Of a stretch of DNA of 64,000 nucleotides, positions 1 to 64,000 are shown one piece after another; position 1 is the first letter of the stretch, and each line of letters begins with the position of its first letter. The notes beneath the pieces were generated by a model, which was not told where the DNA came from, made no database searches, and saw nothing but the letters and a program-made list of their open reading frames with translations. The stretch lies in the IMG/VR virus record IMGVR_UViG_3300035698_029839, positions 62,001-126,000 of that record; one strand, written 5' to 3'. The position numbers and the translations under genes were made by a program.

Positions 1-149
1 ATATTCAAGCGGAACCAGAGAATGAAAAATTGATACCTTCTTTTATAAAAAGGTGTTTAGATCTAGATGATAGTTATAAGTTTATAAAAGATTTACCCAT
101 GGTAAAGAGTCATAATGATAAAATTAATACAGATGGTTTTGAGGATTAG
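1..149 (+). CDS. 3' end of a hypothetical protein (partial)
   Basis: Open frame from position 3 (IQAEPENEKLIPSF...DGFED) to TAG at 147-149; not in the ORF track because it has no start in the window. Confidence 0.5.
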   Translation, partial: IQAEPENEKLIPSFIKRCLDLDDSYKFIKDLPMVKSHNDKINTDGFED

Positions 150-174
150 TTAAAGGGGGGCAGATATTTAAAAT

Positions 175-723
175 ATGAGTAAAAAAGGGCCAGTAATAAA
201 AAATACTAATAAGAGTCACAATCGTCATGGGAGTAATTGTAACGATAATAGTAGAGTTATAGTTGGCAAATCCCCTGGTGATCATATTCCTTATAGTTGG
301 TCTGTTCAAAAGTCTGTAGAGCATTATATAACTAAATATGAGTTGAAATGTTCTCTTTTACAGTTTCCTAGTAGAGCACCGTGGCAGAAGCTTCTTTCTG
401 ATAACAAAGTATCTAATGAGTTTTTAGATGTTTTTGCTAATAGGGTAATTTGGAGTGCGGTTTGTAGGTATCAAAAATTATCTGAAAAGATTATGGACAA
501 ACATGCTAATCTATTAGATTGGCCAATAGTTTCTTCTTGCCAGAAAATGTCTAAAAGATTTATTTTTAGGCATAAAAAAGAATTAGATATGGATATTGTT
601 AGTAATAGATTTTTGATTACTCAAGAGGATTTAGACCAGTGTGAGAAAGAAGAAAAAGAAAGAGTCGCATTTATGGAAGGCGGCGAGGAGATAGAAGATC
701 GTTTTGATATTTTGGATATGTAG
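175..723 (+). CDS. Tryptophan-repeat-like protein
   Basis: About 3 imperfect ~22-aa repeats (W..V...Q.LS..FI..H...LDW); acidic C-terminus ending EDRFDILDM. Confidence 0.6.
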   Translation: MSKKGPVIKNTNKSHNRHGSNCNDNSRVIVGKSPGDHIPYSWSVQKSVEHYITKYELKCSLLQFPSRAPWQKLLSDNKVSNEFLDVFANRVIWSAVCRYQKLSEKIMDKHANLLDWPIVSSCQKMSKRFIFRHKKELDMDIVSNRFLITQEDLDQCEKEEKERVAFMEGGEEIEDRFDILDM

Positions 724-740
724 AAAGGTAAGAAAACAAT

Positions 741-968
741 ATGAAAGAAGAAATGGTTAAATGCCCTATATGTCAAAGAAAAACTAATTCGTCTTTTGTG
801 TGTAATGATTGTTTGAAAGTTACTGAATCTTTTCATAAATGGATGGAATCTCTTAAAAAAGATAGAAAAAAGATGACAGATCAGGGAAGGATGGTTGCTT
901 TAAAGTCAATACTTACGAGAGTTGGAGAGGTAGGACAAAAAACATTGAGAGAATGGGGCACAAAGTAA
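741..968 (+). CDS. Small zinc-ribbon hypothetical protein
   Basis: CPIC...CNDC motif; SD-like GAAAGG upstream. Confidence 0.6.
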   Translation: MKEEMVKCPICQRKTNSSFVCNDCLKVTESFHKWMESLKKDRKKMTDQGRMVALKSILTRVGEVGQKTLREWGTK

Positions 969-1009
969 TATTTATAGATAGATAAAATGGTTAAGGAGGG
1001 TTTGGAATA

Positions 1010-1282
1010 ATGGCAGGAACTGGTCATTTTCAGTCTAATATAGGAGATGATGGAGTAAAAAGATGGAAGTATATTGGTCCTCCTATTGAGATAGTAGAGA
1101 TTCCGTTTGTGGGGGGAGTATTTAATGAGCATACTTATCGAGTAGGGAGATGTTTTTTAACTGATGATTATATTCTAAGATTAGATTTTTCTAATGATGG
1201 ATATATATACATATATGGATATGATAAAATTATGGACGCTATGATATATATAGAGAAAGAAAGGATAAACAATGAAGACTAA
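1010..1282 (+). CDS. Hypothetical protein
   Basis: 90 aa ORF collinear with neighbours. Confidence 0.55.
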   Translation: MAGTGHFQSNIGDDGVKRWKYIGPPIEIVEIPFVGGVFNEHTYRVGRCFLTDDYILRLDFSNDGYIYIYGYDKIMDAMIYIEKERINNED

Positions 1283-1350
1283 AAGTTATTATGAAACTTT
1301 AAAAGAAAATAAATAAAGGATTTTGTTCTGTAATACAGAAATAATATATA

Positions 1351-1533
1351 ATGAAAAAGAATAAAGAAAAAATGACAGAGGAAATTAGAGTTATGGTTCA
1401 ACCTTCATTATATAAGTCTTTTAAAAAAACCTGTAAGGATGATTATAAAACCATATCAGATGTAATTAGAAATTATATGGTTCAATATTCCAAACAGGAG
1501 AAAAACAATGGGAAGAGTAAAAGATATAAGTAA
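1351..1533 (+). CDS. Ribbon-helix-helix (CopG/MetJ-like) DNA-binding protein
   Basis: EEIRVMVQPSLYKSFKKTCKDDYKTISDVIRNYM fits the RHH strand-helix-helix pattern; overlaps the HNH start by 26 nt; true start may be ATG 1372. Confidence 0.7.
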   Translation: MKKNKEKMTEEIRVMVQPSLYKSFKKTCKDDYKTISDVIRNYMVQYSKQEKNNGKSKRYK

Positions 1534-2088
1534 TACGAGAGTTAATAAATTATATGTTACAGATAAAAAAGAAATTAGATTTAGTTCTAATAGTAAAAAT
1601 AAAAAAATAGAGTTTCTAGTCAAAGAAGCACTTATTGGTTATGCAGGTGTGATTGTGGAAAGGAATTATGGGTTAGGTCGGATGTGTTAGCAAAAAGAAA
1701 AAGTTGTGGTTGTGATAAACGTGCTGGAGAACTTGGAGATGGAGTAATGGGGGCTGTTTATGCTAGTTATAAAGGAAATGCCAAAAGAAGAAGTATTGAG
1801 TTTGATATATCTAAAGAATTTTTTAAAGAGATAACTAGTAAACTTTGTTATTATTGTGGCTCTCTTCCAAGTAATTATAGGTGTATAAAAAATTATTATG
1901 GAGATTTTAAATATAATGGTATTGATAGAATAGATAATAATATTGGTTATGAAAAAAGTAATTGTGTTCCGTGTTGTAAAAAATGCAATAGAGCGAAGGA
2001 TATAATGTCTAAAGATGAATTTGTAAGTTGGGTTAAAAATATATATAATAATTTGAAAAATAATGGAGTTTTAAATGAAGATAACTGA
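1508..2088 (+). pseudogene. HNH-type endonuclease split by a frameshift at an A7 tract (1601-1607)
   Basis: N-terminus MGRVKDISNTRVNKLYV is in one frame. The -1 frame after 1603 reads NRVSSQRSTYWLCRCDCGKELWVRSDVLAKRKSCGC and continues into CYYCG...GIDRIDNNIGY...NCVPCCKKCNRAK. Joined product is 193 aa. Confidence 0.8.
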
Positions 2089-2593
2089 TAAATATATATT
2101 TTTTTATGGTGGAGTTTTTTCACAATGGGCAGGGAAAAGTTTTATATTAGATGGGAGTCTTTTTGGCACAGCGGAGCAGTATATGATGTATAGAAAAGCT
2201 AAACTTTTTGGGGATCATGAATCTGCCAAAAAGATATGGAGTTCTGGAGATCCTGCAAAACAAAAAGCATTGGGAAGAAAAGTAAAAAATTTCGATAAAG
2301 ATAAATGGGAAGCAATAGCAAAGACTGTTGTTTATGAAGCAAACTGGGCTAAATTTACTCAACATAAAGATTTGCAAAAGCAATTGTTAGATACAGATGA
2401 AAAAATAATAGTTGAGGCAAGTCCTTCGGATTGTATATGGGGAGTTGGTTTGTGGGCTAATGATCCTAAGATATTAGATTCTAAAAATTGGAGAGGAACT
2501 AATTGGTTGGGTGAGGCTATAATGGAAGTAAGAAGTGTTTTAAAACAATTAAATAGTACGAATGATAATCCAGATTTAAAAATAACGTGTTAA
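2075..2593 (+). CDS. NADAR family protein (YbiA/COG3236-like)
   Basis: FSQW, TAEQYMMYRKAKLFGD, GRKVKNFD, EASPSDCIWGVG and GTNWLGEAIMEVR motifs. Confidence 0.92.
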   Translation: MKITDKYIFFYGGVFSQWAGKSFILDGSLFGTAEQYMMYRKAKLFGDHESAKKIWSSGDPAKQKALGRKVKNFDKDKWEAIAKTVVYEANWAKFTQHKDLQKQLLDTDEKIIVEASPSDCIWGVGLWANDPKILDSKNWRGTNWLGEAIMEVRSVLKQLNSTNDNPDLKITC

Positions 2594-2605
2594 AGGAGAA
2601 ATAAA

Positions 2606-2875
2606 ATGGCAGATAGTCAAAAAGAGACAGAGAAAGTAACAGAGAAAAAGAAAAAAGTTGGGATAGAGATTCATGGCCCTACAATTTTACATGGGAAGAG
2701 AGCTAGATTCATGAGGGGCGAGAATGAGGTAGTAGGTGTTTTGTTAGCAAATGATCATCAAGTTAATTCTGATAAATTTGTATTTCAATTTGTTGATAAA
2801 AATGGGACAACATGCGTTAGTCCTCTTACGAGTGATGAATTAAAGAATATTGATGAAGCATTAGTGGATTTTTAA
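2606..2875 (+). CDS. Hypothetical protein
   Basis: SD AAGGAG 7-8 nt upstream; 89 aa. Confidence 0.65.
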   Translation: MADSQKETEKVTEKKKKVGIEIHGPTILHGKRARFMRGENEVVGVLLANDHQVNSDKFVFQFVDKNGTTCVSPLTSDELKNIDEALVDF

Positions 2876-2876
2876 T

Positions 2877-3260
2877 ATGGATAAGAATGTTCTTGATATT
2901 TTTATTTTAGAAGATAGCCCAGAAAGGATAAAGTGGTTCCAGCAATTTTTTGGAGATAGTAATTTAGTTCATACTAAAGATGTTAAAACTGCTTGCGATG
3001 AGTTAAGAACTAAAGATTATGATCTTGTATTTTTAGACAGAGATCTTGGTCATCCCAAAGAGAATGGGGAGGATGTTGCATGGGTTATGAAGGAAGAACA
3101 ATTATGCAAGAATGCTTGTGTTATTGTTCATACAGTTAATCCTCGCGGACAAAGAAATATTAAAAAATATTTGGGAGAGTATCATAAGAATTTCCATATT
3201 ATTAATTTTACCCAATTGAGAAAAATGAAAAGATCTGATTTTCAAATATCAGGTTCTTAA
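2877..3260 (+). CDS. Stand-alone receiver (CheY-like) domain, cyclic-phosphate-processing REC type
   Basis: IFILEDSPERIKWF, YDLVFLDRDLG (family LDHDLG) and VIVHTVNPRG motifs. Confidence 0.75.
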   Translation: MDKNVLDIFILEDSPERIKWFQQFFGDSNLVHTKDVKTACDELRTKDYDLVFLDRDLGHPKENGEDVAWVMKEEQLCKNACVIVHTVNPRGQRNIKKYLGEYHKNFHIINFTQLRKMKRSDFQISGS

Positions 3261-4085
3261 TTTATCTCTTTGCTCTTTTTCAATTTCATCGAGTTTGTCA
3301 GGTTTATATTTTAAAGTTTTAGATATAGCCTTTAAATCTCTAATAACTTTAGAAAGGCCTTGTGGTTCCAAGCTGCAAGCTGAGTCCGTATGCAAAAATG
3401 TGCGATCATCTATAAAGTGCGTTTCAAAATATGTGGCTCCTAAAGTATATGCTACGGGGAAGATAGCAATTCCAAGAGAGTGATTACTATATCCTACTTT
3501 AGGGAATATTTTTTTTATATTTTCTATTTCTTTTAAGTAGGTTTGTTCGAAGGGAACGGGATAGCCGCTAACACAACTATAAATAACAACTTTATCTTTG
3601 TAGGGAAGTAGTTTTTTATAAAGTTCTTCTCGTTCTTTTTTAGAGGTCATTCCTGTAGAGATATGTACTTCTCCTTTATAATCATTTAATAATAGATTTA
3701 TGATTTCACGATTGTGGTTGCAAGCAGAAGGTATTTTTATAAATTTAGGATTTATATTAATTATTTCTTTTGTCGAGGCTATGTCCCACACGCTCGTGGA
3801 GTAATCTATTTCTATATTTTCACAATATTCTTTTAACTCTTTGTGTTCTTCTATAGATAGTTCTAAATTTAATCTATGTTGAAGATATGTTTCCCCATAA
3901 GAGAATAATTGATTTGGATGGGGTTTGTTCCATAGTTCTTTCTTAACAGATTTGTAAGGATTTCTTTTTTGTGTTTTTAAGATATTAGCTCCTGCTAATT
4001 TGGCTAATTTGGCTAATTTCTTAGCTCTTTCTAGTGATCCGATATGAGTCCCACCTATTTCTGCTATAAAAGTAAAGTTGTTCAT
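3249..4085 (-). CDS. neuB: NeuB/SpsE family ulosonic acid synthase (no C-terminal AFP/SAF domain)
   Basis: IAEIGGTHIG, KTQKR, IKIPSA, GYSNH and FETHF motifs; start placed at ATG 4085 because of SD AGGAG at 4093-4089. Confidence 0.88.
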   Translation of the reverse strand: MNNFTFIAEIGGTHIGSLERAKKLAKLAKLAGANILKTQKRNPYKSVKKELWNKPHPNQLFSYGETYLQHRLNLELSIEEHKELKEYCENIEIDYSTSVWDIASTKEIININPKFIKIPSACNHNREIINLLLNDYKGEVHISTGMTSKKEREELYKKLLPYKDKVVIYSCVSGYPVPFEQTYLKEIENIKKIFPKVGYSNHSLGIAIFPVAYTLGATYFETHFIDDRTFLHTDSACSLEPQGLSKVIRDLKAISKTLKYKPDKLDEIEKEQRDKLRT

Positions 4086-4100
4086 ATTTCTCCTTTTTAT

Positions 4101-4117
4101 CGATATATTATATATCG
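4101..4117. promoter_or_regulatory. Palindrome CGATATAT-T-ATATATCG in the divergent neuB/kdsC intergenic region
   Basis: Perfect 8-bp arms; contains TATAAT on the - strand; near-identical site at 28892-28909. Confidence 0.6.
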
Positions 4118-4136
4118 TCAAAAAGTGAAAAATACT

Positions 4137-4166
4137 ATTTGAAAGTGATTGTGAAACGAATATAAT
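4137..4166 (+). promoter_or_regulatory. Putative sigma70-like promoter (TTGAAA-16-TATAAT)
   Basis: ATTTGAAAGTGA...TATAAT; same 12-mer at the same spacing at 62584. Confidence 0.6.
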
Positions 4167-4226
4167 GTATTTATAGATATGGTTGAAAAAGTTATTTTAA
4201 CATAAGTCTTTATTATCTGGTGATTT

Positions 4227-4796
4227 ATGATTAGTTTTAGTGATATAAAAGTTTGTTTTATAGATATTGATGGTACATTGACTAATGGCATATATCAAAT
4301 TTCTGAAAATGGAGTAGTTACAAAATCTTTTTATACAAGGGATTTTTATGCTATTGAGAGAATAATGAAAGCAGGTATAAAGGTTGTTATATTAACTCAA
4401 TCTCATGATGGTGTGATATACAAGCAAATAGAAAGAATTTGCAATCATTCTGATTATTGGAGAGATTGTTATGAAGAAAATGGGCAGTTAACTATTTTTA
4501 CAGGAATAAAAAATAAAGAATATGTTGTAGAGATTTGTTTGCAAGCAGAAGAATTAAAATGGGATAATGTTGCTTATATAGGCGATGCTGAAAATGATGT
4601 GGGATGTATGAAAAAATCATTATATATAGGTTGTCCTAAAGATGCTATTGATGATGTGATTAGTGAGGTGGAAGATAAAAAACTTGAAGAGGTAGAGGGA
4701 GAAGGATGGAGATCTACATTTAATGGTGGTAAGGGTGCTGTTCATGAAATATGTTTAAAAATTTTAAGGGAAAAAAGTGAGAATTTTAAAACCTAA
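4227..4796 (+). CDS. kdsC: KdsC/YrbI-family HAD phosphatase (Kdo-8-P or KDN-9-P phosphatase-like)
   Basis: DIDGTLTNG, GDAEND and GGKGAVHE motifs. Confidence 0.88.
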   Translation: MISFSDIKVCFIDIDGTLTNGIYQISENGVVTKSFYTRDFYAIERIMKAGIKVVILTQSHDGVIYKQIERICNHSDYWRDCYEENGQLTIFTGIKNKEYVVEICLQAEELKWDNVAYIGDAENDVGCMKKSLYIGCPKDAIDDVISEVEDKKLEEVEGEGWRSTFNGGKGAVHEICLKILREKSENFKT

Positions 4797-5121
4797 TACA
4801 GGCGAAAAAGTTGTTCCAATTGCTAAGTATCATGTATATATTTTTGCGACAGATACTAAGAATAAGTTTTTTCTAAAAGAAATAAAAGTTGATCATGGAC
4901 AACATACTTGGGAATGGGTTTCATTAAGGACAGATCGTTTTATTGATATAACTAATATAAGTGGTAATTATTGTTCTTTTGATCACGCTATCAATAAGGC
5001 AGTCAATGATCCCTATAGTACAGTTTATGAATTTGATAATTTTGATGAAGTGTTTAGTAATTGGGAAGATATTAAGTATGTTGATAGTATAATAACTATT
5101 TACACTAGCGTAGATAGTTGA
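4777..5121 (+). CDS. Hypothetical protein
   Basis: GTG start overlapping the kdsC end; 114 aa. Confidence 0.55.
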   Translation: MRILKPNTGEKVVPIAKYHVYIFATDTKNKFFLKEIKVDHGQHTWEWVSLRTDRFIDITNISGNYCSFDHAINKAVNDPYSTVYEFDNFDEVFSNWEDIKYVDSIITIYTSVDS

Positions 5122-5168
5122 AAGAAAATAGAAATTTAATTAAAAGTTAATTAAGGAAAGGATTTGAT

Positions 5169-5558
5169 ATGAGTTCATATCATGTTGTAGAGGTCGGTTT
5201 TAAAGATGAGTCATTGTTAATTCAATCTCTTAAGGAGTTAGGTTATGCTCCAACCATGCATAAAGAAGGGGTTCAATTATCTAATAGCTACAGTAAAAGT
5301 GCAGCTAAGGTTCAGATTGTTGTCCCTAAGTCACAATTTAATGGATCTTATGGAGATCTGGGTTTTGAGAAAACTAAAAAGGGTTTTACAATGCATGCAG
5401 ACCATATAGATATTTCAAAATTTAATTTAAAAGGTCTTAATAAGACATATGCAGAGAACAAATTGAAAAGATTTGTTAGTAGTACTGCACGATTTAACGT
5501 GTTCTCTCGTAGAGAAAAAGAAAATGGTCAGGTAGAGGTTCAATTGAGATTACAATAG
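5169..5558 (+). CDS. DUF1257 (Ycf35-like) protein
   Basis: N-terminal MSSYHVVEVGFKDESLLIQSLKELG, then DLGFEK and C-terminal GQVEVQL. Confidence 0.7.
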   Translation: MSSYHVVEVGFKDESLLIQSLKELGYAPTMHKEGVQLSNSYSKSAAKVQIVVPKSQFNGSYGDLGFEKTKKGFTMHADHIDISKFNLKGLNKTYAENKLKRFVSSTARFNVFSRREKENGQVEVQLRLQ

Positions 5559-5573
5559 TTGTAGGAGTGGTAT

Positions 5574-6272
5574 ATGTCTAAGATTAAAGGCAAAGCAAGA
5601 GCAAACGCTAATAGAAAAAAGAAAAATAAACAAAAAAATGATTTTTTCTTAAGACGGAAATCTCTCATAAAAGAAATTAGGAAATATGATGATCCCGCAT
5701 TAGTATATAAGTGCGAGGTAGTTTCTGAGAGCGATAGTGATATAAAAAATATCTTTAAGAAAATGAAACAAGTTCTTAATGTTACTGATAATGGAGTTGG
5801 TTTGGCTGCTTCTCAAATCGGAGTACTTAAAACAATGGTTATTATAAAGCCAGATTCTAATTCCGCTAGCATAACGTGCATGATTAATCCTGAGATAGTT
5901 TCTCATTCAGAAGAAATGAAATTTGGACGCGAGGGATGTCTTTCTTATCCAGAAACATTTGCTTTTATAGAGAGATTTACTTCGATTAAAATTTCTTATT
6001 TTGATGAAGAGTGGAAGAATCATGTTGTAGAATATAAAGAGGGTGATATTCTTGGGATTGTTGTTCAGCACGAATTAGAGCATCTTAGCTTCGGCCATTG
6101 CCAGGTTTATGGGTGGTGGAAAGATCCAGAAGGTAAGAAAAAAGAGTTAGAAGAAAGAATGAAAAAGAAAGAAGAAACTCAAGAATCATCTTCAAGTTAT
6201 GCGATAGAAGAATCTGAAGATAGAAAAAGAGAAAAAGAAGAGGAGGAGAAAAAAGAGAAAAAGAATGATTAA
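5574..6272 (+). CDS. def: Peptide deformylase with basic N-terminal and charged C-terminal extensions
   Basis: GVGLAASQIG, EGCLS and QHELEHL motifs; SD AGGAG upstream. Confidence 0.92.
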   Translation: MSKIKGKARANANRKKKNKQKNDFFLRRKSLIKEIRKYDDPALVYKCEVVSESDSDIKNIFKKMKQVLNVTDNGVGLAASQIGVLKTMVIIKPDSNSASITCMINPEIVSHSEEMKFGREGCLSYPETFAFIERFTSIKISYFDEEWKNHVVEYKEGDILGIVVQHELEHLSFGHCQVYGWWKDPEGKKKELEERMKKKEETQESSSSYAIEESEDRKREKEEEEKKEKKND

Positions 6273-6606
6273 ATCTATAAATGATGACAAATGGTTTGGG
6301 ATTCAAACTCCTGATAATATAGTGTGGTGGATAACAAATGATGAACATGATTCATGGATGACGTTTTTTTGTCGTGATACATCTAAAGGAGGAGCTGCAT
6401 ATCATCATTTGCCTATAGCAGAAGCAATAAGAGCTTATGAGTCCATTGGGTATAAGTGTGTAGAACTTGAAGTTACTATTAAAGAGAAAAAATTATTTAG
6501 AGAAGAATGTATTACTTGTGATCATATGGTTAAGGGAGAAAAGGGAGAAGCATGTTGTGATAGAGAAATCTGTAAATTTGAAGAGAATGATGGTATTTCT
6601 TCTTGA
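6265..6606 (+). CDS. Hypothetical protein with Cys-rich C-terminus
   Basis: ATGA-type overlap with def; CITC...CC...C. Confidence 0.6.
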   Translation: MIKSINDDKWFGIQTPDNIVWWITNDEHDSWMTFFCRDTSKGGAAYHHLPIAEAIRAYESIGYKCVELEVTIKEKKLFREECITCDHMVKGEKGEACCDREICKFEENDGISS

Positions 6607-6631
6607 CAATTATCTTAAAATATGATATAAT
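6603..6631 (+). promoter_or_regulatory. Consensus sigma70 promoter with extended -10
   Basis: TTGACA (6603-6608), 17 nt spacer, TG at 6623-6624, TATAAT (6626-6631); predicted +1 is about 6638, the A of the ATG. Confidence 0.88.
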
Positions 6632-6637
6632 ACTGTA

Positions 6638-7483
6638 ATGACTAATTTAAAATTATATAAAGAATCTTATGAGGACAAAGAATGCTTACTTTGTCCTCAT
6701 TTTTGTTTATTAAAGAATGGAGAAACTGGTAAATGTCGTGTTCGTAAAAATGATGGAGAAAAAATAGTATTAACTAATTATGGAATAATTACTTCTATGA
6801 CTATTTCTCCTATAGAAATAAAACCTTTTAAACATTTTCTACCAGGGACTAAGATTTTGAGTGTTGGAGGGGTAGGGTGTAATTTAAATTGCAAATTTTG
6901 CGAAAATTTTAAACTTAGTCAAAATAATAATTTAGAAGGAAAATATATTTCTCCTGAAAATATTGTTTTAGATGCCATAGAAAAACATTGTGAAAGTGTT
7001 TGTATGTCATTTAATGAACCTACTATCTCTTATGAGTTTTTAATGGATTTAGCAGAAGAATGTCATAAAAAAGATTTAAAATTTCTTCTTAAAACTAATG
7101 CGTTTATTAATAAAGAGCCATGGAGGGAGATATGCAAGGTAACAGACGCGATGAATATAGATCTTAAAGCAGGGACTAAAGAGAGTTTTAAAGCAATTAC
7201 TGGTGCTTATCAATATGTAACAAAAGATAGAATTAGAGAAGCATATGATTTAGGTGTTCATATAGAGACTAGTATTCCTTTATATTATTCTGATGATATT
7301 TTAGATAAAGAGGTTAATAATATAGGAGAATTTTTGTCATCTATTGATAAAGATATTCCTTGTCACTTGCTAAGAATCCAACCTGCGTATAAATATAGTG
7401 ATTTCATTTTTAATCCAGAGAATATGAAAAAGGCTAAAAACATATTATCAAAATATATGAATAATATATACGAAGTCATTTAG
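6638..7483 (+). CDS. amrS: AmmeMemoRadiSam-system radical SAM enzyme (PflA-like), short form
   Basis: CLLCPHFC, GKCRVR, PIEIKP..HFLPG, GCNLNCKFCEN and NEPTI motifs. Confidence 0.85.
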   Translation: MTNLKLYKESYEDKECLLCPHFCLLKNGETGKCRVRKNDGEKIVLTNYGIITSMTISPIEIKPFKHFLPGTKILSVGGVGCNLNCKFCENFKLSQNNNLEGKYISPENIVLDAIEKHCESVCMSFNEPTISYEFLMDLAEECHKKDLKFLLKTNAFINKEPWREICKVTDAMNIDLKAGTKESFKAITGAYQYVTKDRIREAYDLGVHIETSIPLYYSDDILDKEVNNIGEFLSSIDKDIPCHLLRIQPAYKYSDFIFNPENMKKAKNILSKYMNNIYEVI

Positions 7484-7510
7484 TAAGCTACATTTCTAAA
7501 AAATGTATTT

Positions 7511-7544
7511 AAGCCTCTTATCTATTAAATAAGAGGCTTTTTTT
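7511..7544 (+). terminator. Rho-independent terminator
   Basis: Perfect 11-bp stem AAGCCTCTTAT/ATAAGAGGCTT, 7-nt loop, T-run ending at 7544. Confidence 0.88.
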
Positions 7545-7619
7545 ACGCTTGTAATTTATTTTATATTTTTTTTAAAAAATAAAAAGGTAATTCATAGAAT
7601 AGTTAGAATTGTATATTTA

Positions 7620-7639
7620 TATTATGCGCGTATTATGCG
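7620..7639 (+). repeat. Direct repeat TATTATGCG x2 (11-bp period), candidate RHH operator
   Basis: Copies at 7620-7628 and 7631-7639, ending 9 nt before the RHH ATG. Confidence 0.5.
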
Positions 7640-7648
7640 TATATCATT

Positions 7649-7816
7649 ATGAAAGATAGAAAAATGGAAAGATATCATTTATACGTAACTTCTCGTCAAA
7701 AAAAACTCTTAAAGAGCAAATCGAAAGAGATAGGAATTTCTTGTGCAGAGTTGATTCGTAGAGTTTTGGACAAATATATAGATCAAAAAGAGAGGGAGGG
7801 GAAGAATGGAAAGTAA
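7649..7816 (+). CDS. Ribbon-helix-helix protein (55 aa, below the ORF-track cutoff)
   Basis: Translated by hand: MKDRKMERYHLYVTSRQKKLLKSKSKEIGISCAELIRRVLDKYIDQKEREGKNGK; overlaps the HNH start by 11 nt. Confidence 0.75.
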   Translation: MKDRKMERYHLYVTSRQKKLLKSKSKEIGISCAELIRRVLDKYIDQKEREGKNGK

Positions 7817-8804
7817 AAAATGTAGGGTTTGTGGAGAGGAGAAGTTCTTGGATGATTTTTATTTTCGTAAGGACAGTGGGACGTATAGAGGAGATTGTAA
7901 AAAGTGCAATCTATCGGGAAGAAAAAAGTATAAGAAAAAATATAGAGAAGAGAATAGAGAAAAAATAAAAGAACAAAACAAGAAGTATAAAGAGAATCTC
8001 AGTGAAGAAAAAAAATTAAAACGAAAAGATTATTTAAAGACATATCAAGAAGAAAATAAAGAAAAAAGAAAAAAATATGCTAAAGGATATCGATCAGGAA
8101 ATAAGGAAAAAGTTAGAGAAGGGCAGAAAAGATATAGAGAAGAGAATAAAGAGAAAGTTGAAGAATGCAATAAAAAATATTATAATAATAACAGAGAAAA
8201 GATACTAGAAAAGAACAAAGAATATTATCAAAATAATAAAGAAAAATTTGCAGCTAATGATAAAAAGTGGAGAGAAAATAATAAAGAAAAAATGAAAGAA
8301 ATTTATAGGGTATACGAAGAAACCAATAAAGAAGAAATAGCAGAAAGAAAAAAAGAATATTATAAAAATAATAAAGATGTAATAGATAAAAGAAATAAAG
8401 AATATAGCAAGACTCCAGAAGGAATAAGACAACGCAGGGAGAGAGATAATAAGAGAAGGGAATGTCTTATGTTTAGGTTGAACGGGAATATGTCTAGTGG
8501 AATAAGGATTTCTTTAGAAAGAGATAATTTAAGTAAAAATGGTAGGCACTGGGAATATATAGTCGGATATACCACTAAAGAATTGAAATCTCATATAGAA
8601 AAATTATTTACTAAAGGTATGAATTGGGAAAATTATGGAGAGTGGCATATAGATCATATTACGCCAAAATCATTTTTTAAATATAAATCTACAGATGATG
8701 TAGAGTTCCGTTATTGTTGGTCTCTAAATAATTTGCAGCCTTTGTGGGCGGCAGATAATATAAGAAAAAGTGATAAAATTATTTTAAGGAAAATAGCAGT
8801 ATGA
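7806..8804 (+). CDS. HNH-type (endonuclease VII-like) homing endonuclease with N-terminal Zn finger and 15-aa charged repeats
   Basis: KKCRVCG...CKKC; about 10 Y.E.NKEK..E..K repeats; GMNWENYGEWHIDHITP and NLQPLWAADNIRKSDK motifs. Confidence 0.85.
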   Translation: MESKKCRVCGEEKFLDDFYFRKDSGTYRGDCKKCNLSGRKKYKKKYREENREKIKEQNKKYKENLSEEKKLKRKDYLKTYQEENKEKRKKYAKGYRSGNKEKVREGQKRYREENKEKVEECNKKYYNNNREKILEKNKEYYQNNKEKFAANDKKWRENNKEKMKEIYRVYEETNKEEIAERKKEYYKNNKDVIDKRNKEYSKTPEGIRQRRERDNKRRECLMFRLNGNMSSGIRISLERDNLSKNGRHWEYIVGYTTKELKSHIEKLFTKGMNWENYGEWHIDHITPKSFFKYKSTDDVEFRYCWSLNNLQPLWAADNIRKSDKIILRKIAV

Positions 8805-10753
8805 ATATCGTGCATTGCATAGAAAGCCTTGGTATCGGAGGAGCACAAAGCTGTGCTTTTGAGTTATACCACTCCATTAATACTTATTATCCTCAATATT
8901 CTCAGACATTTATATATACTCAAAACAATAGGATAGATAAACAATTTGTTGCTTCTTATGGAGTCCCTTGTAGGCTCTCAAAAAATAATGATTGGATATT
9001 AAAAAAAATTAATAAAATGGGTAACGTTATAGTTGTTTTTCACAAATTAGCCAGTTCTAGTTATAAATTATTAGATTTAATTAAATCTAGAACGAAAGCT
9101 CGTATCATGGTCATCAATCATACGCTTTACAAATCTTCATCATGGAAGAATACTAAGAGTGTAGATGTAATGGTTGCTGTTAGTAAGAATATGATGGAAG
9201 CTATGAAAAAATGGTATCCTAACATTAAAAATAAAGTTCAAATTTACAACTCTGTTTCGGCTTTTAGATATGATGCAGTTGCTCCAAGAAATGGTAATAA
9301 AAAAGATATTTTTTTAACAGGCCGTTGCAATCGCATTTGCGGCTGGAAGCACTCCAATGATTGGAACACATGGTGTAGGGATATGAAGCTACCTAAGAAA
9401 ATGGTTCATGAATATATAGGTAGTGGTATTGGTAGAGGAAATAGAAGTAGTAAGCCAAGAAGAGAAAAAGGTAGAAATGTTGTTATGATGATGGGGGGTA
9501 TTAGTGATTTTTCTCAAAAAGTTTCTATTATGAAAGATTGGGACTTATTCCTTTACGAGACAAAAAAAAATGAGGGGGTTAGTATGGCTATTTTAGAGTC
9601 TTTAGCATGCGGGGTACCCGTAATGTGTAGCAGCAACTATGGTAATCTAGAGATAATAGAGGAAGGAATAAATGGATATGTTTTTAAGGACAAGAGACAT
9701 GCTCAGAAGATCCTGACTCATCTAATTAATAACCCAAAAGAATTAAAAAAATTAAGAAGAACTACAAAGGAGCATTTCCTGGAAAAATTAGATTCAAAAT
9801 TTATGGCATATAGTTATATAAAAACTATGGAAGAAATGATGGGAAATAATTCAGATAAAATTAAAAAACCTGATCAGGATTTAACAATGATTGACAAATT
9901 AAAAGAAGATAGAGTTATGGAATCAAGTATACAATTAGAGAAGCCTATAGAGATAGTTGAAAAAGATATAACCAAAGAACCTAATAGAAAATTCTCTATT
10001 CTCACATCTAGTTACAATAAAGCAGAGTTTTTAAACGATTGGTCTAGATCTGTTCTTGCACAAAAATATAGACCATTAGAAGTTGTATTCGCTAATGATT
10101 GTTCTACCGATAGTACATTACAAATGGTGGAAAATTTTAAAAAGCAATGTGATGATAATGGGATTGAGTTTGTATTAGTGAATAATGAGCAAAGATTATA
10201 TTGCGGATCATCATATAAAAACTTACTCTCATATGCTACTGGCTCTTATTTCGGAGTATTAGATGCTGATGATATGTTGGTAGATGATTCTGTAGAGTAT
10301 ATAATGAAAAAGTATGATGAGTACAAAAATGTTTCTTGGATTTATACTCAATATGAAAATTGCGATATAAAAATGAAGCCTCGTAGAAAAGGTTTCTGTT
10401 GTTGTCCAGGGAAAGGTGAAACTTTGTTGGATCTTGGTAATAAAAGAGTTCATGGTTTTGGTCATTGGAGAACATTTTGTTATAGATTTCCAAGACCAGG
10501 TAAATTATTTGAAAAAAAATTGAAATGTGGTGTTGATAAGTTTATGGGGTATAGGCTGGAAGAGTTTGGTCAGGGTATGTTTGTTGATAGGGTTTGTTAT
10601 AAATATAGGCAACATCCTGTAGGATCTCTTAAATCAGTTTCTTCTACTAAAGAAGCTATTAATGTATGGGGAGATATTAAGAGAAGGGCGAGTGCTCGTA
10701 GAAAAAGATATAATTTAAGACCTTCTCAAATAATTAATTGCAAAAAAGTTTAG
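8801..10753 (+). CDS. Two-domain glycosyltransferase: GT4 (GT-B) fused to GT2 (GT-A)
   Basis: EGVSMAILESLACGVPV in the N-half; SILTSSYN, VFANDCSTD and VLDADD in the C-half. Confidence 0.9.
   Translation: MNIVHCIESLGIGGAQSCAFELYHSINTYYPQYSQTFIYTQNNRIDKQFVASYGVPCRLSKNNDWILKKINKMGNVIVVFHKLASSSYKLLDLIKSRTKARIMVINHTLYKSSSWKNTKSVDVMVAVSKNMMEAMKKWYPNIKNKVQIYNSVSAFRYDAVAPRNGNKKDIFLTGRCNRICGWKHSNDWNTWCRDMKLPKKMVHEYIGSGIGRGNRSSKPRREKGRNVVMMMGGISDFSQKVSIMKDWDLFLYETKKNEGVSMAILESLACGVPVMCSSNYGNLEIIEEGINGYVFKDKRHAQKILTHLINNPKELKKLRRTTKEHFLEKLDSKFMAYSYIKTMEEMMGNNSDKIKKPDQDLTMIDKLKEDRVMESSIQLEKPIEIVEKDITKEPNRKFSILTSSYNKAEFLNDWSRSVLAQKYRPLEVVFANDCSTDSTLQMVENFKKQCDDNGIEFVLVNNEQRLYCGSSYKNLLSYATGSYFGVLDADDMLVDDSVEYIMKKYDEYKNVSWIYTQYENCDIKMKPRRKGFCCCPGKGETLLDLGNKRVHGFGHWRTFCYRFPRPGKLFEKKLKCGVDKFMGYRLEEFGQGMFVDRVCYKYRQHPVGSLKSVSSTKEAINVWGDIKRRASARRKRYNLRPSQIINCKKV
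10256..10311 (+). repeat. 56-nt block identical to 11772-11827 (GT2 paralogues)
   Basis: Direct comparison; encodes VLDADDMLVDDSVEYIMK. Confidence 0.9.
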
Positions 10754-10762
10754 GAAAATAAT

Positions 10763-11494
10763 ATGTTTAATTTAACTAAGGAGCAATTGGTAGAAATTGC
10801 TAAATGTGACACACCTAGTATTGCTAATGCTCTTGAAATGTGTTGCGGCAGGTCTCGTCTAGAAGGTTTTAATAAGGAGGAAGCTCATGATTTTATGCCA
10901 GATATGGGTACTATGGTTGGTTATGCAGTAACATTTAAAGTTTGTGCTAGTAGACCTCCAACAAAAGAGGAAGAACTTGTTTTTGAAAAAACTCTCAGAC
11001 TTATAGAAGGATTTCCTAAACCAATAATTATGGTGATGGAAGATATTGACTCTCCAAATGAGATAGTTGGTTCTATGTGGGGGAGAGTTACTGCAATTAC
11101 TTATAAAGCTATGGGGGTTGTTGGAGTTATTGCTGATGGGGGTGTTCGAGATTTGCCTTCAATGGCAGAGGCGGGCTTTCATGCTCTCGCTAGACGTGTT
11201 TGTGTTTCTCATGGTTATGCTCATCATATTGCCAGTGGGGAACCTGTCAATGTATTTGGCACAGAAGTTAAAACAGGTAATCTTATTGCTGCTGATCAGC
11301 ATGGTTTTATTACTATTCCATATGATTGTGCTGATAGGGTAGCAGAAATAGCGGGCATAATCGACAAACTGGAAAGAGAGTATTTGACAGATTTGACAGA
11401 AAAACCTGGTTATAATGTAGATATAAGACTTGGTGGTTTTAAGATTTTTCAAGAAAAAATGATTGCTACAAAAAATAATTTTAAAAAGACATAG
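10763..11494 (+). CDS. RraA/HMG-aldolase family protein
   Basis: DTPSIANALE, GYAVT, DGGVRDLP and GNLIAADQHG motifs. Confidence 0.85.
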   Translation: MFNLTKEQLVEIAKCDTPSIANALEMCCGRSRLEGFNKEEAHDFMPDMGTMVGYAVTFKVCASRPPTKEEELVFEKTLRLIEGFPKPIIMVMEDIDSPNEIVGSMWGRVTAITYKAMGVVGVIADGGVRDLPSMAEAGFHALARRVCVSHGYAHHIASGEPVNVFGTEVKTGNLIAADQHGFITIPYDCADRVAEIAGIIDKLEREYLTDLTEKPGYNVDIRLGGFKIFQEKMIATKNNFKKT

Positions 11495-11495
11495 T

Positions 11496-12257
11496 ATGAA
11501 TAATAAATTTACTATTTTAACAGCTTCATCTAATAAGTATCCTTATTTAAAGGATTGGATGAATTCTATTCTTGTTCAGAAATACAGGCCATTAGAAGTT
11601 GTTATGGTTGATGATTGTTCTGATGATATGACTAGAAAACTTATTAAAAGATTTAGAAAAAGATTTGGAGAAAATGATATATCTTTTAATTATTTGAGAA
11701 ATAAAAAAAGATTACATTGTAGTAGTTCTTATAGAGTAGCTATAAAAACAGCTACGGGTGATTTTATGGGGGTATTAGATGCTGATGATATGTTGGTAGA
11801 TGATTCTGTAGAGTATATAATGAAAAAATATAATCAGTATGAATATATGGCTTGGATTTATACTCAATTCCAAATTTGCGATGCTCGTATGGGGTATATT
11901 AAGGATGGTTTTTGTAGATCACCAATACCGTGGGGATCTATGCTAGATTCTGGAGAAAAAAGAAAGCAGGTTTATTCTCATTGGAGAACATTTTCTAGGC
12001 GTTGTAGTGATTTGAGTAATTTATTGCCTAAAGGACTTAGATGCGCTGTTGATAAATATATGGGGTATAAATTAGAAGAATTGGGTAATGGGATGTTTAT
12101 TAATAGGGTGTGTTATAAATATAGACAAGGAGTTAAGAGAGGAGTAGTGGCTAAAGAAAGCACAAAGAATACTTGGAAAAAATTGGTTGCTAATTTGGTA
12201 GAGGATAGGAAAAAGAATAATATAAAGCCATTTCCAATTATAGAAGGAAAAGTATAA
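11496..12257 (+). CDS. GT2 glycosyltransferase, paralogue of the C-terminal domain of 8801
   Basis: VMVDDCSDD and VLDADD motifs; start moved to ATG 11496 by alignment with the paralogue. Confidence 0.88.
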   Translation: MNNKFTILTASSNKYPYLKDWMNSILVQKYRPLEVVMVDDCSDDMTRKLIKRFRKRFGENDISFNYLRNKKRLHCSSSYRVAIKTATGDFMGVLDADDMLVDDSVEYIMKKYNQYEYMAWIYTQFQICDARMGYIKDGFCRSPIPWGSMLDSGEKRKQVYSHWRTFSRRCSDLSNLLPKGLRCAVDKYMGYKLEELGNGMFINRVCYKYRQGVKRGVVAKESTKNTWKKLVANLVEDRKKNNIKPFPIIEGKV

Positions 12258-12928
12258 TGGTAAGAACAAAAAAACAGTGGCATAGATATTTTATAAAAGA
12301 AATTTCTATGATAGTTTCTAAATATGTTGATAAAAATAAAGATTTCTTTGTTGAGTGTGGTGTTAAGCAGGGATCATCATCTGTAATAATGGCATCTAAT
12401 TTAAACATTGATGGGTATTTATTTGATACTTGGCAAGGTTTTCCTCATTTCACAGATATTGATTTAGATTTAGGTATTAATAAAGCTAAAGATAGTATGG
12501 AATATAGAATAAGAGTAGCCAAAAATACATATAAAGAGTGTGTTGATAATCTTACTAGTCATGGAGTAATTGATTTATGTCAAATGATGCAGGGTGATAT
12601 TTTAAAAATAGTTCCTAAATTTATTGAGAATTTAGAAGATTTTAATATTTCTATGATGCATATAGATACAGATCTTTATGAACCTGCAAAAGTTTCTTTA
12701 GAATCTTTTTGGCCATATGTTAAAGAATCTGGGGTAGTTTATTTTCATGACTACGAAGATAAGAAATGGAGAGGAATAAAAAAAGTTGTCGATAAATTAG
12801 TAGAGATAGATAAAAATTTGTATTTTCATATTTTTGATGCAAATAAGTTATTTTCAGCATGTGTTGTGAAAGGAAAGAGTAATGCCAGTGAAGATATTTT
12901 TAATAATATAGTTAGTTTTGATCGATAA
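12257..12928 (+). CDS. TylF/MycF-family sugar O-methyltransferase
   Basis: VECGV, LFDTWQGFP, HIDTDLYEP and GVVYFHDY motifs. Confidence 0.85.
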   Translation: MVRTKKQWHRYFIKEISMIVSKYVDKNKDFFVECGVKQGSSSVIMASNLNIDGYLFDTWQGFPHFTDIDLDLGINKAKDSMEYRIRVAKNTYKECVDNLTSHGVIDLCQMMQGDILKIVPKFIENLEDFNISMMHIDTDLYEPAKVSLESFWPYVKESGVVYFHDYEDKKWRGIKKVVDKLVEIDKNLYFHIFDANKLFSACVVKGKSNASEDIFNNIVSFDR

Positions 12929-13874
12929 TATGAAACTTCTTATGATAATGAAAAAATTTAGTGGTGGTCCAAATATATTCAGGAGGAGACTTTCGAATAT
13001 TTTAGAAAAAAGAGTTAAAGAAACTGGTATAGAAATAGTTCATGATCCAAAAGGGAATTTTGATGCTGAATTAGCTTTTGTGAGAACCTTAACACAACAT
13101 AGGAAACCTACTATTTTAAGGGTTGATGGTTGTTATCTGGGAGGTGGTTATGAGGGTAAAAATCGTCTTTATAAAGAAGCTGCTAAAAATGCTAAGTTTA
13201 TAATTTATCAGTCTGAGTTTTCTCGTAGAATGTGTGAAAGTGTATGGGGTATTAATAAACCTAATGTTGTTATTCATAATGGAATTAATTTTGATGATTT
13301 AAAAGGAATAGATAAAGATCCTGCCATACCAGAGGGATCTTTTGTTGCTTCAGCTATATGGAGAAAAAATAAAAGACCTGTTTCTATGATCCAGGGTTTT
13401 ATAGATGCTGGAATAAAAAATCATTTTTATATTATAGGTGATACATATGGTATACCAGATAAATATTTGAATAGATTTAGAAAACATAGGAATATTCATT
13501 TTCCTGGTCCTTGTGATTTTGAAAGATCTATGTCTATTTTTAAGTCATGTGATTATTTGTTACATCTTGCACAAATAGATTCGTGTCCTAATGTTGTTAT
13601 TGAGGGACTTGCATCTGGTCTTAAAGTTTTATATAGTAATTTACAAGGAACAAAAGAATTTGTACCTCCTGAAAATGGGATTAAGATTAAAACTGATAAA
13701 TGGAAGTTTCAACCAATAGGTCTAGGTCAACATGATAGAATAAAACCAGGGTTAGTAGCAGATGGAATACATAGATTAATGCAATTAAAAGGAGAGAGGA
13801 TAATGTACCCACCAGAAATTAATATTAATTTAGTAGCAGATAGATATATAAAGGTGATAAAAGAAAATGTTTAA
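12918..13874 (+). CDS. GT4 glycosyltransferase
   Basis: IYQSEFS, VIHNGI and DSCPNVVIEGLASG motifs. Confidence 0.85.
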   Translation: MIDNMKLLMIMKKFSGGPNIFRRRLSNILEKRVKETGIEIVHDPKGNFDAELAFVRTLTQHRKPTILRVDGCYLGGGYEGKNRLYKEAAKNAKFIIYQSEFSRRMCESVWGINKPNVVIHNGINFDDLKGIDKDPAIPEGSFVASAIWRKNKRPVSMIQGFIDAGIKNHFYIIGDTYGIPDKYLNRFRKHRNIHFPGPCDFERSMSIFKSCDYLLHLAQIDSCPNVVIEGLASGLKVLYSNLQGTKEFVPPENGIKIKTDKWKFQPIGLGQHDRIKPGLVADGIHRLMQLKGERIMYPPEININLVADRYIKVIKENV

Positions 13875-14598
13875 AGTATCAGTAATAACAACTTTATATA
13901 ATTATAGTGATTATATTGTAGATTGTATCGAGTCTTTTCTTAATCAAAATTTTAAAGATTCAGAGATGATTATAGTTGATGATAATTCTTTAGACAATCC
14001 TTATCCTAATATTAAAAAATATAAATCTAATAGAATTAGATATATTAGATTAAATAAAAACATGGGATATTCTTTTGCTAAAAATATAGGAATTGAAAAT
14101 TGTAATTCTGATATTTTAGTAATGTTAGATGCTGATGATATGACTACAGAAAATGGTATATCTTTGAGGTATAATAAAATACAGGAAGGTTTTGATTTTG
14201 TTCACGGTCCAGTTTTAGATTTTACAGTTAAGAATGAGGAGATGAAAACAAAAGAGTCAAGACTTTGGCCAAAATGGAAAAAAAGTAAGAAAGATGCTTC
14301 TTGCTATAGGTTAATTCATGCTCAAAGTGTAATGCTTAAAAAGAATATACATAGAAAGATTGGCTTGTATGATGAAACTTTAAGAAGCAAAAGTGATAGA
14401 GAGATGTGGGCAAGAATATTAAATCATGGTTATAAAATGTTTTATGTGGAAGATTACGTGAGCTTGTATCGTAGACATAATAAGCAAATGCACAGATCCC
14501 CAGAAAAACTAAAAATAAATGACAAATTACAGAAGCATGTTTTAGCGTTGATAGAAAAAAGAAAAAAAGATTTGTCTGGTATTAAAATGTTAAAATAG
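13867..14598 (+). CDS. GT2 glycosyltransferase
   Basis: VSVITTLYNY, IIVDDNS and MLDADD motifs. Confidence 0.9.
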   Translation: MFKVSVITTLYNYSDYIVDCIESFLNQNFKDSEMIIVDDNSLDNPYPNIKKYKSNRIRYIRLNKNMGYSFAKNIGIENCNSDILVMLDADDMTTENGISLRYNKIQEGFDFVHGPVLDFTVKNEEMKTKESRLWPKWKKSKKDASCYRLIHAQSVMLKKNIHRKIGLYDETLRSKSDREMWARILNHGYKMFYVEDYVSLYRRHNKQMHRSPEKLKINDKLQKHVLALIEKRKKDLSGIKMLK

Positions 14599-14606
14599 GA
14601 GTTATT

Positions 14607-14957
14607 GTGGATAAGCAAGGAAAAATATGGGGGTTTACTTCGGAAATATTTAATAAAAACAATGTAGAGATTCATAGAATTGTAGGAAATACTAATAGTC
14701 ATTGCTCTAAGCACAAACATGATCATAAGTTTAATATGTTTTTTGTGGAAAAAGGAATGATAATTATCAAAATATGGAAAAATGATTATGACCTTGTTGA
14801 TACAACTGTTCTAAATGAAGGACAATCATGTACTGTTCCTCCAGGGGAGTATCATCAATTTTTAGTTCAAGATAATTGTGTTGTTTATGAATTTTATTGG
14901 GTTGAAATAAGTTCAAAAGATATAGTTAGAGAAAATGTGGGAGGTATAAATGAGTAA
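14607..14957 (+). CDS. Cupin-domain protein (sugar isomerase-like)
   Basis: CSKHKH...FFVEKG and PPGEYHQF cupin motifs; GTG start with SD AGGAG. Confidence 0.8.
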   Translation: MDKQGKIWGFTSEIFNKNNVEIHRIVGNTNSHCSKHKHDHKFNMFFVEKGMIIIKIWKNDYDLVDTTVLNEGQSCTVPPGEYHQFLVQDNCVVYEFYWVEISSKDIVRENVGGINE

Positions 14958-15699
14958 AAAAGTAATATTAGTTCAAACTCCAGCATTCCTGTTTGAAGTA
15001 ATTCCCATGTTTTATGCGGAGACAAAAAAACTTGGATTTTTTGATAAAATTTATGTGGTTAGTGATTATGATGGAGATATATCTTTTGCTGAAGATGATT
15101 TTAAATTAATAAAATTAAATAAAGATTTACAATTTAGTTCTAACATACTATATGCATTAGATTTTATTGAAGAAGATATCATAACACTTTGTTGTGAAGA
15201 TCATATTTTTACTGATAAAAATAATTTAGAAAGATGGAGTGAGCATTTTGATTATTTTTATTTACATCCCGATATGGGTTTTTTAAGATTGTCTAATACT
15301 AAGAAGAAAGTTATTCCAGCTCCAGGACATGAAAAAGAAGATATATTTCCAATATCTACTAGATATAGATATCACATATCTTTACAGGTGGCTTTTTGGA
15401 GAAAAGAATATCTAAAAATAGCTTTGAATCCAGGCAATGATGCTGCAGATTTTGAAAGACGAGGAGCTAAATTAACTAGAAGAGCCTTTAGAGATGGGGA
15501 AATCAATATGAGATCTTATTGTGTTAAAGATTGTGTTGCACGTAGAACCAATTTTTATAAAGATGGTAAATATTATAGAAGACAATTTATTGATTATGCT
15601 CTTGCTCATAATATGTCATATAATAACAAGAAAAAAATAAAAACCAAACATGGTATTATAACATGCGCTGAGTACATAGAAAAAAATAAAAGGTTATAA
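14950..15699 (+). CDS. Putative GT-A-fold glycosyltransferase
   Basis: CCEDH (DxD-like) and SLQVAFWRKEYL...DFE motifs; island context. Confidence 0.55.
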   Translation: MSKKVILVQTPAFLFEVIPMFYAETKKLGFFDKIYVVSDYDGDISFAEDDFKLIKLNKDLQFSSNILYALDFIEEDIITLCCEDHIFTDKNNLERWSEHFDYFYLHPDMGFLRLSNTKKKVIPAPGHEKEDIFPISTRYRYHISLQVAFWRKEYLKIALNPGNDAADFERRGAKLTRRAFRDGEINMRSYCVKDCVARRTNFYKDGKYYRRQFIDYALAHNMSYNNKKKIKTKHGIITCAEYIEKNKRL

Positions 15700-15703
15700 A
15701 GTT

Positions 15704-16702
15704 ATGAATATACCTCCAGATAAGTATAAGAGTTTAATAGCTGTGGATAAGAAAAATAATGTTATACCTATTCCTAATAAGTTAATGAGGAAACAAAGAT
15801 GGAAAGAGGAGCAAGATAAAAGATTAACTCCTAATTCTCTTTGTATAGTTTGTAATTTTTCATATTATTACAAAGACAGAGGATGGTCAAATAATGTTAA
15901 AGCAATTTGTCATCCCTTTAGAGAATATCAGCAACCTGTGGGAGATAGGGAATTATATTTATTTTCTGAATCTGATATGTGCGATACCTTATGGATGGAC
16001 GATATTTTATTGTTGAAAAATAGAGATAATTATGAATATGATTTTTTTATTTTTACTATAGATAGTGGACAGGGAGTTAAGTGTAAGGGGGCATATTTTT
16101 TACCTCTAATATTTGAAGTGGCTAAGGAATTAGGAATGAGAGGTTTGGTATTAGATTATTATCCTCGTCAAAGACCTATTTGTGATGGTATTGGGAAATG
16201 GGATATTCAGGTAAGAGAGGTGAGATCATCTTTAAAAAAAATGGATAATATAAATATCAAAAGAGGATGGATTAGCCAAAATAAAATAAATAAATTGATG
16301 AGCCATTGCAAATTTGTAATATTTCCAAATAATAGAGATGCTAGTCCAAGAACAATACCAGAAACATTATTGAGAGGTAAACCTATTATGGTTAATAAAA
16401 ACATTTTAGGAGGATGGAAATATTGCAATGATATTAATGGAATATTGTATGATGGTGCTTTTGATGTGGAACAGTTGAAAAATAATAAGCAATATTATTA
16501 CGATGAAATTAAAAAATCTTTGATTGAGATGAGTAATAAAAAAAGTGATGCTAGTAATATTAAAAAAAATTATTTAGAAAAATATGGATTTTCTAATACG
16601 TCAAAGAGGCTAGCGTCTATTATTAATAAAATGGAAGGTCATAAAAAGTATAAATATGTGGCTTATACAGATTTTAAAAATTATTTAAAAGCTTTTGTGT
16701 AG
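15704..16702 (+). CDS. GT-B (GT4-like) glycosyltransferase
   Basis: FVIFPNNRDASPRTIPETLLRGKPIMVNKNILGGWKY acceptor/donor motif. Confidence 0.7.
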   Translation: MNIPPDKYKSLIAVDKKNNVIPIPNKLMRKQRWKEEQDKRLTPNSLCIVCNFSYYYKDRGWSNNVKAICHPFREYQQPVGDRELYLFSESDMCDTLWMDDILLLKNRDNYEYDFFIFTIDSGQGVKCKGAYFLPLIFEVAKELGMRGLVLDYYPRQRPICDGIGKWDIQVREVRSSLKKMDNINIKRGWISQNKINKLMSHCKFVIFPNNRDASPRTIPETLLRGKPIMVNKNILGGWKYCNDINGILYDGAFDVEQLKNNKQYYYDEIKKSLIEMSNKKSDASNIKKNYLEKYGFSNTSKRLASIINKMEGHKKYKYVAYTDFKNYLKAFV

Positions 16703-16712
16703 AGGTGAAGTT

Positions 16713-17207
16713 ATGGGAAAAGGTTTTTTAATGTGTAATGAAATACATGAGTGGATTGAAAATAATATTTCTAATGGTAGTACTATATTAGAATTAGGTA
16801 GTGGTAAGGGAACAGCTAGGATGGTAAAAAATTATACTGTTTATTCTATTGAGCATAGTAAAAAATGGATGAATAGATATGGATCTAATTATATTTATGC
16901 TCCTATAAAAGATGGATGGTATGATGTAGAGGCAATTAAGAAGGGTATTCCAGAGCATTATGACTTGTTATTAGTTGATGGCCCTCCTAGAAAAGTAGAT
17001 GGAGTAAAAATAGGAAGAAGACCGCTAGGAGATCATTTGGATTTATTTAAGACTAATGTGCCTATTATTGTTGATGATTCGGATAGGGGAAGAGAAATGA
17101 AGCTTCTAAAGTATATGGTAGAAAAATTAGGAAGGGATTACACAAGTCATAAAGGGAGAGATCATAGAGGTAAAGGAACCATGTTTGCAATTTTTGATAA
17201 GGAATAA
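16713..17207 (+). CDS. Short class I SAM-dependent methyltransferase-like protein (copy 1)
   Basis: ILELGSGKGT, YSIEH and YDLLLVDGP motifs; start at ATG 16713 after SD GAGGTG. Confidence 0.75.
   Translation: MGKGFLMCNEIHEWIENNISNGSTILELGSGKGTARMVKNYTVYSIEHSKKWMNRYGSNYIYAPIKDGWYDVEAIKKGIPEHYDLLLVDGPPRKVDGVKIGRRPLGDHLDLFKTNVPIIVDDSDRGREMKLLKYMVEKLGRDYTSHKGRDHRGKGTMFAIFDKE
16881..16981 (+). repeat. 101-nt block with 2 mismatches to 17383-17483
   Basis: Direct comparison, offset 502 nt; 65 contiguous identical nt. Confidence 0.9.
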
Positions 17208-17211
17208 AAAT

Positions 17212-17706
17212 ATGACAAGTGGGCATGAAATGTGTGGAGAAATTCACGATTGGATTATTAATAATATCTCTAAGGGTAGTATAATATTAGAGATTGGTAG
17301 TGGTAAAGGGACTAAAAGATTAATCGATAATGGTTTTATTGTTTATTCTATTGAGCATAATCTAAAATGGATGAATAAATACGGATCTAATTATATCTAT
17401 GCTCCTATAAAAGATGGGTGGTATGATGTAGAGGCAATTAAGAAGGGTATTCCAGAGCATTATGACTTGTTATTAGTTGATGGGCCTATTTGGAAGAATA
17501 GTAAAAATATAGGTAGAATACATTTAGTAAAATATTTAGATTTATTTAATGTTAATTGTTGTATGATTTTTGATGATTTTCACCGTAATGATGTTCCCGA
17601 ATTGGTATCGAAGGTTTCAGAAAAAGTAGGAAGGGATTATATTGGTTATAGAGGGAAGAGTGGACATAGGAGAGTGAAATTTGCAATTTTTGATAAGGTG
17701 GAATAA
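17212..17706 (+). CDS. Short class I methyltransferase-like protein (copy 2, tandem paralogue)
   Basis: ILEIGSGKGT and YDLLLVDGP motifs; start moved to ATG 17212. Confidence 0.75.
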   Translation: MTSGHEMCGEIHDWIINNISKGSIILEIGSGKGTKRLIDNGFIVYSIEHNLKWMNKYGSNYIYAPIKDGWYDVEAIKKGIPEHYDLLLVDGPIWKNSKNIGRIHLVKYLDLFNVNCCMIFDDFHRNDVPELVSKVSEKVGRDYIGYRGKSGHRRVKFAIFDKVE

Positions 17707-18509
17707 TGAAATATAATTTATCGTTTGAAGATCTTATGGATTTATGCTCTAAAAAGATAATGGCCAAAGTGCCTAAAGTTCCAGGACCTATGAAGGGAGC
17801 TTTTAATGGTGGAGATTATTTAGGAAGACCAGGAAAAGATGTATATTTTGCTTTGCCTCGATTAGATGATGGTCAAATTAATAAGGTAATTGAGCAACTA
17901 AGCTTGAGGTTTCCCTATGATCCTCCAGTTAATCATGTTGGTTATGCTGGTTGTATTAGGTATATATACGGGCAATTTGAAAAACAGGGTATTCTACGTT
18001 CAGAAGAAGATCTTAAAAGAATGCAAAGAGAAGATATAAATTGGAGTATTCCAAGAAAATTTATGTTTTCTCTTAGAGATAAATTTGAAGAGCAAAAAAA
18101 TTATTATGGTTTGTGTCTATTTTATGAAATGGAAGCTCACAGGTTGGGAGATGAATCTTTTATTAATAATGATAAGGATAAAAGAGAAGAGATGGAAAAA
18201 TATTATTTAAAATCTGTGGAGTGTGCTTCTAAATGTAATAGTTTAAAACAGTTATTTACTCCTTATTTTTGGAGTTTTAAATATTATAATAGAATGGGGA
18301 ATCATAGTAAGGCATTGGAATATGTCTTAAAGACGTTAGAAGGAATGGAAAAATATTGTGAAAGTCCTAGACAGGGTTATTTAGTAAAAGCTATGGATTG
18401 TGCTAAATATATGAAAAAAAATCATCCTAAAAAGTGGAAAGAAACGTTGTTATATTATAGAAAAAATGGGAAAAATGATTGTATAAAGAAAATGGTTAAA
18501 AAATGTTAG
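17706..18509 (+). CDS. Hypothetical helical (TPR-like C-terminus) protein
   Basis: TAATG coupling; pattern A..YYLKSVECA...ALEYVLKTLE. Confidence 0.6.
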   Translation: MKYNLSFEDLMDLCSKKIMAKVPKVPGPMKGAFNGGDYLGRPGKDVYFALPRLDDGQINKVIEQLSLRFPYDPPVNHVGYAGCIRYIYGQFEKQGILRSEEDLKRMQREDINWSIPRKFMFSLRDKFEEQKNYYGLCLFYEMEAHRLGDESFINNDKDKREEMEKYYLKSVECASKCNSLKQLFTPYFWSFKYYNRMGNHSKALEYVLKTLEGMEKYCESPRQGYLVKAMDCAKYMKKNHPKKWKETLLYYRKNGKNDCIKKMVKKC

Positions 18510-18551
18510 AAAGTAAATGAGAAAAATTATAAAACAGAAAGGATATATCTT

Positions 18552-19115
18552 ATGTGTAGGAAAAATTGTATTGATTTTTGTTATAAAAATGTAATAAAAG
18601 AAGATATTTTTAACAAAAGAGTTTTGGAGGTTGGTTCTTTTGATATTAATGGGTCTGTTCAAGAATCTATAAAAGGGTTGGGTCCTAAAGAGTATATAGG
18701 TGTTGATATTATAGAAGGTAAGGGAGTGGATCTTGTGTGTGATGCTTGTGATATTCTTGATAAATGGGGAGCTGCTGCATTTGATATTTTAATATCTACT
18801 GAAATGTTGGAGCATGTAGAAGATTGGAAAAAAATAATTCATAATTTTAAAAATATAGTTGTGCCTGGGGGTATGATTTTCATAACAACTCGTTCTTATG
18901 GTTGTAAACGTCATGATCATCCTAATGATTTTTGGAGGTATGAGGTTGACGATATGGAAAGAATATTTTCAGACTTTATTGTAAATAAAATAGTTTCAGA
19001 TCCTATTCGTCCAGGGGTATTTGTTAAAGCCACAAAACCAGATAATTTTACAGAAAACGATCTTTCAAATCATGTTTTATACAGTATGGAAGGAAAGAAA
19101 AAAAGAGAAAAATGA
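18552..19115 (+). CDS. Class I SAM-dependent methyltransferase (Methyltransf_11-like)
   Basis: VLEVGSFDINGS, YIGVD, STEMLEHV and HDHPNDFWRY motifs. Confidence 0.88.
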   Translation: MCRKNCIDFCYKNVIKEDIFNKRVLEVGSFDINGSVQESIKGLGPKEYIGVDIIEGKGVDLVCDACDILDKWGAAAFDILISTEMLEHVEDWKKIIHNFKNIVVPGGMIFITTRSYGCKRHDHPNDFWRYEVDDMERIFSDFIVNKIVSDPIRPGVFVKATKPDNFTENDLSNHVLYSMEGKKKREK

Positions 19116-19786
19116 TAGATATTATAACAACAGCTACAATTCGTCCTAATTTATTTTATCAAACTCTTAAATCTTTTACTGATAATTTATTTACTAATAA
19201 AAAAGAGTATCGTTTGATTTTAAATATAGATCCTATAGGAGAAGATGTTGATCCTATAGAGATGGTAAAAGTAGGAAAGCAGTTTTTTGATAATGTGGTT
19301 TATAATATTCCTGATAAACCTAATTTTGCACAAGCTTGTAAATGGTGCTGGGGGAAAACTTCTTCTGAATTTGTTTTTCATTTGGAGGATGATTGGACTT
19401 TATCAAGGAAGATACTTATTGGAAATCTTGTGTCTTTAATGAGAGATAATCCTATAATGATGTCTTTAAGATTACCAAAATTAAATCTTAAAAGTTTAAA
19501 AAAAGAAGATAATAAAAATAATTTTATAAAACATCATAAACTTTTGTTGAATCCAGTTATGTTTAGAGGTGATTTTATTAGAAGTATAGCGGGGTGTATG
19601 AATATTATTGATAATCCAGAAAAGCAGTTAAGAAAAGTTTTTAAATTAGATAGTGATAAAATAGCAGGTATTTATTGTGGTATAGGTAGTGGAGAATATA
19701 TTAAACATCATGGCAGAAAGTGGCAAAAAACAAGTAGTTATAAGAAGGTTAAAGGATCTAATTTTATAACATGGGAGAAAAGGTAA
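19112..19786 (+). CDS. GT2-like glycosyltransferase
   Basis: IITTATIRP, LNIDP and VFHLEDDW motifs. Confidence 0.7.
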   Translation: MIDIITTATIRPNLFYQTLKSFTDNLFTNKKEYRLILNIDPIGEDVDPIEMVKVGKQFFDNVVYNIPDKPNFAQACKWCWGKTSSEFVFHLEDDWTLSRKILIGNLVSLMRDNPIMMSLRLPKLNLKSLKKEDNKNNFIKHHKLLLNPVMFRGDFIRSIAGCMNIIDNPEKQLRKVFKLDSDKIAGIYCGIGSGEYIKHHGRKWQKTSSYKKVKGSNFITWEKR

Positions 19787-19789
19787 AGA

Positions 19790-20704
19790 ATGAAAATTTG
19801 TGTATTAGAAGATTATAATCAAGAAAGAAGTGGAAAACATAAGTTCTTAAACAGATTAGTTAGATGTTTTAAGAATAAGGGGGTTAAGGTAGTAGATAAT
19901 AACTCTGATATATTGCTTCATATAGGTAGGGATCATAAGAAGATGAAGAAGATTAGTACTAGAAAAGTTGTAATGAGGATAGATGGGCTTATTCTTAATA
20001 AATCTGCAAAGCATGAAGAAAGTAATAGAAAAATAATTAAGTACATAGGTAGGAGTGATGCTATTATTTATCAGGGAGTTTTTTGCAAAAATGCTTATGA
20101 AAAATTTTTAAATGTTGATAAGAAGAATACATGTATTCATAATGGAGCATATCCTAATGAGTTTCTTAAAAGGGATGTTAAGAATTATTATTTAACTTGT
20201 TGTAAATGGAGACCTCACAAAAGATTAAGAAATGTGTGCGAAGGATTTATTTATGCATATGATAAGGGATTGGATTCTATCTTATATGTTGGTGGGAAGG
20301 TGAACGATAAAGATAAAATAAAACATCCTAAAATTAAATATCTTGGATGGAAGACAACAGAGGAAATGAAAGCGTATTTTGCAGGAGCAATAGCATCTAT
20401 TCATTTATCTTGGTTGGATTGGTGTCCTAATGCTATGGTTGAATCCATTGTAGCAGGATGCCCTATTATTTATTCTGACTCTGGAGGATCTCCAGAAATT
20501 GGCAAGTTTGGTGGAGTACCTATAAGGGATGTCCAATGGGATTTTAAAGCATTGGAGCTTTATGATCCTCCTAAATTAGATTTAGAAGAAATTTCTAATG
20601 CTCTGTTTTATGTTAAGAATAATAATGTAGAAGTTGATGGAAATTATTTACATATAGATTATATAGCAGATAAGTATATTGAATTTTTTAAGGAAGTATT
20701 ATGA
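19790..20704 (+). CDS. GT4 glycosyltransferase (paralogue of 12918)
   Basis: MRIDG, IIYQG and DWCPNAMVESIVAGCPII motifs. Confidence 0.85.
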   Translation: MKICVLEDYNQERSGKHKFLNRLVRCFKNKGVKVVDNNSDILLHIGRDHKKMKKISTRKVVMRIDGLILNKSAKHEESNRKIIKYIGRSDAIIYQGVFCKNAYEKFLNVDKKNTCIHNGAYPNEFLKRDVKNYYLTCCKWRPHKRLRNVCEGFIYAYDKGLDSILYVGGKVNDKDKIKHPKIKYLGWKTTEEMKAYFAGAIASIHLSWLDWCPNAMVESIVAGCPIIYSDSGGSPEIGKFGGVPIRDVQWDFKALELYDPPKLDLEEISNALFYVKNNNVEVDGNYLHIDYIADKYIEFFKEVL

Positions 20705-21363
20705 AAAGTGAATTAGATATTTTAGCTAGTAAATTCGGCACTGATAAATGTAGTTTAAAACATAATTATGTTAAATGGTACGAATGGTATTTTGGACATA
20801 TTCAAAATAAAAAAATGAATATATTAGAGATAGGTATTCAAAAAGGATATTCGTTGTTGACATGGAATGAATATTTTAAAAATAGCAAAATCTTTGGCAT
20901 AGATAGAAAAAAACGTAGTGGATATAATAAAAAATTAAAAATAAATGGAATACAGTTTTTTATAGGAGATGGATCTGATTCTAATTTTTTATCAACAGTT
21001 TTATCCAGTGTCGAAGGAGGTTTTGATATTATTATAGATGATGCTAGTCATAATCCTGCTCATCAGATAGATAGTTTTAAATACTTATTTCCTAATTTGA
21101 ATCATGGAGGTATCTATGTTATTGAGGATCTCCAGACATCTTATTTTGATGAGTATGTTTCTTCAGGTATCTCTGCTGTTGATTATTTTAAAAGTCTAGT
21201 GGATGATATTAATTTTAATGGCAAAAATAGATATTATCAGAATTTTGATACTATAGAAAAGGAAAAAATAAAAGAAGCAACGGAATATGAAAAAAATGTA
21301 GAGTCTATTCATTTTCATATGGGTATATGTTTTATTTTCAAAAGGAATTGTAATGCTAAGTAG
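20701..21363 (+). CDS. Class I sugar O-methyltransferase (MycE-like core), copy 1
   Basis: FGTDK, ILEIGI, FDIIIDDASH and GGIYVIEDLQTSY motifs. Confidence 0.85.
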   Translation: MKSELDILASKFGTDKCSLKHNYVKWYEWYFGHIQNKKMNILEIGIQKGYSLLTWNEYFKNSKIFGIDRKKRSGYNKKLKINGIQFFIGDGSDSNFLSTVLSSVEGGFDIIIDDASHNPAHQIDSFKYLFPNLNHGGIYVIEDLQTSYFDEYVSSGISAVDYFKSLVDDINFNGKNRYYQNFDTIEKEKIKEATEYEKNVESIHFHMGICFIFKRNCNAK

Positions 21364-21832
21364 ATTTGATATAATTTCATCAGATTTGTTTTTTTATCGT
21401 TATAAGCCAGATATGGAATATTATTATGAAAAATATTGGGGAAAAGATGGTAATTTTTTATATATCAAGAACCACCCATTGGCTATATTTGCATCTGATT
21501 ATGTAAAGTACGGTAAAGAAATATTAAATAATTTAGATAATCATATTTTTATAAGATATGAATATGATAGGTATTCTAGTGCAGAGACTGTTAAAAATGA
21601 CACTCATAAATATAATGCTTCAAAGAGAATTATGGATATGGTTGATTCTATAAGGAAGTATGGTTATTGTTCTGGGAAATATGATAAATCAAAACATTTG
21701 ATAAGAGTTATTAAAACTGTCGATAAAAGATATATACAAGGGAAAGAGGTATATGTTTTAAAAACTAGAAAGCATAGAGCATCAGCATGTTGTGCTTTAG
21801 GCATAAAAAATATAAAAGTTAAAGTTGTTTAA
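21353..21832 (+). CDS. ParB/Srx-like domain protein (degenerate motif)
   Basis: DSIRKYGY...RKHRASACCALGIKNIKV; similar to 53723. Confidence 0.5.
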   Translation: MLSRFDIISSDLFFYRYKPDMEYYYEKYWGKDGNFLYIKNHPLAIFASDYVKYGKEILNNLDNHIFIRYEYDRYSSAETVKNDTHKYNASKRIMDMVDSIRKYGYCSGKYDKSKHLIRVIKTVDKRYIQGKEVYVLKTRKHRASACCALGIKNIKVKVV

Positions 21833-22971
21833 TGAAAAGAATATTATTAATAGCTACCATTTATAGAGTTGGCGAAAAAATATATCCCATTATAGAGGGT
21901 TTATCTAAAGAGTTTGAAATAGATGTTCTACATATGTTCCAGATGAGTCCTGATACAAAATTGCCTAAAGAAGGAGATTATAGGAAGTTATTTCAATCCA
22001 AATATAGTGATTATATTTGTAACCAATATTATGGACCATGCTTTATAAAAACTGGTGATATAGATGGAGAAAGATCAAGAAATTTCTTAAAAAGTTTTGA
22101 GAATATTGTAAAGAATAATAATTATTCTCTTGCTATATGGGATAATAATCAACCTACAAAGGGAGGGGCAATTTCAGAATTCTATCAAATGCTTTCAAAA
22201 TACAATATAAAAGTTATAGCTTCTCCTCATGCTAATAAAGATTATAAGAAATATAAATTAAGTAAAAGGATAGGAGCCACATATGATTATTCTTTTGTTT
22301 TTGGTGAAAAAGAAAGATTTAAATTATCTAGGATAAAGAAGAGAACATTATTTAGTGCCGATAAAATATATGAGAGGTTTTTACCTGCTGGTATACCATC
22401 TAATGATGCTCTGAAAAATTACGATAAGCCAGGTAAATACATTTTGATTATACCTAATTTTACTGAGGCTCAACCTAAAAATTCTAGATCAAGACATTCG
22501 AAACCATTTACTAAAGAAGTTTTTTTAAAATTAAAAATTCTTGAATTAAGTAATAAATATGGTTGCCCTATTGTTATTAAGGAAAAACCAAGAGCTTTTT
22601 ATAAAGAATATAAATTTAGAGATGTATTGAATAAGTATGATAATATAGAATTTTTATATTATTGTGAAGATGATAATAAGCTTATGGCAGATGCTAAAAT
22701 GGTTATTGGGTCTCCTTCAACATTTATGCTCAAACCAATTCAGTTGGGTATACCTACGGTTATTTTAAATGGTCAGGGAGAGATAGGCAATTTTTCTGAT
22801 TATCCTGGTTTGGTAGAACCTTCGTATGAGAATATTTTAAGATCTATTAAATTTCAAATGGATAATGGTAGATTTGATGATTATATTAAGAGGACTTTAT
22901 CGGGAGGATTAGATTTTACATCTACTAATTTATATGTTAATAATATAAGGAATTTAGTTTATGAGAAATGA
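21832..22971 (+). CDS. GT-B-fold transferase-like protein, copy 1
   Basis: ASPH, PAGIPSND, ILIIPNF and DDNKL.ADAKMVI..PST...KPIQLG motifs. Confidence 0.6.
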   Translation: MKRILLIATIYRVGEKIYPIIEGLSKEFEIDVLHMFQMSPDTKLPKEGDYRKLFQSKYSDYICNQYYGPCFIKTGDIDGERSRNFLKSFENIVKNNNYSLAIWDNNQPTKGGAISEFYQMLSKYNIKVIASPHANKDYKKYKLSKRIGATYDYSFVFGEKERFKLSRIKKRTLFSADKIYERFLPAGIPSNDALKNYDKPGKYILIIPNFTEAQPKNSRSRHSKPFTKEVFLKLKILELSNKYGCPIVIKEKPRAFYKEYKFRDVLNKYDNIEFLYYCEDDNKLMADAKMVIGSPSTFMLKPIQLGIPTVILNGQGEIGNFSDYPGLVEPSYENILRSIKFQMDNGRFDDYIKRTLSGGLDFTSTNLYVNNIRNLVYEK

Positions 22972-23605
22972 ATTAGATTTATTTGCTCAAAAATACGGAA
23001 CAGATAAGCGTAGCTCAAAACATTATTATACCAAATGGTATAATAATTATTTTAGAGATTTACGTGATAAAAAAATAAATATACTTGAAATAGGTATTAA
23101 AAAAGGAGCATCTGTTTTGATGTGGAGGGATTATTTTAAAAATGGTAATGTGTTTGGGATAGATATAGAGGATCATAAAAGTTATAGTCGTAAGTTAAAA
23201 GGCATAAAGTGCTTTATAGGAGATGCTTCTGATGATTCTTTTTTATCTAAAGTTGAGTCTAAAGTTGCAGGTGGTTTTGACATTATTATAGATGACGCTA
23301 GTCATGAACCCTCTCATCAGATATCTGGGTTTGAGTGTTTGTTTTCTAAGCTCAATAAAGGTGGAATTTATGTTGTAGAAGATTTGCATACATCTTATGA
23401 AAATAAGGATATATCTTCTTATATTAATGCTGTTGATTATTTTAAAAGACTTGTAGATGAAGTTAATTTTAATGGTAAGAATAAATATCAAAATTTTAAT
23501 AGGATTAAAGAAGAGATTATGAAAGAATCAACATATTATGAAAGAACAATAGAATCTATATGCTTTCATATGGGCATATGTTTTATTTTTAAGAGGAAAG
23601 TATAA
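22961..23605 (+). CDS. Class I sugar O-methyltransferase, copy 2 (paralogue of 20701)
   Basis: YGTDK, ILEIGI, FDIIIDDASH and GGIYVVEDL motifs. Confidence 0.85.
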   Translation: MRNELDLFAQKYGTDKRSSKHYYTKWYNNYFRDLRDKKINILEIGIKKGASVLMWRDYFKNGNVFGIDIEDHKSYSRKLKGIKCFIGDASDDSFLSKVESKVAGGFDIIIDDASHEPSHQISGFECLFSKLNKGGIYVVEDLHTSYENKDISSYINAVDYFKRLVDEVNFNGKNKYQNFNRIKEEIMKESTYYERTIESICFHMGICFIFKRKV

Positions 23606-24765
23606 TGAAAAAAAATATATTATTTATTACTACCACATACTTAACTGGGGAAAAAATATATCCTATTATACCAGTATTAAGTAAAATACATAATATTGAA
23701 GTTTTGAATTTATATAGTATGTCAAAACATACTGATTGGTCATTTGATTATGATCCGAGACAACGTTTTTATAATATGTGTGATAATTTAAATATAAAAA
23801 TGACGGATGGCCCATCTGTTTGTAGTGATAAATCTGTTGATATAAAAAAATATTCTGAATTTTTTGATAATTTTGAAAAAGTTTTAAGTAGTAATTATGA
23901 TTTAGTTATTATAGATAATAACTGGAAAGACAAACATATGGGGTGGAAGAGAATGTCCCAGTATTTTTCACAAAATAAGATACCCATTATTGCCAGTCCG
24001 CATGGTAATACTGGGGATAAAACTAATAGATTGCTGAAGAGGATGGGTTATCTTTTTGATTTTTCTTTTATATTTGGAGAAAGAAGAAAAGAAAATGTAA
24101 TTAGATATGAAAAAAGTATCTCTCAAGAGAATCTTTATAAAATAGATAGGATGTTTCCAGCAGGTATTCCATCTAATGACAAGTTAAAAGAATATGAACG
24201 AGGTAATAAATATATACTGATAATTCCTAATTTTACGATGCCTCCACCTAAGCATGGTAAAAATAAAAAATGGAATTGGAAACAATTTACAGTGGAGTTG
24301 TTTGATGAATTAAAAATACATAAATTAAGTGAAGATAATAATTGCCCAATTGTTATAAAACGAAAACATAGATTATTTTATAAAACAGGATTATTAGAGT
24401 CATCTTTTAAAAAATATAAAAAAATAGTTAAAATTATAGATGTTTGTGAAGATGACAATAAATTAATAGCAGATGCTAAAATGGTTATTAGCGCTCCTTC
24501 CACTATGTCTTTTAAGCCTATCCAATTGGGAGTACCTACTGTTTTATTAAGGGGTCATGGTCAGATCGGAGATTTTAGTAATTATCCTGGATTAATAGAT
24601 CCATCTTATGATAAAATTAAAAGGTCTCTTGAGCAACAGAAAGAACAGGGGAGAAATGTTGAATTTATTGCTGAAACTTTATCTGGGGGGGTGGAATATA
24701 ATTCTATACAGATACATATGGAATATATTAACAAGATTTTAACAGGAGAAATAAAGTGTCATTAA
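23605..24765 (+). CDS. GT-B-fold transferase-like protein, copy 2 (paralogue of 21832)
   Basis: Same motifs as 21832. Confidence 0.6.
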   Translation: MKKNILFITTTYLTGEKIYPIIPVLSKIHNIEVLNLYSMSKHTDWSFDYDPRQRFYNMCDNLNIKMTDGPSVCSDKSVDIKKYSEFFDNFEKVLSSNYDLVIIDNNWKDKHMGWKRMSQYFSQNKIPIIASPHGNTGDKTNRLLKRMGYLFDFSFIFGERRKENVIRYEKSISQENLYKIDRMFPAGIPSNDKLKEYERGNKYILIIPNFTMPPPKHGKNKKWNWKQFTVELFDELKIHKLSEDNNCPIVIKRKHRLFYKTGLLESSFKKYKKIVKIIDVCEDDNKLIADAKMVISAPSTMSFKPIQLGVPTVLLRGHGQIGDFSNYPGLIDPSYDKIKRSLEQQKEQGRNVEFIAETLSGGVEYNSIQIHMEYINKILTGEIKCH

Positions 24766-25292
24766 AATTACATCTTGGTTGCGGAGATAAACATATAGAT
24801 GGATATATTAATATTGATATCCGACCAATGGAAGAAGTTGATAAAGTTGATAATATAAAATATTTACGTTCATTTCAGAAAGATAGCGTTGACGTTATTT
24901 ATTCTGCTTCTGTTTTAGAGCATTTTATAAGATGGGAATATAAAAATGCTTTAAGAAGGTGGTACGAGATATTAAAGCTAGGAGGGATATTGAGATTAGG
25001 GGTTCCTGATTTTGAGGCTATTATAAAATATTATCAAAAAACAAATGATTTAGATGCAGTAATGGGATTATTGTATGGAGGTCAAGATTATGATCAAAAT
25101 TTTCATTATGTTTGTTGGGATTTTTATAGATTGAGCAATGACTTAAAAGAAGTTGGTTTTAAAAATATAAAGAGATATGATTGGAGAGATACAGAGCATT
25201 CAAATGTGGATGATTTTAGTCAATGTTATTTACCCCATATGGATAAAGATAATGGCATGTTGATGCACTTAAATGTAGAGGCAATTAAGTAA
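24756..25292 (+). CDS. Class I methyltransferase (Methyltransf_11-like)
   Basis: LHLGCG...GYINIDI, SVLEHF and GGILRLGVPDF motifs. Confidence 0.88.
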   Translation: MSLKLHLGCGDKHIDGYINIDIRPMEEVDKVDNIKYLRSFQKDSVDVIYSASVLEHFIRWEYKNALRRWYEILKLGGILRLGVPDFEAIIKYYQKTNDLDAVMGLLYGGQDYDQNFHYVCWDFYRLSNDLKEVGFKNIKRYDWRDTEHSNVDDFSQCYLPHMDKDNGMLMHLNVEAIK

Positions 25293-26272
25293 TGAGTCAA
25301 ATTGGTATTTTATTAACTAGTCGTAATAATTATGATTTTATGGAAAAGTTCTGGGTGCCCAATACTATGGGTAAATGTGACGTGAATTGTAAAGTTTTAA
25401 ATATAGATGAAGGTTCAAGTCTAGATGAAAAAGCTAAGGGCAAAATTTTATGTGAAAAATATGGTATAGATTACATGGATCGCGAAGAGCCAGGTATGCA
25501 TCATAATGTCTCTTCGGCTATACGTTTTTTTGGTGAGGAAGTTAAATATATAATATGGTTTCAACATGATTGTTGGCCTTTGCAAAGAGATTTTTTTACG
25601 AGATTTAACAGTATTGTTAATAGTGGCAAATTAGATGTTTTTGGGACTATTGGTTTTAATAGTCTTGCTCAAAATATGTTTAAAAGAAATAATGAGCATG
25701 AAGATATTATTATGGAATTTAAAGAAGAGAAAAAACCTATCGGAGTAATATCTAGGAGTGTTTTAGAAAGTGCTGGAGGAAGAGATCTTTATTATTGTGG
25801 GAAGAAAGTGGGCAAGAGAATACGATATCCTGTTGATAGGGATAAATTTTCTAAGCCATGTGCTATAGCTGTTCCAGTGTGGTATGCTATATCTGTGAAT
25901 GCTTCTTTATTTAAAAAAGAGATAGAGTTGGATAGAGGTATGCATTTTTTTAGATCTTGGGACGATATATCTTTTCAGTTTTTAAATAAAAATATATACA
26001 ATATAGTTCTTCCAGATTTTTATATAGAGCATAGACCAGATCTAAAAAGAGTTATTGGCCTGCCGCAACTGTCCGTTAAAAGAGTGAAAAAAGATGATAC
26101 CTATCATTCGGCAATTGGGTCAGGTCCAGAAGCATGGATAAAGGTATGGGGCTGGAATTTTGAAAAACCATCTACTTTTGAGAATGTTAAAAAAAGGTAC
26201 AAAGGAACTTTGCTAGAAAAATTCTATAAATATGATTATACAGCAGGCCCTTTGAAGATTTTTAATTTATAA
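25292..26272 (+). CDS. GT2-like glycosyltransferase
   Basis: ILLTSRN, LNIDEGS, WFQHDCW and SWDDISF motifs. Confidence 0.65.
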   Translation: MSQIGILLTSRNNYDFMEKFWVPNTMGKCDVNCKVLNIDEGSSLDEKAKGKILCEKYGIDYMDREEPGMHHNVSSAIRFFGEEVKYIIWFQHDCWPLQRDFFTRFNSIVNSGKLDVFGTIGFNSLAQNMFKRNNEHEDIIMEFKEEKKPIGVISRSVLESAGGRDLYYCGKKVGKRIRYPVDRDKFSKPCAIAVPVWYAISVNASLFKKEIELDRGMHFFRSWDDISFQFLNKNIYNIVLPDFYIEHRPDLKRVIGLPQLSVKRVKKDDTYHSAIGSGPEAWIKVWGWNFEKPSTFENVKKRYKGTLLEKFYKYDYTAGPLKIFNL

Positions 26273-26890
26273 TTTATCTCTCCATCCGCTAATCATTTTT
26301 TTAGGATCGAAGAGGATACCTAATCCATTATTATAAGCGCATTCTGCGTATCTGAACTGAGGGTATTCTTTTTGAAATCTTTCAATCCCCTCCCGTAGTC
26401 TGGCTTTTTTAAGAATAACATCATGCATTAATATCATACTTGTGGGTTTTATTTTTTTATGCCATAGTGACAGTTCTTTAAAAATCATATCTGGTTTATG
26501 TTTTGTATCTATGAATAAGATATCAATTGATTCGTCTTCCCAGTCCTTATATACTTCTCGACTGTCTCCTATTTTAAAATCCCAAAAATCGTAAGATCTG
26601 CATTCTGGGAGTCTTTTTAGTATTCCCCATCCTTTAAAATAGCTATCAGGTTGTATTTCTTTTATATCATAGCTATAAAGTTTTCCATCTGGTATGTAGG
26701 ATGTTGCTGTTAGAAAAGCTTGTGTAGACAAACCAGCTCTAACTCCTAATTCGACAATAGTTTTTGCTTGTTTAGAAATACATAGATCAAAAAGTAATGG
26801 AAGATGTTCACAGATATCTGTTTCTATATCTATATTTGATAGAGCTATTAAATTGTCCATCAGTTTTTTTTGTAATTCTTTTGTTTTCAT
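26267..26890 (-). CDS. Class I methyltransferase (Methyltransf_24-like)
   Basis: IVELGVRAGLST, IDILFIDTKH, ILMHD and NNGLG motifs. Confidence 0.85.
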   Translation of the reverse strand: MKTKELQKKLMDNLIALSNIDIETDICEHLPLLFDLCISKQAKTIVELGVRAGLSTQAFLTATSYIPDGKLYSYDIKEIQPDSYFKGWGILKRLPECRSYDFWDFKIGDSREVYKDWEDESIDILFIDTKHKPDMIFKELSLWHKKIKPTSMILMHDVILKKARLREGIERFQKEYPQFRYAECAYNNGLGILFDPKKMISGWRDKL

Positions 26891-26902
26891 TATTTGTTCC
26901 TT

Positions 26903-27943
26903 TTATAAAAAGTTGATATGATTTTTTTCTTTTTTAATGTTCCATAATATTGTGTTAAAAGTATCAGCCCTACACAGTAGGGGGCATTCTTTTAATTTTA
27001 TTTCTGATACAGCTTTTTTTCTTTGTTCTGAGTTCCATATTTCTTTTATTGAATTCTTTTTAATGTCTCCTATTACCATAGATTGTATTCCTCTTCCATG
27101 ACAACAGATATACATTTCTCCAGAAGCAGATATAGTAGTAGCGAATTGATGTCCATAGCATTTATCGTACTGTCTTTTTATATTATTATTGATCATAGCA
27201 TCGTATTTATGTTTGGAGCACAGTATGTTAGTTGTTTCATTTGCCTTTGATAGGAATTGATTGAAATCTATCGGAGTAAAATCTGTTAGGTCTTTTTTGT
27301 TTAGAGGTTTGATAAATGGTCTAAATTGTGCATAATCTACTTCTAATTCTATAGATAAATTTACGAAGTCCATCATATCGTTAAAATTATTTGTACCTAC
27401 ACCAGTTAAATATCCCACTCCTATTGTGCAATCTGATTGAATTCTTTTTTTAGTATCTACTAATGTTTTGATATCTTCTACAACTTTGCTGAAGTCTTTT
27501 GTTCCATGTACTATACGGTGAATTCTTTCTGATCCCGCGTCTAAACTTATTCTTATCCAAGTACAATTAGATAGCAAAGATTCGTTGTTGAAGTTATGCA
27601 ATAGTCCTCCATTTGTGATAAGACCTACGTCCATATTTTTAGATTTTGCATATTTTATAGCTTCTCCAGCATAGGGGTGGCAAAGTGGCTCTCCTCCTCC
27701 TGTAAAGATAATTCCCTTACATCCCATTTCAGAAACTTCTTTTATAGTTTTATTTATTTCGTTTTTAGAGAGTTCTTCTTTTAGAGAAAGATCTCCTCCT
27801 ACACATCCTGGACAGTTATGATTACATTTGTTTGTTAAATCTATTTCTAATGTTATTGCAAAAGGATTTCCTTCTTTATACCACTCATTAACTTCATCTA
27901 AGTGATTTAGTATTTTATCAGATGTGAATTGTTTTGGATTCAT
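26903..27943 (-). CDS. Radical SAM/SPASM-domain protein
   Basis: CNHNCPGC, FTGGGEP and ITNG motifs; C-terminal CYG...ICCH...CPLLC. Confidence 0.92.
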   Translation of the reverse strand: MNPKQFTSDKILNHLDEVNEWYKEGNPFAITLEIDLTNKCNHNCPGCVGGDLSLKEELSKNEINKTIKEVSEMGCKGIIFTGGGEPLCHPYAGEAIKYAKSKNMDVGLITNGGLLHNFNNESLLSNCTWIRISLDAGSERIHRIVHGTKDFSKVVEDIKTLVDTKKRIQSDCTIGVGYLTGVGTNNFNDMMDFVNLSIELEVDYAQFRPFIKPLNKKDLTDFTPIDFNQFLSKANETTNILCSKHKYDAMINNNIKRQYDKCYGHQFATTISASGEMYICCHGRGIQSMVIGDIKKNSIKEIWNSEQRKKAVSEIKLKECPLLCRADTFNTILWNIKKEKNHINFL

Positions 27944-27945
27944 AT

Positions 27946-28866
27946 CTATTTTTTTCCTATAAATTCATGTGGCACATTTGGATTATAAAGCATGGCAGCA
28001 ATTGCCATATTTGTTTCTGGATGAATTATAAAATCACATTCCGCCAAACAGAGAGTGTCTATAATATTTTCTTTTCCTGCATCTCCTTTTGTTTTGCCGT
28101 CCATCGGTCCGTAGTCGGGGTCATTCCATTGGGGATCAATATCTGAAGAATGATATCTATATCTCATGTTATTTTTATGACATATTAGATTATTCCCGAA
28201 TTCTTTCTCGAATTTTTTAACAGATTCATGGCTGTCAGAAATTAAGTAGATATGATCAGCATCAATTTTTTTCATATAGTCTTGGCATTTTTTTATATAA
28301 TCATCTATTTCAAGTTTTTTGCCAGTTTTGAAAGTAGTATTTCCTGATATGGCATTAAATTTATTTGTTCCTCTGGCAAACGTACCAATTATTTTTTTCC
28401 CCTTCATATGCTTTTCGTAAAAGTCGTTTTTTTCTTTTAGTATGTAGGGTTTTATTTTTATATATTTATCAATTATTTTTTTGAAATGATTTCTATGTTT
28501 GAAATCAAAAGTAGGTGGAGTATTATTTTTAAATCTAGATAAATACCCCTTTGCTCCTCCAGCTATTCCTAAATAATAATGTAGGTGTTGAGGGTTAGAC
28601 ATAAAAGATGATCTGATTTTTTTATTTTTTTTATCTTTTTCACTTATATTTTTATCTGAGAATTGAGATACTGGTTCAAAGTAATATTCCCACACATTGT
28701 CTCCATATTTTAAATCGTAACATAGCAATTTTGGATTTTTCATACTTATTATTGGTATGAGATCTTTTTTTTCGCATTTGCTTAGATTATCCAGCACTTG
28801 TAAAAATATAGATGTTATGGAAGCTTTTCTGCTACTACGCGTTATATATGAAAATCTTTCATTCAT
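27946..28866 (-). CDS. NodZ/O-fucosyltransferase-like GT-B protein
   Basis: NVWEYYFEP, IGTFARGTNK (family GVHVRGTDK), IYLISDS and DTLCLAECDFII motifs. Confidence 0.72.
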   Translation of the reverse strand: MNERFSYITRSSRKASITSIFLQVLDNLSKCEKKDLIPIISMKNPKLLCYDLKYGDNVWEYYFEPVSQFSDKNISEKDKKNKKIRSSFMSNPQHLHYYLGIAGGAKGYLSRFKNNTPPTFDFKHRNHFKKIIDKYIKIKPYILKEKNDFYEKHMKGKKIIGTFARGTNKFNAISGNTTFKTGKKLEIDDYIKKCQDYMKKIDADHIYLISDSHESVKKFEKEFGNNLICHKNNMRYRYHSSDIDPQWNDPDYGPMDGKTKGDAGKENIIDTLCLAECDFIIHPETNMAIAAMLYNPNVPHEFIGKK

Positions 28867-28891
28867 TTATTTATCTTTCTTATAAATTTTG

Positions 28892-28909
28892 TCGATATAT
28901 TTATATCGA
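28892..28909. promoter_or_regulatory. Palindrome TCGATATA-TT-TATATCGA in the divergent intergenic region between the two island operons
   Basis: Perfect 8-bp arms; reads TATAAATA on the - strand; matches 4101-4117. Confidence 0.62.
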
Positions 28910-28949
28910 ATTTTATAATAAAAAAGATTAATATAAGAGGAATATTAAT

Positions 28950-29903
28950 ATGAGAAAAATAATTTGTATAACACCTGTTAAACACATAGATGGAGCTATG
29001 GAAGCTCTTCAAGGACATGGAGAAGTTATTTATGACCCGTACATTAGTAAAGTAGATCTTAAAAATAAAATAATTAATAATGAAATAGATACTATATTTT
29101 GCAATCCCTGTAAACAGATTTTTAAGATTGATGAGGAATTATTGAGTGGAACAAAGATTAATACTATTTGCACTTCTTCTACGGGTAATAATCATATAGA
29201 CATGGTTTATTGTAAAATTAACAATATAAATGTTTTGGCTATAACTAAAGATTATAAAATACTTAAGACTATAACAGCTACAGCGGAAATGGCTTTTACT
29301 CTTACCCTAGCTATTATTAGGAATTTAATAAAAGCTGTTAAAAGTTCTAGTGAGTATGATTGGGACTATGAGAAACATAAGAGTAGACAATTAGATCATC
29401 TGTCTGTTGGTATTATCGGATATGGTAGACTGGGAGAGATTTATGCTAGGTTTTGTAGTCCTTTCTTTAAAGATATTTTGGTTGTAGATCCTTATAAAAA
29501 TGTCCCCAACGATTATCAACAAGTAGAGTTTGATGAATTATTGAAAGAGTCAGATGTTATTGCTCTTCATATTCATCTTAACAAAGAGAATCGTCATATA
29601 ATAAATGAAAAGTCAATTAATAAAATGAAAGATGGTGTTTATTTAATTAATACTTCTAGGGGTGACATAGTAGATGAAAAAGCGGTTATAGAAGCTATTA
29701 GAAGCGGAAAGATAAAAGGTTATGCTGCCGATGTTATATCAGATGAGTATAAAGACGGAGTTGCAGGAAGCGAATTAATTAAAGCTATGAATGAAGGATT
29801 GAATATTATTATTACTCCTCATATTTCTGGTTGTACTAAAGAATCTCAAAAAATAGCGTACTTATATGTTATATCTAAATTAGGAAAGAAGAGAAATGAT
29901 TAA
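28950..29903 (+). CDS. D-isomer-specific 2-hydroxyacid dehydrogenase (SerA-like)
   Basis: GIIGYGRLG, LINTSRGDIVDE and ITPHISG motifs. Confidence 0.9.
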   Translation: MRKIICITPVKHIDGAMEALQGHGEVIYDPYISKVDLKNKIINNEIDTIFCNPCKQIFKIDEELLSGTKINTICTSSTGNNHIDMVYCKINNINVLAITKDYKILKTITATAEMAFTLTLAIIRNLIKAVKSSSEYDWDYEKHKSRQLDHLSVGIIGYGRLGEIYARFCSPFFKDILVVDPYKNVPNDYQQVEFDELLKESDVIALHIHLNKENRHIINEKSINKMKDGVYLINTSRGDIVDEKAVIEAIRSGKIKGYAADVISDEYKDGVAGSELIKAMNEGLNIIITPHISGCTKESQKIAYLYVISKLGKKRND

Positions 29904-30606
29904 TAATAAAAAAATATTAGCTATCACTCTGGCAAGAGGAGGATCTAAAGCAGTTAAAAAGAAAAATATTGTCGATATCTGCGGCAAACCATTATTACAA
30001 TATACAACTGACGAAGTTAAGAAAAGTAAATATATTGATAGATATATAGTTTCTACTGACGCTGATGATATTAAAGAAGTTTGTGAAGAATTAGATGTTG
30101 AATATTATAATAGATCTAAAGAATTTGCTCAATCCACTTCTACAACTGAAGATGCATTGATAGAGGTTGTAAACAATATAGGTGAAAATTTTGATTATAT
30201 TGTTGAAATAATGTGTACAAATCCACTTAAGACTATTGAAGATATAGATGGATGTATAGAAAAAATAGAAAATACTGATGCTGATTCTGTTACGTCAGTT
30301 GTAAGGATATGGGACCATCATCCATCAAGAGCAAAATATATTGAGGACGATTTATTAAAAGATTTTTTTCCAGAAAAGCAGCACAGGCGACAAGATTTAA
30401 AACCTCCTGCTTATGTTAGGAATGGATCTGTCTATATTACATATGTAGATAAATTATTAAAATACAAAAATAGATTAAATGGTCTTATTAGGCCATATAT
30501 TATGTCAGAGGATAATACAATCAATATAGATGAACATAGAGATTTAGAATTAGCTAGAATTTTAATAAAAATATTAAGTAAGGATAAAAAAAATGAAAAA
30601 AATTAA
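29896..30606 (+). CDS. neuA: Acylneuraminate cytidylyltransferase (CMP-ulosonate synthetase)
   Basis: LARGGSKAVKKKNI, VSTD, RRQDL, RNGSVY and INIDE..D motifs. Confidence 0.9.
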   Translation: MINNKKILAITLARGGSKAVKKKNIVDICGKPLLQYTTDEVKKSKYIDRYIVSTDADDIKEVCEELDVEYYNRSKEFAQSTSTTEDALIEVVNNIGENFDYIVEIMCTNPLKTIEDIDGCIEKIENTDADSVTSVVRIWDHHPSRAKYIEDDLLKDFFPEKQHRRQDLKPPAYVRNGSVYITYVDKLLKYKNRLNGLIRPYIMSEDNTINIDEHRDLELARILIKILSKDKKNEKN

Positions 30607-31405
30607 GTTAATAGCGGAATTAGGATGGAATTGGATCGGAGATATTTCTCTTGCTAAAGAGATGATTTCAGCAGCAAAAGAATCAGGTGCTGATTATGCC
30701 AAATTTCAATCTTGGAAGGTTGATAGATTATTACCAGGTGCTTGGGATACAGATGGTAGAAGAGAGATATATAAAAAAGCAGAATTAACAGAAGAAAAAC
30801 ATCATATTATGAAAGAATACTGCGATTCTGTAGGAATTAAATTTCTTACTTCTTGTTTTTGCGAGAGAGATATAGATACTATGTTAAATTCTATTTTAAA
30901 TTTTACTAATGAGATTAAAATCCCAGGTGGCGATACGGGATGTCCTGAATTGGTGGAACCAGCTATAGAGAAATTTGATCATGTTTATATGTCTGTAGGT
31001 GCATTGGGTCTAGAAGAATATATTAAATGGGCATCTTATGACAACGTGACATTGATGCATTGTGTTTCTTCTTATCCTTGTAGTTTAGATCACGCTAACT
31101 TCCCAAAAATGAAATTCTTACAATCTCTTACTCCTCGAGTTGGGTATAGCGGACATGTTTTAGGTAATAGAGATGCGATGATTGCTATTGCCATGGGCGC
31201 TACTGTTATTGAGAAGCATTTTACTATTGATAATAATTTACCAGGAAAAGACAATCAGTTTTCTATTGAACCTCATGAGATGAAAGAAATAAAAGATTTT
31301 ATCGATGATTATGAAAAAGTAACAATTAATAGAGGGCTATTAGTACAAGAATGTGAGAGAGTTTATAAGGATAATTATGTAGGTAGATGGATGGGAGGAG
31401 AGTAA
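30593..31405 (+). CDS. neuB: NeuB-family synthase, tandem copy 1
   Basis: IAELGWNWIG, AKFQ, MHCVSSYP, GYSGH and IEKHFT motifs. Confidence 0.88.
   Translation: MKKIKLIAELGWNWIGDISLAKEMISAAKESGADYAKFQSWKVDRLLPGAWDTDGRREIYKKAELTEEKHHIMKEYCDSVGIKFLTSCFCERDIDTMLNSILNFTNEIKIPGGDTGCPELVEPAIEKFDHVYMSVGALGLEEYIKWASYDNVTLMHCVSSYPCSLDHANFPKMKFLQSLTPRVGYSGHVLGNRDAMIAIAMGATVIEKHFTIDNNLPGKDNQFSIEPHEMKEIKDFIDDYEKVTINRGLLVQECERVYKDNYVGRWMGGE
31025..31166 (+). repeat. 142-nt block with 3 mismatches to 31829-31970; 31194-31251 is also identical to 31998-32055
   Basis: Direct comparison, offset 804 nt. Confidence 0.9.
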
Positions 31406-31408
31406 AAA

Positions 31409-32203
31409 ATGAAAAAAGTTAAATTAGTTGCGGAGTTAGGTTGGAGTTGGGTTGGAGATGTTTCTCTTGCTAAAGAGATGGTTTTTGCAGCAAAAGAATC
31501 AGGTGCTGATTGTGCTAAATTTCAAACTTGGAAAGCGGAAAGATTAATACCTGGGCCTTGGGACGAGGATGGCAGAAGAGAGATATATAAAAAAGCAGAA
31601 TTTACAGTAGAAAAACATCATATTATGAAGGACTACTGTGATTCTCTAGGAATAGAATTTATGACTTCTTGTTTTTGCGAGAGAGATATAGATACTATTT
31701 TAGAGTTTGCCAATGAAGTTAAGATTCCAGGTGCAGATGGAAGTTGTATTCCATTAATAGAAAAAGTAGTAGAGAAATTTGATCACGTTTATTTGTCTAC
31801 TGGTGCATTGGGTTTAGAAGAATATATCAAATGGGCATCTTATGACAACGTGACATTGATGCATTGTGTTTCTTCTTATCCTTGTAGTTTAGAGAATGCT
31901 AACTTCCCAAAAATGAAATTCTTACAATCTCTTACTCCTCGAGTTGGGTATAGCGGACATGTTTTAGGTAGCCTGGATGCTATTCTTGCTATCGCTTTGG
32001 GCGCTACTGTTATTGAGAAGCATTTTACTATTGATAATAATTTACCAGGAAAAGATAATAAAATGTCTATTCTTCCAAGTCATATGAAAGAAATAAAAGA
32101 TTTTAGAGATGCTTATGATAAAATGACAATTGATAATGGATTATTAATACAAGAATGTGAGAAAAATTTTAGAAAATGTATGACTGGAAGGTGGGATGGG
32201 TGA
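31409..32203 (+). CDS. neuB: NeuB-family synthase, tandem copy 2
   Basis: VAELGWSWVG, MHCVSSYP, GYSGH and IEKHFT motifs. Confidence 0.88.
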   Translation: MKKVKLVAELGWSWVGDVSLAKEMVFAAKESGADCAKFQTWKAERLIPGPWDEDGRREIYKKAEFTVEKHHIMKDYCDSLGIEFMTSCFCERDIDTILEFANEVKIPGADGSCIPLIEKVVEKFDHVYLSTGALGLEEYIKWASYDNVTLMHCVSSYPCSLENANFPKMKFLQSLTPRVGYSGHVLGSLDAILAIALGATVIEKHFTIDNNLPGKDNKMSILPSHMKEIKDFRDAYDKMTIDNGLLIQECEKNFRKCMTGRWDG

Positions 32204-33012
32204 ATAAAGATTGGCTTTTAAATATTGAAAGTTATGAAAACAAAATATATTCTCAAGGAGGACAAGACGGAGTTATTGAATATATTTTTAATAATATAAG
32301 AACAAAAAATAACCCACCTTATTGTGTTGAGTTTGGATTTAATTCAGATACTTTAACTGGAGGTTCAGGTCCTAATGTTGCGAATCTTATTAAATATAAA
32401 GGATGGAAGGGTTTATTGTTAGATAGGGATTATGAGAATTTGGAAATTAATTTACATAAGCATTTTTTAACAAGCGATAATATTTGTGATATATTTAAAA
32501 TACATAATGTTCCTAAAGAGCCAGAATATGTTAGTATTGATATTGACTCTATAGACTTATGGTTATTTGAAGCGATTTTATCAGATTATAGGCCACTTGT
32601 TGTTTCGGTTGAATATAATTCTCTTTTTCCATTTGAGAGGGCTATAACTGTTTGTAATAACAATGATTTTAAAAAAAGAAAAGGTATGTATGGAGCATCT
32701 TTAAAAGCTTTAAAATTAGTTGGTGATAAATTCGGTTATGATATTATTAACATAGTGAGGGAAGATGTATTTTTTATAAGACATGATTTAATTGAAGATG
32801 TTAGTGCTATTCCTATAGAATATTTTAGAAATAAAACTTCTGTGGTTAGTAAGACACCTATACTTATATCAAAAAGGGGTTATAAGCTTGCTGATAAACT
32901 AGCTAAAAACTCTTTAGATTATGAAGTTTATTTAAAAACAGGCGGGGATATAAAAAAAAGTAGACAAGAAGCTTTTTTAATTAGCAGAGAATGTCTTCTA
33001 AAAAAGAAATAA
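32200..33012 (+). CDS. FkbM-like methyltransferase-fold protein
   Basis: YSQGGQDGVIEYIF, CVEFG, SIDIDSID and RPLVVSVEYN motifs; GTGA overlap start. Confidence 0.7.
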   Translation: MNKDWLLNIESYENKIYSQGGQDGVIEYIFNNIRTKNNPPYCVEFGFNSDTLTGGSGPNVANLIKYKGWKGLLLDRDYENLEINLHKHFLTSDNICDIFKIHNVPKEPEYVSIDIDSIDLWLFEAILSDYRPLVVSVEYNSLFPFERAITVCNNNDFKKRKGMYGASLKALKLVGDKFGYDIINIVREDVFFIRHDLIEDVSAIPIEYFRNKTSVVSKTPILISKRGYKLADKLAKNSLDYEVYLKTGGDIKKSRQEAFLISRECLLKKK

Positions 33013-33022
33013 TGGAGTAATA

Positions 33023-33667
33023 ATGAATAGAACATTAATAGTTATACTTACATGGAATCGTTTGGAAAAAACTAAACATACCCTTAAGACTTTAAAAAAA
33101 CATAATGGTAGAGATCTAGATTTTTTATTCGTTGATAATGGATCAACTGATGGTACTGTAGAATTTGTAGAAAGAAAAGGCTGGAAAATAATTAAGAACA
33201 AAACTAATGAGGGTATTTTTAGAGCCACTACTAAAGCTTGGATGGAAGGAGTTAAGATGGGATATGATTTTATTCTGAATCTTCAGAACGATTTCCCATG
33301 TTCACGAAGAATACCTTTTAATACTCTTGAGTCATATATGGACAATAATTCTGATGTTTGTTATATAAGGTTAAATAAGAAGAAAGATAAAAAGAAAAAT
33401 ATTGTCACAAATGCTCTTATTAAATATCAGGAGGAAGAGAAATTTGAAGACTATAGAATATTAAAATGTAATTACCATGCAGGTTTTAATCCTTCTATGA
33501 TTAGATCTACTATTATAAAAGACTATATAAAATATGATGGAGACAATCCGAGAGAACGTATTCTTATGAATAATTTTGAAAAAATGGGTAAGCAGTGTGC
33601 CAAATTGTATCCAGAAGTTTTTGAAACATTAAGACAGAACCATCATATACCAGGTTGGATACATTAA
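33023..33667 (+). CDS. GT2 glycosyltransferase
   Basis: VILTWNR, FVDNGSTDGT and NLQND motifs. Confidence 0.85.
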   Translation: MNRTLIVILTWNRLEKTKHTLKTLKKHNGRDLDFLFVDNGSTDGTVEFVERKGWKIIKNKTNEGIFRATTKAWMEGVKMGYDFILNLQNDFPCSRRIPFNTLESYMDNNSDVCYIRLNKKKDKKKNIVTNALIKYQEEEKFEDYRILKCNYHAGFNPSMIRSTIIKDYIKYDGDNPRERILMNNFEKMGKQCAKLYPEVFETLRQNHHIPGWIH

Positions 33668-34407
33668 TGGGTCTTTTTTTAAATCATGAATTTGATAAAA
33701 ATAATAGAACTAAAACTGTAGTTATATATGGTTGTGGATCTTCTTTGAATGATCTTACCGATTTAGATAGTTATGTTCTGAGCCAGTTCGATAGTGTGGC
33801 GTTCAACTGGTTTTGTTTTTCCCATATTCCTGTTACTTATTACTTAGTTAGAGAGCAGGCTAATATTCCTAAAAGAGTTCATGGAGAAGAGACAGTCGAT
33901 AATTTTTACAATTTAATTAACAAGTATTATAAAAAAAGTTGTTTAGTTATTCATGATTTATATAATCATTCTCCTAATGCTTATCCTTACTGGCATGTCA
34001 ATAATGAAAAAGAATTTATTCCTAATTCTATTTATGTGCAAGATACAAAATTAAAAGGGAATGATCCAGGAGTGGATAGGTGGGGGAAAGAGAATATTTT
34101 GAAAGATGGTATATATCATGGAAAAACTACATTAACTAATACTTTACATTTTGCGGTATGGATGGGTTATGAAAGAATTATTTTTGTTGGTATAGATCTT
34201 TATGATTCTAAATATTTTTGGTTGAAAGATAATGAAACAAGATATTCTGTAAAGAATAAGAAAAAGACAAAAGATTCTAAGCACCAAGCGGCAAAGGACA
34301 CTTTGGGTTTAATTGAAAAAGTTAAAAAAATTTATCCAGATATAGAAATGTATACATATAATAAAAAATCTTTGTTATCTGGTGTTATTGGGGTGTGGAA
34401 TAGCTAA
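33667..34407 (+). CDS. Maf/DUF115 (Cst-II sialyltransferase-like) protein 1
   Basis: VVIYGCGSSL, VAFNW and GYERIIFVGIDLY motifs; TAATG-coupled start. Confidence 0.65.
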   Translation: MGLFLNHEFDKNNRTKTVVIYGCGSSLNDLTDLDSYVLSQFDSVAFNWFCFSHIPVTYYLVREQANIPKRVHGEETVDNFYNLINKYYKKSCLVIHDLYNHSPNAYPYWHVNNEKEFIPNSIYVQDTKLKGNDPGVDRWGKENILKDGIYHGKTTLTNTLHFAVWMGYERIIFVGIDLYDSKYFWLKDNETRYSVKNKKKTKDSKHQAAKDTLGLIEKVKKIYPDIEMYTYNKKSLLSGVIGVWNS

Positions 34408-34921
34408 GCCAAGAAATAAAAGATATGAGTATATCCTTAAACATCTTAAGAGATTAAGAGTAAGGCCAGGTTCAGTAGTTATCGATTGTGCTTGTGGAGA
34501 TGGATATGGATCTAGTATTTTAAATTCAGCAGATATGAGTGTTATAGGGTATGATATATCAGAAGAATTAGTATTTGCAGCTATCGAAAGAGGCATAGAA
34601 GCAGATATATCTAATATTTGTAATCTTCCATGCGAAGATGATATGGCTGATGTATTTGTTTGTTCAGAAACGCTGGAACATTTAGATAAACAAGAATCTC
34701 AAAAGGCAGTTAATGAAATAAAAAGAACTACTAAAAAAAATGGAATTATTTGTGTGACGGTTCCATCAGATCCTAAGTTGTGTCTTAGAAATAAAAATCA
34801 TAAACAATATTTATCTTTGAAAAATTTGAAAGATATTTTTAGCGATTGTCATATATTATTTCATGGAGAGTTTTGTAAGAAACCAGGAAAATGTAATACA
34901 GTAGTTTTTTTTAGAAAATAG
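34382..34921 (+). CDS. Class I methyltransferase (start uncertain)
   Basis: VIDCACGDGYG, GYDIS and VCSETLEHL motifs. Confidence 0.85.
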   Translation: MLLGCGIAKPRNKRYEYILKHLKRLRVRPGSVVIDCACGDGYGSSILNSADMSVIGYDISEELVFAAIERGIEADISNICNLPCEDDMADVFVCSETLEHLDKQESQKAVNEIKRTTKKNGIICVTVPSDPKLCLRNKNHKQYLSLKNLKDIFSDCHILFHGEFCKKPGKCNTVVFFRK

Positions 34922-34923
34922 AT

Positions 34924-35784
34924 ATGAACATACTTTTTGTAACTGATAAACAAGGCAGGATTCAGTATAACAGGGCAAAGATATTACAAAATTTAATTAA
35001 GAATCATTCAATAGAAGTCGCCACATTAAAAGATAGAAATATTAATTGGAAGAGATATGATTTAATTTACTATTCTCATTTTTCCCTGCATAAGAAAATT
35101 CCTGCTCCAGAAAATAAAACAATTCTCACATCTATAACTAGTCATAAATGTTTGTCAGATTTTAAAAAGACTTTAAAAATTTTAGATAAGTTTGATAGAG
35201 TATCGGTCAATAATACAATTCTGTTTGATAAATTTAAAGATAATATTAAAAACTTATATTACACTCCTAATGGGGTAGACACTTCTTTTTTCGCACCTGA
35301 TTATAATGATCTTCATGATGATATTATTTTTGGGTGGGTTGGGAATATTGATAGAGCTACTAAAAGGTATAATGAAATTGTTATTCCTTTGAGTAAGAAA
35401 TATACTTTCAAGATAATAGGGACTTCTAAAAAAGATTGTATAGATAAATTATTAAACAAGCAAGAGATGAGAGATTATTATAATAGTATCGATTATTTTG
35501 TTGTTTCTAGTGATACGGAGGGAACTCCAAATCCTGCTCTTGAGGCCATGTCCTGTGGTATTCCTGTAATAACCACTAAAGTGGGCAATATGATAGAGAT
35601 TGTTGATTCTGGGGTATCTGGTTTCTTTGTAGAGGGTGATATGCAATCATTTATAGATGTTATAAAAAATTTATCAAAAAGTGATTACCAAGAAATGTGT
35701 ATTAAATCTAGAAATAGGATTGAATCATGGGATTGGTCGATAAAATATAGGGATTGGTGTAATTTTTTATTTAATAAAGGTTAG
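34924..35784 (+). CDS. GT4 glycosyltransferase
   Basis: TPNGVD and EGTPNPALEAMSCGIPV motifs. Confidence 0.9.
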   Translation: MNILFVTDKQGRIQYNRAKILQNLIKNHSIEVATLKDRNINWKRYDLIYYSHFSLHKKIPAPENKTILTSITSHKCLSDFKKTLKILDKFDRVSVNNTILFDKFKDNIKNLYYTPNGVDTSFFAPDYNDLHDDIIFGWVGNIDRATKRYNEIVIPLSKKYTFKIIGTSKKDCIDKLLNKQEMRDYYNSIDYFVVSSDTEGTPNPALEAMSCGIPVITTKVGNMIEIVDSGVSGFFVEGDMQSFIDVIKNLSKSDYQEMCIKSRNRIESWDWSIKYRDWCNFLFNKG

Positions 35785-35787
35785 TTT

Positions 35788-36660
35788 ATGGCAAACATAG
35801 ATTTTATTACTTTTTTGACCAGGCACTCGTCAGCATATGCTGCTTTTCTTAGAAAAACAGGAGAAGCTCTTAAAAGTAATAAGCATAATATTTTATGGAA
35901 ATGTGTTTTATCTAATAAAGCGAAAAAAATTCCAGAAAATTATGAGAATATTAATAAAGTTAATTTTGCTGTAAAGAATTCATCGCTAAGACATGGCTTA
36001 ACAATTAACTCGACCTTGCCCAAGGTTTCTAGTGACTATGTTATTATATCAGATGTAGATGTAGCTATGACATATAAAAATTGGGACGATGAAATTGTAA
36101 AAATCTTAGATGGAGATTATTCATGTTTTGGCTCTGAAAATATTGTAAGAGAAAGGGAGCATTTACATTTTCCTAATGTGCCTTTCTTTTGTTTTAAAAA
36201 AGATATCATGAAAGAAATACAATTAGATTTTACACCAAGAATGAAAAATGGTGATCTCGAGAGATTGATTATAAAAACTAAGGAAGAGGCAGAATTTTAC
36301 GAAAAAAAGATAGGAGAAATAGTAATTTTTAATAGCGGAAGTAGATTGTATAAGCTTTTTAAAGAATCTGGGTTAAAAGGTAAAAGTTTATCTCCAGTAT
36401 TAATTGGATCTAATGATATTCAACTAGAATTTATGAGCAAAAAAGAAAAAGGTGATATATTAAAAGATAATGAAATATCTACTCGTGGTTTATCAGAATT
36501 TCATTATAATGGAAATGTGTTTTTAACACATGTTGGAAGAAGTCATAAAAGAAATTTTAAAATAGGTTATATTAAAAACTGGGTAGAGAGAATTCAAAAA
36601 TATGTTAAAAAGAAATATAATATAGTTTTAAGGAATGAGCCGTATGGATATAAAACTTAA
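35788..36660 (+). CDS. GT-A-like protein (paralogue of 38009)
   Basis: SDYVIISDVDVAMTYKNWD motif. Confidence 0.6.
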   Translation: MANIDFITFLTRHSSAYAAFLRKTGEALKSNKHNILWKCVLSNKAKKIPENYENINKVNFAVKNSSLRHGLTINSTLPKVSSDYVIISDVDVAMTYKNWDDEIVKILDGDYSCFGSENIVREREHLHFPNVPFFCFKKDIMKEIQLDFTPRMKNGDLERLIIKTKEEAEFYEKKIGEIVIFNSGSRLYKLFKESGLKGKSLSPVLIGSNDIQLEFMSKKEKGDILKDNEISTRGLSEFHYNGNVFLTHVGRSHKRNFKIGYIKNWVERIQKYVKKKYNIVLRNEPYGYKT

Positions 36661-37348
36661 TAAATTTAATTGTTGTGATTTTTCTAAAGTAGATTCTATA
36701 GGAGTGATGTGTAGAGGAAGATCTTTGGGAAGCATAGGAGAATATAAAAAGCATTTTAAAAATATATTTATTGTGGGTCAACATGTGAGATCTCTTAGTC
36801 TTATAGGAAAATATGTTAAGGGGGCTAATATGGTGAGAGTGTGGGGAAGTACTTACGATAAGCCATCTGTAGAAGTTAAAGCGATGTATAAAGAGTATAA
36901 TATAAGAGATATTCAAACATATTTAGCTCCTACTGTGAGCGATAGAAAAGCTCATAAATTTAAAAAACTTTTTAAGAGATTTTCTGATTTAGCGCAGGTA
37001 TTTCCTCTTCCTTTGAATTTTCATCAAAGAAACAAGAGATTTATTTTAAAGAGAAAATATAGAGATAGAGAGAGATTGCATCATCCTACTTTGGGGTTGT
37101 ATGGTGTTGATTTGGCTTGTGCCTACAAACCTATATCAATTCATATTATAGGTTTAGATTTCTATACTGTCCCTGATTTTGTAGCGGAAAAAAATCATAT
37201 TAATATTGCTAAAAATGCGCCTAGATGCCATGGGATGATCGAATATTTTAAGTTATTGTGTAAAGAAGAATCAGATATACAATTTTATTTATACACATGC
37301 TGTAAAACAATAAAGAGTGAAGGTAATTTAAAAGTCATAAGAGTATGA
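36635..37348 (+). CDS. Maf/Cst-II-like protein 2 (divergent)
   Basis: IGVMCRGRSL and IHIIGLDFY motifs. Confidence 0.5.
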   Translation: MSRMDIKLNKFNCCDFSKVDSIGVMCRGRSLGSIGEYKKHFKNIFIVGQHVRSLSLIGKYVKGANMVRVWGSTYDKPSVEVKAMYKEYNIRDIQTYLAPTVSDRKAHKFKKLFKRFSDLAQVFPLPLNFHQRNKRFILKRKYRDRERLHHPTLGLYGVDLACAYKPISIHIIGLDFYTVPDFVAEKNHINIAKNAPRCHGMIEYFKLLCKEESDIQFYLYTCCKTIKSEGNLKVIRV

Positions 37349-38016
37349 TAAAATTGCATGGAATGATAGATGTTTTTATTATAACAAATGGACGTTCTAC
37401 TTTTGAGTATTGTAAAAAATCTATTAAGAATCAGTTGGGAGTGCATTTTAGTCCTATTTATATTAGAGATAAGGACTGGCAGGAATCTCATGAAATATTA
37501 TTAAAAAAGTGTAGATCTAATTATGCTCTTAGAGTAGATGATGATATGCTCCTTCACCAATTAGCTTTAAAATTCATGTATAAATGTATTAAAAACCAGA
37601 ATAGTAATATAGCTTTAAGAGGATGGAGGTTATGGGAGCCGTGGAGTAATAAGATTTGTAAGGGTATTAAGGTATATAATACTAAAATAGCAAGACAAAT
37701 AGGTTTTAAATTAGATCATTTGGGAAAAATTGATAAGCCGTTTACAAAAAATGCAGAAAAAGCTGGTTATAAAATAAAATATTCTAAAGATATAGTTGCT
37801 ATTCATTCTTGCGGCACTTTTGATGAGCATTTTAAATATTGGGTAATGAGGGGAGAATCAAATGGTAAAAAATTTGAAGAAAAAAGGAAGTGGGCTAAGA
37901 ATCTTATAGAAAATTGTCCTTATAGTTTAAAAGAGCAATATAATTTAAATAAAAAATTTATTCCAAAAGAGAATATTAAAAGAGGGACGAAATTCGGAGA
38001 CTTTTTAAATGAATAA
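37345..38016 (+). CDS. GT2-like protein
   Basis: VFIITNGR and LRVDDDMLLH motifs. Confidence 0.6.
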   Translation: MIKLHGMIDVFIITNGRSTFEYCKKSIKNQLGVHFSPIYIRDKDWQESHEILLKKCRSNYALRVDDDMLLHQLALKFMYKCIKNQNSNIALRGWRLWEPWSNKICKGIKVYNTKIARQIGFKLDHLGKIDKPFTKNAEKAGYKIKYSKDIVAIHSCGTFDEHFKYWVMRGESNGKKFEEKRKWAKNLIENCPYSLKEQYNLNKKFIPKENIKRGTKFGDFLNE

Positions 38017-38845
38017 AATTGATTTATTTACATTCGTCTATGCTGATTTATATAAGTATGCGGAACTATTTCATAGATCTTGTGAAGCAATGAAGAGTGG
38101 TGATGTTGAAATTAATTATAAATGTATAGAATCTATTTCTATGGATAAAAAACCAGAAGGATATAAACGTGTTGCCACAACAGGCAAGAGTAATAAAGGA
38201 GATTCTTTTAATCATTCTATTGCTGTGAATGAGGCATTTAATCATATTGAGAGTAAATATGTTATTTTTGCTGATGCAGACGTAGCTATTACTTACAAGG
38301 ACTGGGATAAGGTAGTTATAGATAAATTAGATTCTGGATTGTCATGTTTCGGTTTCGATTATTATAGGAAGTCAAGACGTTATTTTAATTTTCCTAATAT
38401 TTATTTCTTTGCTTTTAATAATGAATTGATTAGTGATGTTAATTTGGATTTTAGACCTAGAATAAGTAATGGGAAAATAGACGATGAAAATATTGATACT
38501 GATCAAAAATCTTATCTTTCAGGCAAACCATTTGGCGAATATATTAAATGTGATACAGGATGGAACGTTCCTTTTACTATTAAGGGTGCTGGGTTGAAAG
38601 GAGAATCTATTCCTTGTTTTAGAAGTGATACGGAGGGTCAAATTTTACCATTTAGAAATGATAAGCAAAAGAAATTATCCTTTAAGAAGCATAGGTTAAT
38701 GAATGAGTTTATTTACAATGGAGAATTATTTGGAACTCATTTGAAGAGATGTAGATTTAATAATTATGATAGCAAATATGGAAAAATATGGAGAGATAGA
38801 ATTTCTTTATATTTTAATAAAAAGTATGGTATTAAATTTGAATAG
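38009..38845 (+). CDS. GT-A-like protein (paralogue of 35788)
   Basis: SKYVIFADADVAITYKDWD and KCDTGW motifs. Confidence 0.62.
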   Translation: MNKIDLFTFVYADLYKYAELFHRSCEAMKSGDVEINYKCIESISMDKKPEGYKRVATTGKSNKGDSFNHSIAVNEAFNHIESKYVIFADADVAITYKDWDKVVIDKLDSGLSCFGFDYYRKSRRYFNFPNIYFFAFNNELISDVNLDFRPRISNGKIDDENIDTDQKSYLSGKPFGEYIKCDTGWNVPFTIKGAGLKGESIPCFRSDTEGQILPFRNDKQKKLSFKKHRLMNEFIYNGELFGTHLKRCRFNNYDSKYGKIWRDRISLYFNKKYGIKFE

Positions 38846-38849
38846 CAAT

Positions 38850-39755
38850 ATGAAAAAAATATTATTCAATATTTTAACGTGTAACAGATTTTATTATTTT
38901 AAAAATTGTATAGAATCAATTATTAAATGTGTTGATATGAATTGTATTGATATATTGATATGTGATAACAATACTATTGAAAAAGGTTTTGATGAATATG
39001 TTAATAATTTATGTTCTAAACATAGTAATATTGTTATTAAGAAATTCACTGATAGGACAAGAGGTGAATTATATAGAGCTATGAACTGGGCTATTGACTA
39101 CGCAAAAAAGAACGAATATGGGATAATAAATTTTATTCAAGATGATATCCAATATCTTTATAATATACCTTCTCATTTGGATGATATCGTTAATATTTTT
39201 GAAAATTATAAAAATATAGTTCAAATTAATTGTAATTTAGCATGGAGAAGAAAAATAGACAAGATCGGAAAAATTAAAAATATAGAAACTAACGGTCATA
39301 AATATGGGATATTGTTAGATAAGAGAGCTTGCGATAGCGGGTTTACAAGGGTGGCTATTTACGATCAAATAGGGAGTTATCCGATGGAAGCTATAAGCTG
39401 GGGGATGGAAAAAGATAGATATGTGGGTAAAACTAATGGGGAGATATGGTTTGGTAAAAGATGTTATAAGCATGGTTATAATAGAGCATTAACTTATCAT
39501 GCTAATTCGGGAATGATTTTTGATTGTGCCTATGTCAGAGGTGATGAAAGATATGGAAATTACTTTCCTGCTCCTAAAGAATTTTATTTTAAAATGCTTG
39601 ATAAATCTCATATTAGAAAAATAAGGGAAAGATCTAAAAAGAATAAGTTTTCTTATATGGAAGATTTTTGCATACCTGATGGATGGAAACCTAAAACATA
39701 TGGGAAGCATGGAGATATTAATATTATAAATAAAATTGGAGAACAGAATGAGTAA
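38850..39755 (+). CDS. GT2-like glycosyltransferase
   Basis: ILTCNR, ILICDNNT and FIQDD motifs; start moved to ATG 38850. Confidence 0.7.
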   Translation: MKKILFNILTCNRFYYFKNCIESIIKCVDMNCIDILICDNNTIEKGFDEYVNNLCSKHSNIVIKKFTDRTRGELYRAMNWAIDYAKKNEYGIINFIQDDIQYLYNIPSHLDDIVNIFENYKNIVQINCNLAWRRKIDKIGKIKNIETNGHKYGILLDKRACDSGFTRVAIYDQIGSYPMEAISWGMEKDRYVGKTNGEIWFGKRCYKHGYNRALTYHANSGMIFDCAYVRGDERYGNYFPAPKEFYFKMLDKSHIRKIRERSKKNKFSYMEDFCIPDGWKPKTYGKHGDINIINKIGEQNE

Positions 39756-40569
39756 ATTTTATTATGTAACACACGCTGCTGGAGATAAATTTATAAAAGA
39801 TTATGCTCACTATGCCATTAAAACATTAATAAATGTAGGTGTTGATAAAAATGATATTCATATGATTTGTAATAATCGTAAAGAAATAAATTTATTTGAG
39901 AAGTTTGGTTGTAAGGGTATTAATTATTATGAAGCTAATATAGATTTTTCTCATGTTAAATGGAAATATATGGGAGGTAAAAGAAGGTACGCGTGGTTAA
40001 AATCAGCTTCTATAAATAAGTTTTTTCCTAAGCCTATTGAAGGTAGGCATATGGTTTATTTTGATGGTGATGTTCTTTTTTATAAGAACCCTGAATCATT
40101 TTTAGAAAAGCATTGTAGTAAAACATGGTACCATCATGGGAAATCGTTAAGAGAAAGATGCCCAGCAGGGAAGGCTGGTAAAACTGTTAACGATATAGAC
40201 GTTACAAATTATGATAGTTTATCACAATGGGCTAGTGCTCCTCAAGCTCATTTGATGGTTAAATTTGGAGCTAAGAAAGTTCCTGAGTACGAAGTATGTT
40301 CTGGATTTTATATCCTTCACCCAAAAGATCATGAAGCTCTCATGAAATGGACTTTAAAAGGATGCGAAGAAAATGCTGATAAATTTGTCAAGCATGAGGG
40401 GGGTGGAGAGCAGAAGCCCATGAACGCGGCTTTAGCTATCTGCGATATAGATTGGGATGGTGGTAGCAAGTTCTTTTGTCCTGATTGGATAAAATATTTT
40501 GATCATTTTTTTGGAGCAAAAAATTATAAAGATAGATTTAGAAAAAAAGTTATAGAGATGAGTTTGTAA
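39748..40569 (+). CDS. Nucleotide-diphospho-sugar transferase (GT8/GT77-like)
   Basis: YAWLK, VYFDGDVLF, CSGFY and EQKPMN motifs. Confidence 0.65.
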   Translation: MSKFYYVTHAAGDKFIKDYAHYAIKTLINVGVDKNDIHMICNNRKEINLFEKFGCKGINYYEANIDFSHVKWKYMGGKRRYAWLKSASINKFFPKPIEGRHMVYFDGDVLFYKNPESFLEKHCSKTWYHHGKSLRERCPAGKAGKTVNDIDVTNYDSLSQWASAPQAHLMVKFGAKKVPEYEVCSGFYILHPKDHEALMKWTLKGCEENADKFVKHEGGGEQKPMNAALAICDIDWDGGSKFFCPDWIKYFDHFFGAKNYKDRFRKKVIEMSL

Positions 40570-40572
40570 TAT

Positions 40573-41067
40573 ATGGATGTTATTAGACCAGTTATTGGGA
40601 TACCCAATTACCCTTGGAAAAAAGCGGCAATTAAATTTGTAAAAAATAATCCATATATCATAAAATTAGAGGTTAAAAATTTATGTTATGAATGTGATCG
40701 GCATCGTGATCTTCTAAAAATGTTTGATGAAGAAAAAACAGATTATGAGAACAGTATTTATTTTAAGTACAGTATAGAAAAAAGTAAAAAAACAAAGAAA
40801 GTTGCTTTAAAAAAAATACATAAATATAAAGATTTATATTTCAACATGAAAAAAGTTATTTGCGAACTTCCTAAAAATAAATTACCAATCATAACAGAGG
40901 ACGGTTGTCGTTTAGATGGTTCTCATAAATTAACTATTTTAGAACATCTAAATTATGAAGAAGCAGATGTTAATATTGTTTTTTATAATAAAATATTTTC
41001 TAAAAAAGAAATTAAAAAAATACTGAAAGATAATCTTAACTACAGGAAAGAAGTATATAATTTATGA
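40573..41067 (+). CDS. ParB/Srx-like domain protein
   Basis: LPIIT..GCRLDGSHKLTILEHLNYEEADV motif. Confidence 0.55.
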   Translation: MDVIRPVIGIPNYPWKKAAIKFVKNNPYIIKLEVKNLCYECDRHRDLLKMFDEEKTDYENSIYFKYSIEKSKKTKKVALKKIHKYKDLYFNMKKVICELPKNKLPIITEDGCRLDGSHKLTILEHLNYEEADVNIVFYNKIFSKKEIKKILKDNLNYRKEVYNL

Positions 41068-41972
41068 AAATTTTAATTTTAGTAGACAAACCAAATTGGG
41101 CATATCATAGTATAGCTAAATCTTTGTGTAAGTATAACACGTGTAAATCTTGTTTTTTTAATATTATTGCTATAAAAAATGGTGTGGATAAGATTCAGAG
41201 AGAATATAAAAAATATGATTTATTTTACGTAATGGGGTTTCAGACTTATAAGAAAATAGAATTTTTACCTAAAAATAAAACAATGGTTGGTATTCATTCT
41301 TGCCACTCATGGGATAACAAGAAAACTACTCCTACGAATATTGTTTATCCTGATAAGAAGCTGATTAAATATTTAAATGGATTTTTAAGAGTTAACGCTG
41401 TTTCTAAGTACTTGTATGATATTTTTAAAAAATCAGGATTAAATAATTTATATTACACACCGAATGGAGTAGATTCTAACGTTTTTGTCCCTATTAGTAG
41501 GGATGGTGATTGTTTTACCGTGGGTTATTCTGGTACTAAATCACATGACTGGAGAAAAGGGATAACAGAGTTTATAATTCCTGCTGCTAAAAAATCTAAA
41601 GTTAAGATTAATTTAGCAATGAGGGCAACTGGTAGCCATATATCTTTAGAAGAAATGCCATCATTTTATAATACTTTAGATGCTTATATATGTGCTTCTT
41701 CGTCTGAAGGTTTTTCATTAAGCGTTCTAGAAGCAGCTTCTTGCGGAGTTCCTATTATTTCAACAAGAGTAACTGGATGTACAGAATTAATACGACATGG
41801 AGAGAATGGTTTATTTGTCGATAGAACTGTAGAAGATATTGTTGAAAAAATAAATATTATGAAAGATTATGAGTTTAGAAAATTTATGAGTAAAAATATT
41901 AGGAGTGATGTTGTTAAGTACCATTGTTGGGCTAAGAAGATAAATGAATGGATTAATTTTTTGATAGGATAA
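41064..41972 (+). CDS. GT4 glycosyltransferase (paralogue of 34924)
   Basis: TPNGVD and EGFSLSVLEAASCGVPII motifs. Confidence 0.9.
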   Translation: MKILILVDKPNWAYHSIAKSLCKYNTCKSCFFNIIAIKNGVDKIQREYKKYDLFYVMGFQTYKKIEFLPKNKTMVGIHSCHSWDNKKTTPTNIVYPDKKLIKYLNGFLRVNAVSKYLYDIFKKSGLNNLYYTPNGVDSNVFVPISRDGDCFTVGYSGTKSHDWRKGITEFIIPAAKKSKVKINLAMRATGSHISLEEMPSFYNTLDAYICASSSEGFSLSVLEAASCGVPIISTRVTGCTELIRHGENGLFVDRTVEDIVEKINIMKDYEFRKFMSKNIRSDVVKYHCWAKKINEWINFLIG

Positions 41973-41978
41973 ATTTTT

Positions 41979-42497
41979 ATGCCAATTTCAGAAGATTTAT
42001 TAAAAAATAATATAAATGATTTTTTTATAGAAACGGGATCTGCTAATGGGGTAACAATATCCAAAGCCCTTACGGCTGGTTTTAAAAAGATATTTAGTGT
42101 AGAAATTTTTAAACGAAGATATAAACGTTGTAAAAAGAAATTTTTAAAAAATAATAAAGTTAATTTATTTTTTGGAGAGTCTCCTCAGTTTATTAGAAAA
42201 GTAATAAACGAAATAGATGGCAATATAACATTTTGGCTAGATGCTCATCCTAACAGTGTGGAAAATATCAACCCATTACTTGATGAATTGTCTGAAATTT
42301 CAAAGCATCATATAAAAACTCATACAATTTTAATAGATGATATGAGGCTAATGGGGCATGGAGTTTGGCCTTCCAAAGAAAAAATAATAGAATGTATTAA
42401 GAAAATTAATAATGATTATATTATTTCTTATGAAGATAACTATGATGCTAAGCATGATATTCATAGACAAAATGAAGTTATGGTATGTAAGGTATGA
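41979..42497 (+). CDS. Class I methyltransferase-fold protein
   Basis: FIETGS, SVEI, TFWLDAH and ILIDDMR motifs. Confidence 0.7.
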   Translation: MPISEDLLKNNINDFFIETGSANGVTISKALTAGFKKIFSVEIFKRRYKRCKKKFLKNNKVNLFFGESPQFIRKVINEIDGNITFWLDAHPNSVENINPLLDELSEISKHHIKTHTILIDDMRLMGHGVWPSKEKIIECIKKINNDYIISYEDNYDAKHDIHRQNEVMVCKV

Positions 42498-43327
42498 TTA
42501 TAGTTTTAAATCATTATAACACAAATAGGGAGAGTCCTTATGGTGACACTTGGAGAAATATTATTTTTTCTTGTTTGAAAAATTTCCCCAATATTAAGAA
42601 AATAGTTATAGATTGGGGTTCTAATGATGGCTCTAATATTTTAGCAAAAGAGACATGTGAAAAAGAAGGATATATATATGAGGAAATAAGAAAAGAAGGA
42701 AAAAATAAAAAGTTTAGCTGGTTTGAATATTTATGTTATTGGATGGATATTATGTTGAAATATATTGATTATAAGGAATATATTTTATATTTAGAAGCTG
42801 ATACCTATATATGTGGAGATGAAAATCAATTATTTAAAGCTGAGCAAATTTTAAAAAATAATAAGAACATAGGAATGGTTAATTTGCTTAGGTTGGATTG
42901 GGACGGACTAAGACCAACATATGTTTATAGACAAATAGAAAATGGTTTTATATTGCCTAGAATAAAAGAACCCAAGAAGTCATTAGAATTTAAAAAACAA
43001 AATAATGAGTTGTTATCAGCTAGGAGACATATAAGAGGAATATGGAATAATTGGGATATTAAATGCACCTTATTTAAATTTTCTTGTTTTCACTCAGCGT
43101 TTAAAGATCTGCATCGTTCTAAAATTCATAGGAAGGATAAAAAAAGGGGGTTTTATAATTTTGCTGTTATATTTTGTAATAAGTATCAATGTTCAATAAG
43201 TGATTATTTTTTCTCTTATAATTACGGGACTCTTGGCCGTCAATATGATAAAGCTATAGAAATTTGTAATAATTATTGGAATGATAAAATAATAGATATT
43301 TGTAAAGAATCTATTTTATATGTATAA
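42494..43327 (+). CDS. GT2-like protein
   Basis: VIDWGSNDGS and LYLEADT motifs. Confidence 0.6.
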   Translation: MIIVLNHYNTNRESPYGDTWRNIIFSCLKNFPNIKKIVIDWGSNDGSNILAKETCEKEGYIYEEIRKEGKNKKFSWFEYLCYWMDIMLKYIDYKEYILYLEADTYICGDENQLFKAEQILKNNKNIGMVNLLRLDWDGLRPTYVYRQIENGFILPRIKEPKKSLEFKKQNNELLSARRHIRGIWNNWDIKCTLFKFSCFHSAFKDLHRSKIHRKDKKRGFYNFAVIFCNKYQCSISDYFFSYNYGTLGRQYDKAIEICNNYWNDKIIDICKESILYV

Positions 43328-43345
43328 ATTAAAGGAACTACCCAA

Positions 43346-44005
43346 ATGAAAAAAATTAAAGAATATAAAAGGAAATGGGATAATTATGAAATTGGGAATG
43401 TTAAATGGATCGATATTAATAGAGAACATTATAGTAGAAGAAAATTTATAGAATATATTAAAAAAGATAAAATAAAAACAATTATAGAAGTTGGAGGAGG
43501 AGAGCTTATTGAAGCTCAAGATATATTATCTAAGGGTTTGGTTGATAATTATTCTGTTGTTGATGTTTCAGATGTGTTTTTAAAATTTGCTCAAAGTATT
43601 AATGGGCTGAAATCATTCAGGGGGGACATGATTGATATTCCTATGAAAGATAAAGAGTTTGATCTTATTTATTGTAGTTCTGTATTAGAGCATTCTCCAG
43701 ATATTAGAAAGACTATTTCTGAAGCTAGAAGAGTGAGTAGAAAATTTTATTTTACTATGTTTAAATGGAGAATGAAGACAGGTGGGTTAGAATCTGTTTT
43801 TCGTCATAAAAAGGGATATTTTTCGACAGAGTTTAATATAGATATGTTATTAGATTTAATAACAAAATATGGGAATATTAAATATCTTGGAATAAATGGT
43901 AGAGAGGGAGGGGAAGAAGTATTTGATGAATATAGGAAAAATAATCAAGATATCGATTTAAATAGAAATGGCAAGTATCTGAGTATTCAGGGGTCCTGGG
44001 GATAA
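43346..44005 (+). CDS. Class I methyltransferase (Methyltransf_11-like)
   Basis: IIEVGGG, VVDVS and FDLIYCSSVLEH motifs. Confidence 0.85.
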   Translation: MKKIKEYKRKWDNYEIGNVKWIDINREHYSRRKFIEYIKKDKIKTIIEVGGGELIEAQDILSKGLVDNYSVVDVSDVFLKFAQSINGLKSFRGDMIDIPMKDKEFDLIYCSSVLEHSPDIRKTISEARRVSRKFYFTMFKWRMKTGGLESVFRHKKGYFSTEFNIDMLLDLITKYGNIKYLGINGREGGEEVFDEYRKNNQDIDLNRNGKYLSIQGSWG

Positions 44006-44014
44006 TAACTTTTT

Positions 44015-44551
44015 ATGAGTAAAATTGAAAAATATATGAAAAGATATTGTCTAAAGTTTGCTGAATTTAAAAAAGTAGATTTGCGGACTTTATATTGCCA
44101 ATATCGTCCTGGCATTGATCCTAGCGATTTAAAAATTATCAATTCTTCTCATTTTGAATTGGCAGATTTATATTATAAAAATGGATTATCTTGGTTGGAA
44201 AAAAACTTTAGTAATACCAAATATTTTACATTCCAAAAATATATATTAAAAATAAATCCTCATTTTCCTAAAAAAAAGATACATTTATTTGATTCCTTAA
44301 AGAAAGGATATCTAAGGAAAGGTCATGAAAAAGATCATGTTGTGATTTTGAATATCCCTTTTATTTGTAGTAGATATGGATTGAAAAATGTTTTTGCATA
44401 TTCTCCTGAAATTTATATAGGCCATCATAGATCCGCTGCATTAATTGCTTTAGGAGAATATATGTCGGAGGTTATGGTAGCTACTGATGACCAACCAATG
44501 ACTCATAAATGCAATAGTAAATTACATAAGATATATAAGGAAATAAAATAA
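44015..44551 (+). CDS. ParB/Srx-like domain protein
   Basis: LFDSLKKGY...EIYIGHHRSAALIALG motif. Confidence 0.6.
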   Translation: MSKIEKYMKRYCLKFAEFKKVDLRTLYCQYRPGIDPSDLKIINSSHFELADLYYKNGLSWLEKNFSNTKYFTFQKYILKINPHFPKKKIHLFDSLKKGYLRKGHEKDHVVILNIPFICSRYGLKNVFAYSPEIYIGHHRSAALIALGEYMSEVMVATDDQPMTHKCNSKLHKIYKEIK

Positions 44552-44552
44552 T

Positions 44553-45227
44553 ATGGAATATTTAAAAGATTATGTTGGTAGTGGTGAAAATAAAGATTTT
44601 CTTATTGTCGGTGGAGGACGTACTATTAAGGATTATGAAGATAAAATTATAGATTTTATAAAGTCTAATTCTATTGTGACTATAGGTATCAATAAATTAC
44701 TTCCATCTATACCAATAAATTATCAATTATGGACTAATAAACAAAGATATATTACTTTGAAAGATGGTGTTATTAAAGAATCTAAATTAATGTTTGGGTG
44801 TAATTTAGATAAGAGGATTATTAAAAAGAATTATGAAGGAGAAGATTATATTTGTGTTAATTATACTTCTCAGTTTTCTGAAGCTATGAAAGAAGAAATA
44901 GATTATAAAGATGGCAAGATATTTGGATTTTTTAGAACGGCAGGAACTTTAGCTATTATGATTGCTCATATTTTTGGAGCTAATAATATTTATATAGTAG
45001 GTATGGATGGTTATACTCTATATGGTAAGGAAGATTTGTTATCTAAGAACAAACATCACCATTGTTATGGGGAAGGATATACTGATGATGCTAATTGGGA
45101 GAAATGTAAGAAAAAAGATGATCAAGTTGATGAAAATTTAAAAGAACTACATAGTTATGGGGTTAATTTTAAAATTATTACCCCTACTAAATTTAAAGAT
45201 TTTTATGATTTTAATATTTTAGGATAA
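44553..45227 (+). CDS. Maf/DUF115 (Cst-II-like) protein 3
   Basis: FLIVGGGRTI, TIGINK and GANNIYIVGMDGY motifs. Confidence 0.68.
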   Translation: MEYLKDYVGSGENKDFLIVGGGRTIKDYEDKIIDFIKSNSIVTIGINKLLPSIPINYQLWTNKQRYITLKDGVIKESKLMFGCNLDKRIIKKNYEGEDYICVNYTSQFSEAMKEEIDYKDGKIFGFFRTAGTLAIMIAHIFGANNIYIVGMDGYTLYGKEDLLSKNKHHHCYGEGYTDDANWEKCKKKDDQVDENLKELHSYGVNFKIITPTKFKDFYDFNILG

Positions 45228-45231
45228 TAAT

Positions 45232-45834
45232 ATGGGAAGTCCAAATAAGGAAGAGCTAAAAATATTATATAAATATGCTAGTAGATGTAATTTTATTATT
45301 GAAACTGGAGGTGGGGGAAAATCAACAATATGGTTAGCTAAAGCTGCTTTAAAATCTGGAGCTACTTTTGTATCCATAGAGGCTGATAAGAATAGAAAGA
45401 TTCCTATTGAAAAAGAATTGGAAGAAGTAATTAATTATAAATATGGATGGTCTGTTACTTATGATGATATTGTTAAAATAGGGGACTCTAGATTTGTAGA
45501 GTCCAGATATAAAACTATAGATGCAGAGATAGCATTTGGGAGAAAAGATCTTATGATAGGAGAAGTGGATTTAATAAGGAAAACTATTGAAGAATTAAAA
45601 TTGCATCTTGATTTCTTTTTTTGTGATACTGGAGAGTATTGCGGTATAGCAGAGTGGAATATAGTAAAAAATAAAATTAAACAGGGAGGCTATTTTGTAG
45701 CCCATGATATATATTTTCCGAAAAGTATAAAATGTTTTCAAGTTATTGAAGAAATTGAAAATAGTAAGGATTGGGAAATGATTATTAAAACTAATAGCAG
45801 ACAGGAATTAGCAGTGGCATGTAAATTAAGGTGA
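45232..45834 (+). CDS. Class I methyltransferase-fold protein
   Basis: IIETGGG, VSIEAD, DFFFCD and GGYFVAHD motifs. Confidence 0.7.
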   Translation: MGSPNKEELKILYKYASRCNFIIETGGGGKSTIWLAKAALKSGATFVSIEADKNRKIPIEKELEEVINYKYGWSVTYDDIVKIGDSRFVESRYKTIDAEIAFGRKDLMIGEVDLIRKTIEELKLHLDFFFCDTGEYCGIAEWNIVKNKIKQGGYFVAHDIYFPKSIKCFQVIEEIENSKDWEMIIKTNSRQELAVACKLR

Positions 45835-45837
45835 TTT

Positions 45838-46542
45838 ATGAAATATCCGATAATGAATAATTTAAATACTGATTTTAAAATGAATAATACATATAGTAAG
45901 TATATTGATGATCAGATGAGTGCAGGGAAAGATTTTCTATTTTCATTGGATGGAGTACCAATTTCTAAAGAGTATCCTGAAAAAGAAGTTTCTTCAGAGA
46001 TATATGATAAGATTTGGGATAAGAAACCTCATCATAATAATGTGCATCCATATATGTCAATAATGGCAGAATTATGTAAAAAGCATTCTCCAGATGTTAA
46101 GCATATTATTGATGTTGGAGCAGGGTTTGGGAATATGGCAATTATGTTTATAGATAAAATTAAACCATTGTCTTATACAGCTTATGAATTTTCAAATGCT
46201 CATGAGAAGATAACGGAACGTTTTAAAAATGTCTCTTGTGAAACAAATGTGATAGTAGATTCATTCAGAGAATGTAGTTTAGAAAAATTTGACTGTGTTG
46301 TTGCAACAGAAATATTTGAACATATTTGTTGGGATATTGAATTTTTATCTAAGATACCTAGCGGTACATATATTTATTTTTCCGTACCATCTCATCACTC
46401 TATAGTGCATGTTCGTGCATTTTTGGTCCCTGAAAGTATATATCTTAGGTATGATGATGTGGTTGATATTATTGATATAAAGACTGTTTATAGACATAAA
46501 GATATTCCTAAATGGTGGTGTGTTGCTGCTAGGAAAAAATAA
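45838..46542 (+). CDS. Class I methyltransferase
   Basis: IIDVGAGFG and FDCVVATEIFEHI motifs. Confidence 0.82.
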   Translation: MKYPIMNNLNTDFKMNNTYSKYIDDQMSAGKDFLFSLDGVPISKEYPEKEVSSEIYDKIWDKKPHHNNVHPYMSIMAELCKKHSPDVKHIIDVGAGFGNMAIMFIDKIKPLSYTAYEFSNAHEKITERFKNVSCETNVIVDSFRECSLEKFDCVVATEIFEHICWDIEFLSKIPSGTYIYFSVPSHHSIVHVRAFLVPESIYLRYDDVVDIIDIKTVYRHKDIPKWWCVAARKK

Positions 46543-46563
46543 TTATAGTTTAGGAGAATAAAA

Positions 46564-47379
46564 ATGAAAGAAGAAACATATATAGGTATTATACCTGCAA
46601 GATATCAATCATCACGTTTCCCAGGAAAACCTCTTTGTGATATCTTAGGACAACCTATGATTAGAATAGTTTATGATTCGGTTATGAAGTGGAATAGGTG
46701 GAAAAATGTTTATGTAGCCACTGATAGTGAAAAAATAAAAAAGAGATGTGAGGAATTTAAAGTGCCTGTTATTATGACAAAAGATACTCATACTGATTGT
46801 TTAGATAGAGCGGCAGAAGTGGTGGAAATTTTAGAATCTAATAAAAATGGTGCTGATAAATATGTAGTAGTGCAAGGAGATGAACCTCTATTTAATGTTG
46901 ACACTTTAGATACTGATCTAACTCCTTCCATTATTAATTTTTATACGGAAGTTCATGATCAATATGATAAATATGATAGTAATGCTGTTAAAGTAGTAAT
47001 TTCAAATAATTGTAAGGCTTTATATTTTTCAAGATATTCAGTGCCATATCATGATAATAAAACTAAAAGAACTGATGATGAAGAAGTTGTTTTAAAACAA
47101 ATAGGTGTATATGTTTTTAGCGGAGAAATGTTGAAAATTTATACTAGTTTAAAACAAACTTCTTTAGAGAATATGGAGGGAATTGGGCTAAATCGTCTTA
47201 TAGAAAATGATATAGAAGTACATATGAGATATACTAAGCACGATAGTATAAGTGTTGATACTCCAGAAGATAGAAATAGAATTATAAAATTAATTAAAAA
47301 ATATTATAGTGATATTGGTTCTTCTATTAATGATGATGGTAGTGTTATAAATTGTGATGGAAATAGTAGGATGATATAA
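46564..47379 (+). CDS. kdsB: 3-deoxy-manno-octulosonate cytidylyltransferase family (CMP-Kdo synthetase)
   Basis: IIPARYQSSRFPGKPL, VQGDEP, ALYFSR and SVDTPED motifs. Confidence 0.92.
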   Translation: MKEETYIGIIPARYQSSRFPGKPLCDILGQPMIRIVYDSVMKWNRWKNVYVATDSEKIKKRCEEFKVPVIMTKDTHTDCLDRAAEVVEILESNKNGADKYVVVQGDEPLFNVDTLDTDLTPSIINFYTEVHDQYDKYDSNAVKVVISNNCKALYFSRYSVPYHDNKTKRTDDEEVVLKQIGVYVFSGEMLKIYTSLKQTSLENMEGIGLNRLIENDIEVHMRYTKHDSISVDTPEDRNRIIKLIKKYYSDIGSSINDDGSVINCDGNSRMI

Positions 47380-48308
47380 TGAAATTAATATTGTCAGTTA
47401 CTAAAAGATGTAATATGAGATGTCCTAATTGTTTGTGGATTTTAGAAAAAGGAGATTTTTTTAATAAAGACGATATGCCTCTTCAAGATGCTATAGATAT
47501 TTTTGAATATTATAAAAAAAATAAGTTAAAAAACGTAGTTTTGCAAGGAGAGGGAGAGGTTTTTTTATATCCTTATTTTAAAGAACTTTATTCTTATTTT
47601 CTTAAATCTAAAGTTGCTTTGAATGGAATTACAACTAATGGTTTGATTCTTGATAAATTTTTATATGTTGCTAAAGATGTTGGGCTAACAATTAGCTTAG
47701 ATGGATATGATAGTCAAAGTTATATGGAACATAGAGGTGGTGGGGAAGATCAATTTAACAAAGTATTAGATAATATAAGAGAAGTTTTAAAAGTTAAAAA
47801 TAGAAAAAAAATAGTTATAAATTGTATCGTCTCCCTTACTGATTATAAAAAAATACCAGGCATGATAGCACTAGCAGAATCCTTAGGCGTAGATTATATG
47901 AGATTTGGAAACTACCATCCCATAGCGGGTGATTTAAAACCTTTGTTTGATACTGATAAAGAAGTTGTTGATTTTTATAAAAATATTATTAGCAAAGATG
48001 ATTATAAAGTTAATATCACGCTGCCAGGTTTGATGAGTACAAATAAAGGGAAGCTTAAATGCAGTATGCTTAAGTGCAAAAACGTTGGTTCTGAAGGTTT
48101 TTATTCTCCATGTTGTCATATATCTACAGATGTTAAATATGGATCTTTCCCTAATGAATCAAAAAGTTTAACGGAATTTAAAAAACAATTTAGTAATGCT
48201 AAAAAAATAACCGATCTTCCAGAGCCATGTAGATTATGTCCTAGATTATTTAAAAATAGAATAATTTTTAATAAAGATAGCAAAAAGTGGAGTAAAAAAT
48301 TATTGTGA
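47379..48308 (+). CDS. Radical SAM/SPASM(twitch)-domain protein
   Basis: CNMRCPNC and TTNG motifs; C-terminal C...SPCC...CRLCP. Confidence 0.9.
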   Translation: MKLILSVTKRCNMRCPNCLWILEKGDFFNKDDMPLQDAIDIFEYYKKNKLKNVVLQGEGEVFLYPYFKELYSYFLKSKVALNGITTNGLILDKFLYVAKDVGLTISLDGYDSQSYMEHRGGGEDQFNKVLDNIREVLKVKNRKKIVINCIVSLTDYKKIPGMIALAESLGVDYMRFGNYHPIAGDLKPLFDTDKEVVDFYKNIISKDDYKVNITLPGLMSTNKGKLKCSMLKCKNVGSEGFYSPCCHISTDVKYGSFPNESKSLTEFKKQFSNAKKITDLPEPCRLCPRLFKNRIIFNKDSKKWSKKLL

Positions 48309-49255
48309 ATATACTAATAACTGTATATCCATTTGGTAAGTGTGGAGATAAACCTATTACACTTCTTGAAGGTAGGGGGTGGAATCTAATATTTAATCCT
48401 TTAGAGAGAAGATTGAAAGAAGACGAAGTTAGAGAAATGGTAAAAGGAGTGGATGCAGTAATAGCTGGAACTGAACCATATAACAGAAGAACTATTCAAT
48501 ATGCTAAAGATTTAAAAGTTATTTCTAGATCAGGAATAGGTCTTGATAGTATCGATTATCAAGCGTGTAAAGAGAAAAATATATTAGTTGCAAATACTCC
48601 AGAAGCTCCTTCTGATGCTGTGTCAGATTTAACTATTGCTCAAATTTTTAATTTATTGAGAAATATTTATATATCTAATCAATTCATTAAAAATGGCATG
48701 TGGAAAAGGTTTACAGGCTTATCAATTAGGCAAATAAAAATAGGTATTTTGGGAGTAGGTAGGATAGGTGGTAGAGTTATAAATAGATTAAAGTCATTTG
48801 ATGCAAATATTTTAGCTTGTGATGTAGATATAAATAAAGATATAGATGGAGTTATATGGGTTGATAAGGATACTTTATTTAAAGAATCTGATTTAATATC
48901 TATTCATATCCCGTTAACTAAAAAAAATTATCATTTTGTTGGTATGAATGAATTGAGCATGATGAAAAAAGGTGCATATTTAATTAATACTTCTAGAGGC
49001 AGCGTGTTGAATGAGAGAGATCTGGAATCATGTCTTATTAACCATCATCTAGCAGGGGCAGCTTTAGATGTTTTTGAAAAAGAGCCATATGAGGGATGTA
49101 TGAAGGATATGGATAATGTTCTATTGACTGCTCATCATGCTTCTTCTGATAGATTATCAAAATATAAAATGGAATTAGGAGCAGTTGAAAATTGTATAAA
49201 ACTTCTTAATGGAGAAATTCCAAAAGACATAGTTACGGAGAAAGATTTTGAATAA
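48305..49255 (+). CDS. Phosphoglycerate-dehydrogenase-like 2-hydroxyacid dehydrogenase
   Basis: SRSGIGLDSID, GILGVGRIG, LINTSRG and LDVFEKEP motifs. Confidence 0.9.
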   Translation: MNILITVYPFGKCGDKPITLLEGRGWNLIFNPLERRLKEDEVREMVKGVDAVIAGTEPYNRRTIQYAKDLKVISRSGIGLDSIDYQACKEKNILVANTPEAPSDAVSDLTIAQIFNLLRNIYISNQFIKNGMWKRFTGLSIRQIKIGILGVGRIGGRVINRLKSFDANILACDVDINKDIDGVIWVDKDTLFKESDLISIHIPLTKKNYHFVGMNELSMMKKGAYLINTSRGSVLNERDLESCLINHHLAGAALDVFEKEPYEGCMKDMDNVLLTAHHASSDRLSKYKMELGAVENCIKLLNGEIPKDIVTEKDFE

Positions 49256-50000
49256 ATTAAAAGAAGCATTAAAAAATAATAAAGTATCGTTGGGGACTTG
49301 GATTCAAATTCCTCATCCTTCTATCGTAGAAATTATTGCTCATAATTGTAGAGGTAAATTAGATTGGATGTGTATAGATATGGAGCATGGTTCTATAGAT
49401 ATAGAGTCTATGACTAATCTAATTAGAACTATTGAGAAGTATAATATCACTCCTATTGTGAGGATACCTAAGAATGATTATATATGGATTCACAGGGTTT
49501 TAGATGCTGGGGCTAAGGGTCTAGTCATACCTATGGTGAAAAGTGAATCTGAGGCATCTGATGCTGTTTTAGAGACATTGTATCCTCCGTTAGGAAATAG
49601 AAGCTTTGGATATAGTCGTGCTAATATATATGGGGCTGATTTTGAAGAATATATTAAAAGTGCTAATGACGATATAGCTATAATTATTCAAATTGAACAT
49701 ATTGATTCTATAAATGAATTAGATTTTATTTTATCTGTTAAGGGTATAGATGGGACATTTATTGGACCTTATGATCTGTCAGGATCTTTAGGAGTATCTG
49801 GAGATTTTGATAATGAAGCATATCAGAATGCTTTATCATTTTATATATCAAAATCTAATGAGCATAAAATTCCGATGGGTATTCATATTGTTAGACCGAA
49901 TTTGGAAAAAGTAAAATTTTGTAAAAATGTTGGGTATAAAATGATAGCAATTGGTACTGATGCTGTTCTTCTTGAAGAGAAATGCAAAGAAATTTTTTAA
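49248..50000 (+). CDS. HpcH/HpaI class II pyruvate aldolase
   Basis: CIDMEHG, VLDAGA, YPPLGNRS, QIEH and FIGPYDLSGSLG motifs. Confidence 0.92.
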   Translation: MNKLKEALKNNKVSLGTWIQIPHPSIVEIIAHNCRGKLDWMCIDMEHGSIDIESMTNLIRTIEKYNITPIVRIPKNDYIWIHRVLDAGAKGLVIPMVKSESEASDAVLETLYPPLGNRSFGYSRANIYGADFEEYIKSANDDIAIIIQIEHIDSINELDFILSVKGIDGTFIGPYDLSGSLGVSGDFDNEAYQNALSFYISKSNEHKIPMGIHIVRPNLEKVKFCKNVGYKMIAIGTDAVLLEEKCKEIF

Positions 50001-50010
50001 GGATATATCT

Positions 50011-50673
50011 ATGAGTAAAAATGAAGAGTTATTTTTATTTGGTAATAAGGGTAAATTAGATAATCCACCACAAGTAAAAATTATTGATATAATTCCTCTT
50101 TATCCTAATAAAGATAATATGTTTTTTATAGAAGTTGGTGCTAACAACGGAGTTGATAATGATCCAATTAGAGGTTGGGTTGAAGAATACAATTGGACAG
50201 GTATTTTAATAGAGCCTGTTGAGCAAGCATTTGAAGAGTTGAGGAGTAATTATGAAGGTATAAAAAATGTTTATTTTGAGAATGTGGCTATTTCTAACTC
50301 TGATGAAAAAAATGTTATCATGTATAAACCAAAATCTTCTAAAATAGCATCTCTTGATAAGAATCATCCTCCTATGAAAAACAAATACAAAAAAATAGAT
50401 GTTAGATTAAAAAAACTTAATGATATAGTCGATAAATATAATGTAGATCATATAGATTTGTTAAATATAGATGCGGAAGGTTATGATTTTGAAGTTATAA
50501 AGAGTTTAGATTTAAATAAGTGTAGGCCTATTATAGTTCATTATGAGCATAGGCATTTAGGTGATTGGAAAGTTGATTGTGAAACTTATTTACTTAATAA
50601 TGGATATTTTTTATGTTGGAATAGAAATAATACAATAGCAATAGATAGGGTGTTTAAGGAGAGTTTTGAATGA
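50011..50673 (+). CDS. FkbM-family methyltransferase
   Basis: FIEVGANNG, ILIEP, IDAEGYD and YEHRH motifs; start moved to ATG 50011. Confidence 0.88.
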   Translation: MSKNEELFLFGNKGKLDNPPQVKIIDIIPLYPNKDNMFFIEVGANNGVDNDPIRGWVEEYNWTGILIEPVEQAFEELRSNYEGIKNVYFENVAISNSDEKNVIMYKPKSSKIASLDKNHPPMKNKYKKIDVRLKKLNDIVDKYNVDHIDLLNIDAEGYDFEVIKSLDLNKCRPIIVHYEHRHLGDWKVDCETYLLNNGYFLCWNRNNTIAIDRVFKESFE

Positions 50674-51674
50674 AAGTTTTATATCAGGGGCCATTAAAAC
50701 AAGGGACACCATTGCCCGATTTAATAAAGATGGTTCATTATAATCATCCAAAAGTGGAATTTGTTCCTTATGAAAGAGGAAGAGAAGGAGATGTTATATT
50801 GACCCTTAATAGAACTGGAATTACTCCTGAGGATATTAATAAAAAGGATGAAATAATTAGAAAAGACATAAGAAGGATAGTTCATATCGGATCTATTCCT
50901 ACTTTTATGAAAAGAGGGCGTAACAAATATTCTGATAAAATTAGCCATGTTTTTTATAATTCCAATTTTTGTAAAAATATTATTCAGCCCACTTCCGATT
51001 TTAAAGAATTTTCTTCATTTTTAGTTTTTGGAGGGATGCCCGCTGATGATAATATGTCCCCAATAAGAGGCCCTCGTAAAATTAATGGGAACATCCATTT
51101 TATTGCTTTGGCAAAATGGTTTAAAAGACCATACAAAAGACTTCCACAAATAATTAGGCTTTATAATAAATTTTTGATAAAGGAATATCCTGATTCTATA
51201 TTGAATATTGTAGGATTTAAAAAAGATTATAGAGAAGGTAATATACATTATTATAGGAAGAGTTCTCATGACAAACGTTTGATAAGTATTTTTAAAAACT
51301 CTCATATCCAGTTAATGCCAACTCCTTTTGATACAGGTCCCAAAACTTTAGCTGAATCTCTTCATTATAGAGTTCCATTTATTTGTAGTAATAATTGTGC
51401 TGGCAAAGAGTATATAAAAATTTTAGGGAAATGCGGTATAGAAATAGAAACTGATATTTTTATTGATACTTATTCAAAATATAGAATACATCAACCTATT
51501 TCTATTATTGCTAAAAATAAATTTTACAAAAATGCACTTCCTTATGAAAAATATTTTGAAGCTGTGAAAGAAATAGTAAATAATTTTGAAGAATATACTT
51601 CATGGGAGTGGAATGAAAAATTAAATTATAAAGATCAATCTGATAAATTATATAATATACTAAAGGGTAAATAA
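50670..51674 (+). CDS. GT4-like glycosyltransferase
   Basis: FYNSNF and DTGPKTLAESLHYRVP motifs. Confidence 0.7.
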   Translation: MKVLYQGPLKQGTPLPDLIKMVHYNHPKVEFVPYERGREGDVILTLNRTGITPEDINKKDEIIRKDIRRIVHIGSIPTFMKRGRNKYSDKISHVFYNSNFCKNIIQPTSDFKEFSSFLVFGGMPADDNMSPIRGPRKINGNIHFIALAKWFKRPYKRLPQIIRLYNKFLIKEYPDSILNIVGFKKDYREGNIHYYRKSSHDKRLISIFKNSHIQLMPTPFDTGPKTLAESLHYRVPFICSNNCAGKEYIKILGKCGIEIETDIFIDTYSKYRIHQPISIIAKNKFYKNALPYEKYFEAVKEIVNNFEEYTSWEWNEKLNYKDQSDKLYNILKGK

Positions 51675-52349
51675 ATGCAATTATCTAAAAGATTAAATTA
51701 TTTAACCCATCTTCCAGTATTAAAAGCTATGTGTAAAACATTTTCTCCAACAGGTATTTTAGAATTGGGGTGTGGGAAACATAGTACTTCTTTTTTTTAT
51801 AATTATGATGGTGATATTGTGTCTTTGGAAAATGATGAAAAGTGGTGTGAAAGTATTAGAAAAATATGCCCAGATAAGGATAATTTTAAATTGATTTTTC
51901 ACGATGTCGGAGACGGAATTACTAAAAGAACAAAACATAATGAATTATCTGAAGAAAAAATTAATAATATAAATAATTTTTATGATGATATATTGTCTCG
52001 ATATAATTTGAATTTTTTATTTGTAGATCACTGGAAGTCCATTCGTTGCAGGTCTATAAGATATTTATCTCATAAATTTGACATAATAGCTTATCACGAT
52101 GCAGAAGATAAAAATAAGCAGTACTATTATAGGACTTTAATTTCTGAACCATTGGATGGTTTTTTCCATTGGATATATTGTTCTTTTACTACTCAGACTG
52201 GTATTCTAATTAATAAAAAATATAGTGATAAATTAGAAATTTTTGATAAGAATATTGAGTACTATCACGAAGAATTTTGTAAAAGTATAGGTAAAAAGTG
52301 TAAGTGTAAAATTAAAAGGATAAAAAATGAAAAAAATAATATTACTTAG
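51675..52349 (+). CDS. Class I methyltransferase-fold protein
   Basis: ILELGCGKHST, VSLEND, LFVDH and AYHD motifs. Confidence 0.65.
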   Translation: MQLSKRLNYLTHLPVLKAMCKTFSPTGILELGCGKHSTSFFYNYDGDIVSLENDEKWCESIRKICPDKDNFKLIFHDVGDGITKRTKHNELSEEKINNINNFYDDILSRYNLNFLFVDHWKSIRCRSIRYLSHKFDIIAYHDAEDKNKQYYYRTLISEPLDGFFHWIYCSFTTQTGILINKKYSDKLEIFDKNIEYYHEEFCKSIGKKCKCKIKRIKNEKNNIT

Positions 52350-53043
52350 TACAGATACAATGCATCATCGATATTTTATAAACAAACTTATTGATGAAAA
52401 CATATATATTGACAAATGCTTTTTTCAGACGGATCATCTACAGCCAAAATTTCCTGTTGCCCCTTTGTATGAGAAAGAGGAAGAGTTGTTCGAGTCGAAT
52501 AACTTCTTTAAATCGACTAGAAAAGATCTTGATAGAGTGCAGGTTGAGTATGTTCCCACATTCAATTGTAGGGAATGTATCGAACAAATCTCCGATTTGA
52601 AACCTGATTTCGGTATTGTATTTGGTGCAGGTATAATATATGTTCCTACAATAGAACTATTCAAAGATTATCTAATTAATGTGCATCGAGGTATAGCTCA
52701 AAAATACCGAGGTCTTGAATCCGATCTATGGGCGATATATCATAAAGATTATGCTAATATTGGAGTGACGGTTCATTTTGTTGAAAAAGAGCTTGATACG
52801 GGAGATATTGTCGGCCAAAAAAGGATACCTATCAATAATAATATGAAAATATGGCAGCTAAGATATCACTGGACTCTAATAGCCACGGAGTTAGTAACCA
52901 ATGCTATTGAAATGTATGTTGCAGGAAAAATGAGTGCATATAGCCAGCAAAGTAAGGGGAGATATTATTCATTCATGCCTTCGGAACTGAAAAATATTAT
53001 GGCTTCCCGCTTTAATACTTATTGTGAGAAACTCGATGAATAA
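52327..53043 (+). CDS. N10-formyl-THF-dependent formyltransferase (sugar N-formyltransferase-like)
   Basis: INVHRGIAQKYRG and GVTVHFVEKELDTGDIV motifs. Confidence 0.85.
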   Translation: MKKIILLSTDTMHHRYFINKLIDENIYIDKCFFQTDHLQPKFPVAPLYEKEEELFESNNFFKSTRKDLDRVQVEYVPTFNCRECIEQISDLKPDFGIVFGAGIIYVPTIELFKDYLINVHRGIAQKYRGLESDLWAIYHKDYANIGVTVHFVEKELDTGDIVGQKRIPINNNMKIWQLRYHWTLIATELVTNAIEMYVAGKMSAYSQQSKGRYYSFMPSELKNIMASRFNTYCEKLDE

Positions 53044-53092
53044 AAATAAGAATGACATAATATATTATATATAAATTGTAATAAGAAATTAA

Positions 53093-53710
53093 ATGAAAAA
53101 AATTAATTTAACTAATCAAGATAAAAAAGAAATTTTAGAAGTAGTAAAACTTACTAATAAAAAACATAGAAAAGATCCATATCAGGCAATTGGGGATATA
53201 AAAGGAGTTAGAAACACAGATTATAGATGCGAGTTTATGAAACTGCCAAAAGATTTCAAAGGGAAATCGGTATTAGATATAGGATGTAATTTAGGAGCTA
53301 TGTGTTATATTGCTAAAAGTAGAGGTGCGGGTCGCGTTGTCGGTATCGATTACAATACAGTTCTTTTAGATATGTCATCTAATGTGTTTTCAAGACATAA
53401 TTACGATATATCTCTTATTAGTTATGATTTAAATACTCAAGGGTATACTCCTTTGACAGAAATTTTAGGAAAAGATAAATTTGATTATATATTTGCGTTA
53501 TCAATTTATCATCATATTAACGATAAAAATGTATTATGGAATATTATTAATAATTATTGTTGCGATACTTGCTGGTTTGAAGGCCATAAAAGAAACAAGA
53601 GGGAAGAATTACAAAAAGTTTTAACACTGAATATTAAAGCAAAAAAAATAGATTTTGTAGGCAATATAGATGACCATGTTCGTAGATCAATTTTTAAATG
53701 TGTATTTTAA
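53093..53710 (+). CDS. Class I methyltransferase
   Basis: GKSVLDIGCNLG, VVGID and FDYIFALSIYHHI motifs. Confidence 0.85.
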   Translation: MKKINLTNQDKKEILEVVKLTNKKHRKDPYQAIGDIKGVRNTDYRCEFMKLPKDFKGKSVLDIGCNLGAMCYIAKSRGAGRVVGIDYNTVLLDMSSNVFSRHNYDISLISYDLNTQGYTPLTEILGKDKFDYIFALSIYHHINDKNVLWNIINNYCCDTCWFEGHKRNKREELQKVLTLNIKAKKIDFVGNIDDHVRRSIFKCVF

Positions 53711-53722
53711 AAGGAAAAGAAT

Positions 53723-54349
53723 ATGGTAAAAGGAGAAACTTCTGAAGAAAGAAAAAAGAGAAAATTAGCGAAAAAAAGAGAAAATAGAAGACAGAGGAAA
53801 GAAAGAAGAATACAGAGAGGAGAACGTCATAATAATATTTTAAGAGAAATAAAAGATATAGATGTAGAATTAATATATTATCCATATCGTACTTGGGATG
53901 AACCGTATGTAAAATATTGGAGACAAAATAATGGGCACCTATTAAGATTTATTAATTGCCCATGGGCATTATTTATTGAAGATTATGTGAGATTGGGAGA
54001 TAAGATATGGAGAGATTTAGACAATCATATTTTTATTCAATGGGAACGTGATATATTCTTAACAGCTAATAGGAAGGTAGATAGGCTGGAGAGAGAAAAG
54101 ATTGAAAAAGGTACTCATTCAATAAAAGCAGCTTTAAGGTTGATAAAATTGGCAAACAGTATACAAAAGTATGGATATTGTAAGGGGGTACATGCTGTAG
54201 ATAAGAATCTTATTAATGTTGTAGCGAATTACACATCTCCACATGGAGGTAGTGGATATAGAGTATTATGGGGGAATCATAGAGCAGCGGTATGTGCTGG
54301 TCTGGGGATGAAAAAAATAAAAGTGAGATGTTGGGATTCTTATTCTTAA
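53723..54349 (+). CDS. ParB/Srx-like domain protein with basic N-terminal extension
   Basis: NSIQKYGY...YRVLWGNHRAAVCAGLGMKKIKV motif. Confidence 0.62.
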   Translation: MVKGETSEERKKRKLAKKRENRRQRKERRIQRGERHNNILREIKDIDVELIYYPYRTWDEPYVKYWRQNNGHLLRFINCPWALFIEDYVRLGDKIWRDLDNHIFIQWERDIFLTANRKVDRLEREKIEKGTHSIKAALRLIKLANSIQKYGYCKGVHAVDKNLINVVANYTSPHGGSGYRVLWGNHRAAVCAGLGMKKIKVRCWDSYS

Positions 54350-54406
54350 ATTATAAAATTAAGGGTAAATGATATAAAAAAGTTATGTAAAAGAAGAGAG
54401 AATTAA

Positions 54407-55480
54407 ATGAAAAAAGTTTTTGTTTCTGGATGTTATGATATTATTCATGGAGGACACATCCAGTTTTTTAAGGATGCTAAAAAATATGGAGATTTTTTAA
54501 TTGTTAATATAGCTTCTGATGAAGTTATTAAATTAGCTAAAAATAAAAGACCTTCATTACCAGTTGAGCATAGGATATCAATTTTAGAATCATTAGAAAT
54601 AGTGGATAAAGTTTATGTTAGTAGCGATGTTGATAGTGTGTTAGATTTTAAAACTAATTTTATAAATGAGAAACCTGATTTACTAGTGTTTTCTGGAGAT
54701 GAAAAAAACAAAGATATTAAGAAAGAGTTTTGTAAAGAAGTTGGATCAGAGTGTGTCCAGATAGATAAGATTAATCCTTTTAATTATGATTCATCAATTT
54801 CTACTTCTAAAATAATTAATCTGGTTAAAAGACCAAAGAAAATACCTTTAAGAGTAGATTTTGCTGGCGGTTGGTTAGATGTCCCTTCTTTATCAAGACA
54901 AAATGCTTTTATAGTTAATTGTACAATTAATAAATTTATGGATGAAGATTGTGAGTTCGATCCAGGAGCTGGTGTAGGAGGATCTGCTGCTTACTGGCTT
55001 TATAAGGGACAGAATACATTAGAAAGTGAGTTAAAGAATGGAGCTGGATGGCAAGATCCTGCTGTTATTACAGAAACAGGATTATGTGTGTGGAGGTCTG
55101 GTATGATTCCTATTTTGGAATTAAAAATAAATCCTGATTTCCTAAATAATAAAATGGCTCTTTTATATGATAGAACTCCTCATGATACTCCCTCACTAAG
55201 AGAAATAGAAAGAGATTATAAATTGATTGAAGAAGCAGGATCTAAAGCTTATGAGGCAGTTATTAACAAAAATTTATTTCTTCTTAATGATGCGGTCGAT
55301 ATATCTTATAAAGCTCAATTAAAAGAGGGAATGAATAAATTAAAATCGTATGGAGAGATGAGTAAAAAATATTGTGGTTCAGGATGGGGAGGATGTTCTT
55401 TATATGTTTTTTATAATCATGAAAGAGTTCCTGACAATATGATAAAAATACAACCATATATAAGAAATATTGACGAATAG
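54407..55480 (+). CDS. Cytidylyltransferase (TagD/RfaE-like) fused to a GHMP sugar-kinase domain
   Basis: GCYDIIHGGH and SISTSKI, then PLRVDFAGGWLD, PGAGVGGSAA, GWQD and CGSGWGG. Confidence 0.85.
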   Translation: MKKVFVSGCYDIIHGGHIQFFKDAKKYGDFLIVNIASDEVIKLAKNKRPSLPVEHRISILESLEIVDKVYVSSDVDSVLDFKTNFINEKPDLLVFSGDEKNKDIKKEFCKEVGSECVQIDKINPFNYDSSISTSKIINLVKRPKKIPLRVDFAGGWLDVPSLSRQNAFIVNCTINKFMDEDCEFDPGAGVGGSAAYWLYKGQNTLESELKNGAGWQDPAVITETGLCVWRSGMIPILELKINPDFLNNKMALLYDRTPHDTPSLREIERDYKLIEEAGSKAYEAVINKNLFLLNDAVDISYKAQLKEGMNKLKSYGEMSKKYCGSGWGGCSLYVFYNHERVPDNMIKIQPYIRNIDE

Positions 55481-55509
55481 ATTATAAGTTAAAAGATACA
55501 GGAGATAAT

Positions 55510-56328
55510 ATGACCAAAGTAGGAATTATAGGTTATGGAATTATAGGAAAAGCAGTATTAAAAATGTTTAAGGACAAAGTAGAACTTTGTGTTCATGATA
55601 TAAATATTTCTACTGATGATAAAATATATTTAAATATGGTTGGAATAGAATATTCTGATAAGGAAGAAATTAATAGTTGTGATATTGCTTTTGTTTGTGT
55701 CCCTACCCCACATAATAAGTATGATGGCTTGGATATGTCTATTGTTGAAAGTGTTATAAAAGAGTTTAATCCAGGAATGTTTGTTATATGTTCTGCTTTA
55801 CAACCTGGCACAGCAGATATTTTAATGAATAAATATGGAAAGAAAATAGTTGTACAGCCAGAATATTTTGGAGAGACAACGAATCATCCTCTTACTAATT
55901 TATCTCAAAATCCATTTATGATTTTAGGCGGTAAAAATGAAGATGTTGATGAAGTCATAAAACTTTATCAAAAAGTTTATAATGCTAATATCAGAATTAG
56001 AAAGGTGACAGCTTTAGAAGCTGAAGTGATTAAACTTTCTGAGAATAGAGCTATAGCATATAAGGTTGCTCAATGTCAAGAATTGTATGATGCTTGTAAA
56101 AATTCTAAGGTAGATTATGAAACTATTAGACAAGCTGTTTATGGGGATGACCCAAGATTTAATTTATGGTGGACTTTTGTTTATGAAGATAACAGAGGTA
56201 TGAATAGTAAGTGTATTCCTAAGGATGTTTACGGGTGGTATAGGTGGGCAGATGATTCAGGAGTTAATCCACGATTAACTGAAGCCTTATTAGATTATAA
56301 CCACAGTTTAGTAAAGAAAGATGAGTAA
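55510..56328 (+). CDS. UDP-glucose/GDP-mannose dehydrogenase family protein (short, intein-free)
   Basis: GIIGYGIIG, CVPTP and divergent catalytic GMNSKCIPKD; lacks the C-terminal UDP-binding domain. Confidence 0.82.
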   Translation: MTKVGIIGYGIIGKAVLKMFKDKVELCVHDINISTDDKIYLNMVGIEYSDKEEINSCDIAFVCVPTPHNKYDGLDMSIVESVIKEFNPGMFVICSALQPGTADILMNKYGKKIVVQPEYFGETTNHPLTNLSQNPFMILGGKNEDVDEVIKLYQKVYNANIRIRKVTALEAEVIKLSENRAIAYKVAQCQELYDACKNSKVDYETIRQAVYGDDPRFNLWWTFVYEDNRGMNSKCIPKDVYGWYRWADDSGVNPRLTEALLDYNHSLVKKDE

Positions 56329-57421
56329 TATGAAAGATACTATTGGAGTAATTGGTTGCGGTTTTGTGGGGAAGGCAGTTGTAAAAGGTTTCGAGCAATT
56401 TGCAGATGTTAAAATCTATGATACGGATGAAAAAAAATCAATACATGATTTTAAAGAAGTAGTAAATTGTGATTTTGTTTTTATATGTTTGCCTACACCA
56501 ATGATATCATCAGAAGGAGGAAGAGCTAATTTATCAATACTTGAGAAATGTATGGAAGATATTAGTAATGTAGAAAATAGAAATAAAGATTCTATTTATG
56601 TTATTAAATCGACAGTCCCAATTGGGACAACAAAAAGATTTGTATCTCAGTATAAAAATTTGCGTATAGTTCATAATCCAGAATTTCTAACTGCACGTTC
56701 TGCTATAATAGATTTTATTTGTCCTGCAAGAAATATTGTTGGTGCAGATTGGGGACGTGATGGCAAACCTGTTCAGGATTTATTAATAGATAGATTTCCA
56801 GGTACTCGTTGTATAGCTATGACATCTGAAGAATCAGAAACGGTTAAATATATGGCAAATTCTTTTTTAGCAACAAAGGTTATATTTTTCAATGAAATGA
56901 GATTGCTAGTTGATAAGAAAAATTTAGACTGGGATAGAGTCATAAGTGGAGTTATGTCAGATGGTAGGATAGGAACTTCTCATTATCAAGTACCAGGACA
57001 TGATGGGGACAGGGGTTTTGGTGGATTGTGTGTTTTACCTGATGCTAAAGTTAGTGTGAGTAGTAATTTTTGTTACTTCCCAGAATTTTTAAATGATGAA
57101 GATAGTAGCTATATGAGAAGTCATGCTTATTCTAATAGGGAAATAAGAATAGAAGATTTATATGACGAATTTAAAGATAGAAAGAAATTTCATTTTTTGT
57201 TAATACAATCTTGCAATGATAAAATAGAAGAAATTGAAGATAAATATATCAGAGATGTGACTGTTAGGGATATAGATGAAGAAATTTATTGTTTTGAAAC
57301 TTCAAATGGTTTGTTTCGTTGCACATCTAATCATTTAATGCCTGTCGAAAGACAAGGAAAAATAATTATTATTCCTGCAAAAGAAATAAAGGAAACGGAT
57401 TTGCTTTTCTCGAAAGTATAA
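56321..57421 (+). CDS. ugd: UDP-glucose 6-dehydrogenase N-extein (236 aa) plus split intein N-fragment (130 aa)
   Basis: GCGFVG, KSTVP, NPEFL, KYMANSFLATK and GFGGL, then intein block A CVLPDAKV from 57029 and block B CTSNHLMPV. Confidence 0.92.
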   Translation: MSNMKDTIGVIGCGFVGKAVVKGFEQFADVKIYDTDEKKSIHDFKEVVNCDFVFICLPTPMISSEGGRANLSILEKCMEDISNVENRNKDSIYVIKSTVPIGTTKRFVSQYKNLRIVHNPEFLTARSAIIDFICPARNIVGADWGRDGKPVQDLLIDRFPGTRCIAMTSEESETVKYMANSFLATKVIFFNEMRLLVDKKNLDWDRVISGVMSDGRIGTSHYQVPGHDGDRGFGGLCVLPDAKVSVSSNFCYFPEFLNDEDSSYMRSHAYSNREIRIEDLYDEFKDRKKFHFLLIQSCNDKIEEIEDKYIRDVTVRDIDEEIYCFETSNGLFRCTSNHLMPVERQGKIIIIPAKEIKETDLLFSKV

Positions 57422-58364
57422 TGGATAAACAGGTTTCTTAAAATACTGGATAGAAAATGTTAATAGAATATTTATCAGAAAAAATTAATACAAAAACGAA
57501 TATAAGGTTCAAATGTGATCAGTGTGGAAACTTATATATTAGGAATAATAAACCATATATAAATATGAAAAAAAGTATTTATTATGATAAGGATTATTGT
57601 TGTTTATGCTGGAGAAAAATTTTAAATAATCGTCCTGAATATAAAAAGAATATGAGTATATCTATACGGAAGATGTATGAAGATCATCCAGAGATAAGAA
57701 GTAAAATTTCTAAAACTTTGAAAAAAAATGGGGCAAATATAGGGAATAAAAATGGGATGAAACAAATTAAAGCAAGAATAAAGGCATCGATGACAAGAAA
57801 AAAAAAGTTTTTAGATCCAGTTTTTAGAAAAGCTCATTCTGATATGATTAAAAAGGCGTGGGCAGATGGTAAATTTGATGGAGTTAGAGTTGGGCAGTGT
57901 AAATGGCATGAATATAAACATTCTAATGGGAATGTTTATAAAGTTCAGGGAACATGGGAGCTAGCATTTATAAAATGGTTAGATGAAAATAATTTGAAAT
58001 TTAAATGCCATAGAGGAAGAATTCCATACAGAATTAAAGGGGAAAATAGAAATTATTATCCAGATTTTTGGGTTGATAAATGGGATGCTTTTATCGATGT
58101 AAAGTGTAGATATTTTTATGATATAAGTAAGAATAAGTTTAAAGCTATAAAAAAAAGTAATCCAAATATAAATATAAAAATTTTATTTAAAAAAGATTTA
58201 TTAAAATTAGGAGTTGTTTTGTGAAAAAAATAAAAATTAATAAAATAAAAAAAGAAAGCTATAAGGGTAAAGTTTATAATCTTGAATTAGAAACAGAAAA
58301 TTTTGATACTGATGGAGATGATTTGTTCTGGATAGAGCAGGAAACAGGAATTGTTACTCATAAT
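57029..58364 (+). mobile_element. Split intein plus free-standing endonuclease (fractured-gene element)
   Basis: IntN 57029-57421, endonuclease 57457-58224 and IntC 58221-58364, each in a different reading frame. Confidence 0.88.
57457..58224 (+). CDS. Free-standing homing endonuclease: NUMOD3-like basic region plus PD-(D/E)xK (TnsA-N-like) nuclease domain
   Basis: CDQCG...CCLC; EIRSKISKTLK; VQGTWELAFIKWLD, IPY and YYPDFWV...FIDVK motifs. Confidence 0.8.
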   Translation: MLIEYLSEKINTKTNIRFKCDQCGNLYIRNNKPYINMKKSIYYDKDYCCLCWRKILNNRPEYKKNMSISIRKMYEDHPEIRSKISKTLKKNGANIGNKNGMKQIKARIKASMTRKKKFLDPVFRKAHSDMIKKAWADGKFDGVRVGQCKWHEYKHSNGNVYKVQGTWELAFIKWLDENNLKFKCHRGRIPYRIKGENRNYYPDFWVDKWDAFIDVKCRYFYDISKNKFKAIKKSNPNINIKILFKKDLLKLGVVL

Positions 58365-58523
58365 TGCTTTAGTAAAGATATTAATTCTTTAATTGATACC
58401 ATGGAAAAGGAAGGTCTTGATCCATTGGTTTTAAAAGCAGTATGGGAACAAAATAAAAGAGTTAGAAAAAAATGGGACTGGGCCGATGAGTCTTCAGCCG
58501 TTTTAGGGGAGGAAAAGTCATGA
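58221..58523 (+). CDS. ugd: Split intein C-fragment (48 aa) plus dehydrogenase C-extein (52 aa)
   Basis: GTG start with SD AGGAG at 58209-58213; block F KVYNLELE; block G GIVTHN, then CFSKDINSL. Confidence 0.92.
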   Translation: MKKIKINKIKKESYKGKVYNLELETENFDTDGDDLFWIEQETGIVTHNCFSKDINSLIDTMEKEGLDPLVLKAVWEQNKRVRKKWDWADESSAVLGEEKS

Positions 58524-59251
58524 GTGTTGTAAGGGGGGTTATATTAGCAGGTGGACATGGGAAGAGACTTTATCCTATGACTAAGGTTATAAATAAGCAT
58601 TTATTGAATGTTTATAATAAACCCATGATTTATTACCCGATAGAGACTATGATTAATGCTGGGATTGATCAAATTATGATAGTAACAGGGGGAAATAATG
58701 CAGGTAGTTTTTTGGAGCTTATTGGGAATGGGGAAGAGTTCGGATTAAAAGAAATGCACTATTCTTATCAAAAAGGAGCAGGAGGTATAGCGGAAGCTTT
58801 ATCTTTAGCAGAGAATTTTACGGCTGGAGATAAGTTTGTAGTTATTTTAGGAGATAATATACTAGAAAAAAGTATTAAGCCTTATGTGGATAATTTTAAA
58901 TGTCAACAAGGAGGAGCAAAAATACTTTTAACTAAGTCTATGACTCCAGAACGTTTTGGGGTAGCGGAGATTGACGATAATAATAATGTTACTTGTATAG
59001 TTGAGAAGCCACGAGAACCTAAAAGTGACAGTATAGTTATTGGCGTATATATGTATGATGGAGAAGTTTTCGAAGCTATTAAACAACAACAACGTTCTGA
59101 CAGAGGAGAATTAGAGATTACTGATGTGAATAATTATTATATAGAAAAGAGTAAGCTAACAAGTGATTTTATTGATGGATGGTGGACAGACGCTGGGACT
59201 ATTCCTTCTCTATTTAAAGCCAATGCGTTACTAAAGGATAATAATGAGTAA
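58520..59251 (+). CDS. rmlA: Glucose-1-phosphate thymidylyltransferase (short form)
   Basis: ILAGGHGKRLYPMT, EKP, SDRGELEITD and WWTDAGT motifs. Confidence 0.93.
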   Translation: MSVVRGVILAGGHGKRLYPMTKVINKHLLNVYNKPMIYYPIETMINAGIDQIMIVTGGNNAGSFLELIGNGEEFGLKEMHYSYQKGAGGIAEALSLAENFTAGDKFVVILGDNILEKSIKPYVDNFKCQQGGAKILLTKSMTPERFGVAEIDDNNNVTCIVEKPREPKSDSIVIGVYMYDGEVFEAIKQQQRSDRGELEITDVNNYYIEKSKLTSDFIDGWWTDAGTIPSLFKANALLKDNNE

Positions 59252-60068
59252 TATAATTTTTGGAAACGGTTTTATAGGTAATATTTTAAATAATAAGTTA
59301 GATGATTATGAATTATCAGATTTAAACCCATTATTTTATGGAACTCTTTGTAAGGCATTAGATGTACATAAACCAGAAGTTATTATTAATTGTATTGGTA
59401 AAACAGGAAGACCCAATATAGATTGGTGCGAGAATAATAAAGAAGATACAATATTATCCAATATCGCCGTACCATCAATACTTGCATCTGAATGTTCTAA
59501 AAGAGGTATATATTTTGTCCATATGGGAAGCGGTTGTATTTATTCTGATAGGGACGGAGAGAATAATTTTTCTGAAGATGATGAACCAAATTTCTATAAA
59601 TATCAGACTTACGCAAGAACTAAAATATTAGCTGAAAAAATTGTTAAAAATGTACCCTCTTTGCAGGTGCGTATTAGAATGCCTATTTGTTCTTATCCTC
59701 ATGATAGAAATTTAATAACAAAATTATCAAAGTATGAAAAAGTAATTGATATTAAAAATTCTATGACAGTTATAGAGGATTTTTTACCTGTGTTTAAGAC
59801 ACTTGTAGATAATAGGGCTACGGGTATATATAATGTTGTGAATGAAGGGGCTATATCTGCTTATGAGATTATGAAGTTGTATGCAGAAATTGTAGATTTA
59901 TCATATAGGGTGTCTTTATTAAGTAAAGAAGAGTTAAATAGGATAACAGTTGGTGAAAGATCCAATTGTATTATTTTGTCGGAAAAGATTAAAAAATATG
60001 GAATATCTATGCCCAATATAAGAGAATCTATAGAGAAAGTTCTTTATGAATATAAGGAAAATTTATGA
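59244..60068 (+). CDS. rmlD: NRS/ER-type NDP-4-keto-6-deoxyglucose 3,5-epimerase/4-reductase (RmlD-like)
   Basis: GNGFIG, GKTGRPNIDWCE, GSGCIY, RIRMPI and RSNC motifs. Confidence 0.85.
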   Translation: MSNIIFGNGFIGNILNNKLDDYELSDLNPLFYGTLCKALDVHKPEVIINCIGKTGRPNIDWCENNKEDTILSNIAVPSILASECSKRGIYFVHMGSGCIYSDRDGENNFSEDDEPNFYKYQTYARTKILAEKIVKNVPSLQVRIRMPICSYPHDRNLITKLSKYEKVIDIKNSMTVIEDFLPVFKTLVDNRATGIYNVVNEGAISAYEIMKLYAEIVDLSYRVSLLSKEELNRITVGERSNCIILSEKIKKYGISMPNIRESIEKVLYEYKENL

Positions 60069-61009
60069 ATATATTAGTTACGGGCGGTGCGGGTTTTATA
60101 GGCTCTAATTTTATAGAAATACTTTTAGAAAAAACAAATCATAATATTGTAGTTTATGATTGTTTAACATATGCTGGTAATATAAATAATATTAAAGAAT
60201 TTATAGAAGATCGAAGATTAACTTTTGTAGAAGGCGATATACGAAATGGAAGTGTTGTTGATTGTTCTATAAAGAGTACTGATGTGGTTGTTAACTTTGC
60301 AGCGGAGACTCATGTTGATAATAGTATTTCATCTTGTAAGGATTTCTTAACTACCAATATTATTGGGACTGCTGTGTTGGCTGATTCAGCTATAAAATAT
60401 AAGGTTAAGAAATTTGTTCAAATATCTACAGATGAGGTTTATGGAGCTATTAATTACCCACATTCTTCTATAGAAACAGATGTATTAAAACCTCAGAATC
60501 CATATAGTGCTTCTAAGGCTTCTGCTGATATGTTGTTACTTTCTTATTATAACACTTATAAATTTCCAGTTGTTATAACAAGGTGCACTAATAATTATGG
60601 GAAGAAACAATATCCTGAGAAAATTATACCTTTATTTATATCAAATTTAATGAATGATAAAAAGGTTCCTGTCTATGGAGATGGGCTACAAATAAGAGAC
60701 TGGATACATGTAAGTGATCATTGCAATGCTATTCTTAATGTTATGGAAAAAGGAAGGGTTGGGGAGGTATATAATATAGGTTCTTCCAATGAAATTAAAA
60801 ATATTGATTTAACAAAAATTTTAATAAGTAAAATGGAAAAAGATGAAACATCTATAAAATATGTAGAAGATCGTCTTGGACACGATAAAAGATATTCTTT
60901 AAATACCGAAAAAATAAAAAATGAGCTAGAATGGAAATCTGTAGTTAATTTTGAAGAAGGAATTGATTCTACTGTCAAATGGTACAAAGATGCATTTCAA
61001 CAGAAATAA
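60065..61009 (+). CDS. rmlB: dTDP-glucose 4,6-dehydratase
   Basis: GGAGFIGSN, TYAGN, AAETHVDNS, STDEVYG, PYSASK and DRLGHDKRY motifs. Confidence 0.95.
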   Translation: MNILVTGGAGFIGSNFIEILLEKTNHNIVVYDCLTYAGNINNIKEFIEDRRLTFVEGDIRNGSVVDCSIKSTDVVVNFAAETHVDNSISSCKDFLTTNIIGTAVLADSAIKYKVKKFVQISTDEVYGAINYPHSSIETDVLKPQNPYSASKASADMLLLSYYNTYKFPVVITRCTNNYGKKQYPEKIIPLFISNLMNDKKVPVYGDGLQIRDWIHVSDHCNAILNVMEKGRVGEVYNIGSSNEIKNIDLTKILISKMEKDETSIKYVEDRLGHDKRYSLNTEKIKNELEWKSVVNFEEGIDSTVKWYKDAFQQK

Positions 61010-61829
61010 AATAAAACAAAATAAATTAAAGATTTCTCCTAGGGGTGGAAAAAAAAAGAAAATAAAAACTGCTAGCTCAAATAAGATTGTTCGCCCTGTC
61101 AAGAAGTCTAAAAAGAAAAATAGAAAATTAAAAATAACTTCTACATCTGGTTCTAGTGCTTTAAATATTAAAAAATTCGGGGATAAATCTATTTATAAGC
61201 CTATGGATGAATGGAAAAATTTATTAGAAGGACATGTGGTATTTATACTAGGTAATTCTCCTGGGATATCTAAACAAAATTTAGATATTTTGAAACCTTA
61301 TTTTACGATAGGTATTAATAGAATATTTTATATTTATACTTCTACTATCTTAATGTGGCAAGATATTCAAATGTGGAACAGTGAAAAGAATAAAATAGCC
61401 AATAATAAATCATTAAGAATATGTAATACTGCTAGCGATCCTAGAAAATTTTTCTTAAATTTCAAAGTTAAGGGTGGAAGTTTTAAATTTGGTAAGAATC
61501 CTTCTGTTCTATATGGAACTGGAAATACGACAGCGCTTGCTGCTCAATTAGCTGTTAGTTTGGGTTGTTCAGATATAGTTTTATTGGGAACAGACTGTAA
61601 GTATCAGGGGGGTAAAACTGATTTTTATGGAAAGAATAAAGATCACAAATCATATACATTAAAAATGTGTGATACAGCCATGAAATGGATAAAAAATGAT
61701 TGTCCCATTCCAGTTCATAATTGTAGTAGTAATAAGTTATTACCAGAAGAGAATCTAATAGACGTTATAAAAAAATTAAGACCAGAAAAAATGAGTAGAA
61801 AAGAATATATAAGGAAATTCAAAATATAA
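60951..61829 (+). CDS. Maf/DUF115 (Cst-II-like) protein 4 with Lys-rich N-terminal extension (start may be 60990)
   Basis: VFILGNSPGI, FTIGINRI and GCSDIVLLGTDC motifs. Confidence 0.68.
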   Translation: MKKELILLSNGTKMHFNRNKIKQNKLKISPRGGKKKKIKTASSNKIVRPVKKSKKKNRKLKITSTSGSSALNIKKFGDKSIYKPMDEWKNLLEGHVVFILGNSPGISKQNLDILKPYFTIGINRIFYIYTSTILMWQDIQMWNSEKNKIANNKSLRICNTASDPRKFFLNFKVKGGSFKFGKNPSVLYGTGNTTALAAQLAVSLGCSDIVLLGTDCKYQGGKTDFYGKNKDHKSYTLKMCDTAMKWIKNDCPIPVHNCSSNKLLPEENLIDVIKKLRPEKMSRKEYIRKFKI

Positions 61830-62086
61830 TGTATGGAGTAGATTTTAATAACCAATTAGCCGATTATTTGTTAGATGATAACAGAAAAATTTCTAAGGCA
61901 CATTTGAATAGCGTCTGCAAAATAGAGCAGAAGGATAAAACTTGTAGGTATATATCTTTATCAAAAATAGGATATGTGTGCATGAAGAAAAGTCCAGCCA
62001 AAGAAAAATTAGACGAAATGGTAAAAGGTGAAAATATGATTGCACGATCAGATAACTGCGAAGGACTGGGAGATATGCATGGCTAA
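61829..62086 (+). CDS. Small Cys-containing hypothetical protein
   Basis: VCKIEQ...CRYI...YVCMK...DNCEG; TAATG coupling. Confidence 0.65.
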   Translation: MYGVDFNNQLADYLLDDNRKISKAHLNSVCKIEQKDKTCRYISLSKIGYVCMKKSPAKEKLDEMVKGENMIARSDNCEGLGDMHG

Positions 62087-62534
62087 AGCTACTAAGAAAA
62101 AGACTTTAAAAGTGAAAAGCAAAACGGTAAAATCTAAAAATAAGGTTACTAAGAAAAAAGTAACTAAAAAAAAGATTAAGAAAAAGTCCCTTGCTAAGAA
62201 AAAGACTACTAGAAAAAAGGTTAAGAAAAAAACTAAAAAGAGAGTCAAGAAGAGAGCAAGGAGAAAGAAAATATTAATGGAAGATATTTATTCTATCATC
62301 AATAAGGTACAATTTGGTAAAAGAAAAACTACATTTGTTACCGAAATAACGGACGCACCTACAATAGAAAATAATATTAAAGATGTAGATTTAAGGTATG
62401 ATAAGGTAGAAATGAAAACTCAAGTAGTTTTTACTCTTTATCCTAATGAACAACAACATAATGACGAAATGGATACTATACATTTCGAAATAATGGATGA
62501 TGAAATTCCCGATATAGGGCAAATTTTTGGGTAA
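62079..62534 (+). CDS. Protein with histone-H1-like Lys-rich N-terminus and acidic C-terminus
   Basis: MAKATKKKTLKVKSK...KKRARRKK; SD GGGAGA 5 nt before ATG 62079. Confidence 0.7.
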   Translation: MAKATKKKTLKVKSKTVKSKNKVTKKKVTKKKIKKKSLAKKKTTRKKVKKKTKKRVKKRARRKKILMEDIYSIINKVQFGKRKTTFVTEITDAPTIENNIKDVDLRYDKVEMKTQVVFTLYPNEQQHNDEMDTIHFEIMDDEIPDIGQIFG

Positions 62535-62555
62535 GTCGTTTGCTAATAACGATTT
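62533..62555 (+). terminator. Possible weak hairpin terminator
   Basis: AAGTCGTT-TGCTAAT-AACGATTT, 8-bp stem with one G.U pair; only a patchy T-rich tail. Confidence 0.3.
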
Positions 62556-62583
62556 ATATTATTTCTTTATAATTTAAAAAAAC

Positions 62584-62613
62584 ATTTGAAAGTGAAAACG
62601 AATCAATTATAAT
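62584..62613 (+). promoter_or_regulatory. Putative sigma70-like promoter (TTGAAA-16-TATAAT)
   Basis: ATTTGAAAGTGA...TATAAT, same as 4137-4166. Confidence 0.6.
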
Positions 62614-62668
62614 AATTATTCATAGTGGGTTGAGATCAATAAAAGTAGAAATTGTGATAGGATAAAGT

Positions 62669-63553
62669 GTGAAAGTAAAAGATGAACAATTATTAGAAGA
62701 AGCTCTTAAAACTCCAGATTTTCTTTGTGAATCAGGTAGTCATTTGTACGGAATGACTACGCCTACATCAGATTATGATTTGAGAGGTTTTGTATTCCCA
62801 CCATTTGCTTATTTTGTAGGTGTTAAGAAATTTGAATGTAGAGAGATGGAGGGAGATAAAAAAGTTTATAGTGCTGCTCATTTTCTTAAGTTAGTTATGA
62901 AAGGAGATCCTCAATGTTCAGAATTGTTCTTTGCTAGTGATAAGAATATCATTAATTGCTCTGATCTCGGTAAGGAAATAATGGATATGAGGGACGATAT
63001 AATTAGTAATGCTATTTATGGCAGGATTATGGGTTATAGTACTGGGGAATGGCGTAAGGCAATGGCTGTTCGTCTTGTCTCTAAAGAGCGTAGCAAAAAT
63101 AAGAAAGAAGTTATTAATGATGTCAGAACATTTTGGCAACTCAATAAAGAGAAGATGGATAATATTATTGAGATTTTAGATTCTGTTGATGAGAAAAAAA
63201 TGATTTCTTCTCAAGCTGGGTTGGGAGTAAAAAGAAAAGCAGATATTAAGAAATATGGCTTTTGTAGAAAAAGTGCTGCCCACTCTATTCGTCTTGTAAA
63301 GCAGTTAACAGAACTTATGAATACTGGCAAAATGGTATTTCCTCTTTCTTTCAAAGAGATGTTGTTGGATATTAAAAATGGCAAGTACACTAAAAAAGAG
63401 CTAGAATTAATTCATGATGAAGTTGTTGCTGATGCAGAAAAAATGCGTGATAGATCTGTTCTTCCAGATAAACCAAATGAGAAAAAAGTTTGGAATACAT
63501 ATCTAAAATTAGTAAAAAAAGTAATAAAAAAAGATAAAGAATTTTTAAATTAA
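62669..63553 (+). CDS. DNA polymerase beta superfamily nucleotidyltransferase (RlaP/YcgL-like)
   Basis: GSHLYGMTTPTSDYDLRGF, GDPQCSELFF, AAHSIRL and LLDIKNG motifs. Confidence 0.85.
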   Translation: MKVKDEQLLEEALKTPDFLCESGSHLYGMTTPTSDYDLRGFVFPPFAYFVGVKKFECREMEGDKKVYSAAHFLKLVMKGDPQCSELFFASDKNIINCSDLGKEIMDMRDDIISNAIYGRIMGYSTGEWRKAMAVRLVSKERSKNKKEVINDVRTFWQLNKEKMDNIIEILDSVDEKKMISSQAGLGVKRKADIKKYGFCRKSAAHSIRLVKQLTELMNTGKMVFPLSFKEMLLDIKNGKYTKKELELIHDEVVADAEKMRDRSVLPDKPNEKKVWNTYLKLVKKVIKKDKEFLN

Positions 63554-63567
63554 AGGAGCTTCTTGTT

Positions 63568-64000
63568 ATGCAATCAAAAAGAAAATATAGAGGTTTAAAA
63601 AAATATGAGTCTCTTTTGCAGGTTATTTGTAAAACTGAAAGTCCTGAGTGGCTTATGGCAAAGGAGTGGGAAAATTATTTGGGTATTCAAGGTCTTTCTT
63701 CTCATATAAAAAATAACTATGATAATTTAACAGAAGAAGAATGGGAGGGGTGCTTAGGGGTGGCGTGTGTTATTTCTGTTATAGAGGGCGTGAATTCTAG
63801 TTTGTTCTCTCTATCAAAACATTTAGATATTTCTAATAATAATCCTCATTTACAGAATGCTTTTGAGAGGTTAAGGGTTAGTGGTGTTTTTAATGCTAAG
63901 AGAGATATTAGGAATGATCCGTTATTGACGGGAAATGGTAAGGATAAGGAATTGAGAGCTGCTGCTGATTCTGAAAGAAGCGCATGGTGTCATATTGCTG
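63568..64000 (+). CDS. Hypothetical protein (partial, runs off the window)
   Basis: SD AGGAG at 63554-63558; open frame MQSKRKYRGLKKYESLLQVICK... to the window end. Confidence 0.7.
   Translation, partial: MQSKRKYRGLKKYESLLQVICKTESPEWLMAKEWENYLGIQGLSSHIKNNYDNLTEEEWEGCLGVACVISVIEGVNSSLFSLSKHLDISNNNPHLQNAFERLRVSGVFNAKRDIRNDPLLTGNGKDKELRAAADSERSAWCHIA

Follow-up and report, generated by a model that had tools for sequence, protein, structure and literature searches.

Fractured genes have been proposed as an intermediate between ordinary inteins, inteins with an endonuclease and naturally split ones, and the fastest split inteins of protein engineering (gp41-1, NrdJ-1 and IMPDH-1) came from them. 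I-Ssp6803I is, to our knowledge, the sole characterised homing endonuclease with a canonical PD-(D/E)xK site; in general, a PD-(D/E)xK monomer has one active site. F-CphI, according to Zeng, Bonocora and Shub, reportedly cuts at an intron insertion site; among modular phage endonucleases it is common for the cut to fall some way off the point of insertion, as established for I-TevI. The fractured genes described by Dassa 2009 break enzymes of DNA synthesis and repair (gp41, IMPDH, DnaE, NrdA, NrdJ, ligase and terminase), have spacers of 27-51 nt and contain GIY-YIG as well as Vsr-like nucleases (PMC2677866); the claim in a first-pass annotation of the present DNA that endonucleases in fractured genes are of the Vsr-like EDxHD family is therefore correct for part of them and incomplete. 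The same work named I-Ssp6803I as the first PD-(D/E)xK homing endonuclease (PMC2677866), and the EDxHD family is found in group I introns as well as in fractured genes (PMC3239194). F-CphI is a free-standing endonuclease with an Endo VII motif, encoded downstream of psbA in cyanophage S-PM2 (PMC6083498).

The window analysed here, by which we mean the whole stretch of 64,000 nucleotides from an IMG/VR virus record, carries a locus that still belongs to the fractured-gene arrangement and at the same time widens it. As in the loci of Dassa 2009, the gene of a conserved enzyme is broken into two ORFs lying on one strand, with IntN and IntC at the ends that face each other, a short non-coding spacer follows the N-terminal part, and an endonuclease gene after this spacer runs into the beginning of the IntC ORF (table 1); the setting, too, is phage or viral metagenomic in both cases. 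Unlike in those loci, the host is a nucleotide-sugar dehydrogenase and the nuclease is a PD-(D/E)xK enzyme of T7-endonuclease-I/TnsA type with a zinc ribbon. The ugd-type host gene and this nuclease family are both new in the arrangement: the literature, with subscription journals outside our coverage, yielded no T7-endonuclease-I/TnsA-type nuclease in a fractured gene and no fractured ugd.

Table 1. Features of the fractured ugd-like locus, in positions of the window
Feature	Position	Strand	Details
Tandem paralogue, without intein, of the short UGDH-like gene (context)	55510..56328	+	272 aa, site N-S-K-C-I-P-K-D
N-extein, short UGDH-like nucleotide-sugar dehydrogenase	56321..57028	+	236 aa, end G-F-G-G-L; PF03721 68 bits, PF00984 49 bits, phrog_9148
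IntN (N-half of split intein) and TAA stop	57029..57421	+	130 aa, Cys1, start C-V-L-P, block B T-S-N-H
Non-coding spacer, IntN stop to nuclease ATG	57422..57456	+	35 nt
Nuclease residues 1-58, Cys4 zinc ribbon (C20, C23, C48, C51)	57457..57630	+	alignment and model
Nuclease residues 59-138, basic helical region, presumed DNA-binding module	57631..57870	+	model
Nuclease residues 139-255 and TGA, PD-(D/E)xK catalytic domain	57871..58224	+	profile, alignment, fold
Catalytic codons	E168 57958-57960, D203 58063-58065, D214 58096-58098, K216 58102-58104	+	T7 endonuclease I alignment
AGGAG Shine-Dalgarno-like box	58209..58213	+	within nuclease 3' end, 7 nt upstream of IntC-ORF GTG; read from sequence
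IntC (C-half of split intein)	58221..58364	+	48 aa, end I-V-T-H-N; GTG start overlaps nuclease TGA
C-extein	58365..58523	+	52 aa and stop, start C-F-S-K-D; PF00984 tail match

The layout given by the first-pass annotation holds in its details: the nuclease ORF has 255 codons from an ATG to a TGA, the latter overlapping the GTG of the IntC ORF in the GTGA at 58221-58224, and the two flanking ORFs (56321-57421 for N-extein and IntN, 58221-58523 for IntC and C-extein, all on the same strand) encode UGDH-like exteins fused to intein halves. Contig pieces from four salt-lake runs, which may include the source sample of the window, match the stretch with 0 differing letters and span the extein/IntN and IntN/spacer/nuclease junctions as well as the nuclease/IntC overlap. 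The insert between the exteins measures 1336 bp and consists of one gene flanked directly by intein halves. Around it (56000-59000), promoter-like sites number 10, against a mean of 17 in shuffled sequences, and a scan of the same interval found no terminator. Each extein was searched and compared on its own. The N-extein can be aligned from end to end with intein-less alleles of ~285 aa, the C-extein is colinear with the ..GFGG(T/S/V)-CFPKDINxL.. of empty alleles, and both show colinearity with alleles of 282-287 aa that have no intein. The C-extein opens with the +1 Cys of C-F-x-K-D, the motif that carries the catalytic Cys in UGDH enzymes. The host protein is short and, by Pfam, without the usual C-terminal UDP-binding domain, so that its own function is only putative.

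Both halves of the intein have counterparts in seven other loci. IntN retains in all eight Cys1, the TxxH motif and a C-terminal ..KETDxLFSK, and IntC retains ..VYNLEL..DDLFW..TGIVTHN. The Pfam profile Intein_splicing matches the window IntN weakly, and even a relative (L029) reaches 33 bits, still under the cut-off of 35.8 bits; IntN shares 62% identity with its counterpart in P0274 and 44% with the contiguous intein that P0383 carries. The residues needed for splicing (Cys1, the TxxH of block B, the HN at the end and the +1 Cys) are present in the window. The overlap between nuclease and IntC is a 4-nt ATGA in the seven other tabulated loci, and likewise in further IMG/VR loci, while spacers in the tabulated relatives range over 30-65 nt. 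Several of these spacers contain a small hairpin and a T-run, recalling the hairpins that precede the nuclease gene in the loci of Dassa 2009; none is obvious in the spacer of the window. In one allele (P0383 / L017) the same intein is contiguous and without nuclease, joined exactly where the nuclease gene sits in the window. Such an allele agrees with the idea of the first-pass annotation that the intein was split through invasion by the nuclease; by itself it would accommodate insertion and deletion alike.

The nuclease ORF is a genuine gene and no chance reading frame. A word-indexed search retrieved 120 homologues of similar length and an exhaustive one 1170 representative clusters at E<=1e-3; dN/dS lies between 0.08 and 0.20 in seven close gene pairs (five nested in inteins, one nested in an incomplete locus and one free-standing), and the nuclease is thus under purifying selection. 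The sequence elements noticed at first reading are all in place. The Cys pairs are C20/C23 and C48/C51, of which C20, C23 and C48 are kept in >=90% of 54 homologues. YYPDF supplies P202 and D203, and IDVK supplies D214 and K216; in the alignment of the 54 sequences, with a mean column identity of 29%, E168, D203 and K216 never vary and P202 is kept in >=90%; at position 214 the sequences listed have either D or E. The protein thus has the E...(P)D...(D/E)xK signature of the PD-(D/E)xK superfamily.

Profile searches place it near a phage enzyme. The window protein matches PF05367 (Phage_endo_I) with E 1.5e-5 and 25.1 bits, under the curated cut-off of 29.1, and 24 of the 54 relatives match this family; PF24308 (DUF7487) gives 22.5 bits, under the curated cut-off of 27, and is matched at E<0.01 by 38 of the 54. 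By these scores the window nuclease ranks as a borderline member of the uncharacterised family DUF7487. Its PHROG matches are endonuclease families. T7 endonuclease I (gp3; 1m0d, 1fzr, 2pfj; PF05367) is the closest solved relative in sequence, PDB 1m0d being matched with E 2e-5 by the single sequence and E 7e-12 by the profile, and all four of its catalytic residues, E20/D55/E65/K67, align with E168/D203/D214/K216. The homology therefore stands in spite of the score under the Pfam cut-off, and in sequence the domain is closer to this phage enzyme than to TnsA. The T7 protein is a domain-swapped, structure-selective junction resolvase of 149 aa without an extra DNA-binding module, whereas the window protein has ~140 additional N-terminal residues.

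The structural comparison leads to a different neighbour. An AF2 model from the single sequence was unusable (pLDDT 36) and was replaced by one built from the 54-sequence alignment (pLDDT 94.4), which has a restriction-endonuclease-like alpha/beta core. The fold nearest to it is that of TnsA (1t0f_A: Z 9.4; 124 residues superposed with rmsd 3.1 A; model residues 124-249; identity 17%), followed by I-Bth0305I (Z 6.5), Bax1 (6.1), Vsr (6.0), VRR-NUC (5.7) and Hjc (4.1); a Foldseek search of the model against PDB had its top results, TnsA and T7 endonuclease I, at only ~8e-3 and none at E<=1e-3. A nuclease fold is recovered, and the lack of one, which the first-pass annotation had named as a finding that would overturn its reading, falls away as an objection. 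The label 'TnsA-N-like' from the same source is fair as a description of the fold, TnsA 1t0f_A being the best structural match; in sequence, T7 endonuclease I is closer. The monomer model is compact and has the first helix packed on its own domain, as in TnsA (1t0f, 1f1z) and unlike in T7 endonuclease I; the T7 chains superpose poorly (rmsd ~21 A with Foldseek; Z 3.6 over 57 residues) because they are domain-swapped. A two-copy complex prediction for residues 140-255 gave a score of 0.02, which counts neither for nor against a dimer. Ahead of the catalytic domain, the zinc-ribbon module is modelled as a beta-hairpin and a helix, with structural look-alikes named C2H2 or ROS-MucR zinc finger, and the basic helical region is borne out by helices 60-76, 78-90, 104-118 and 121-136. 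NUMOD3 is matched by two of the 54 relatives and by the L088 nuclease, with no match in the window protein; it is carried by 12-30% of the members in look-alike clusters of the ESM Atlas.

Among characterised homing enzymes, I-Bth0305I (PMC3239194; 3r3p) is modular too, with a DNA-binding N-terminal part and a restriction-endonuclease-like C-terminal domain, but the EDxHD family to which it belongs has an E-D-x-H-D site with a histidine, against the canonical E...PD...(D/E)xK of the window nuclease. The window protein has no GIY-YIG match, and Vsr and I-Bth0305I are distant fold neighbours (Z 6.0-6.5). I-Ssp6803I shares the catalytic superfamily, but it is encoded by a group I intron, is without a zinc-ribbon and helical module, and is absent from both the sequence and the fold matches of the window nuclease.

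The distribution of the nuclease is tightly bound to one kind of gene. The fractured arrangement recurs in all seven of the homologues sampled (47-62% identity) and, among 80 IMG/VR nuclease loci, in 33 that lie between split-intein halves, with four more having incomplete ORF calls; 35 of these nested loci are in nucleotide-sugar dehydrogenase genes and two (L088/L089) in an unrelated host. In a further 16 of the 80 an intact ugd-like gene is followed at once by a free-standing sister nuclease, a layout like that of F-CphI beside its target gene, although the latter system combines an Endo VII motif with a group I intron and the present one PD-(D/E)xK with an intein. Nested and free-standing nucleases, L088/L089 excepted, form one clade (99% SH-aLRT), which is tied exclusively to ugd-type genes. 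The intein itself is scattered. A locus search with the N-extein alone returned two loci only. Among the best 120 extein homologues, 109 are intein-less, including the nearest (P0264, 80% identity), and nine are occupied; these are the empty alleles in related genomes that the first-pass annotation had proposed to look for. One empty allele (L016) lies in the same context of tandem paralogues, with both members of the pair uninterrupted. On the extein tree the nine intein rows need eight changes, at least four of them forced by well-supported branches, in unrooted quick trees whose change counts serve for gain and loss alike. Moreover, the element closest to that of the window belongs to L018, despite an extein only 35% identical; IntN is 54%, the nuclease 66% and IntC 71% identical between the two. 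Occupied and empty alleles of one site thus coexist, with occupancy not following the phylogeny of the host gene. In the four salt-lake runs that hold the locus (low depth, contigs only), the joint 57028->58365 did not occur, nor was a near-identical empty allele seen, so that these runs carry no sign of ongoing homing. Four listed joints in the same runs were disregarded, their sides having only 20-26 letters.

The comparative data support a homing-type element, and the explanation that we consider probable is that the 255-aa protein is an active, sequence-directed endonuclease, encoded by a free-standing gene within a split mini-intein, which homes into intein-less ugd-like alleles of phages. 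A presumed DNA-binding part, zinc ribbon and helices, is joined in it to the catalytic domain of T7-endonuclease-I/TnsA type, and the intein occupies the position immediately before the catalytic Cys codon of the ugd-like gene. The locus would be expressed as three ORFs of one strand, with the C-terminal part made together with or after the nuclease, given the stop/start overlap and the ribosome-binding box inside the 3' end of the nuclease gene; this AGGAG box fits translation of IntC from the nuclease transcript. Association of IntN with IntC and trans-splicing would then yield an intact dehydrogenase of ~288 aa, so that the host gene would not be lost. On co-infection with a relative having an uninterrupted ugd, the nuclease would cleave the allele of this relative at the conserved active-site sequence or close to it, and recombinational repair from the occupied allele would copy intein and nuclease into it. 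We infer in this scheme the cleavage activity and its target site, the trans-splicing, the coupling of translation and the direction that the evolutionary steps took. The annotated proposal of homing into intein-less ugd alleles is in keeping with the abundance of empty alleles, with the scatter of the occupied ones and with an element similarity that does not track the extein.

The target, in particular, could lie off the insertion point or in a nuclease-less allele of the intein. The first-pass annotation predicted as target the joined exteins, whose half-sites we located at 57014-57028 and 58365-58379 and kept as two halves; this prediction would be wrong if the nuclease instead recognised the contiguous mini-intein at its present insertion point, the intein itself spreading by hitch-hiking or vertical descent. 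A possible target of this kind exists in P0383 / L017, and cutting away from the insertion point is, as noted above, common among modular phage endonucleases. Nevertheless, we regard this alternative as unlikely: contiguous-intein alleles seem rare (one found versus 109 empty among the best 120), and intein and nuclease are scattered together on the extein tree, with a similarity that does not follow the extein, implying that the whole element must enter empty alleles. The sister nucleases, too, adjoin intact intein-less ugd genes, which suggests that it is ugd DNA that is recognised, not intein DNA.

A single old gain and many precise losses after it can also leave occupancy scattered. In that case the element would be immobile and the nuclease kept for resolving junctions or branched DNA, or for cutting the DNA of competitor phages, as the homology of its catalytic domain to a junction-resolving enzyme might suggest; purifying selection demonstrates a function and not which one, the tree counts do not separate gain from loss, and the same samples held no near-identical empty allele. 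Such an account strikes us as quite improbable, however, since T7 endonuclease I consists of this one domain (149 aa, 2pfj_A), to which the window family adds ~140 aa of zinc ribbon and helices resembling the N-terminal modules of site-specific modular phage endonucleases, and since the clade is bound to one gene family in two arrangements, which a general resolvase would not need. More than 100 independent precise losses would also be less economical than transfer, because an intein that precedes the catalytic Cys has to be lost exactly if the enzyme is to be kept. In the comparison of the window with L018, moreover, element similarity does not track extein similarity. As for the resemblance to TnsA (best structural match, with four of the 54 relatives matching the Pfam family Tn7_TnsA-like_N), it might be taken to indicate a transposition component and an insert that is part of a Tn7-like transposon. 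This we consider extremely improbable: the match covers TnsA residues 9-169 only, leaving its C-terminal domain absent, the nuclease is closer in sequence to T7 endonuclease I, and the insert of a single gene between intein halves has no room for a TnsB-, TnsC- or TnsD-like gene, as no further ORF of >=40 aa occurs on its coding strand. No terminal inverted repeats, target-site duplications or partner transposase genes were seen to accompany the nuclease. What is shared with TnsA is the fold of the N-terminal catalytic domain, in another genetic setting.

This locus takes the fractured-gene arrangement into a metabolic enzyme, with the intein directly before the catalytic Cys, and adds to it a nuclease family that is the third there and has a canonical PD-(D/E)xK site. 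The ugd family offers natural alleles that are empty, contain the intein only, have the nuclease beside them or have it inside, with which the choice of target and the order of events can be tested. Orthogonal trans-splicing tools gain new candidates in the split intein (Cys1/Cys+1, a 130-aa N-part and a 48-aa C-part) and its many variants. More tentatively, at odds that we would put slightly short of even, zinc-ribbon nucleases like T7 endonuclease I (DUF7487 / Phage_endo_I with NUMOD3) may be a widespread, uncharacterised family of phage homing endonucleases that entered split inteins more than once (in two kinds of ugd-type gene and in the L088 host), with the ugd system keeping every stage of the proposed route: empty, contiguous mini-intein, nuclease beside and nuclease nested. 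If so, the long-standing model of an endonuclease that colonises an intein and fractures the gene would become directly testable with natural parts.

The genome has a second fractured gene, that of DnaE, containing a 286-aa ORF that no nuclease family matched convincingly enough for assignment. Searches of the genome for Gp23 and NCLDV capsid proteins gave no match, the control searches being equally silent. We call this large salt-lake virus a phage on account of its DnaE, UvrD and Topo IA genes, its operon-like packing of genes on the same strand, its related contigs, which carry PhoH and similar genes, and its structural look-alikes, which are in Uroviricota.

A split intein interrupts a nucleotide-sugar dehydrogenase-like (ugd) gene of the virus and encloses a nuclease gene between its halves, IntN and IntC; all the features observed by the first-pass annotation were found within 56321-58523 of the window. 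The N-extein matches Pfam PF03721, PF00984 and phrog_9148, and the virus record has 297,710 bp with an estimated completeness of 62% (IMG/VR). Salt-lake metagenome runs contain near-identical pieces of the window, and contig pieces from four runs, possibly including the source sample, span with zero mismatches the extein/IntN and IntN/spacer/nuclease junctions as well as the nuclease/IntC overlap, so that an assembly artefact is unlikely.

Fractured ugd gene and other intein-bearing genes of the virus (L numbers, related loci; G000:C1, coordinates on the same virus record)
Feature	Position	Strand	Description
UGDH-like N-extein + IntN	366-aa ORF, start of 56321-58523	+	N-extein 236 aa, C-terminal G-F-G-G-L
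N-intein (IntN)	second part of 366-aa ORF	+	130 aa, first residue Cys, block B T-S-N-H
Spacer	57422-57456, between 366-aa ORF and nuclease ORF	+	35 nt
Nuclease ORF	57457-58224	+	255 aa
C-intein (IntC)	first part of 100-aa ORF; GTGA overlap with nuclease stop	+	48 aa, ends I-V-T-H-N
C-extein	rest of 100-aa ORF, up to 58523	+	52 aa, first residues C-F-S-K-D
Fractured DnaE region	L102:2-502, 524-1384, 1377-1625, 1618-3258 (G000:C1 about 34.2-37.5 kb)		DnaE parts broken by another split intein
UvrD-type helicase	L098:748-3732 (G000:C1 about 46.8-49.8 kb)		contiguous intein
Type IA topoisomerase	L099:481-3249, just beyond window 3' end		intein with LAGLIDADG endonuclease domain

As a single sequence, the nuclease matches two Pfam families below their cut-offs, Phage_endo_I (E 1.5e-5; 25.1 bits, cut-off 29.1) and DUF7487 (22.5 bits, cut-off 27), besides PHROG endonuclease families and T7 endonuclease I in the PDB (E 2e-5). 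A word-indexed search returned 120 homologues of similar length, and an exhaustive search 1170 representative clusters (E<=1e-3). The profile of an alignment of 54 homologues, in which column identity averages 29%, hits T7 endonuclease I with an E-value of 7e-12; E168, D203 and K216 are invariant in it, and P202, C20, C23 and C48 are kept in at least 90% of the sequences. Counted along the printed profile alignment, E168/D203/D214/K216 correspond to E20/D55/E65/K67, the catalytic residues of T7 endonuclease I. The AF2 model reaches a pLDDT of 94.4 with the alignment (36 from the single sequence), and its top match against all representatives is the catalytic domain of TnsA, with Z 9.4 and an rmsd of 3.1 A over 124 residues. 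After it come further proteins of the PD-(D/E)xK fold, namely I-Bth0305I, Bax1, Vsr, VRR-NUC and Hjc; the chains of T7 endonuclease I superpose poorly because this enzyme is domain-swapped. The domain is therefore a canonical PD-(D/E)xK nuclease that resembles T7 endonuclease I in sequence and TnsA in its monomer fold. The original label 'TnsA-N-like' holds for the fold, while the sequence is closer to T7 endonuclease I. N-terminal to this domain are a Cys4 zinc ribbon (residues 1-58) and basic helices (residues 59-138), a two-part build shared by viral look-alikes named NUMOD3, C2H2 or ROS/MucR zinc finger, endonuclease I, TnsA-N or putative homing endonuclease. Seven moderately diverged pairs of nuclease genes have dN/dS of 0.08-0.20, which marks a working gene under purifying selection; five of the pairs are intein-nested, one comes from a fractured locus that is incomplete, and one is free-standing.

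The organisation of the locus matches the fractured-gene model, including the spacer length and the overlap supplying the downstream start codon (Dassa 2009; PMC2677866). The nucleases reported there are only GIY-YIG and Vsr-like, with hosts in DNA synthesis and repair; the premise that they were of the Vsr-like family was therefore incomplete. PD-(D/E)xK is one of six homing endonuclease families (2018 paper, PMC6083498), I-Ssp6803I being the first such enzyme (Dassa 2009). Inteins in UGDH are already known in general; our literature search, with most subscription journals outside its coverage, turned up neither a fractured ugd nor a fractured gene holding a nuclease of the T7-endonuclease-I/TnsA type.

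How tightly is this nuclease tied to its host gene? One layout recurs in each of the seven homologues with an examined contig (47-62% identity; contigs of 5-304 kb), the same as in the window: dehydrogenase N-part with IntN, nuclease, 4-nt overlap, IntC with C-part. A family-alignment scan of IMG/VR gave 80 loci; in 33 of them, and in four more with incomplete ORF calls, the nuclease lies between split-intein halves. Nucleotide-sugar dehydrogenases of two kinds are the host in 35 intein-nested loci, their C-exteins beginning mainly with CFPKD (few CLPKD) or CHPRD; the remaining two (L088/L089) have an unrelated host gene and halves of a different split intein, which flank a more distant nuclease with ROS_MucR, NUMOD3 and Phage_endo_I domains (the latter at 32.4 bits, over the cut-off). 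In 16 loci the nuclease is free-standing and comes immediately after an intact ugd-like gene that has no intein; in 30 it lies in other settings. All ugd-associated nucleases form one clade (99% SH-aLRT), in which nested and free-standing forms interleave at well-supported nodes, the tree being unrooted and thus giving no order of the forms. This ties the nuclease to ugd.

Empty alleles, proposed earlier as a check, turned out to be abundant. Searching with the N-extein alone gave 3649 relatives (E<=1e-20), and among the best 120, window included, 109 are uninterrupted, nine carry the intein and two are truncated. The empty alleles have about 280-290 aa, with G-F-G-G-T-C-F-P-K-D spanning the intein site; within these 120, the nearest relative of the window extein (P0264, 80% identity) is empty, as are the next non-fragment ones (73-74%). 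The tandem paralogue pair recurs on the 350-kb contig L016, with neither gene interrupted. The nine intein-bearing rows require eight state changes on the extein tree (shuffled mean 8.8), and branches with support >=95 force at least four of them. The element most similar to the window's, that of L018 (IntN 54%, nuclease 66%, IntC 71%), resides in an extein only 35% identical, whereas the elements are less similar in loci whose exteins reach 50-54% identity.

The most likely explanation is that nuclease and intein home together into uninterrupted ugd. The nuclease would cut empty alleles in co-infection, repair would copy the element into them, and trans-splicing would restore the dehydrogenase; expression of the IntC/C-extein part may be coupled to the nuclease, fitting an AGGAG box 7 nt upstream of its GTG, within the nuclease gene. 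The intein lies directly before the Cys of the conserved C-x-x-K-D motif, the catalytic nucleophile of UGDH enzymes, so that only precise loss is tolerated. That the element is now immobile, its nuclease being kept for another purpose, seems improbable. The same intein occurs contiguously, without nuclease, in the 449-aa protein P0383 (L017:835-2184, 32.9-kb contig), where a five-residue link connects IntN to IntC at the exact position of the nuclease gene. Such nuclease-less intein alleles, instead of the joined exteins, could be the target, although this too seems improbable. A Tn7-like role is excluded for practical purposes, since the insert is 1336 bp with a single gene, and lacks the TnsA C-domain and partners. 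The free-standing nuclease may be anchored to the junction with a neighbouring gene of about 275 aa rather than to ugd alone: this gene often follows free-standing sisters (L050-L054; L058, L063, L066-L068), and L050-L054 keep it without upstream ugd. Its L050 homologue (288 aa; nuclease at L050:2228-2998) matches Pfam PDDEXK_1 (Cas4/RecB-like).

Other observations concern related loci. In L004:2163-2906 and L011:1052-1822, a 247-256-aa gene directly upstream of the fractured ugd, with NUMOD3 and weak TnsA-like-N matches, is a second putative free-standing nuclease. In the fractured dehydrogenase of L033 and L034:240-2372, the N-part has 710 aa because about 390 aa are inserted between its NAD-binding domain and its central domain; the insert may be another intervening element in this gene. 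The window spacer, examined alongside those of L001, L002, L005, L018, L020, L007 and L039, has a TGGATA direct repeat in place of a clear hairpin; in several relatives a short stem-loop and then a T-run come right after the IntN stop, before the nuclease ATG, with stem letters varying by locus. A TATAAATA-like box precedes this ATG in L007, L027 and L039.

The host is a short UGDH (about 285 aa) without the usual C-terminal UDP-binding domain PF03720, a form very common in viral metagenomes, as its 3649 relatives attest, and has a tandem paralogue of 264-272 aa next to it (window 55510-56328 and 56321-58523; L016:3204-4849). It lies in a long run of sugar-nucleotide genes on one strand (54407-61009), including a heptose kinase/adenylyltransferase-like gene and, as read from ORFs, nucleotidyltransferase, RmlD-like and dTDP-glucose dehydratase-like genes. 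Such a glycan-synthesis island is an unusual home for a homing element, because the usual hosts are DNA-metabolism genes. The virus is unusually intein-rich, with at least four inteins besides that of ugd (at least five in 298 kb). Outside the window it has a second fractured gene, DnaE (DNA polymerase III alpha), whose halves enclose an 82-aa ORF and a 286-aa C2H2-zinc-finger ORF (phrog_22677) different from the ugd nuclease, and whose C-part carries a further contiguous intein downstream.
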